A DNA stretch of 32,000 bases. Source: Nitrososphaeraceae archaeon. Its GTDB lineage: Archaea > Thermoproteota > Nitrososphaeria > Nitrososphaerales > Nitrososphaeraceae. Position numbers and translations under genes: made by a program. Location: positions 1 to 32,000 of the forward strand of contig JBIOZG010000011.1 in the NCBI GenBank assembly GCA_044870765.1, in the 5' to 3' direction. Under the pieces are notes generated by a model. That model saw only the letters and a list, made by a program, of their open reading frames with translations. It was not told the origin of the DNA and ran no database searches. Position 1 is the first letter of the stretch; each line of letters opens with the position of its first letter. Of the stretch, positions 1 to 32,000 are shown piece after piece.

Positions 1-1875
1 ACTGGCAAGACTGGCGTCGTCATTACCATAATTCAGTTAGGGTTAATATTCATTCTAATCACAGCCGGTATATGGGTTATGAGCGGTCAACCTAACTGGC
101 ATACGAATTTTTCAGATTTTATGCCAAAGGGCATCACTGGAATAGTTGCTGCAATGGGTTTGACTTTCATAGCATTTGAAGGATATGAGGTAATCGTTCA
201 AACAGGAGAGGAAGTTAAAAATCCAAAAAGGAACATCCCGCGAGCAATATTCATATCGCTAACTGCTGTGGTTGTTCTGTACTGTTTAATTGCCTTCGTA
301 TCTATTGGCGCCATTTTTCCAGAAGGCATTGAGTCTTGGAAATACATTGGTCAGAGTGGTGAGCTTGGAATAATGAAGGCCGCCGAATTACTCGTACCTT
401 ACGGAGCATTTATCGTTCTAGGCGGGGGTCTTATTTCAACCCTTGCGGCATTAAATGCAACAACCTTCTCATCTGCGAGAGTTGCTTTTGCTATGGGCAG
501 GAATTATAATATGCCGTATCAGCTGAGCGCTATCCACAAAAGGAACAAGACACCTTATGTAGCAATACTAATATCTGGTATCATAATGGCAATTATGGCT
601 TATGGGCTTCCTCTAGGGCAGATTGCCACTGCAGCAGGTGTGATTTTTCTGTTGTTATTTACTCAGGTTAATATGGCTGTAATCACAATTCGTAGAATTT
701 ATGGAGACAAGTTAGATTACGGCTTTAAAACTCCTTTCTTCCCTGTAATACCAATTATAGGTATCTTTCTAAAACTCGGATTAGCTGTATATCTACTTGT
801 AACTCAACCTTTAAGCTGGGCAATAACTGTGGTATGGGTGGTAATTGGATTCTTTGTGTATCGAATGTACACATTTAGGAAAGAAATAGATCATTATGCA
901 CCAATTGTTACCAGCGAAGGGGATTTAGAGAGAAAAGATTACAGGATTCTTATTCCGTATACCCCTGAAGATCCAGATAGATTACTAAAGTATGCGATAA
1001 GAGTAGCCAAAGAAAGTATCGGAGAGATTAATATTTTAAGAGTAATCACAGTTCCAAAACAAACACCCCTATCCGCTGGTACGGGTTATGCTGAAACAGC
1101 CAAGAAATCTTTTGAACCGTTAGATAAGCTAATCGATAAGGAGAATATTCTAAATCACTATCTCGTAAGAATATCACATGATGCAAGTGAAGCAATATTG
1201 GCTACTGTGGAGGAACAAAAAATAGATCTATTGATTACAGATTTTGAAATGTTCAGAAACAGTAAAAAATTTCAAACTATACTAACATGCGATGTTCTAG
1301 CAATTTTGTCAGAAGGGAACGAAGAGCTAACCTTTGAACCAGACCGGAAAAAAGGCCGTAAAGATAAGAAAAATTTGGTCGTTCTATATGATGGGGGAGA
1401 TCATTCCGAGGTCGTTCTGAAGGCAACGAGCTGGTTAGAACGTTCGGGGCAGTTCAAAATTAATGTGTTATATATCAATACCAAAAATGATGGCGAACAG
1501 GAAAAAATTGTAAGAATAACAGACGTACTGAAACAAAAGGAATATCTTGAGCAGGTCGGTATTGAATTTAATGAGATTACCTTATCAGATAACGATATGC
1601 AATATAGTAATGAAGCAGCAGATACAATTTTGTCCTCTTTGGGTAATTTTCAACCCGACGTTGTCATAACGAGTGCAACTATTTCAAAGTTTAGCTTGTT
1701 TAACGATCCTCATTTTCTAAATATGCTATATGAGCTCAAATGCCACGTTATAGTAGCCAGACATTTTGCTATTCCTGGAGTACACACACTCAAAATTCTA
1801 GTCCATAGATTAAGAAATCTAATACTTGAAAAGGTAGAGGACCTCAAAAAAACCAAACAGGAATCGACAAGCTAA
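1..1875 (+). CDS. APC-superfamily amino acid/polyamine permease (C-terminal TM portion) fused to two UspA-like domains; 5' end lies outside the window
   Basis: Frame 1 is open from base 1 (TGKTGVVITIIQLGLIF...), so the ATG at 79 is internal. Successive hydrophobic helices carry APC-like motifs (GYEVIVQTGEEVKNPKRNIPRAI; SSARVAFAMGRN). Two USP-like alpha/beta modules follow (YRILIPYTPEDPDRLLKYAIRVAKE; KNLVVLYDGGDHSEVVLKATSWLERS). Confidence 0.8.
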   Translation, partial: TGKTGVVITIIQLGLIFILITAGIWVMSGQPNWHTNFSDFMPKGITGIVAAMGLTFIAFEGYEVIVQTGEEVKNPKRNIPRAIFISLTAVVVLYCLIAFVSIGAIFPEGIESWKYIGQSGELGIMKAAELLVPYGAFIVLGGGLISTLAALNATTFSSARVAFAMGRNYNMPYQLSAIHKRNKTPYVAILISGIIMAIMAYGLPLGQIATAAGVIFLLLFTQVNMAVITIRRIYGDKLDYGFKTPFFPVIPIIGIFLKLGLAVYLLVTQPLSWAITVVWVVIGFFVYRMYTFRKEIDHYAPIVTSEGDLERKDYRILIPYTPEDPDRLLKYAIRVAKESIGEINILRVITVPKQTPLSAGTGYAETAKKSFEPLDKLIDKENILNHYLVRISHDASEAILATVEEQKIDLLITDFEMFRNSKKFQTILTCDVLAILSEGNEELTFEPDRKKGRKDKKNLVVLYDGGDHSEVVLKATSWLERSGQFKINVLYINTKNDGEQEKIVRITDVLKQKEYLEQVGIEFNEITLSDNDMQYSNEAADTILSSLGNFQPDVVITSATISKFSLFNDPHFLNMLYELKCHVIVARHFAIPGVHTLKILVHRLRNLILEKVEDLKKTKQESTS

Positions 1876-1975
1876 ACGCATTCACTCGCTTATTGTACAT
1901 ATACTATATGAAGTTCTGACTTCCAATTCTTGTGTGATGTTCATAATTATTTTTACATTTTTGCTATTATCAAGA

Positions 1976-1984
1976 TTTATATAG
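1976..1984 (+). promoter_or_regulatory. Archaeal TATA-box candidate for the FTR1 gene
   Basis: TTTATATAG matches the archaeal TATA consensus (TTTAWATA). It lies ~90 nt upstream of the ATG at 2074 and 12 nt upstream of the palindrome at 1996-2009. Confidence 0.4.
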
Positions 1985-1995
1985 CATTAATCTAC

Positions 1996-2009
1996 TTAGG
2001 TAAGCCTAA
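1996..2009. promoter_or_regulatory. DtxR/IdeR-type operator candidate (TTAGG-TAAG-CCTAA)
   Basis: The 14-bp palindrome TTAGGTAAGCCTAA equals the first 14 positions of the DtxR/IdeR box consensus TWAGGTWAGSCTWACCTWA. It sits just downstream of the TATA candidate, where an archaeal TSS would fall. A DtxR-family gene lies directly downstream of FTR1. Confidence 0.5.
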
Positions 2010-2073
2010 TTGTTTTATGCCACTGAGAAAAAATTATTCCATTAAAACCTATTATGCGAGGTAGAAAAAATGA

Positions 2074-4476
2074 ATGAAAATTTTCTATCGGAATGTTAAT
2101 AAGAAAAAAATTTCATTATGCGTATGGATATTTTACCTCGTTCCAAGTCTTTATTCGAGCTCCGTATATGGGGCACAGAATATCGGACTTAGCCCTAGCG
2201 ACCTAGTTTTAGTGACAGTAAACTTACAACGAATTCTGGAACAAATGAATTTGGTTCAAACTAGTCTTACAAATGAAGATAACACAAGGGCTTTTGAACA
2301 CGCATATATTTCACACTCAATAATATTTCCATCAATTAAAGACAAACTAAAAGAGATAGATCAAAACTCAACTGATAGATTGGAATCGCTTTTAATTGAT
2401 TTACCTATAATGGTAAGATCATCTACTCAGATGTCGGAAATAGGAACTAATATCATTCAAATAAAGGATATCTTGAATGATATTAATTCAGCTATACTGA
2501 ATCCAAATAGTTCTGGTTACAATTCAACCATTTCGTCGACTATTATTGTTTTGTTAAACGATACCTCAAAATTCTATCAACTATCTGATTTTGGTAACTC
2601 CAAGAATCCTCCGAGTTTAGTAGATTATGAAAACGCCATAGGGACCGCTGATATCTCGCACATGTTGTACAAAAATATCTCTAAAGTCTTTGATGATTCT
2701 AAACAAGAAGAATTAGAGTCCTTTTTCGCAAACCTGGAGAATTCCTTACTTTATAAATCAGATATTCAAAGCATAACTGTACTCATTAAGGCATTGCAAA
2801 CCAATTTAGCTGAAAATGAATCCGATACTCAGTCCAATGATTCTTTACGGCCATATTTTGCGAATATTAAAAATTTATTATCGGATATTGACGCAGCCAT
2901 AAGAAACGACTCTGATTATTCTTCAGCCGAAAAGTACGCAACTACAGCATACCTGGATAATTTTGAGTATCTCGAAGCTCCGCTTGAAAAAGTTGATCCA
3001 ATACTTATGAAAAACTTGGAACTAATGATGAGAGAACAACTACGAGAATTATTAAAAAATAGCCAGCAATCAGAAGCGATTGTCCTTTTGAACAATATCA
3101 CTACAAATCTTTCAAAGGCCGCAGACCTATTGAATATAAATTATGAAAACCTCGAAACAAGTGATACGGCAGGATATTCAGTTCCTTTGAGAGAGAATAC
3201 CCAATTAAATAATCTAAGTGATATTACAGAACTAAGTAAGGGATTTGGTACTTACTCTGGAATAAAAAAAGGCTTTGGCGATAGTAAAGACTCTGAGAAG
3301 ACGGGAGTAAGGATTGATATAGATAGTATAAGGATCAAATTGGTTGAACTGCTTCAAAACTATAAGGAAGGAGAAAATGACGAAGCATTTATGGCCGCCA
3401 GATCAGCATATCTGGACAGTTACGAAAGAATAGAAGTTCCACTTAGGCCGATAAATCCTGACTATACGCTTGACATGGAAATAAAATTTGCAGAACTCCG
3501 TAATTTGATCCAACAACATCAGCCTTATCCAAGAGTTGAAGCCAAGGTTGTAGAAATTAGAAGCGGGCTAGATGAATCTGAGAGATTGGTTACAGGCACA
3601 GGAACATTAGCACCATCACTTGCATTTTCCACTTCATTTTCTATAATATTCAGAGAAGGGCTTGAATCTGCACTTATAATAGGTGCCATCCTTACTTATC
3701 TTGAAGCATCACGAAATTCACATTATAAGAAACATGTCTACCTAGGAATTGTGATCGCTATTATTGCAACAGTCATTACATGGTTTTTCGCTCAGTTTGT
3801 TATAGACATCACAGGTGCAAGTAAGGAGCTAATCGAGGCAATAGCGGGAATTTCAGCTGTTGTAGTATTATTCTGGGTAAGTTTCTGGATATTAAATAAG
3901 GTTGAAACTAAAAAATGGATTGAATTTGTAAAGGCAAAAGTTTGGCAGGCAACTACAACGGGAAGTGTAATGGTCTTCGCAATGTTATCGTTTTTTACAA
4001 TCTATAGAGAGGGGTTTGAAACTGTCTTATTTTATCAGGCCATGTTCTCATTTGCCAAAAATATGGAGATATTTGTATTCTTGGGACTAGTGCTAGGACT
4101 GGCTGTGATAATAAGTGTTGTATTCATTATTAGAAAGCTCGGCAAAAAGTTACCACTGCGTGTTTTATTTGGCCTAACTATGGCGATAGGAGCTTACATG
4201 TCAATCGCTTTCATCGGAAATGCAATAAGAGAGTTTCAAGAAATTGGTTATATTTCAACAACACACCTATTTGGAATTATCCCACGTTTAGAGATAAACT
4301 TGGCAACAATGACAGGTATTCATCCCACACTAGAAACAACTATTGCTCAGATATTACTCTTATCAGTTTATCTTGTAGGATGTCTTTATATATTAATAAT
4401 GCAACCACGTAGAAAGAAGTTGGCTGAAACGTCTAGAAAATCTATGGCTAATTTGAAGGATGGAGAGAAACGATGA
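2074..4476 (+). CDS. FTR1/EfeU-family high-affinity iron permease with a ~510-aa N-terminal extracytoplasmic helical domain
   Basis: The C-terminal ~290 aa has 7 predicted TM helices and two REXXE iron-permease motifs (FREGLESALIIGA; YREGFETVLFYQA). The N-terminus has a signal peptide (..SSSVYG|AQN) followed by a long Asn/Ser-rich helical region with an internal repeat (AYLDNFEYLEAPL / AYLDSYERIEVPL). Confidence 0.85.
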   Translation: MKIFYRNVNKKKISLCVWIFYLVPSLYSSSVYGAQNIGLSPSDLVLVTVNLQRILEQMNLVQTSLTNEDNTRAFEHAYISHSIIFPSIKDKLKEIDQNSTDRLESLLIDLPIMVRSSTQMSEIGTNIIQIKDILNDINSAILNPNSSGYNSTISSTIIVLLNDTSKFYQLSDFGNSKNPPSLVDYENAIGTADISHMLYKNISKVFDDSKQEELESFFANLENSLLYKSDIQSITVLIKALQTNLAENESDTQSNDSLRPYFANIKNLLSDIDAAIRNDSDYSSAEKYATTAYLDNFEYLEAPLEKVDPILMKNLELMMREQLRELLKNSQQSEAIVLLNNITTNLSKAADLLNINYENLETSDTAGYSVPLRENTQLNNLSDITELSKGFGTYSGIKKGFGDSKDSEKTGVRIDIDSIRIKLVELLQNYKEGENDEAFMAARSAYLDSYERIEVPLRPINPDYTLDMEIKFAELRNLIQQHQPYPRVEAKVVEIRSGLDESERLVTGTGTLAPSLAFSTSFSIIFREGLESALIIGAILTYLEASRNSHYKKHVYLGIVIAIIATVITWFFAQFVIDITGASKELIEAIAGISAVVVLFWVSFWILNKVETKKWIEFVKAKVWQATTTGSVMVFAMLSFFTIYREGFETVLFYQAMFSFAKNMEIFVFLGLVLGLAVIISVVFIIRKLGKKLPLRVLFGLTMAIGAYMSIAFIGNAIREFQEIGYISTTHLFGIIPRLEINLATMTGIHPTLETTIAQILLLSVYLVGCLYILIMQPRRKKLAETSRKSMANLKDGEKR

Positions 4477-4601
4477 TATGTTTTAAAACTAAATTTGGGA
4501 ACAAAAAAGTGAACCCTGCATGCAATCAAGAAAAATAATTAGGCGTAAAACTAATAACTATATTGTGATTAAGACTATGTTAAATATTTGGGATCGTCAA
4601 C

Positions 4602-5048
4602 ATGAATTCTGATGAAGAACTTTATCTGGGAACTGCTGAATCCGAACATATTGAAATGTACCTAAAGGCCATTTGGCACATGCGTGAGAAAAATGAAAAA
4701 GTAAAAGTTAGTTCTATTGCTAAGATTTTGAATGTAAGGCAACCATCTGTTGTCCAGATGCTTCACAAGCTGAATGACGAAAATCTAGTTGACTATGAGA
4801 AAGGCAATGCTGAAATGAATTTGACAGCTGAAGGAGAAAAAATAGGAGAACAAATGATTAGGAATACGAGACTTTTGGAGGTCATGATGAAGGAAGCCTT
4901 AAAAATTGAAATCGATGAGGAGATGGTGTGTGGAATTGAACATCATATGAAGCATATATTTACCGATGCTTTATGTACCCTATTAAAACACCCTAGGTAC
5001 TGTCCACATGGTTATGATATTCCTGTGGGTAACTGTTGCAAAGAATAA
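4602..5048 (+). CDS. DtxR/MntR-family metal-dependent transcriptional repressor
   Basis: HIEMYLKAIWHM..VKVSSIAKILNVRQPSVVQMLHKLNDENLV is the DtxR-type wHTH. The dimerisation/metal-site region has ligand-type residues (EHHMKH, CPHG). At 148 aa it lacks the SH3-like third domain. Confidence 0.85.
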   Translation: MNSDEELYLGTAESEHIEMYLKAIWHMREKNEKVKVSSIAKILNVRQPSVVQMLHKLNDENLVDYEKGNAEMNLTAEGEKIGEQMIRNTRLLEVMMKEALKIEIDEEMVCGIEHHMKHIFTDALCTLLKHPRYCPHGYDIPVGNCCKE

Positions 5049-5119
5049 ATCATGATGTATATTTCTGACTGTATTTGAGATAATCAATGATTTGTTGATA
5101 TTTTTGAGAAAGATAGTGT

Positions 5120-6214
5120 ATGTCAATTGAATTCAATTACTCATGGGATATGTTTAGGGGTAATATAAGAAGAACGGGATCAACAGGAACTAAACCAGTG
5201 ACCAAACCCTCGCTTTACTGGACAATGGAGCTTGGTCCGATGGTGTCTTCTCCCGTTTATGAAGAAGGATTTCTATTTATTCTTACATTGACCGGACGTA
5301 TCTTTTGTTTGGATATATCAAAGAGAGAAATCAGATGGCATCATAATATTGGAATTCCTATGGTTTCATCGCCATTAATTTTGGGTGATATGATAGTATG
5401 TGCTACGTTTGGTAACTGGATACATGGTGATACTTCACAAGATAATATTGTTTTTGCACTTGATAAAGATGATGGGAGTATGATCTGGGAGCATCATGCC
5501 GGGGGAGACTTTTTTTCTTCACCATGTCCTATAGGAAAGAATATAATCTTGGGGTCCTTGGATCATAATTTGTATTGTATCAATTCGACTGGAGAAATAA
5601 TCTGGAACTATGAGACAAACGGTCAGATTTGGTCTTCTCCTTCTTGCCATGATGATATCATATATTTTGGATCAGATGATGGGTTCATATACTCTGTTGA
5701 TTCAGACGGATCGCTAAAATGGAAATCAAAATTAAATGGTAAAATAAGATCTTCTTCTCCTTGTCTTTATGGAGATTTAATTTTTATTGGCACATATAAT
5801 GGTGGAATATACTGTTTACACAATTTTAACGGTACTACCAATTGGTATAAAACTATAGAAAAACCAGTTTTATCATCTCCCCTTTTGGTAAAGGACAGAA
5901 TCATATTTGGAGCTTCTGATTGTAAACTTTATTGCTTCGATTTGAGAGGTTCTAAACTATGGGAATTTGAAACGGGTGGAAAAATCTGGTCGTCCCCGGC
6001 CAGCAGTGAAAATGATAAATTATTGTTTTTTGGAGGTTTGGATTCATATATTTATGGTATAAATTTCTATACAGGAAACCAGGAGTGGAAATTTCCCACG
6101 ATGGGTAGCATTGATTCTTCACCATGCATTGCAGATGGGATGTTGTTTGTCGGTAGCAGAGATGGTATATTGTATAGTTTTGAAAAACATATAGAACCAG
6201 CATATATCTCCTGA
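5120..6214 (+). CDS. PQQ-like (BamB-type) beta-propeller repeat protein, no signal peptide
   Basis: The N-terminal W-x-MFRGN-x-RRTG is typical of archaeal PQQ-like repeat proteins. About 8 repeats of the pattern ..G.I.SSP....D.I.FGS.DG.LY.....G...W follow. Confidence 0.75.
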   Translation: MSIEFNYSWDMFRGNIRRTGSTGTKPVTKPSLYWTMELGPMVSSPVYEEGFLFILTLTGRIFCLDISKREIRWHHNIGIPMVSSPLILGDMIVCATFGNWIHGDTSQDNIVFALDKDDGSMIWEHHAGGDFFSSPCPIGKNIILGSLDHNLYCINSTGEIIWNYETNGQIWSSPSCHDDIIYFGSDDGFIYSVDSDGSLKWKSKLNGKIRSSSPCLYGDLIFIGTYNGGIYCLHNFNGTTNWYKTIEKPVLSSPLLVKDRIIFGASDCKLYCFDLRGSKLWEFETGGKIWSSPASSENDKLLFFGGLDSYIYGINFYTGNQEWKFPTMGSIDSSPCIADGMLFVGSRDGILYSFEKHIEPAYIS

Positions 6215-6257
6215 GATTCAACGTATTTGATACCCATTGGAGGAATTCAAAAATGAA

Positions 6258-7538
6258 TTAATTAGTACTATTTTTCGCTGATATTTTGAAAATTGTTCCA
6301 TCGTGTTTGTAGTTTGTTAGAACGTAGAGATTGCCATCAGACCCTAATTGGAGATCTGTGATTATACCAAAATTTCTACCAAATATTATACTACCAGTTT
6401 CAGAATTTGTGTCTGCTGTCTTATCACTCAACGGACCAGAAAGAACTAGGTGTGTTCTAGTCTTGTCCAGTGGAAAATTGAAAATAGTGCCATTCTTAAC
6501 ACTACCTACAAATAGATTATCTTTGTATTTTGATCCAAGATTGTCAGTATGCAAGAATAGGACAGAAGTAGGTGCTATAGTGTCTATCCATATAAATTCG
6601 GGATCCCTGTAGGTGCCCTTTCCTCCAAAGGTTTCCAATTTTTCTGAATTAAAACCAGGTGTAGCTTTAGAAAATCCGATTACCTCTTTCCATCCGCTAT
6701 TAAATCCAGGTAGCACAAGATTAATTTCATCATCAGTGCTGCGACCATTTTCGGTTTCCCAGAGATTTCCTGTTAACGAGTCAAATCCAATACCAAAACT
6801 ATTTCGTATTCCATACGCATAATACTTATTCAATGGGTCTTCGTCTCCTAGAATTCCTTTATCAACAACGCCACCATCAAATGTAATTCTAAGTACACCA
6901 CCTCTTCCATCTGGTGGAGGACCATCCTTGTTATTCTGAGCTTTAGTAATAAAAGATTGATTTTGAACATAGTTTAAGTTACCAATGACAAGATATACGC
7001 TCTTCTTATCCGGGCCTATCTTTAATACTCCGCCATTATGTGAAGGTCCGGGTATCGTAGGAAGATCGAGGAGCAATTTTGGATTTACCAACTTACCATT
7101 ATCGTATTCATATCTATAAAGGCGATTTCCAAGAACCTCTCCTCCGTCAACATTCTGAGTTTCTGTGTAGAACAAGAATACATACCTGGGTTTATCTGAA
7201 ATTGCAATACCTAACAATCCTCTTTCACTTACATTTGCCACGTTGACGTCCAAAACGGTTCCAACTACAGTACTGTTTTTTATTTCCTTTACTATTCCCG
7301 TATTCTTCTCTATAACCAAGATATCATCAGGTCCTAGAAAATTCATCCCAGTTGGGAACTTAAACCCAGAAGCGTATTCTTGAATCTGTAACTGTGTATC
7401 GTTAACCATAGGCAATTCAAGACTCTTGTCCATTTGGCCAAATACATTGATATTTTGACTAGTTAAAACAATGAATGTAGCGCCGATAAATACAATGAAG
7501 GAAATTAAGTAATTATATTGTAGAGATGAGATTTGCAA
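6258..7538 (-). CDS. PQQ-dependent sugar (glucose/sorbosone) dehydrogenase family beta-propeller, membrane-anchored or secreted
   Basis: N-terminal TM/signal (YLISFIVFIGATFIVL). sGDH/YliI-like motifs are present: ERGLLGIA, GPSHNGGVLKIGPD, YAYGIRNSFGIGFD, ETENGRSTDDEINLVLPGFNSGW. Confidence 0.8.
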   Translation of the reverse strand: MQISSLQYNYLISFIVFIGATFIVLTSQNINVFGQMDKSLELPMVNDTQLQIQEYASGFKFPTGMNFLGPDDILVIEKNTGIVKEIKNSTVVGTVLDVNVANVSERGLLGIAISDKPRYVFLFYTETQNVDGGEVLGNRLYRYEYDNGKLVNPKLLLDLPTIPGPSHNGGVLKIGPDKKSVYLVIGNLNYVQNQSFITKAQNNKDGPPPDGRGGVLRITFDGGVVDKGILGDEDPLNKYYAYGIRNSFGIGFDSLTGNLWETENGRSTDDEINLVLPGFNSGWKEVIGFSKATPGFNSEKLETFGGKGTYRDPEFIWIDTIAPTSVLFLHTDNLGSKYKDNLFVGSVKNGTIFNFPLDKTRTHLVLSGPLSDKTADTNSETGSIIFGRNFGIITDLQLGSDGNLYVLTNYKHDGTIFKISAKNSTN

Positions 7539-7966
7539 GTAAAGACTTCAGGAAGTAACTGGATTGAATTATTTATTAACGTTTACTATTTGAGATTAAA
7601 TAAACTCGAAAAATTGCTATTCACCGGAATGTATAATTAAGATACAAGCAAGAGACGTTGATTTAATGACTTGGATCTAAATTGGCTCGTCTCAGAGGTA
7701 GGAAAATTAGACGAACTGTAAATCGGAGCTTACATATAACATCGCGTTAAGAGAAAGAAAATCATTTCTCAAAATCAATCATCAAAGTCAATGTATTTTA
7801 CAAAACTCTCTCATGTCTCGAGCGCTATGAATCAAGTCATTAACTAAAAATTAGGATTCTTATTATTGAATCACTAGGTGGTGTTTTAAATAACTTTCTT
7901 ATTTAATTACCATATGGAATAATTTTTGAAAATTCATATTAATCATTTTTCTTACCTTACAACTGT

Positions 7967-9244
7967 ATGAAAATTAAATCCAATTTTAGAATTCTTTTGC
8001 TTTTTGGGATATTCATGATATCGGGCATGGTATCCAACACAGCATTGGCACAAATCCCTGCTGCGACTGGGATAGGAGTAAAAATAGACACTCCAGTAGA
8101 TTCATCCAATTTGCCAGCCGGTGATTTAACCATATACGGTACGTCCTCAGATGATGATACTACTAACTGTCAAGTTTATGCTGACTGGAACGATCTAAAA
8201 CCTATGCAGAATGTTTCTGCTAATGGCCCTAAGGGGATCTCTGACTTTTCGAAATGGAGTTTTACATATACTAGCAATTATCATAATATAGTTGAAGGTC
8301 AGAATGAACTAACTTCAAAAATAACATGTTATGACAGCGGTCCAACTGCCTCCTCAAAGTCCTATTCTATTAATGTTACTGGAACAAAAACGGTGAGTAA
8401 AAACTCAAATGATACTCTTCAACAAACTAAAGAAGATACAGTTGCTGAATCTAGCAATATATTATCTGTAAAGAGTAACAATAACGATGACAACGATCTG
8501 AACGATGCAGCTCAACAATCTACTCAAGAAAACATCTCGAATACAGATGCTGAAGCTACAGATGTTGACACAGATGTTGAAGCTACAGATGTTGACACAG
8601 ATGCTGAAGCCACAAATATATTACCTGTGAAAAGCAACAATACCGACAGTACTCCTCAACAAACCAATGAAGATTCAGATAATGAAGCTAACAATATATT
8701 ACCAGTAGAGAATAACAAAAGCAACAGCGGTACTTATAAAATTCTCCCATTATATTCTGAATCCAATGAAAAATCAACAAAGTCGGCATCTTCCGAAGGT
8801 TCTGACGAAACAAACGTAGGTAGCACTGGTACCGTTGAGTCAGAAGATGGTTCTAATTCAAAAACAATTGACACTACCGACACTGGTACTTCTACTACCC
8901 TAGGTACACAAGAAGCTCAAACAGAAGCAGATACCTCCCCTATGAGTGGATCCAAAATTTCTGAAGGCACAGACCAATCAAAAGTTGATAGTAATACTAA
9001 CACCTTTTTTACATATGAACCTGACCTAGGAGAAGAGCAAGGATCAAGCAATAATCATGACCACACAATCGGCACTCCGGAATCTGATAATTCTATATCA
9101 AATTTTAATAACGAGGACAATTCGATTTTCGGACTAAAATTCAAACACTTTGATAAATCAAATGATGATAAGATGGAACAAAAGATAGAAAAATTAAACG
9201 ATAAAATTGCCAATCGGGTGCATTTGTTCGATCTGATTGGATAA
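7967..9244 (+). CDS. Secreted protein: signal peptide + Ig-like (Big_3-like) domain + long acidic Ser/Thr/Asn/Asp-rich tail
   Basis: Signal peptide with ALA|Q cleavage motif. Residues ~37-139 form a two-Cys domain about 45% identical by eye to residues ~89-192 of the 10325-12328 product. The tail contains tandem and dispersed repeats (NILxVxxNN x3). Confidence 0.7.
   Translation: MKIKSNFRILLLFGIFMISGMVSNTALAQIPAATGIGVKIDTPVDSSNLPAGDLTIYGTSSDDDTTNCQVYADWNDLKPMQNVSANGPKGISDFSKWSFTYTSNYHNIVEGQNELTSKITCYDSGPTASSKSYSINVTGTKTVSKNSNDTLQQTKEDTVAESSNILSVKSNNNDDNDLNDAAQQSTQENISNTDAEATDVDTDVEATDVDTDAEATNILPVKSNNTDSTPQQTNEDSDNEANNILPVENNKSNSGTYKILPLYSESNEKSTKSASSEGSDETNVGSTGTVESEDGSNSKTIDTTDTGTSTTLGTQEAQTEADTSPMSGSKISEGTDQSKVDSNTNTFFTYEPDLGEEQGSSNNHDHTIGTPESDNSISNFNNEDNSIFGLKFKHFDKSNDDKMEQKIEKLNDKIANRVHLFDLIG
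8543..8614 (+). repeat. 27-bp tandem repeat, 2.7 copies (encodes TDAEATDVD/TDVEATDVD)
   Basis: 8543-8569 and 8570-8596 differ by one base. 8597-8614 is a partial third copy. Confidence 0.85.
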
Positions 9245-9351
9245 GCTAGAATTTTAGTTTCGTAAACTTTAATTCAAAAATAAATTGCTTGCTACTGCTC
9301 CGCTCAAACCGTTCAACAGACATCGAAAATTTTAACTAAAAAATAAAATTT

Positions 9352-10158
9352 GTGACAAGTTTGATCAAGACCTGCGTAAAGTTCACAACGATTGGTACCT
9401 TACTAATAAGATACTTTGATAATAATCAAAGGGGGTCACCTGTTTTACTTATTCATGGCTTAGGAGGTTCCTTAGAAAGTTGGACTAACAATATTGAATC
9501 TTTTTCAACTAGACACAGAGTAATCGCTTTGGATCTTCCCGGCTTTGGGTTGAGTGATAAACCCCGGATTGATTATACTATTGATTTCTACGTAAATTTT
9601 CTAAAAAAATTCATTAAAAAATTAAAAATAATGCGCCCTTTTTTAATTGGTTCTTCCTTGGGAGGTCACATAGTTATTGAGTTAGCCATTAGAGATCCGA
9701 AATTAGTTGACAAAGTCGTACTAATTAGTCCTGCTGGTTCACTTCCAAAATCGTTTAAGGGTACTTTAGCATTGAAAAGATATATTAAAATCGTTGGCGC
9801 CAAATCAGCAGTCGAGGTAAGAGAAATACTATCCTCTATTGATAATTCTATGGTTAACCGCACTTATGCGGAAGCGCTATACAAAAGAATATCATTACCG
9901 GGTGCAAAGTACGCATTTATTTCCGCACTAAGGGGCAGTACAAGAGCTGCAAGATACAATAGAAAACTTGAGAAAATTAACGCAAAACTGTTACTAATTT
10001 GGGGTAAAAATGATAGAATAATACCGGTAAAATTTATCCGCCCTTTCTTGGAACATGGTGATTCAAGAATCATTGTATTTGAAAACTGTGGTCACAGACC
10101 TCATGTAGAGAATGCGGAGCTGTTTAATAAAGCAGTAAAGGATTTCTTAATGGAGTAA
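9352..10158 (+). CDS. Alpha/beta-fold hydrolase (GTG start)
   Basis: Oxyanion-region motif PVLLIHGLGGS, nucleophile elbow GSSLGG (G-x-S-x-G), and catalytic His context ENCGHRPHVE near the C-terminus. No signal peptide. Confidence 0.8.
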   Translation: MTSLIKTCVKFTTIGTLLIRYFDNNQRGSPVLLIHGLGGSLESWTNNIESFSTRHRVIALDLPGFGLSDKPRIDYTIDFYVNFLKKFIKKLKIMRPFLIGSSLGGHIVIELAIRDPKLVDKVVLISPAGSLPKSFKGTLALKRYIKIVGAKSAVEVREILSSIDNSMVNRTYAEALYKRISLPGAKYAFISALRGSTRAARYNRKLEKINAKLLLIWGKNDRIIPVKFIRPFLEHGDSRIIVFENCGHRPHVENAELFNKAVKDFLME

Positions 10159-10324
10159 AATTGAATGAATTTATGCAACAATGTTTCATAAGATTAAATG
10201 ATCCTTCCTCTATGTGAATTTATGAGTAAAAAGAAAAGTATTCAATTAGTTAAAAAATGATATCGTCATTTTTAAGTGATAATAGACTGACAATACTTAT
10301 AAAAATTAAATTAGATAAGATTTT

Positions 10325-12328
10325 GTGAATTATTATTTAATAATATTATTCTCTGTAGCGATTTTCCTATCTGCGATAGTTAATTTTAACATATACGGAT
10401 TTGAAGTATCAAAGATAAATTATATGAATGATAACAATGACTTTGGTTTCATTCCCATCAAGAGTAAGATTTTACCACAATATGACGGTTCTAATCCCCA
10501 AACAGAAACCAAAGTTAAACCAAAAACAGTCTCGGTGGCAGAAAATACTGTCAAGCCTAATGCAACAAGTGTAGTTGCTTATGCCGCGGGTGTAAAGATA
10601 TTGTCGCCGGGCAGTGGAAAGCAAATTCCTGTCGGAAATCTTACCATTTTTGGTATTTCGACAGATAACGAAAAATCCGATTGTACTGTTTCAGTTGATT
10701 GGAATAATCAAAAGCCATTCCAAAAAGCCAAGGCTACTGGACCATACGGAGAAGATGATTATTCATCATGGACATACACATATTCTACTTCATATCACAC
10801 AATAGAAAAGGGTCTGAATGATTTGACGTCAAAGCTCGAATGTCTGGAAAATTCCAAAGTAACCACAAAATGGCACAGTATCAATGTATCAGGTGTAGTT
10901 ACCAATGACTCAAATCTATCATCGGATCTGGTGTTTCATGACCCTCTTGGAATTCTCCCACAATTAAATAGCATATCGACTAAACCTTCAGTAGACACGT
11001 CTGTTATATCCAGTAATGTAACGGCACTAGCACCTTCGAAACTTTTTGCAAACATGGAACTATCCAAGAAGGTATTAGTTCCTGGAGAAATTCAAAACTT
11101 TACTATAAAGATTTCAGATTCAAATTCACAGCAAGTCGCAGCAGCGAATATTGGTGTTAAAATCATGCAAGGTACGAAAATATTAAACGAATATAATGGT
11201 ACTTCAGATACATCTGGTATGTTTACCCAGTCATGGAATTTGAATTCAGATATTCCATCTGGTAAGTACGATGTACTTGTTTCTGCGTCAGCTGATGGCT
11301 ATGTACCGGCCTCACTAGCGGGAAGTTTTCAAGTTCAAAGGCAGTTGTTAGTTGAAGCAAGTTTATTAAAGCGTCTCGTTATGCCTGGGGATCAACAAAC
11401 CATTGACATACAGGTTGTGGACGCCAATACTAAAGAATTAGTATCAGGTGCAAATGTTATGGCTAGAATTGGAGAAAAAAATGAATACAACGGTACTTCA
11501 GATATATCAGGTGCATATTCTCGCACGTGGAACATCACTTCTGATATTCCATCTGGTAACTACGATGTACTTGTTTCTGCGTCAGCTGATGGCTATGTAC
11601 CGGCCTCACTTACAGGAAGTTTTCAAGTTCAAAGGCAGTTGTTAGTGGAAGCCAGCCTATCAAAAGATCCCGTAATACCCGGAGAAGAACAAGCTATTAA
11701 CGTAAAGGTTGCGGACGCCAATACTAAAGATGCAATATCAGGTGCAAATGTGATGGGGAAGATTGAAGGAAAGAAGTTTTCGGCTACAACCGATGATCTT
11801 GGAGCTGTATCTTATTCATGGCATACTTCCCCTACAAGTGGTGGGAATAGCTTTCAAGTAGTTCTTGATGTTACATCTGATGGTTATCCTAAGGAAATGA
11901 AAACAGTGTCTTTCAAAATGGACAAACCACAAAATCTTTTGGAACCACCAATTAGCAATTACCAAAACAATGTTGTGAGAGTTAAGGACAGTAACAACGA
12001 CTTGAATAACAATTTGGAGTCTACGGGTGATTCTCCACAATGCATGAATCTTATTTCTAGTATTGGTTGCGATATTGAGGGTGATGATAAACCTGCAGCC
12101 ACTCCTGTTACTGATGATAAACCTGCCACTGATGATAAACCTGCCACTGATGATAAACCTGCCACTGATGATAAACCTGCAGCCACTCCTGTTACTGATG
12201 ATAAACCTGCAGCCACTCCTGTTACTGATGATAAACCTGCAGCCAATACTGATGTTGGAAATCTTCCATCCGGAGACAATCAGGACGAAAAAAGTGCTTA
12301 TGATTTCCTAGCATCGGCAACCAATTGA
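10325..12328 (+). CDS. Large secreted/anchored envelope protein: N-terminal TM, Ig-like domain paralogous to the 7967 protein, three ~98-aa beta-sandwich repeats, DDKPAT-repeat C-terminal linker
   Basis: GTG start followed by a hydrophobic helix (LIILFSVAIFLSAIV). The domain at aa ~89-192 matches the 7967 protein. Three tandem repeats are delimited by FQVQRQLLVEASL. The C-terminus has a Pro/Thr/Asp repeat. Confidence 0.75.
   Translation: MNYYLIILFSVAIFLSAIVNFNIYGFEVSKINYMNDNNDFGFIPIKSKILPQYDGSNPQTETKVKPKTVSVAENTVKPNATSVVAYAAGVKILSPGSGKQIPVGNLTIFGISTDNEKSDCTVSVDWNNQKPFQKAKATGPYGEDDYSSWTYTYSTSYHTIEKGLNDLTSKLECLENSKVTTKWHSINVSGVVTNDSNLSSDLVFHDPLGILPQLNSISTKPSVDTSVISSNVTALAPSKLFANMELSKKVLVPGEIQNFTIKISDSNSQQVAAANIGVKIMQGTKILNEYNGTSDTSGMFTQSWNLNSDIPSGKYDVLVSASADGYVPASLAGSFQVQRQLLVEASLLKRLVMPGDQQTIDIQVVDANTKELVSGANVMARIGEKNEYNGTSDISGAYSRTWNITSDIPSGNYDVLVSASADGYVPASLTGSFQVQRQLLVEASLSKDPVIPGEEQAINVKVADANTKDAISGANVMGKIEGKKFSATTDDLGAVSYSWHTSPTSGGNSFQVVLDVTSDGYPKEMKTVSFKMDKPQNLLEPPISNYQNNVVRVKDSNNDLNNNLESTGDSPQCMNLISSIGCDIEGDDKPAATPVTDDKPATDDKPATDDKPATDDKPAATPVTDDKPAATPVTDDKPAANTDVGNLPSGDNQDEKSAYDFLASATN
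11057..11938 (+). repeat. Three tandem ~294-bp coding repeats (Ig-like/beta-sandwich modules)
   Basis: Period 294 bp. Copies 1 and 2 share a 104-bp block (11249-11352 vs 11543-11646) with only 4 mismatches. The rest of the units is much more diverged, and copy 3 is the most divergent. Confidence 0.8.
12083..12250 (+). repeat. Tandem 18/30-bp coding repeats (DDKPAT / DDKPAATPVT, 7 units)
   Basis: The unit gatgataaacctgc(c|agccactcctgtt)act is repeated head to tail. Both antisense and shifted frames give spurious repeat ORFs here. Confidence 0.9.
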
Positions 12329-12579
12329 GGCAATCTTTAGAATAGAATTTCATATACACACATAGCTCATTTTTAGTAGAAACAAGGAATGCTTGATACA
12401 AAGCTAACATAAATTTTGTGAGTTCGAGTCTAAGTTAGATCCAGTTAACAATAACCAATCAAATTTGATGGGTAATTTGAAAATGGACTGGAGTCAAAGA
12501 GGGTCAAATGGAATCTTCCCACACTCAATGGATAAGAAATTATTTGTAATTCTAAGTCGAAGGATTCCTGAATTCTAAA

Positions 12580-13077
12580 TCAAGGAGATTTAGTAAATCT
12601 TTCAATAATATCCTTATGTTGTGGATATATTTCGGTCAGTTTTTTTCTGTTACCTATTTTCCAGTCTTTGTAGTCAAAACCAGGAGAAACGGTGCATCCT
12701 ACTAGTGAATATGATTTCTTTTTATTCACGGATGCTGCAAACCAACAATCTGACTTTACTGTTACTTGGAACTGCTCTCCGGCATCAAATTTTGGACCTA
12801 CAACAGATTTTTTCAATTTGCCTTTTGCATCTATTATATGAAGTGTTAAACTACTGCCTGAGTAGAAATGCCAAATTTCATCTGACTTCATAATATGAAA
12901 TGAGGCAAATTGTTTTCCAGTTAATAGATAATAAATTACTGTGCATGTAGACCTATGGCCAGTATATCCGGGTAAGTTAACGTTCCTATCAGATCTGTAT
13001 GTATTGGCATAATAACCACCTTCTGGATGTTTGTCAAGTTTGAGTTTCCTTATCCAAAATTTGGCAGGTTTATTCAA
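12580..13077 (-). CDS. Cupin-superfamily protein, DUF985-like
   Basis: The N-terminal LKLDKHPEGGYYANTYRS matches the DUF985 signature (L.L..HPEGG.Y.E.YRS). Later beta-strand-rich FHxxxSDEIWHFYxG and a LVGCTVSPGFDY motif follow. Confidence 0.8.
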   Translation of the reverse strand: MNKPAKFWIRKLKLDKHPEGGYYANTYRSDRNVNLPGYTGHRSTCTVIYYLLTGKQFASFHIMKSDEIWHFYSGSSLTLHIIDAKGKLKKSVVGPKFDAGEQFQVTVKSDCWFAASVNKKKSYSLVGCTVSPGFDYKDWKIGNRKKLTEIYPQHKDIIERFTKSP

Positions 13078-13414
13078 GATATGGGAAGGATTAACAGTTC
13101 TAACTTAATCCAGTATCTTTAGATTTTTTGACCAAGTCTCTTTTTCACGTTTACCTGTATTATACAATGAACTATAGGGTTTTTATCTCACACCGAAACT
13201 ATAGAATAAAAGGTTCAAAATTTAATTTTGTATCCGATCTCGATGGACCTCACATGATATTCTTCCGAACAATAGTCTATCTCATTATTCGGAATCAGGT
13301 TTTGATGAATTTATATATCTGTTTAAATCTCAGATCGTGTCATATTCCTTGATTTAAGGACAAGGAGATTCTTAAAGGAAAATATTATATAACTTAGATG
13401 TAGAATATAGACAA

Positions 13415-13732
13415 TTGATAATGGCAATACAAATTATATTACTAGCGTTTATGATTACACTCTCTGCTACTTTAACGCAAGTCACTTTTGCGGATGCAGG
13501 CGATCAAAGTAATTCAACTGGTAGCGGAGTATCTGATAAAAACAAAGATGTATTTGCGTTATTACAACTTGAAAAAGACGTATCAAAACACGAAGGTTCC
13601 TTGAAAGAGTTACATTCTGGTAGCAAGAGCCCATTCGATTTGTTAGGCGAAGTAAAAGATGAAGGAAAATTCACGCCAGAATCTGGGAGTTTTCTACCTG
13701 AATTCGATGATACCCAAAAAGATAACAAATGA
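13415..13732 (+). CDS. Small secreted hypothetical protein (start possibly ATG at 13421)
   Basis: Signal peptide (AIQIILLAFMITLSATLTQVTFA|DAG), then a charged low-complexity mature part. The antisense ORF 13504-13728 is less protein-like. Confidence 0.45.
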   Translation: MIMAIQIILLAFMITLSATLTQVTFADAGDQSNSTGSGVSDKNKDVFALLQLEKDVSKHEGSLKELHSGSKSPFDLLGEVKDEGKFTPESGSFLPEFDDTQKDNK

Positions 13733-14011
13733 TGAAAATATTTTTTCTTACCGGGAACATTGCATCAAATATCAGTATTTTATGTCATTTATGTTGTCTA
13801 GTGAAACTATCTATACCACGTTGCATCTAGTAGTATTTTTTCTTCTATATGCGAGACCCAGCACACCACAAATGATGTCCCATTTAGTCAACTGGCTCCT
13901 ATAATTGTCTGGACTCTAGTTTTTAAAAATATCTTTGTTACAGTAATTTCTAATAGAACCGGAAATCAGAAAACATTTATTAAATCAACATAAATCAAAG
14001 TCGTAATTATC

Positions 14012-15796
14012 TTGTCAATTAATAAATTTAGAAATATAGGCTATATTATAGGTTTTGTAACAATAGTTCTAGTTTTTTCATCAAATTTGATAATAAATCA
14101 AAATCATTTATTGGCCAACTCTCTGCTAAACAAGGGTTCTTTTGAACAATCAGATAGATATGAGATAATACCTATCAAGGATAAAGAGCGAGACGTCGGA
14201 ATATCGAGCCTTACTTCTAATCCAAATCTTGAGGAACTGAAAAACAACCTGTGCAAAAGTAATGTTTTCGACAATCTAGGAATTCCTCTGTGTAATCCTT
14301 TAGACAATAAGAAAGAAAGATCTACCAATGATAATAATGATGGTAATGATCATACCAGCAAGAAAGAAGAAAAGAAACTCTTAGAACAACAACAAGAACA
14401 ACAGCATAAAGAAGAAGAAGACAAGGCTAATGAGCAAAACAACAACAATGATAATAATGATGGTAATGTAGACAAGAGCCTTGGAATTGCAGGATTAAAC
14501 TTGAATATTGAAAGTAAAGGAGCCGGCTTGAACAAGAAAATAGACAAATTGAAGGATAAGATATTCGGAGAAGATAATCAGTACTTGTCGGAACAACAAC
14601 AAGGAAAGAGATTTAATGATAAAAACGGCAAAAACGAAAACAATGATGGCGAGAACCTTGACATTTCTGGATTAGATCTGAAAGTTCAGAAAATTAATGC
14701 TAACTTGGAAAAGAAAATTGAAAAATTAAAAGACAAAATTGAAAATGACAAGGATAACCAACGCCTGATAGATCAGAGACAAGAGACCGAGGCTAAAGAC
14801 GATGATGAGGATGGTGATAAAGATGATGGTGATACCAAAGAAGGAGATGGTGAAACTTATGAAGGCTATCGTTTCAATGGAGATAATGACAATGGTAATG
14901 ACAATGGTAATGACAATGGTAATGACAATAATAACTTTAATTTTGCTGCAGCAGGTGATTTTGGATGTTCTAAAAATACACAAAACACTGTAGCAAATAT
15001 GGAGAATAAAGATCCCGAATTAGTTCTAGCGTTGGGAGATCTCTCATATCATAGTACTGCCGACTGTTGGTTTGACACTATGAGCCCTCTTAAAGGCAAG
15101 ATGATGATTACGTTGGGATATCATGATATTAAAGATGGAGAATCAAAAATGAATCAGTATGTAAAGGGCTTTGAATTGGACAAACCATACTATTCTTATG
15201 ATTACAAACATGTTCATTTCCTTGTCATGGCTTCATTGTCCGATTATAAAGAAGGCTCCGAGCAATACAATTTTATCAAACAAGATCTTGAAAAGGCATC
15301 TCAAAATGAAGATACTAATTGGATAATTGTAAGTACCTATAAACCACTTTATTCATCACCCTCAGAACATCCGGCAGAAGAATCGTTAAGGGATACTTAC
15401 AATCCACTTTTCGAAAAATATGGGGTTGATCTAGTATTAAATGGACATAACCACAATTATCAGAGAACTTATCCTTTGACATACAATCCCAATGAAAGTG
15501 CAAAGCCAACAACGACTAGTGAACTTAGTACAGGATACAACAGAGGTAATGATGGTATCGTTTTTACTACTGTGGGAACAGGAGGAGTAAACTTCTATTC
15601 CTTGGAGGGTAAAAATCCTTATGTTGCTAACCAATTTGCGGGGAAATTCGGGTTTTTGGATATAGATATTAGTAACGGAAATCCTCACACAAAGTTGACT
15701 GGAACCTTCTATGATAATAAGGGCAGTGAAATAGCAGATGAATTTACAATTGAAAAAGAAATAAAAAATAAAAAGAGCGATGTATTTTACAGTTAA
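14012..15796 (+). CDS. Secreted/anchored purple-acid-phosphatase-like metallophosphoesterase with a ~300-aa Asn/Asp/Lys-rich spacer (TTG start)
   Basis: N-terminal anchor (IGYIIGFVTIVLVF). The C-terminal domain has the calcineurin-like motif series AAAGDFGCS, LALGDLSYH, TLGYHD, VLNGHNHNYQR. Confidence 0.8.
   Translation: MSINKFRNIGYIIGFVTIVLVFSSNLIINQNHLLANSLLNKGSFEQSDRYEIIPIKDKERDVGISSLTSNPNLEELKNNLCKSNVFDNLGIPLCNPLDNKKERSTNDNNDGNDHTSKKEEKKLLEQQQEQQHKEEEDKANEQNNNNDNNDGNVDKSLGIAGLNLNIESKGAGLNKKIDKLKDKIFGEDNQYLSEQQQGKRFNDKNGKNENNDGENLDISGLDLKVQKINANLEKKIEKLKDKIENDKDNQRLIDQRQETEAKDDDEDGDKDDGDTKEGDGETYEGYRFNGDNDNGNDNGNDNGNDNNNFNFAAAGDFGCSKNTQNTVANMENKDPELVLALGDLSYHSTADCWFDTMSPLKGKMMITLGYHDIKDGESKMNQYVKGFELDKPYYSYDYKHVHFLVMASLSDYKEGSEQYNFIKQDLEKASQNEDTNWIIVSTYKPLYSSPSEHPAEESLRDTYNPLFEKYGVDLVLNGHNHNYQRTYPLTYNPNESAKPTTTSELSTGYNRGNDGIVFTTVGTGGVNFYSLEGKNPYVANQFAGKFGFLDIDISNGNPHTKLTGTFYDNKGSEIADEFTIEKEIKNKKSDVFYS
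14885..14926 (+). repeat. 12-bp tandem repeat aatgacaatggt x3.5 (NDNG)n
   Basis: Direct reading shows three perfect 12-bp units followed by a partial one. It generates spurious antisense ORFs (VITIVITIV). Confidence 0.85.
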
Positions 15797-15953
15797 GCCG
15801 CCTACTACTCATATCAATGAAATAATTCTTCAAATTCTAATCAACTAGTTATTGCAATAGCGCCGATATAAAAATCACAAACTAAAAAAATAACTTGAAA
15901 TGTCCACAATGAGAGTAAGATCTCTAGTGAACTTTCAAGACAAAAATAAATTT

Positions 15954-16577
15954 CTATTTCTTAGCCTTATCAAATCTTTCAGAAACGTCTTGCCAATTTA
16001 TTACATTCCACCAAGCAGATATGTAGTCTGGTCTTTTGTTCTGGTACTTGAGATAATAAGCATGTTCCCATACATCACATCCCAAAAGTGGTATCAAACC
16101 CTCAGTTCGCGGACTTGTTTGATTTGGCATTGATTTGTACTCTACTTTCTTACTTGACGGATTATATACGAGCCATCCCCATCCGCTACCTTGGATCAAT
16201 ACGGTGCTGGAAGAGAATTTTTCTTTGAAAGCAGAAAAGCTTCCAAAGGAATCGTTTATTGCAGCTGCAATAGATCCACTCGCTTCACCTCCACCATTTG
16301 CTTTCATGTTCTGCCAAAATATCCGATGGTTATCAAATCCTCCTCCATTAAAATTGATAGCACTTTTTTGATCTGCCGGTACTTGATCGATGTTAGACAA
16401 TATTTCAACTATATCCTTATTCTGAATATCGGATGGACATTTATCAAGAGCGGCATTGAGCTTATCAGTATAAGTCTGATGATGTTTTGTATGATGTATT
16501 TCCATCGTCCTTGCGTCAATATTTGGTTCTAACGCATCGTAACTATATGGTAACGGAGGTAATTCATATTTTCCCAT
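15954..16577 (-). CDS. sod: Fe/Mn superoxide dismutase
   Basis: YELPPLPYSYDALEPNIDARTMEIHHTKHHQTY and DVWEHAYYLKYQNKRPDY are canonical Fe/Mn-SOD N- and C-terminal metal-ligand motifs. Confidence 0.95.
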   Translation of the reverse strand: MGKYELPPLPYSYDALEPNIDARTMEIHHTKHHQTYTDKLNAALDKCPSDIQNKDIVEILSNIDQVPADQKSAINFNGGGFDNHRIFWQNMKANGGGEASGSIAAAINDSFGSFSAFKEKFSSSTVLIQGSGWGWLVYNPSSKKVEYKSMPNQTSPRTEGLIPLLGCDVWEHAYYLKYQNKRPDYISAWWNVINWQDVSERFDKAKK

Positions 16578-16596
16578 ATGTCTATTTTTTCTTTGT

Positions 16597-16607
16597 AATT
16601 ATTAACT
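16597..16607 (-). promoter_or_regulatory. TATA-box candidate for sod (leaderless or near-leaderless mRNA)
   Basis: The minus-strand sequence GTTAATAATTA lies 20-30 nt upstream of the sod ATG (16577). Confidence 0.3.
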
Positions 16608-16770
16608 TTTACGTTATGAAAAATATTCATCCCCTTAGAAAATGAAGTAAAAAAAATATAATATTTATGAAATAATTTTACACCATGTCAATATTCATGT
16701 TATCGATCAAGAATTGTACTATTATTTAATAATGATGTCGTTGTATTGACTGTTTGTCTACATTAAAGTT

Positions 16771-17109
16771 CTAGTCGCTGGCTCCATCATCATCAGATTC
16801 ATCATTTGATGTAGATTCTGAAGGAGGGGGTGGTGGTACTGGCTCATCTTCTGTTTGATTAGTTTCAGCAAGAGATCTACTGAGAGAAGCAAATGAAGTC
16901 TCATTCTCAAATGCTGGAGTTTCAACATCAGATTCATCCGATGATGTAGCATTAGCTATCGTATTGTTTACTTGTGAACTATTTGATATCGAGTTATCTG
17001 ACTGGGAAGACGAATTTGTCGCAAACGTTGGAAATACAATCAATGAGAATGCAACTAACATGATAAAAAAACTCATTCGGACATAAATCATCAAGTTATC
17101 AATATTCAT
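16771..17109 (-). CDS. Small secreted acidic Ser/Asn-rich hypothetical protein
   Basis: Signal peptide (MSFFIMLVAFSLIVFPTFA|TNS), low-complexity mature part, and a PPPPP tract. The overlapping ORF 16758-16952 looks spurious. Confidence 0.5.
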   Translation of the reverse strand: MNIDNLMIYVRMSFFIMLVAFSLIVFPTFATNSSSQSDNSISNSSQVNNTIANATSSDESDVETPAFENETSFASLSRSLAETNQTEDEPVPPPPPSESTSNDESDDDGASD

Positions 17110-17407
17110 ATGAAATACTATAAATATAAAGTAGACTATTTCCCCCTCTATTTGATTTATATAAGCATAATAAAAGAACGAAAGTGGTTGTTCTCAAATC
17201 TTTCATAGGATAGTCAAGAATCAACGGAGCCTTTTATCCAATGATTTAATTCAGATATTTTTAGGTCATTCGCATATAATATAAAATAAAATAATACATG
17301 TTTAACAATAAAGAAAAATCCAGTTGCAAAGCAAATCTCACACGATGTTCATGAGTTGATATATCAGTATAACCATGGATTATCCAAAAGGTTCGGAGCG
17401 AAATAAA

Positions 17408-17424
17408 GTTACTTGAAAAGTAAC
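17408..17424 (-). terminator. Hairpin plus T-run downstream of the CBS gene
   Basis: GTTACTT-gaaa-AAGTAAC is a perfect 7-bp stem. On the minus strand it is followed by TTTATTT, 56 nt after the CBS-gene stop. Confidence 0.25.
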
Positions 17425-17479
17425 AACATATTATTATCTGGAATCTCTGCAGCCAAATTTGGACGTTTGTATTTTAGCA

Positions 17480-18001
17480 TCAGACTTCATCTTTCAATGT
17501 TTTAAGCACATTAGAGTTAGGATCAACCGGATCCATTTGTTCATTTAAATAATCGATAAAGTTTGTGGCAGTCACTATCCCTACTGTTTTGTTTCCATCT
17601 ACAACAATAAGATGTCTTACCTTTTTTTGTAACATCAAGTTTGCTGCTATTTCAATAGATGAATTAGGGTTAATTGTTAATAATGGGGATGTCATAAGAT
17701 GAAGTATCTTGAATTCTTTACTCAAGACATCATGAATGCATACTCCTCTAGTTATATCCCGTTCAGTAACGATACCCATTGATTTTCCTTCTTCATCGAC
17801 TACTAGCAGTGAACTTACATTCTTGTTTAACATCTTCCTTGCAGCTTCTTTGGCATTTTGCGATGTTTGAATAATCTCTATTTTGGTTGTCATTATATCG
17901 CTTACTTGCTTTGACACAGCAGTTTGTAACGCTAGAGTTTTATATATTTTAATTCTGCACCGGTCCCCTACTTTAGCTAGATTCCTATTTGGCGAAATCA
18001 A
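17480..18001 (-). CDS. CBS-domain pair protein (TTG start at 18001; alternative ATG at 17893)
   Basis: Two CBS motifs are present: VSDIMTTKIEIIQ..VSSLLVVDEEGKSMGIVTERDI and LMTSPLLTINPNSSIEIAANLMLQKKVRHLIVVDGNKTVGIVTATNFI. Confidence 0.8.
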   Translation of the reverse strand: MISPNRNLAKVGDRCRIKIYKTLALQTAVSKQVSDIMTTKIEIIQTSQNAKEAARKMLNKNVSSLLVVDEEGKSMGIVTERDITRGVCIHDVLSKEFKILHLMTSPLLTINPNSSIEIAANLMLQKKVRHLIVVDGNKTVGIVTATNFIDYLNEQMDPVDPNSNVLKTLKDEV

Positions 18002-18243
18002 AAGGAAGATTTGTTTACCCTTTATCTATCAATTTCGATTCAAATCCAATTGCGATGCTTTTAGGTTGCAAATTTACCTCAATGGGAGCCGAACGAGTCA
18101 AATTATATTATACAATGTATTTTGTTTGCGTTCTTTGCTCAATATATATGAGTCTTGCAACTTTCTAGTCATAATTATAAATTTTATTATTGACTGACAA
18201 AATTTAATAATGATCGACACGTCATTTAGTTAACTTAGTCAAT

Positions 18244-19218
18244 TTGGATAACAGTAATACAGAAGAAACAGATAGTTCCAGTTCTGCGGATTCAGATCCG
18301 CCTAGTTCAAAAGAAAACAAGTCTTTTCCTGGTCTAGTGAATGAAGGAATTGTCGCCGGTCAACGAATAGCGAAGATTTCTGTAATAACACTAGTCGGAA
18401 TAGGGATTGTAGAACTAATTATGGGTCACATTAGCGGGAGTGTAGTGGCCACTGCCGATGGAGTAGATTCCATGTCCGATGCTATGATATCTCTTATTGT
18501 ATTGATAGGTTTGACATTTGCCCGCAGACCCGCCGATAGGAAGTTCCATTTTGGATATCATAAGGTAGAAAGCTTTGCTGCACTTATCGCTGCAATGGGA
18601 ATGATTGCCATAGGAACATTCATAGTTTATCACTCTTACGAAGGACTCATCAACCCTAAAGAAATCCAACAGCCTATTGCTACGATGATTGTGCTTGGAA
18701 TTGCCGGTGCCATTTCACTGCACAGGGCTTTTCAGATGCGCCGCATAGCCAACAAATATAATTTGCTTTCTTTGAAGACAGACGCAAAGAATTCTATCAA
18801 AGATGGTTCTGCGTCTGTTTTAGGTTTCTTAAGCGTATTGATAGCAACACAATTTGGATTTCTACAAGCCGATGCTATTGGAGGGCTGGTAATTGCCGGA
18901 TTTATATTCTCTGTAGCATATGTTTCATTAAAACAGTCGTCGCTAATACTCGTTGATGCTTGGCAAAATCCAGTGAGTACACAATATATGAAAAAACTAG
19001 TCGAGCAAAAATTCAATGGTGATGTGAACGTAAGGTCTATCAAACTCCGTCAGACAGGTGCGATTTCACGGGCTGAGATCCATCTCGAAATAGATGGCAG
19101 CAAACCACTGAATGAAGTAGAAATGTTGTTACTAAATACAGAGATGACAGTGAAATCAAGTTTTCCTGGTATGGGTGCGGTTGTAGTCATTCCTCATTCC
19201 AAACTCAGAAAATTCTGA
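18244..19218 (+). CDS. Cation diffusion facilitator (CDF) family divalent-metal efflux transporter (TTG start)
   Basis: Six TM helices. TM2 has GSVVATADGVDSMSD and TM5 has KTDAKNSIKDGSAS at the CDF site-A positions. A C-terminal cytoplasmic alpha/beta domain follows (VRSIKLRQTGAISRAEIHLEIDG). Confidence 0.85.
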   Translation: MDNSNTEETDSSSSADSDPPSSKENKSFPGLVNEGIVAGQRIAKISVITLVGIGIVELIMGHISGSVVATADGVDSMSDAMISLIVLIGLTFARRPADRKFHFGYHKVESFAALIAAMGMIAIGTFIVYHSYEGLINPKEIQQPIATMIVLGIAGAISLHRAFQMRRIANKYNLLSLKTDAKNSIKDGSASVLGFLSVLIATQFGFLQADAIGGLVIAGFIFSVAYVSLKQSSLILVDAWQNPVSTQYMKKLVEQKFNGDVNVRSIKLRQTGAISRAEIHLEIDGSKPLNEVEMLLLNTEMTVKSSFPGMGAVVVIPHSKLRKF

Positions 19219-19323
19219 TTTCAGCTATTATCTTTCTTACGAATTTTCCCGATGTCTGGATTACCCCTAGCGCTCTAGTTTTATAACCTGTCTTCTCAAT
19301 TTATACCTGATTTACGTGGTAGT

Positions 19324-19503
19324 CTAATCGAAGTTGGCCTTTACAACTGTGTAAGCTAGCCCTTCTTCGTAAAGGCCTTTTGATACTGCCTTGACAATTC
19401 CTTGCTCTACATCTTTTAATCTATCTTTATCTGAAAGAATATCTTCAGGGATTTCTATCTTATCTCCATTTTAAGTGATAATTCTCTGCTTTTTACCAAT
19501 AGT
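19324..19503 (-). pseudogene. Possible gene fragment interrupted by an in-frame TAA
   Basis: The minus-strand frame reads TIGKKQRIIT*NGDKIEIPEDILSDKDRLKDVEQGIVKAVSKGLYEEGLAYTVVKANFD*. The composition is protein-like but there is no start codon, and an internal stop lies at 19471-19473. Confidence 0.3.
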
Positions 19504-19547
19504 CTAATATGTCAATTAAACTTTAACAGTAAAGCCGATCTTGAGTA

Positions 19548-19811
19548 TCACTTTATTGTGAACGTTATCTCTAGACCTTTGTTTTTTGAATACCTATACC
19601 TAAATGTGTTGTTAGACGTTATGGGAAAACTGCTCAATTGATCTTGCTTGCACATGGGACAACTATATTCTACCTCAGATATTTCTGACAATTCTTCCAG
19701 ATATTTCTTGTTAATACAAGTCACGGCCCACAGACACTGGTCACATAATAGAAATATTCTTTCGCCAATTTTATGACTCAATGTATTCATAAGAGGTTCA
19801 GTCCCAACCAT
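19548..19811 (-). CDS. Small zinc-ribbon-like hypothetical protein
   Basis: Cys pairs C-x2-C (CDQC) and C-x2-C (CPMC) are separated by ~25 aa. An AAATAATA TATA-like element lies ~21-34 nt upstream on the minus strand. Confidence 0.5.
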   Translation of the reverse strand: MVGTEPLMNTLSHKIGERIFLLCDQCLWAVTCINKKYLEELSEISEVEYSCPMCKQDQLSSFPITSNNTFRYRYSKNKGLEITFTIK

Positions 19812-20486
19812 CAGATTACGTGACTATCTTGGGTATTATTTAGCTTTCTCTTGAAATTTTTATGATTGCCCTGATACAGAATCCCAAGTCGATTTCCAGT
19901 CTTGATTTAAAAGTATTCGTTTATTTTCTACTTTTCATGGAATAAATATCCAAAAAATGGAAGGAGCATCTCATACGACGAAATTAAATATCAAGTAAAA
20001 ATCGCGCAGATTTTTCTCAATTTTGGATATAGTGTAAAAATCTTTTTACTAGATTTTACTGCTAAATTGTCAATTGAAATGAAAATGAAGTTAGTGCGAA
20101 CTCTTAATCCTCTGCTGATATTAGACCAAGAAATTCACTTGCTTGATTAAAGGTAGTTACTTGCGGGAAGTATATATCTACTATTGCTTCCGTGCAGTCG
20201 AATCGCTGAATTACTCTGTACTAGTAACCATACTTATTTCCTTATCTTGAATTCCAGAATGATCTATCTGTCTGTCTCTACGATAATGTCCTTTATCACC
20301 GAACGCTTCATTTAAGGGCCGCTAGTCTGTGTGTATCAGCATCATTTAGACTTCATGCAGCCAAGAAATTTAATTCTGCCCCCTAGACTAATCTCCTCAT
20401 TTTTCTACATTATTGCCAATAGATTCATGCATCATTCGATTGGTGTACCACAATACTATTATCATGCTGACTACTAAAAATTCAAA

Positions 20487-21398
20487 ATGAAAAGAATTTT
20501 ACATTTTTCGATACCGCTAATGTTATTGCTAGTTGGATCTATATTGAATGCAAACAATGTATTAGGCCATACTTTTTCTGGAGATGAAAGTGCATCTTTC
20601 CTGGCCGGTGTTGAAATGACAAAAATAGAATTAAAAATGGCAGCAGACCAAGCTGTCTCTAATGCTACTAATGCCAAAGAACATGCTGACCATTTAACTG
20701 AGCACATTACAGCAAACGATACAAAAGAAATTAAGGAAAGAAATTCGCGAGTGGCTGACGAACTTAATAAAACTTTGACTGATTTTGTTAATGCGATCGA
20801 ATCCAGTTCTCCAGCACAATCTGATGTTAATACCAAGGCTAGTAATATCAATGATATACTGTCTGAAGTTGTGAGCGCCAGAATAGATAAAGAACAACTG
20901 GATAATGTTACCGTTAAGGCTCTAGTTGTAAATGATTTGGTAGGGGAAGGTCTAGAGCATTACGGTAGTGCACTCGGTATGGCGGAAGAGGGTCATGATG
21001 AGAACGAAAGTAATACCGCTTCCTCAGAGCATACAGAAAACCAGAATAATGAAACAGCGAGCATTGTCGATGTGGCTGACTATCAAAGTGCGCAAGCAGC
21101 TGTCTCTCGAGCAATAGAACTATACAATGAAATTAAACCCGCGGGTGACTCGAACTCCAGTCAGTTGGCAGACTCTTTGAATACACTAAAAAGCAAGATA
21201 GATAGCAAGAGTGCCTTTGATGAAATTGACAAAGTAGTGGATGATAAAATTTCGCCTTTACTTAGTGACATGTTCAAGTTAAAGTTGGCAGAGGAAGAAG
21301 AGCATTCTGAAGGTGATGATCATGGTCAAGAAGATGATCATGGGGAAGAAGGACATGGTTCGTCCCAAAATGAAACTCACGACGCAAATACTGATTAA
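20487..21398 (+). CDS. Secreted helical protein with His/Asp/Glu-rich C-terminal tail (paralogue A)
   Basis: Signal peptide MKRILHFSIPLMLLLVGSILNANNVLG|HTF. Helical heptad-like sequence and an ADYQSAQAAVSRAIELYNE module. Tail EEEHSEGDDHGQEDDHGEEGHGSSQNETHD. Paralogous to the 22034-23122 product. Confidence 0.7.
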   Translation: MKRILHFSIPLMLLLVGSILNANNVLGHTFSGDESASFLAGVEMTKIELKMAADQAVSNATNAKEHADHLTEHITANDTKEIKERNSRVADELNKTLTDFVNAIESSSPAQSDVNTKASNINDILSEVVSARIDKEQLDNVTVKALVVNDLVGEGLEHYGSALGMAEEGHDENESNTASSEHTENQNNETASIVDVADYQSAQAAVSRAIELYNEIKPAGDSNSSQLADSLNTLKSKIDSKSAFDEIDKVVDDKISPLLSDMFKLKLAEEEEHSEGDDHGQEDDHGEEGHGSSQNETHDANTD

Positions 21399-21916
21399 TG
21401 AATGCATTCCCTCACTTCCACATTATTTTGTTGCTTGGTTTTGTTCTGATCCTAAAGGTTCCTTTGAGTACAAGTGGCTTAATTTTTGAAAATAATCCTT
21501 TTTATGGATTAAACAATGATGCAATTAGATCTATCGAATCCATAACAGATGACAATTTGATAAGGGTCAAATTGGAATATGCCCCTTCAGCAATTCAAAT
21601 TGGTTCTCCAGAATTTTTTAGAGCAACTTTATTTCATAATGAAAAAAATGAAATAGTTTTGCATGCAGACACAGATATAGCAATATCTAAAAATGGTAAG
21701 GAACTTTATAAAGCATCAAGTGAATTTTCTCAGCCCTTCGTTCACACTCCAAATGGAATAGTACTTTCATCTTACAAATTTCCAGATTCAGGACAATATA
21801 TTATTACAGCGAAAATATTAGGAATAAACTTCATGCCGGTTAATCCAAAACAAGTTGATTTTGTAGTTAATGTTACTGAATCAAATGACAAATACAACAT
21901 AGAGATAGGCAAATGA
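21398..21916 (+). CDS. Signal-anchored hypothetical protein, predicted beta-sandwich
   Basis: Its ATG overlaps the upstream TAA (TAATG). It has an N-terminal hydrophobic helix (HIILLLGFVLILKV), then alternating hydrophobic/polar strand patterns (IRVKLEYAP, FFRATLFH, IVLHADTDIAI, YIITAKILGINF, VDFVVNV). Confidence 0.65.
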   Translation: MNAFPHFHIILLLGFVLILKVPLSTSGLIFENNPFYGLNNDAIRSIESITDDNLIRVKLEYAPSAIQIGSPEFFRATLFHNEKNEIVLHADTDIAISKNGKELYKASSEFSQPFVHTPNGIVLSSYKFPDSGQYIITAKILGINFMPVNPKQVDFVVNVTESNDKYNIEIGK

Positions 21917-22033
21917 ATATGTCACGGTCAAAGACTCATGACACTGATGCAACCGTTTTTTATGGCGCTGGAGCCCTTTTCTAAAATCTATTAGTTTTAA
22001 ATTACTTGCTCATCATTATGGGAGTATAGTTAA

Positions 22034-23122
22034 ATGAAGCGAAATTTAGGTGGAACTCAAAAAAAGCTGATTCCTTTTTTAGCTATTTGCTTTGGCCTGT
22101 TTTTTTCGAATATCGTGTATAATTCTGATGATGCAAAAGTATTGGGACATCTTTTCACCAGAGACCAAACAGGAACATTCGTTTCCATTATAGACCAAGT
22201 GCAAACAGAATTAGAGCTAGTCGCAGCAAACTTGGTAAACAATAACGTCTCACTTGCTGAAAATCATGCATCAAAGGCTTCTTCACTCTTACCAAGAGTA
22301 ATTGGAGAAATAGGAGAAGACAACCCTCAACTGGTAGGCGAGCTGATGAGATCTGTGTTTGGCATGGAAAACATATCATCAACTACATACAGTAAATCGC
22401 AAAATATCAGTACACTTGTCAATAATCTAAATGAAAAACTAGATAATGCAAAAATTATTAGGATGGCACAGGTGCAACCAACTTCTAACTTTTTGGACAA
22501 AGTTACAAACCTTCTAGGAGGTTTATTTGGCGGGGACACCGGAGAACCGTCAAGCGAACATGTTCAGAATTCAAGGATAGAAGCATTAGCTTTTGCAGAG
22601 CTTATGGACGCAGTGTTGGTAAATTATGGTAAAGCGTACAATGTAGGATTTGATATGACAAATATGTCAAATATGATAATGGCGCCCAGCAACAGCAACA
22701 CTGGTTCTATAGCCATAAGCAATACTGTGAAAAGTAATAATTCTGATACAGGTAACACGAATATCAACATGAACATACATATGAACACGAATATGAACAC
22801 GAATATGGATTCGATGAATAATTCGACCAGTCCTATGCCGGAACACATGGACGAAATGGATAACGGTTACCAATTGAGTCACACTGCGGACTATCAGACT
22901 GCCCAATTACTGGCAAAAAGGGGACAAGATTTCTTTAATTCTGATCTCAGACACATGGCAAATAATAACAAAGTAATTTTTGTCAATAACTTGGAAAAAG
23001 GTCTGAAGCACCTAAACGATTCAATTGAAAACAAAGGGCCTCCTACAGAAATTATGATGATAGTGCATACTGAAATTCATCCAAACCTGTTGGAAGGCTT
23101 TAATTTGGAGTTGCGTAAATAA
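22034..23122 (+). CDS. Secreted helical protein with Met/Asn-rich insert (paralogue B)
   Basis: Signal peptide ..LIPFLAICFGLFFSNIVYNSDDAKVLG|HLF. The first helices align with paralogue A. It has the Met-rich tract DMTNMSNMIM...NMNIHMNTNMNTNMDSM...PMPEHMDEMD and an ADYQTAQLLAKRGQDFFN module. Confidence 0.7.
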   Translation: MKRNLGGTQKKLIPFLAICFGLFFSNIVYNSDDAKVLGHLFTRDQTGTFVSIIDQVQTELELVAANLVNNNVSLAENHASKASSLLPRVIGEIGEDNPQLVGELMRSVFGMENISSTTYSKSQNISTLVNNLNEKLDNAKIIRMAQVQPTSNFLDKVTNLLGGLFGGDTGEPSSEHVQNSRIEALAFAELMDAVLVNYGKAYNVGFDMTNMSNMIMAPSNSNTGSIAISNTVKSNNSDTGNTNINMNIHMNTNMNTNMDSMNNSTSPMPEHMDEMDNGYQLSHTADYQTAQLLAKRGQDFFNSDLRHMANNNKVIFVNNLEKGLKHLNDSIENKGPPTEIMMIVHTEIHPNLLEGFNLELRK

Positions 23123-23123
23123 A

Positions 23124-23429
23124 ATGAATAATATGTTTTCTGATGAGAATCTTGGTAAGGCCATCGATTTTGTAAACCCTAAGGTCAACAGCTGGGCAAA
23201 GGACTTGTTTGGAAGCTTTGAGCAATTGAATTTGACTAGACCTCAGAAGGAGCTAATTCAGATTTTGACAGCTGAAACTCTCCTGTACAATACCGTTATG
23301 TCAAATGAAGAAATCATCGCAATCTTGTCTGACATAATACGAAATATAGCAACCCGCCACGCATATGGAATGTTCCTTGACTGGGGTAAGAGAGCCTCAT
23401 TATTCAAGGCACCTGATAAAGAAAAATGA
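23124..23429 (+). CDS. Small cytoplasmic helical hypothetical protein, translationally coupled to paralogue B
   Basis: The ATG lies 1 nt after the upstream TAA. There is no signal peptide. The segment LTRPQKELIQILTAETLLYN faintly recalls AhpD/CMD-like helical domains, but no Cys/His active-site motif is present. Confidence 0.55.
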   Translation: MNNMFSDENLGKAIDFVNPKVNSWAKDLFGSFEQLNLTRPQKELIQILTAETLLYNTVMSNEEIIAILSDIIRNIATRHAYGMFLDWGKRASLFKAPDKEK

Positions 23430-23638
23430 ACAAATTATTTCCTTTGAAAACAGTGTTGTTGTTATGTAACCGCGTTTTGGGCATACAAGTTGTTTGCTGA
23501 TGTAGTAAAAACAAGCATCAAAATTGTTGCTCCAATTATGATTAATTCTTTATTCATGAGCTTTAGATGCTCAATTTTTACTTAAGGATTATAGATTCAT
23601 CATACATTTTCGGTTAGTCTTAAAAAATTTCAAATACA

Positions 23639-24085
23639 ATGGATTCAAAGATATCATCTATGGCTCTAGGACAAAAACTCTTTGAAGAAGTTGGTAAAAT
23701 AACGAGTTTCAAAGTGACAAAAGTGCATCCACTTGAAGGAGTGACAACAGAAGTCAGCTTTATGTCAGACATCAAAGGTATAGAAAGATTTCCAAGTGGC
23801 AAAAATCTTGCTTCTGGTACGATGACTAGATATCCACACGGAATAATCGATGCGGTTTGGCACGGTAATTTAACGACCCAAAATGCGCAGGAGTTTATGT
23901 GGTGGGCGCATGAGAAAAGCAAAGTTACTGAAGATGGTAAAATCAGAGGGCTAAATCTCGTGACAGGTTTTACGAACTCACAAAAATTAACTTGGATGAA
24001 CAATATAATCATCGTAGTGGAACTAGATGGTTCTGTGTACTCGGAAGAATTCACTGCAACTGCTTATGAATGGAATTCCACATGA
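23639..24085 (+). CDS. Hypothetical cytoplasmic protein (148 aa)
   Basis: Balanced, strand-rich composition (KITSFKVTKVHPLEGVTTEVSFMSDIKG..). It is preferred over the fully overlapping antisense ORF 23620-24054, which is Cys/Ser/Phe-rich and low-complexity. Confidence 0.55.
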   Translation: MDSKISSMALGQKLFEEVGKITSFKVTKVHPLEGVTTEVSFMSDIKGIERFPSGKNLASGTMTRYPHGIIDAVWHGNLTTQNAQEFMWWAHEKSKVTEDGKIRGLNLVTGFTNSQKLTWMNNIIIVVELDGSVYSEEFTATAYEWNST

Positions 24086-24275
24086 TAACTTTCAGCGAGT
24101 CCTTTATTATGCAATAAATACAATTGTAGTTTATTTATTGTTAGACCCAGTGGTTTGTGAATCATTTTTGACATAATTTTTGGATACGGAAGTGGTAATG
24201 GATATTAAAAAATGAATACGGAATAAATTTAATTTCACCACTAGAAACTGTCTTGGTTGGACAATTGCACTTCAG

Positions 24276-24409
24276 TTAACGGTTCTTTAAAGGAATATTT
24301 TGTACCTCTATTATAGCATTAATGTTTGAAATTCCTTCCATTTGAATTAGCAAAAGAGTTTATTCAAACTTTAAAAATAAAAATGTAATAGGCTTTTAAA
24401 GACCGTTAA
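24276..24409. repeat. ~134-bp AT-rich unit bounded by 17-18-bp imperfect inverted repeats
   Basis: TTAACGGTTCTTTAAAGG (24276-24293) matches the reverse complement of CTTTTAAAGACCGTTAA (24393-24409) with one indel. A nested inverted repeat TTTGAAT..ATTCAAA lies inside. Confidence 0.5.
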
Positions 24410-24426
24410 TGTATAGTTGCAGCAAT

Positions 24427-24560
24427 AAAATTAACTGTAGACTTCTGTCACAAATTAACTGTAGACTTATACATTAAAAACATTGGCGTGTAGACTTCCG
24501 CCACAAATTAATAGTAGATACACAGTAGACACACAAAACATTGACATTAAGCAGTAGTGA
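24427..24560. repeat. Iteron-like array: six GTAGAC/GTAGAT/GTAGTG motifs within degenerate ~24-52-bp direct repeats
   Basis: AAATTAACTGTAGACTT occurs twice in tandem (24427-24444 region and 24451-24468). Further copies are CACAAATTAATAGTAGATAC and CAGTAGACAC. AAAACATTGNC occurs twice. GTAGAY motifs start at 24437, 24461, 24490, 24514, 24525 and 24554. Confidence 0.6.
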
Positions 24561-24660
24561 TACAATGCATTGTCAACTTCCAATCTTATATAGCAACTAA
24601 TCTTTCGACTATACTGAATTGTTATTTTTCAGAGTTTGTGTACTCATAATGGCTTTTTAC

Positions 24661-24696
24661 ATATGACGACTTTTGCAAATATGACGACTTTTGCAG
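24661..24696 (-). repeat. Perfect 18-bp tandem duplication inside the integrase remnant
   Basis: atatgacgacttttgcaa / atatgacgacttttgcag. It encodes AKVVIFAKVVI on the minus strand. Confidence 0.9.
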
Positions 24697-25331
24697 CAAT
24701 GATGCCGCCTTTATCATTATTAATAGGAATAATGTGTCCATCTAAGGGAATCCCATGTTCAAAGTCTAATTCCTGAAGAGACCATTGTATAGATTATTGC
24801 TTTTATTCTCCTGTCAGGATATTCACAAATTTTTTGAATTTCTTCTAAGGTTGGAGCTCGGTCGTTGGCTGCCATACTTGCACGGGGCAATCCTCTTGTT
24901 ATCCTTTTCCAAGGTATCACAATATCAGACATTTCACAAAATAATTTCAGTGGCTTCACAAAATTTTTTAGCGTTGATGCTGTAATCTCTCCAGTCTCCA
25001 CGCGATTCTTCTGGAATTGCAAGAACTCTACTATTTGATTAACGACCTAGCTTGAAGGTGGTTCGTTTCTTGATTTATTAACAAAGTTATTGCAGCGTTC
25101 ACCAAGGTCTAACTTGATATCAAAATTTATGAAATCAAAAAATCTTTTGAGTCTTCTTTCGTAGTACTTTCTTGTCAGTTCATTCCTTATTGAGTATTTG
25201 AACATGTTATACGGATTTGAAAAGTCTAGCCCATCTTGATGTTGCGTTCTTAGCATGTTTCTATAAGTATATGAAAGGGGGACTAAATAAAGGGACAAGA
25301 TTGATTTGGGGCCAGTGGGATTTGAACCCAC
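24661..25331 (-). pseudogene. Tyrosine recombinase (phage/plasmid-type integrase) pseudogene, truncated after the first catalytic Arg region
   Basis: The N-terminal core-binding-like region (YYERRLKRFFDF) and the start of the catalytic domain (RAPTLEEIQKICEYPDRRIKAIIYTMVSSGIRL) lie in one frame. That frame is broken by TAG (25047-25049) and TGA (24759-24761), then by a frameshift (..TWDSLRWTH / IIPINNDKGGIIAAKVV). The remaining ~60% of a normal integrase is absent. Confidence 0.7.
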
Positions 25332-25418
25332 GACCGCCAGCGCCCCAGGCCAATACCTCAGCGAGATTAAGTAATTTCAACAGAGATGGTATCCTTGACC
25401 AAGCTAGACGATGGCCCC
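25307..25418 (-). tRNA. tRNA-Pro(GGG): tRNA-Pro (anticodon GGG at 25344-25346) with a 36-nt intron (25351-25386) inside the anticodon stem; CCA not encoded
   Basis: Hand-folded as acceptor GGGGCCA/UGGCCCC + A73; D-arm GUCU-AGCUUGGUCAA-GGAU; T-arm GUGGG-UUCAAAU-CCCAC. The anticodon arm CCAGC-CUGGGGC-GCUGG forms only after removing 36 nt between CCA and GC. The mature length is then 76 nt. Confidence 0.8.
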
Positions 25419-25596
25419 TACGACTTAGACAAATAGAGTTCTTTTTAAATGTAGTATTGCCATAAAAAGATGATTCCGATAATGACAATCTACGTTGTTT
25501 CATGACTGGTATGAGTATTGGAGTGTTTTTCGAAATTTACTACATGAACCATTTAAATTCAATTAAATAGAATATTTCTTTACCCCGCGAGAAAAA

Positions 25597-26340
25597 ATGG
25601 ATTACTCTAATTATCTCAAAACATTGTATGATTATGAAAAAAAACAAGTAGGAACAGAAGAAAAATCTATGTTGCTTAAGGTGATAAACAATGTCGATTT
25701 TTCTGCACAAATAGGATCTTACCTGAAATTGAGAGACAAGAACCAACTAGGAGATACATCAACTGTTTCCAGATTATTGGGACTCAAACTCCTCACTGAA
25801 AAGAAGGGATTGATATTAAGAGGAATGAGAAAATATCAACTGACTAGTACCGGACTTTTCTATGTGTTAACTGAAACCGTGAGTTATCCTCCCAGTCTTT
25901 TAAAGAAATACAGCGACGATCCAATTCTTAAGACTTTGTTGTTTCAGTATTTTGAAGTAGATACAATAGTATCCAGCACGGCGCGATTTTATTCTATAAT
26001 AACACAGTATCTAAAACAATGCTGTAGAACTACTCTGAACTGGCTTGAAGATACACAGAACTCTAATGAAGATCGTAAAAACAAAATGATGAACTTTCTC
26101 TTACTCGAATTGGCATTAAACGCAAAATTATTGGCGCTTAGAATAATTATTATGTATTCTGATTCAACCATACTCTCGCTTACACCAAAATCCAAAACAG
26201 GCGACCCGGATGTAGCATATTATGAACTAGAAAGTAACATGAAGGAGATTCTTGCCAAAGACAGTAAATTCATTGAACACTTACATAGAACGAATGCAGA
26301 CTTTAAGAGCGGTTATAAGGAATTTACTCATTCCGAATAA
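25597..26340 (+). CDS. Hypothetical protein with probable N-terminal winged-helix domain
   Basis: 247-aa ORF with no strong competitor. The segment TSTVSRLLGLKLLTEKKGLILRGMRKYQLTSTGLFYV has a helix-turn-helix plus wing pattern. The rest is helical and unrecognised. Confidence 0.55.
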   Translation: MDYSNYLKTLYDYEKKQVGTEEKSMLLKVINNVDFSAQIGSYLKLRDKNQLGDTSTVSRLLGLKLLTEKKGLILRGMRKYQLTSTGLFYVLTETVSYPPSLLKKYSDDPILKTLLFQYFEVDTIVSSTARFYSIITQYLKQCCRTTLNWLEDTQNSNEDRKNKMMNFLLLELALNAKLLALRIIIMYSDSTILSLTPKSKTGDPDVAYYELESNMKEILAKDSKFIEHLHRTNADFKSGYKEFTHSE

Positions 26341-26376
26341 TATCTGCCTGGCGAGCTAATGATCTTTCTTGATCCA

Positions 26377-27942
26377 CTATTGTTTGAGATCATTCGGTCT
26401 TGTTTCTAAAGTAACATTCACTTCTTGCGGTTTACCATCTCTCAATATACCAATACTGATAATGTCACCGTCTTTCTTGTTATTCATAATGTAAGTCGAA
26501 AGCTCCCTTAAATTGTCGATGGGTTGCTTATCAGCACTAATAATAATATCGCCGCCAAGTTCTATTTGCGTTCCATTTATCTCTGATAGTATATAACCGC
26601 CTTTCAGTCCCGCCTTATCTGCAGGACCATCAGAAATAATGCCGATTACCAAAATTCCCGTGCTCTGGTTAACATTTAATTCGGAAGCAATTTCCTCACT
26701 CATGTCCATACCATCGATCCCCAACCATAAGGGCGATGCGTTAAGCTGCAATGGTCTTTCCGCCAAAACAACCTTAACTGTTTGAAGTTTACCATCTCTT
26801 ATAACAGTCAAGTTGACATCTTGACCGACCTTTTTCTGTTGTTCAAGATATAGTAGTATGTCATCAATCTTTGAAACACTTTGATTATCAATTTTTATAA
26901 TCACATCTCCAAACAATTTTGTTTTTCTTCCGTTTATATCGATCAGTTTGTCTCCACCTTCGATTCCCGCCTTGGAAGCAGGTCCGCCAGGACTAGTATC
27001 TATTATAAGAAATCCTTTTGTTGTATTTAGTTTCATAGCTGAGGCAATTTGTTCATTAACGTCTATGCCTGAGATTCCAATCCAAGGATGCTTGTAGGTA
27101 TGTTGTGAAATTAATATTGGTACGACTCTTTGAAGAGTGCCAGACGGTATGGCAAATCCGACTCCGGAATATTCACCCGTTAGTGAAAAAATGGCACTGT
27201 TTATGCCTATTACCTGTCCTTTCAAATTAAGCAACGGGCCTCCGGAATTTCCTGGGTTTATAGCTGCATCAGTTTGAATTATTTCGGGTATCGAAAATGA
27301 GGCAGGGGGAACCAGCGTGTTACCCTCATCTGGCATTAGTTCCGGGCCTTGTGGACCTTCCGGATTCTGAGAAGGAATAACCCTTCCTAATCCGCTAATT
27401 ATTCCTTCAGTCATAGAGCCAGATAGGCCAAATGGGTTACCTATCGCAATCACGTGTTCCCCAATCTGAATGTCAGATGAATTACTGAGGACAAGGGGAA
27501 TCATTGATTGATTTTTCGGATCTTCAATTTGTAGGACGGCTAGATCAGAAAAGGGATCGCTACCTACTATTTTCGCCTTAAAGGACCTATCATCCAAAAA
27601 GGTCACAGTAACATTATTTGTTGTATTAGTATCGTTGTAAGATCCGCCACGAACCACATGATCATTTGTGATAATATGCCCTGATGTGTCAAACACAAAA
27701 CCTGAACCTAACGCAGAAGAGCGTGGATCCTCATTAGACACGGTGATTTGTACTACAGAATTCTTCACTCTATCGAATAATTTGGGTAATAACGTGTCAT
27801 CAATTGCTGTAGTTTGTGCATAGGAGCTTGTGGCAACAAAGACAAATATAAGCAAAAGAGCGATTGGAATTAGAACATATGATTTAGAAATCTTAATTTG
27901 AGATAAACCATTCGTAGTAAAAGTATCCATAAAACAATTCAC
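26377..27942 (-). CDS. htrA: HtrA/DegP-family serine protease with two PDZ domains, N-terminal membrane anchor (GTG at 27942; ATG at 27930 is the more likely start)
   Basis: Catalytic triad contexts HIITNDHVV, SDLAVLQI and TDAAINPGNSGGPLLN. Two PDZ modules are present (GFLIIDTSPGGPASKAGIEGGD; GILVIGIISDGPADKAGLKGG). Confidence 0.9.
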   Translation of the reverse strand: MNCFMDTFTTNGLSQIKISKSYVLIPIALLLIFVFVATSSYAQTTAIDDTLLPKLFDRVKNSVVQITVSNEDPRSSALGSGFVFDTSGHIITNDHVVRGGSYNDTNTTNNVTVTFLDDRSFKAKIVGSDPFSDLAVLQIEDPKNQSMIPLVLSNSSDIQIGEHVIAIGNPFGLSGSMTEGIISGLGRVIPSQNPEGPQGPELMPDEGNTLVPPASFSIPEIIQTDAAINPGNSGGPLLNLKGQVIGINSAIFSLTGEYSGVGFAIPSGTLQRVVPILISQHTYKHPWIGISGIDVNEQIASAMKLNTTKGFLIIDTSPGGPASKAGIEGGDKLIDINGRKTKLFGDVIIKIDNQSVSKIDDILLYLEQQKKVGQDVNLTVIRDGKLQTVKVVLAERPLQLNASPLWLGIDGMDMSEEIASELNVNQSTGILVIGIISDGPADKAGLKGGYILSEINGTQIELGGDIIISADKQPIDNLRELSTYIMNNKKDGDIISIGILRDGKPQEVNVTLETRPNDLKQ

Positions 27943-29149
27943 AGCAACTTGTACTCTAAAAAGTTAATTTATATCTATTGTTTTGAGAATTCTGAGAATT
28001 TTCATGCAGTATTGGTGGAATATTGTTTGCTCGGGGTATTAGTTTAAATACATCGGCAGACTGAGAGGAATCTTCTTACTTATCTTTTATTTTGCTTATT
28101 TATCTTTTAAAAAATTAAGTGGAAATTTATGTTAAAAATGTTGGTTACCATATATAAGTAATAACATGATTATGAATCCAATAGGTACCGAAAATAGATG
28201 GATAGAGAAGTGGAAAGAATAATGAAATATTTGGTGGAAGAAAGGACTGTCCTCAAGTTACTCCGAATATTGGAGAGGCAAGAAAATTATAATTATTATC
28301 CCTTAGACGATGAGAATACGGGACTATCTTATTATTCTAGAAAATATAAAACATGGGTCCTGCATAATAACTATTATCAGTTGAATTAGTAATCAACTAA
28401 ATTAATTAGCATCGTTGGTATGTTAGAATCCACTTGTAAAATTTGATGGGAATTCACTTAATTAATGTTGCTTAAGTAAATATGTGATTACGAAACTTCG
28501 AATAGCCATTTCTAGACATAAATTATCCGCGAATTTTCAAAGTCCTGTTATTGATCGTTTTGATCAATAAGAAATAATATGCTACTATTCTCCGGAATTT
28601 GTATCGCAGTTATATATCAAATTGTAGTAACGCTATTGCGCGGGTACAAATAGCTCTATTGTATCAATATGCTTGAATTTCGTATCATTATATTCGATGT
28701 ACATTGCCGATGCAATTCCAAATCATTGTGTGGATTTAATGGATTACACGCAGATTTCTTTCGAGGCTAGGTCGTTAAAATATAAACTCATCGCTAGATT
28801 GAGCTTCATTAACTCGGAAAGTTTGATCGGTAAAGTGCTGTTGCAATTGCAGTCTCTAGAACTAAGTATGGAGAACGGGTATTACATTTACTAGTTTGGG
28901 ATACAACTCCTAAGAACCACAAGGTAATCGCACTTGAAAAGGCCAATGTACAGGATCATATTCATCTTCTACTCTTCTCTAACCATCAGTCTTTATTGAT
29001 TTTTCTTTTAAATACAATAAAGAGTTAGACATATTGAATAACCAAAATCAGTTCAGTTCAATTTACATGATTGTTACTTTCATAAAGTTTAAACGTAATG
29101 GGAATTAATATCTGATATCGTCTATTTCAGGAGATAGATGTAACAAAAA

Positions 29150-29188
29150 TTGATTGGTGCTAATCATGCGTGATCTTGCACCAATCAA
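29150..29188. promoter_or_regulatory. Perfect 11-bp inverted repeat with 17-nt spacer upstream of pckA
   Basis: TTGATTGGTGC (29150-29160) pairs with GCACCAATCAA (29178-29188). It lies 68-106 nt upstream of the pckA start. Confidence 0.35.
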
Positions 29189-29255
29189 CTTAGTCCTAAT
29201 TTTGCACTTTCTACGATTATTTGCATTGTAACATGAAATAAATTAAATACCCATT

Positions 29256-30878
29256 GTGGACGTTACATCCGTATCAATGAATGAGGAAGATAACGGTCAT
29301 CCAAAAAGCTATATTCTGGAACTAGAGAAGATGAATATTAATTTTGGAAAGATTGAGAGAAACCTTCCAATAGCAACTCTTATTGAAATCGCAATTCAAA
29401 GAAACGAAGGGCTATTATCAAATTCTGGCGCATTGTCTGTTAAGACTGGTAAGTTTACGGGACGTTCTCCTGATGATAAGTTCATTGTTGATGATGAAAT
29501 AACTCATGATATTGTGGACTGGGGCAAAGTGAACCATCCTATTGCTAGTGAAAAGTTTGACAATATTTTTGAACGAATGAAGCAGCATGTGTCAGGAAAG
29601 GATTTTTTTATTTTCGACGGGTTTGTAGGAGCCGATCCTGAGAGTAGGTTGCCGATAAGGGTTTTTACCGATAATGCTTGGCATAATATTTTTGCATCGC
29701 AGATATTTATACGTCCGACACCAGAAGAGCTTGATAACCATAAGCCTGAATTTACTCTCTTCTTTGTTAATGATTTTGCTTCACTTCCAGAAATAGATGG
29801 AACCAAAAGTGGCACATTCATAATCATTAATTTCTCCAAGAAGATGGTGTTAATAGGTTATACTTCTTATGCAGGCGAAATAAAAAAGGCCATGTTTTCT
29901 GTTATGAATTTTTTACTTCCCCGCAGGGGAATATTTCCCATGCATTGTTCTGCTAATATGGGAAAGAATGGAGAAACAGCACTATTCTTTGGACTATCGG
30001 GTACAGGGAAAACTACATTATCCGCAGATCCAGAAAGGTACCTGATAGGGGATGATGAGCATGGATGGTCTGATAGGGGAATTTTTAATTTTGAAGGCGG
30101 GTGTTATGCAAAATGTATAAATCTTAATAAGGAACATGAACCACAGATTTGGAATGCAATAAAATTCGGTTCTGTAATGGAGAACGTAACTGTTGATGAA
30201 TTGACACGCGAGCCGAATTTTGAGGATAGTTACCTAACAGAGAACACACGAGTCGTCTACCCTTTAGATTTTATACCTGGAGCGGTAATTCCTTCAGTAG
30301 CAACACATCCCAAGGTCGTAATCTTTCTCACTGCAGATGCATTTGGTGTGATGCCACCGGTGGCCAGGCTAACGAAAGAAGGTGCAATGTATCATTTTAT
30401 TTCTGGTTATACAAGTAAGCTAGCGGGCACAGAAAGAGGTATTACAGAACCAAAAGAAACATTTTCTCAATGTTTTGGAGCACCATTTATGCCACTACCT
30501 CCAGTTGAATATGCCAAAATGCTAGCATCAAAGATTTCAAAACACAACACGAGTGTGTATCTTATAAATACAGGTTGGACTGGGGGCCCATATGGAATTG
30601 GAAGGAGAATGGATTTGAAATATACCAGAGCGATGGTATCTGCGTCATTAAACGGCGATCTTGACAAGGTGCAATATAAGCATGATAGTATCTTTAATCT
30701 TGATATTCCTCTTTCATGTCCTCAAGTTCCGTCAAAAATTCTGGATCCGAGTTTTTCATGGTCCAACGAAGAACAGTACGTTGTTGCAGCGAAGAGACTG
30801 GCCCATCTGTTTATCGAAAATTTCAAAAGGTTCGGAGAGGAAACCAAAGATTTGGCAAAATTTGGACCCCAAATTTAA
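29256..30878 (+). CDS. pckA: Phosphoenolpyruvate carboxykinase (ATP)
   Basis: Kinase-1a motif FFGLSGTGKTTLS, plus IGDDEHGW and NTGWTGGPYG. Length and motif order are typical of ATP-PEPCK. GTG start at 29256. The ATG at 29277 (MNEEDNG) is an alternative, given the TATA-like ATAAATTAAATA at 29234-29247. Confidence 0.95.
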   Translation: MDVTSVSMNEEDNGHPKSYILELEKMNINFGKIERNLPIATLIEIAIQRNEGLLSNSGALSVKTGKFTGRSPDDKFIVDDEITHDIVDWGKVNHPIASEKFDNIFERMKQHVSGKDFFIFDGFVGADPESRLPIRVFTDNAWHNIFASQIFIRPTPEELDNHKPEFTLFFVNDFASLPEIDGTKSGTFIIINFSKKMVLIGYTSYAGEIKKAMFSVMNFLLPRRGIFPMHCSANMGKNGETALFFGLSGTGKTTLSADPERYLIGDDEHGWSDRGIFNFEGGCYAKCINLNKEHEPQIWNAIKFGSVMENVTVDELTREPNFEDSYLTENTRVVYPLDFIPGAVIPSVATHPKVVIFLTADAFGVMPPVARLTKEGAMYHFISGYTSKLAGTERGITEPKETFSQCFGAPFMPLPPVEYAKMLASKISKHNTSVYLINTGWTGGPYGIGRRMDLKYTRAMVSASLNGDLDKVQYKHDSIFNLDIPLSCPQVPSKILDPSFSWSNEEQYVVAAKRLAHLFIENFKRFGEETKDLAKFGPQI

Positions 30879-30886
30879 AATAAAGA

Positions 30887-31023
30887 TGGTAGCCCGGAGC
30901 AGATTCGAACTGCTGTCCTCAGGTATCTTTTCATGACGATCCAGAGCCTGAAATCCATAGCCCTCCTGTGGAGTTTGACCGCTAGATTCGGCATCGACAC
31001 AATCGTGTGGATTCGACCGGGCT
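30887..31023 (-). tRNA. tRNA-Gln(CUG): tRNA-Gln (anticodon CUG at 30942-30944) with three predicted introns; CCA encoded
   Basis: Hand-folded as acceptor AGCCCGG/CCGGGCU with A1:U72 + A73 + CCA (archaeal Gln-like) and T-arm AGCAG-UUCGAAU-CUGCU. A 73-nt cloverleaf (UC-GUCU-AGCGGUCAA-GGAU-U-UCAGG-CUCUGGA-CCUGA-GGAC) appears only after removing ~27 nt (about 30987-31013), ~18 nt (about 30957-30974) and 16 nt (about 30925-30940, canonical 37/38 site). The resulting D-arm mirrors that of tRNA-Pro in this window. Confidence 0.7.
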
Positions 31024-31071
31024 AATTCTCGAGCTACAACTAGAAATTTTCAAACAGATATTTATCGATAT

Positions 31072-31644
31072 CTACTTTAGTAGAGATTCTTTCATTCTTA
31101 TGATGTCAATAAGCTCCCTAACTCTGCCCAGATTCCTCTCAAAATAATCTACGAGATTATTGTTGATATACTCGTCATAGTTACCAGTAGATTTGTTTTG
31201 ATCTATTGACGATGTTGATGTCGATCTGTCCTCGAGCAAAAAATCTTGGACTTCCTTGGATGGTTTTTGCATCGTTTGATTTCTAAATTCCCTTAATATC
31301 CAAAGCCAACTATTGTGCTCTAACGCTTCACGTAATTCTGTCAATAAACCTATGTTTTTTGTTCCCGCATTCAATGCGCTTTGAATTGTAGCCAGATCAA
31401 CTTTTTCTATTGAAATTCCCAAATCCAATCTCGTGTTAATTAACATTAATAGGCAATCTACTGCTCCTAAAATTTGGGAAAGAAAGCAATCAATCTCCAA
31501 CTCCAATGGCACTCTTACATCAACTTTATCCATGTTTCGCTGACCTAACTTGATTTCTTGTAACTTGTTTAGATGCGTTTGGGCAGCGAATAATTTGAAT
31601 TTAACCCTGTCTGATAAAAGACTCGAATCAAAATTGGAAGACAT
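31072..31644 (-). CDS. Hypothetical all-helical protein with an R-x4-H motif (possible HEPN-like)
   Basis: 190-aa ORF with no competing frame. The motif LTELREALEHNSW (R-E-A-L-E-H) sits in the second half of a helical protein. Confidence 0.55.
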   Translation of the reverse strand: MSSNFDSSLLSDRVKFKLFAAQTHLNKLQEIKLGQRNMDKVDVRVPLELEIDCFLSQILGAVDCLLMLINTRLDLGISIEKVDLATIQSALNAGTKNIGLLTELREALEHNSWLWILREFRNQTMQKPSKEVQDFLLEDRSTSTSSIDQNKSTGNYDEYINNNLVDYFERNLGRVRELIDIIRMKESLLK

Positions 31645-31753
31645 TTCTAATTTATTAGAATTAAATTATTTTCATTAACTTTACTAAATATTAAACTTGA
31701 TCTTAGATAGAACCATGCACTGTTAAAATTATGGATTTAATTATAATAGACAC

Positions 31754-32000
31754 ATGGGCGAAAATGAAGATCTTGAGGAGAAGAAACTGTTGGGCTCAGG
31801 CGGGTATGTCTTTGCTAAAATTACCGAAGATGAGGAAATCAAGGCTAATTTGGGAGTTCCACAAATATTTCTAGCCAATGTCGGAAGATTGAGTGAAGAT
31901 CGTTTCATAAAGTATTACTGCAATTCATGTGGGAAGGAATTCAGTGGCTCTCCAATCATAAAATATGAGACTCCTAATGAGGAATTAGGTCAGGGAGTGA
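31754..32000 (+). CDS. Hypothetical protein, 3' end outside the window
   Basis: The frame from ATG at 31754 stays open to the window end (MGENEDLEEKKLLGSGGYVFAKITEDEE..YYCNSCGKEFSG..) and contains a C-x2-C motif. It was missing from the ORF track only because no stop is reached. Confidence 0.45.
   Translation, partial: MGENEDLEEKKLLGSGGYVFAKITEDEEIKANLGVPQIFLANVGRLSEDRFIKYYCNSCGKEFSGSPIIKYETPNEELGQGV

Follow-up and report, generated by a model that had tools for sequence, protein, structure and literature searches.

Genes and unit boundaries at the locus

The window analysed here is a 32-kb stretch of Nitrososphaeraceae DNA, and four ORFs on its forward strand, as the first-pass annotation had claimed, make up the locus under study. 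Gene 1 (20487..21398) encodes a secreted all-alpha protein of 303 aa, gene 2 (21398..21916) a probably secreted Ig-like beta-sandwich of 172 aa, gene 3 (22034..23122) a secreted all-alpha paralogue of gene 1, 362 aa long, that represents the family's canonical form, and gene 4 (23124..23429) is a 101-aa ORF within strain-specific DNA. The junctions described earlier were also found in the sequence, namely a TAATG in which the gene 1 stop overlaps the gene 2 start (21396-21400) and a TAA-A-ATG that joins gene 3 to gene 4 (23120-23126). The proposed four-gene unit, however, did not hold, because the conserved unit comprises three genes and gene 4 is a putative ORF outside the conserved module. 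The block common to the closest relatives stops at 23129-23146, a few bases beyond the gene 3 stop. No gene 4 homologue occurred in any of 50 related loci, and the ORF was found once more only on a contig of the same strain; database searches gave no family match for it, and 18 of 500 shuffles of its segment produced an ORF that was 101 aa or longer. Tight linkage of genes 1 and 2 was kept in about 14 loci. In the lineage of the window, the trio is flanked by a CDF exporter/SOD region on one side and by variable DNA on the other and is detached from CopCD; neither CopCD nor any other gene of the island described below occurs within the 32-kb window.

Gene 2 had been described as a signal-anchored protein with beta-sandwich patterns. 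The fold assignment stood, as the predicted model is an Ig-like beta-sandwich (pLDDT 74.6). Secretion with cleavage seems likelier than a signal anchor, judging from a consensus that reads VNA before and LIVENNPFYG after the predicted cleavage and from the lack of any other TM segment. Its invariant motifs are ENNPFYG, PEFF, LHADTD, and VHTPNG, which include two invariant His. Gene 2 had no Pfam match, including to the YtkA-like PF13115. A weak hhalign match (65%, E 6e-5) linked it to cl4, a YtkA-like family of the island, and cl4 matched PF13115 at E 0.017 only.

A helical family with an invariant histidine behind the predicted signal peptide

The paralogy proposed for genes 1 and 3 was confirmed by BLASTP (E 1e-10), and profile-profile comparison with hhalign extended it over the whole mature length (99.4%, E 2.9e-21). 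As had been noted, both signal peptides end in VLG followed by H-x-F, and both proteins carry ADYQ[ST]AQ; neither has a membrane anchor. The predicted signal peptide of gene 1 spans aa 1-27, so that residue 1 of the mature protein would be His28 (codon 20568-20570). Gene 1 carries the conserved residues H66, E84, Y159, and Y199 and lacks the C-terminal H-x3-H of the family, having D252 and S256 at those positions. Its AF2 model is all-alpha, with nine helices and a core pLDDT of >90, and ends in a tail (aa 268-303; 21288..21395, forward strand) that is predicted to be disordered (pLDDT <50). The tail is rich in His, Asp, and Glu, as claimed (5 His and 15 Asp+Glu in 36 aa), and its H279 is invariant in the subfamily. 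For gene 3, the predicted mature residue 1 is His39 (codon 22148-22150); H78, E95, Y198, ADYQTAQ, and HTEIHPN (aa 345-351, 23066-23086) are retained. The Met-rich insert reported for gene 3 was likewise found at the variable insertion site of the family, where aa 204-284 (22643..22885, forward strand) contain 12 Met and 18 Asn in 81 aa.

The two proteins belong to a family of about 625 clusters at 50% identity. Sequence and profile searches of Pfam, NCBIfam, and PDB found no Pfam model, PDB relative, or functional name for it and placed none of the locus's proteins, in agreement with the earlier statement that none was recognised as a named family; Foldseek gave no structural relative. The most conserved residue of the family is the His directly after the predicted signal-peptide cleavage, in the context A/V-Y/F-A/G before the cut and H-x-F after it. 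When this context was counted over 105 family representatives of no more than 50% identity, H occupied position +1 in all 105 and F position +3 in 101. Positions -3 (A/V), -2 (Y/F), and -1 (A/G) fit the -3/-1 rule for the predicted cleavage, a hydrophobic presequence was present in 102 of the 105, and the mature part was Cys-free in 98. In gene 1 numbering, family conservation reached 99% for His28, 97% for H66, 99% for Y159, 91% for Y199, and 91% for E84, and H-x3-H was found in 80-88% of the family. Met made up 11.6% of the insert versus 2.2% of the core family-wide, with at least 4 Met in 92 of 129 inserts. In one member, P0429, this variable site is occupied by a plastocyanin domain (E 1.3e-10), and some members are fused to the island families cl3, cl4, and cl8. 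One of the hitherto unnamed exported proteins is now defined as a large unannotated family, with a candidate metal-binding signature that consists of the predicted mature N-terminal His, the Met-rich loop, and conserved His, Tyr, and Glu residues.

The family has expanded within one archaeal family, and its inserts are variable, Asn/Ser-rich, and sequon-rich (8 NxS/T each). Together with the 625 clusters, the lack of a structural relative in Foldseek, and the RTX-type surface proteins and NHL propellers encoded in the same island, this would also suit fast-evolving envelope or surface proteins, engaged in adhesion, matrix, or remodelling, that share no more than their regulation with the copper island and whose N-terminal His and Tyr/His residues are structural. 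We regard this explanation as improbable, since a structural role hardly accounts for 99-100% fixation at the predicted cleavage position, since such fixation is the known signature of N-terminal metal chelation, and since the blue-copper domain fusion and the operon links to CopCD also argue against it.

Several characterized systems share the N-terminal His. CopC and YcnI, which have CopD/YcnJ importer partners and bind Cu(II) through a histidine brace or mono-histidine brace, resemble genes 1 and 3 in being exported with His as the predicted mature residue 1, and as in the helical family their genes adjoin a CopC-CopD importer and a metal-type HTH regulator. Extracellular Cu(II) binding and exchange with the importer are the expected role of such proteins (see PMC8424229 and PMC12362106). 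CopC and YcnI, however, have a beta-sandwich fold. Genes 1 and 3 are all-alpha and share no sequence or structural similarity with them; genes 1 and 3 also differ in having no membrane anchor, in their Met-rich or acidic loops, and in that their copper binding is predicted. Membership by descent in the LPMO, CopC, YcnI, or Ang families was rejected, as AF2 predicts an all-alpha fold for gene 1 and not a beta-sandwich, and gene 1 is therefore at most a functional analogue of the characterized histidine-brace families. A parallel in arrangement is that of the Ang-1/Ang-2 'anglerase' domains and the other N-terminal-His proteins identified by signal-strapping (Franco Cairo et al. 2025, PMC12537917). 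They too have an invariant His after the signal peptide, both kinds of domain exist free and permease-appended, and the proposed role is metal capture for a transporter. Anglerases are bacterial Ig-like beta-sandwiches on HupE/UreJ permeases, whereas the domain here is helical, archaeal, and appended to FTR1, where, unlike in anglerases, the N-terminal His has been lost. An N-terminal His exposed behind a signal peptide chelates Cu2+ irrespective of the fold, with a Kd of ~60-70 nM in Ang-1 and Ang-2 (PMC12537917).

Promoter boxes and the CopCD island

A putative regulatory box, TTCGATTGGTGTACCA (20435..20450, forward strand; TTC-N6-TGWACYA), starts at -52 from the gene 1 ATG and ends 36 nt before it. 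It is the single match to this pattern in the 32-kb window, where 0.3 would be expected. Related loci held 142 matches versus 8.2 expected (17-fold), mostly upstream of genes of the helical family or the CopCD island and most often at a spacing of 36 nt; gene-proximal boxes preceded the helical family (41), cl2/CopCD (28), cl6-ArsR (12), cl8 (8), and cl11 (6). In Nitrososphaera viennensis, TTCSGSMTTTGWACYANT, a putative copper operator, is the motif associated with Cu limitation, located -35 to -70 from the start codon (PMC7785015). The gene 1 box matches this 18-mer in its outer blocks and spacing but differs in the central 6 nt (6 mismatches), which read GATTGR in the window-lineage box versus SGSMTT in the published motif. 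The boxes of GC-rich relatives grade into the published consensus, and the gene 1 box is probably a low-GC form of the motif and a putative copper operator, which would be expected to respond to copper in this lineage as well. The published motif would thereby extend to a family-wide promoter box across GC contents. A TATA-like element, ATACTATTATCA (20453..20464, forward strand), follows directly downstream of the box, is conserved upstream of orthologues, and may serve genes 1 and 2 as their core promoter.

The box is shared with an island to which the family is conservedly linked. In 31 of the 50 loci, a CopC-CopD-propeller fusion of ~1000 aa is encoded no more than 6 kb from a family member, and in three of them (L032, L033, and L046) it follows directly downstream, after a gap of 18-23 nt. 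The island also encodes an ArsR regulator, other exported N-terminal-His proteins, RTX-type surface proteins, and NHL propellers. It resembles the Cu-limitation cluster of N. viennensis (Reyes et al. 2020, PMC7785015) in its CopC/D fusions, ArsR, RTX Ca-binding protein, and several exported proteins, as well as in box architecture (-35 to -70); that study defined neither the protein family nor its N-terminal His, Met-rich loop, or FTR1 homology. The CopC/D neighbourhood of N. viennensis was induced under Cu limitation, with a log2FC of 1.4-2.8 for most genes (PMC7785015). The predicted family member there is NVIE_014250 (+2.64 log2FC), an assignment made by gene order only.

Low-affinity periplasmic copper sponges such as PcoE and SilE typically have Met-rich and acidic/His-rich disordered segments, and the segments of genes 1 and 3 resemble them. 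The family inserts are also like the loops of CopA, PcoA, and CueO and the Mets motifs of Ctr1 in presenting disordered M-x-M or M-x-x-M stretches outside the cytoplasm, a likeness of composition alone; in the family, the Met-rich segment is an insert in a folded helical domain with an N-terminal His. Accordingly, the proteins could bind extracellular copper to buffer an excess or protect the envelope, in the manner of PcoE, SilE, CopM, or CusF, and not feed CopCD. The CDF metal exporter encoded ~1.3 kb away from the trio and the Fe/Mn SOD nearby would agree with this, as would the original description of CopC and CopD as resistance genes (discussed in PMC7785015). We nevertheless consider such sequestration unlikely: the box marks genes of N. 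viennensis that are induced by Cu limitation and not by excess, CopC-CopD fusions of this type (YcnJ) are considered importers (PMC7785015), and the CDF neighbourhood is lineage-specific, with variable DNA between the CDF gene and the trio in close relatives.

The FTR1 ectodomain and the proposed copper route

The FTR1 permease of the same window carries a divergent full-length copy of the helical domain in its ectodomain (aa 35-250; 2176..2823, forward strand). A broad family HMM scored it at 32 bits, compared with a maximum of 8.4 in 2000 shuffles, and hhalign gave 98.1-98.4% (E 1e-13 to 9e-15) over 193-239 columns. The resemblance first noticed around AFEHA is therefore a statistically significant homology. 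The second motif that had been put forward, SDYSSAEKYATTAYLDNFE, is not the counterpart of ADYQ, as its region gave only 3-10% probability; it is VDYENA, near aa 183, that aligns with ADYQ. The FTR1 copy retains the equivalents of H66, Y159, and Y199 and lacks the N-terminal His, the H-x3-H, and the Met-rich insert. Its promoter contains a DtxR/IdeR-type palindrome, TTAGGTAAGCCTAA (1996..2009, forward strand), a DtxR gene is adjacent (4602-5048), and the DtxR-type box, at about -75, is conserved in 56 of 72 regions lying upstream of FTR1. No such box was found upstream of genes 1 and 3.

A set of one His, two Tyr, and one Glu, combined with homology to an iron permease, could also look like an Fe(III) site. 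The paralogues might then bind Fe(III) through these residues, as transferrin and FbpA do, and pass it to FTR1, whose ectodomain of the same fold would serve for docking, an arrangement analogous to EfeO/EfeM and EfeU. The homologous region of FTR1 (98%, E 1e-13) keeps exactly the equivalents of H66, Y159, and Y199, and FTR1, DtxR, and the trio lie within one 32-kb region. The EfeU partners EfeO and EfeM, which are imelysin-like, are likewise all-alpha, multi-helix, and extracytoplasmic, and the FTR1 tie here is homology to the permease ectodomain. EfeM (7q1g) was among the Foldseek matches, non-significantly (E=2, TM 0.24-0.27), and was rejected as a structural relative. An imelysin or EfeO/EfeM identity was rejected as well, since neither gene 1, gene 3, nor 95 family members matched Pfam Peptidase_M75, whose hallmarks are an HxxE motif and a two-bundle fold, and the PDB profile search returned nothing. 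Unlike the EfeO/EfeM genes, those of the helical family are not syntenic with FTR1, which occurred in none of the 50 loci that contain the family, and the predicted regulators differ. The Cu box was at chance level in 80 FTR1 loci (7 matches in 487 kb), the DtxR-type box of FTR1 was missing in front of genes 1 and 3, and the N-terminal His, Met-rich loop, H-x3-H, and cupredoxin insertion set the free proteins apart as copper-type. An iron carrier thus appears quite unlikely.

The earlier proposal of a metal-handling module outside the cytoplasm, in which a pair of helical paralogues shares ancestry with the FTR1 ectodomain, is supported. Of its "Fe and/or Cu", the evidence tilts to copper for the free-standing proteins, because the predicted mature N-terminal His is invariant, the inserts are Met-rich and include a cupredoxin, the family is linked to CopC-CopD, and a Cu-type box precedes it, and because FTR1 has a DtxR-type box and no Cu box. 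With somewhat better than even confidence, we propose that genes 1-3 constitute a Cu-limitation-regulated extracytoplasmic module for copper capture and hand-off in soil ammonia-oxidising Nitrososphaeraceae. Genes 1 and 3 would be exported by Sec signal peptides, and cleavage would leave the invariant His as residue 1, whose amino group and imidazole could chelate Cu(II) by the mono- or bis-histidine-brace principle of CopC, YcnI, LPMOs, and 'anglerases'. Candidate partner ligands are the conserved H66, E84, Y159, and Y199 and, in gene 3, also H-x3-H. Low-affinity antennae may be provided for Cu(I) by gene 3, through its flexible Met-rich loop, and for Cu(II) by gene 1, through its acidic/His loop and tail, with the beta-sandwich of gene 2 and its two invariant His (HADTD, HTPNG) as a putative co-expressed partner. 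The CopC-CopD importer, encoded next door in most relatives, would presumably then receive the copper through its CopC domain.

Copper is in heavy demand in ammonia-oxidising archaea, both for ammonia monooxygenase and for plastocyanin-based electron transport. They acquire it at femtomolar free concentrations, and the only earlier candidates known to us for this uptake are CopC/D fusions and unnamed 'exported proteins' from one transcriptome. It is possible, and we suggest it tentatively, that genes 1 and 3 found the first all-alpha N-terminal-His (histidine-brace-type) copper family: Cys-free secreted scavengers with a Cu(II) brace and a Met-rich Cu(I) antenna that would replace small-molecule chalkophores and feed CopCD, then ammonia monooxygenase and the copper respiratory chain, the fold having been separately recruited without the brace as the iron-regulated FTR1 ectodomain. 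If copper is bound, the N-terminal-His principle would extend to a helical fold and to archaea, concrete targets would be at hand for studying copper limitation of soil nitrification, and the domain shared under a Cu box and a DtxR box would represent one fold in two metal systems, with both regulators predicted.

Under the copper-capture reading, genes 1 and 2 would be transcribed together from the promoter that has the family-wide operator box of the island upstream. The gene 2-gene 3 spacer (21917..22033, forward strand) has no Cu box, which leaves gene 3 without a box of its own; gene 3 may therefore have its own promoter or be reached by read-through. The spacer contains a T-run at ~21950-21957 and a TATA-like element, GTTTTAAATTAC, at 21994-22005.

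Conserved unit and gene family

The four open reading frames of the cluster lie on the + strand exactly where the first-pass annotation had placed them, namely gene 1 (20487-21398, 303 aa), gene 2 (21398-21916, 172 aa), gene 3 (22034-23122, 362 aa), and gene 4 (23124-23429, 101 aa), and both junctions that it described, the TAATG overlap at 21396-21400 and the TAA-A-ATG at 23120-23126, are real. The window is AT-rich (GC ~36%), and its metal-related genes include an FTR1 permease (2074-4476), whose N-terminal ectodomain spans 520 aa, with a DtxR regulator adjoining it. An Fe/Mn superoxide dismutase is also encoded, as is a CDF exporter, which precedes gene 1 by ~1.3 kb.

Gene 1 and gene 3 share 24% identity (E 1e-10), and the match between their family profiles spans the entire mature length with 99.4% probability (E 2.9e-21). 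When 1.84 billion representatives were searched exhaustively with a profile, 625 clusters (at 50% identity) had E<1e-3, 373 of them <1e-10; this helical family is therefore large and fast-evolving. Hundreds of homologues were found for genes 1, 2, and 3, all from Nitrososphaeraceae or Nitrososphaera metagenome-assembled genomes (MAGs) where a taxon was given, and no homologue carried a functional name. Assignment of genes 1 to 4 to a named family was rejected, as searches of Pfam, NCBIfam, PHROGs, and (by sequence and by profile) PDB returned nothing. Imelysin/EfeO identity was likewise rejected: no Pfam M75 match occurred in gene 1, gene 3, or 95 members, and Foldseek gave E=2 and TM 0.24 for EfeM. 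The AlphaFold2 model of gene 1 is all-alpha with nine helices (core pLDDT >90, pTM 0.72), leaving the loop at aa 168-188 and the acidic/His tail at aa 269-303 disordered. A 1.5-kb contig labelled 'bacterium isolate ES-bin-123' (locus L049) carries the trio of genes 1, 2, and 3 together with the promoter box described below; since everything else is Nitrososphaeraceae, it is most likely a mis-binned archaeal contig.

Synteny was examined in 50 related loci (L001-L050), drawn from metagenomes and from genomes representative of species. About 14 of them repeat the order gene 1 - gene 2 - gene 3: gene 1 overlaps gene 2 or lies ≤53 nt from it, and the spacing between gene 2 and gene 3 is 47-165 nt. 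More distant Nitrososphaera genomes carry family genes singly or in tandem, and their gene 2 homologues occupy other positions within the genomic island. Among the closest relatives, a common DNA block of 83-94% identity runs from ~470 bp upstream of gene 1 to 23129-23146, a few bases past the gene 3 stop, and the following ~2.2 kb are strain-specific. Gene 4 was rejected as a module member, being absent from all 50 loci and situated in the strain-specific DNA; it was re-encountered only on a same-strain contig, had no family match in Pfam, NCBIfam, and other library searches, and an ORF of its length arose in 3.6% of segment shuffles. The earlier idea of a four-gene extracytoplasmic metal-handling module was sharpened: metal handling is supported, and the conserved unit consists of the box-bearing promoter and genes 1, 2, and 3, without gene 4.

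Strain-variable segments were seen on both sides of the trio (window 23130-25300; L001:3925-8164 and L001:12637-15290). That of the window holds gene 4 and a 148-aa ORFan (23639-24085). In L001 its place is taken by a response-regulator gene, fragments of DUF72, and a small ORF that resembles a cupredoxin, and an additional 4.2 kb separates the CDF gene from the trio. Upstream of the trio, a small zinc-ribbon-like ORF (window 19548-19811, - strand; 87 aa) contains the two Cys pairs CDQC ... CPMC; it had no family match and is kept in the close relatives L001, L004, and L006.

Copper-type features of the helical proteins

Conservation across 150 family representatives singled out a small set of residues (gene 1 numbering): His28 (99%), Phe30 (96%), His66 (97%), Glu84 (91%), Tyr159 (99%), and Tyr199 within ADYQ (91%), together with an H-x3-H-P motif near the C terminus (88% and 80%), which gene 3 retains as HTEIHPN and gene 1 replaces by D252 and S256. 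Among 105 family sequences with a complete N terminus, a hydrophobic presequence preceded His28 in 102, and the context before the His was canonical for signal peptidase (A/V at -3, Y/F at -2, and A/G at -1); position +1 was His in 105/105 and position +3 was Phe in 101/105, and the mature part was Cys-free in 98. The mature proteins are therefore predicted to start with H-x-F.

The defining element of the histidine brace is an N-terminal His exposed by signal-peptide cleavage. To our knowledge, the known N-terminal-His copper chelators are beta-sandwiches without exception. Recent work demonstrated copper chelation by an N-terminal His in several bacterial folds that are unrelated to one another (PMC12537917). 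For the helical proteins, we infer cleavage before the His, copper binding, and the ligand set.

A site of variable length (median 49 aa, up to 178) lies between helices 6 and 7. Family-wide, the inserts at this site contained 11.6% Met versus 2.2% in the core, and 92 of 129 inserts had ≥4 Met. The gene 3 insert has 12 Met and 18 Asn within 81 residues; the gene 1 loop is acidic with His in place of Met, and its added tail holds 5 His and 15 Asp/Glu. One member, P0429, bears a plastocyanin/azurin-type domain at the variable site (Pfam Copper-bind, E 1.3e-10), and others bear, there or at the C terminus, domains of the island gene families cl8 and YtkA-like cl3 and cl4, which also exist as separate genes within the same island. 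A non-metal envelope role is a rival reading that appears very unlikely. As a function class, metal capture or metallochaperone activity outside the cytoplasm by a protein with an N-terminal His is already known; the protein family, its helical fold, and the combination of N-terminal His with a Met-rich loop appear to be undescribed in the searched libraries and papers.

The CopCD island and its promoter box

The dominant neighbour of the family was a CopC-CopD-beta-propeller fusion of ~1000 aa, located ≤6 kb away in 31/50 loci; in L032, L033, and L046 it directly follows on the same strand, 18-23 nt downstream. Recurrent neighbours also included an ArsR/MarR-type double-HTH regulator paired with a small membrane protein, an NHL propeller, an RTX calcium-binding protein, and several small exported proteins. 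Two of these small exported families, cl2 (L002:4213-4935) and cl3 (L002:5177-5719), with homologues in 27-28 of the 50 loci, likewise have His as the first residue following the signal peptide (SFA|HTSK... and ISG|HFFG...), and they have a C-terminal TM anchor. The cl2 gene is divergent beside CopCD, as YcnI is beside YcnJ in B. subtilis, and a search for a Pfam DUF1775 match in cl2 found none; cl3 and cl4, the latter weakly YtkA-like, are related (hhalign 98%).

The island composition in family loci is that of the N. viennensis CopC/D cluster, 15 of whose 25 genes are induced by copper limitation; this CopC/D neighbourhood was already noticed in that transcriptome study (PMC7785015). The gene order CopCD-cl6-ArsR-cl4-cl3-family gene of L034, L040, and L044 matches the series from NVIE_014300 down to NVIE_014250, so that, by gene order alone, NVIE_014250 would be the N. 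viennensis family member; look-up of the locus tags in the family clusters returned only 'hypothetical protein' entries from MAGs. The window contains none of these neighbouring island genes; in its lineage the trio and CopCD have become separated. Nitrososphaera loci have a conserved ~610-aa gene without a Pfam match directly after the family gene on the same strand (L034:6472-8292, L040:11286-13154, and L048:11007-12827), which may be another island component.

Gene 2 is highly conserved (176 matches, mean column identity 76%), with the invariant motifs ENNPFYG at the predicted mature N terminus, PEFF, LHADTD, and VHTPNG, which include two invariant His. AF2 predicts an Ig-like beta-sandwich (pLDDT 74.6) that matches only generic Ig domains, and no PDB or Pfam relatives were found. 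Profile comparison tentatively links it to the YtkA-like families of the island (65% to cl4). In the Nitrososphaera loci L040, L044, and L048, gene 2 homologues adjoin cl2-CopCD without an adjacent helical gene; gene 2 is therefore an island component by itself. Rosetta-stone evidence was discarded, as no fusion of the helical domain to gene 2 occurs in the data.

When the regions upstream of gene 1 orthologues were aligned, a conserved element, TTCGATTGRTGTACCAYAAT, emerged directly beside a TATA-like sequence; TTCGATTGRTGTACCA is a candidate operator for the ArsR-type regulator of the island. Reyes et al. reported the motif TTCSGSMTTTGWACYANT at -35 to -70 of copper-limitation-induced N. viennensis genes (PMC7785015), and the outer blocks and spacing of the two elements, TTC-N6-TGWACYA, are the same; the centre is GATTGR in AT-rich lineages, and in GC-rich Nitrososphaera loci the box as a whole reads TTCGGGCTTTGTACYA or TTCGGCATTTGTACTA, the published consensus. 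This relationship was visible only on aligning orthologous upstream regions; searching with the 18-nt Reyes motif at ≤3 mismatches gave chance-level matches only. The window has one box (20435-20450; 0.3 expected), ending 36 nt before the gene 1 ATG. In 49 non-redundant genome loci (618 kb), 142 copies were counted versus 8.2 expected and a shuffle maximum of 13, and 80 FTR1 loci (487 kb) contained 7, at chance level. Gene-proximal boxes preceded the helical family (41), divergent cl2/CopCD promoters (28), the cl6-ArsR operon (12), cl8 (8), and cl11 (6); 39 of the 70 family genes with sufficient upstream sequence had one, at a modal distance of 36 nt from the start codon. Extension of the box across Nitrososphaeraceae appears to be undescribed in the searched libraries and papers. 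Gene 3 may be transcribed separately or by read-through, because no box lies upstream of it and the gene 2-gene 3 spacer carries a T-run and a TATA-like element of its own. Palindromic double boxes (about TGGTACATTCGNCGAATGTACYA) occur at L014:7581-7603, L025:1473-1495, L044:6086-6108, L047:14-36, and L050:12900-12922, which suggests a dimeric regulator; the single boxes ahead of helical-family genes may be one-and-a-half sites.

The free-standing helical proteins combine copper-type features with membership, by synteny and promoter box, in the CopCD island, whose counterpart in N. viennensis responds to copper limitation (PMC7785015). Together these three lines favour copper capture or hand-off to CopCD, a role that we consider somewhat probable, with the direction of transfer presumed and the box expected to respond to copper in the window's lineage also. 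Copper buffering instead of uptake is a rival reading that we consider unlikely.

The FTR1 ectodomain and its promoter

Pairwise comparison of FTR1 with the helical family was not significant (E about 1-2), a narrow family profile reached only 37%, and a broad profile built from 130 diverse members was needed to detect the relationship. With this profile, FTR1 aa 52-162 scored 32 bits; the best of 2000 shuffles of matched composition reached 8.4 bits. An FTR1 profile of 64 distinct ectodomains from 80 metagenome loci matched the family at 98.4% (E 9e-15, 239 columns), and at 98.1% (E 1.2e-13, FTR1 aa 35-250) without the signal peptide. From the shuffle-tested score and the profile-profile match, the first ~250 residues of the ectodomain are a divergent copy of the helical domain, a relationship that appears to be undescribed in the searched libraries and papers. 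The copy retains equivalents of H66, Y159, and Y199 (AFEHA, ...FY, and VDYENA); its mature N terminus is AQN, TQN, or EQN, not His, and it has neither the H-x3-H motif nor the Met-rich insert.

A DtxR/IdeR-like palindrome, TTAGGTAAGCCTAA, lies at 1996-2009, upstream of FTR1 (start 2074) and just downstream of a TATA box. It recurs in 56/72 FTR1 upstream regions at about -75 and is missing from those of gene 1 and gene 3; the DtxR gene at 4602-5048 adjoins FTR1. This palindrome is a likely iron-responsive operator of the archaeal FTR1. Fe(III) binding by the helical proteins in connection with FTR1 would agree with their shared domain; with the two promoters separated in this way and the His and Met-rich features confined to the free-standing proteins, we regard it as quite unlikely and retain copper capture or hand-off as the preferred role.

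The second half of the ectodomain (aa 250-514, window 2824-3615) was rejected as a further helical-domain copy, with 3-10% probability against the family. Its two parts, aa 250-390 and aa 390-514, are internally duplicated copies of another module (hhalign 97.5%), and the second FTR1 motif match proposed in the first-pass annotation (SDYSSAEKY...) is therefore not upheld. The duplicated module bears an AYLDxFExxExPL motif.
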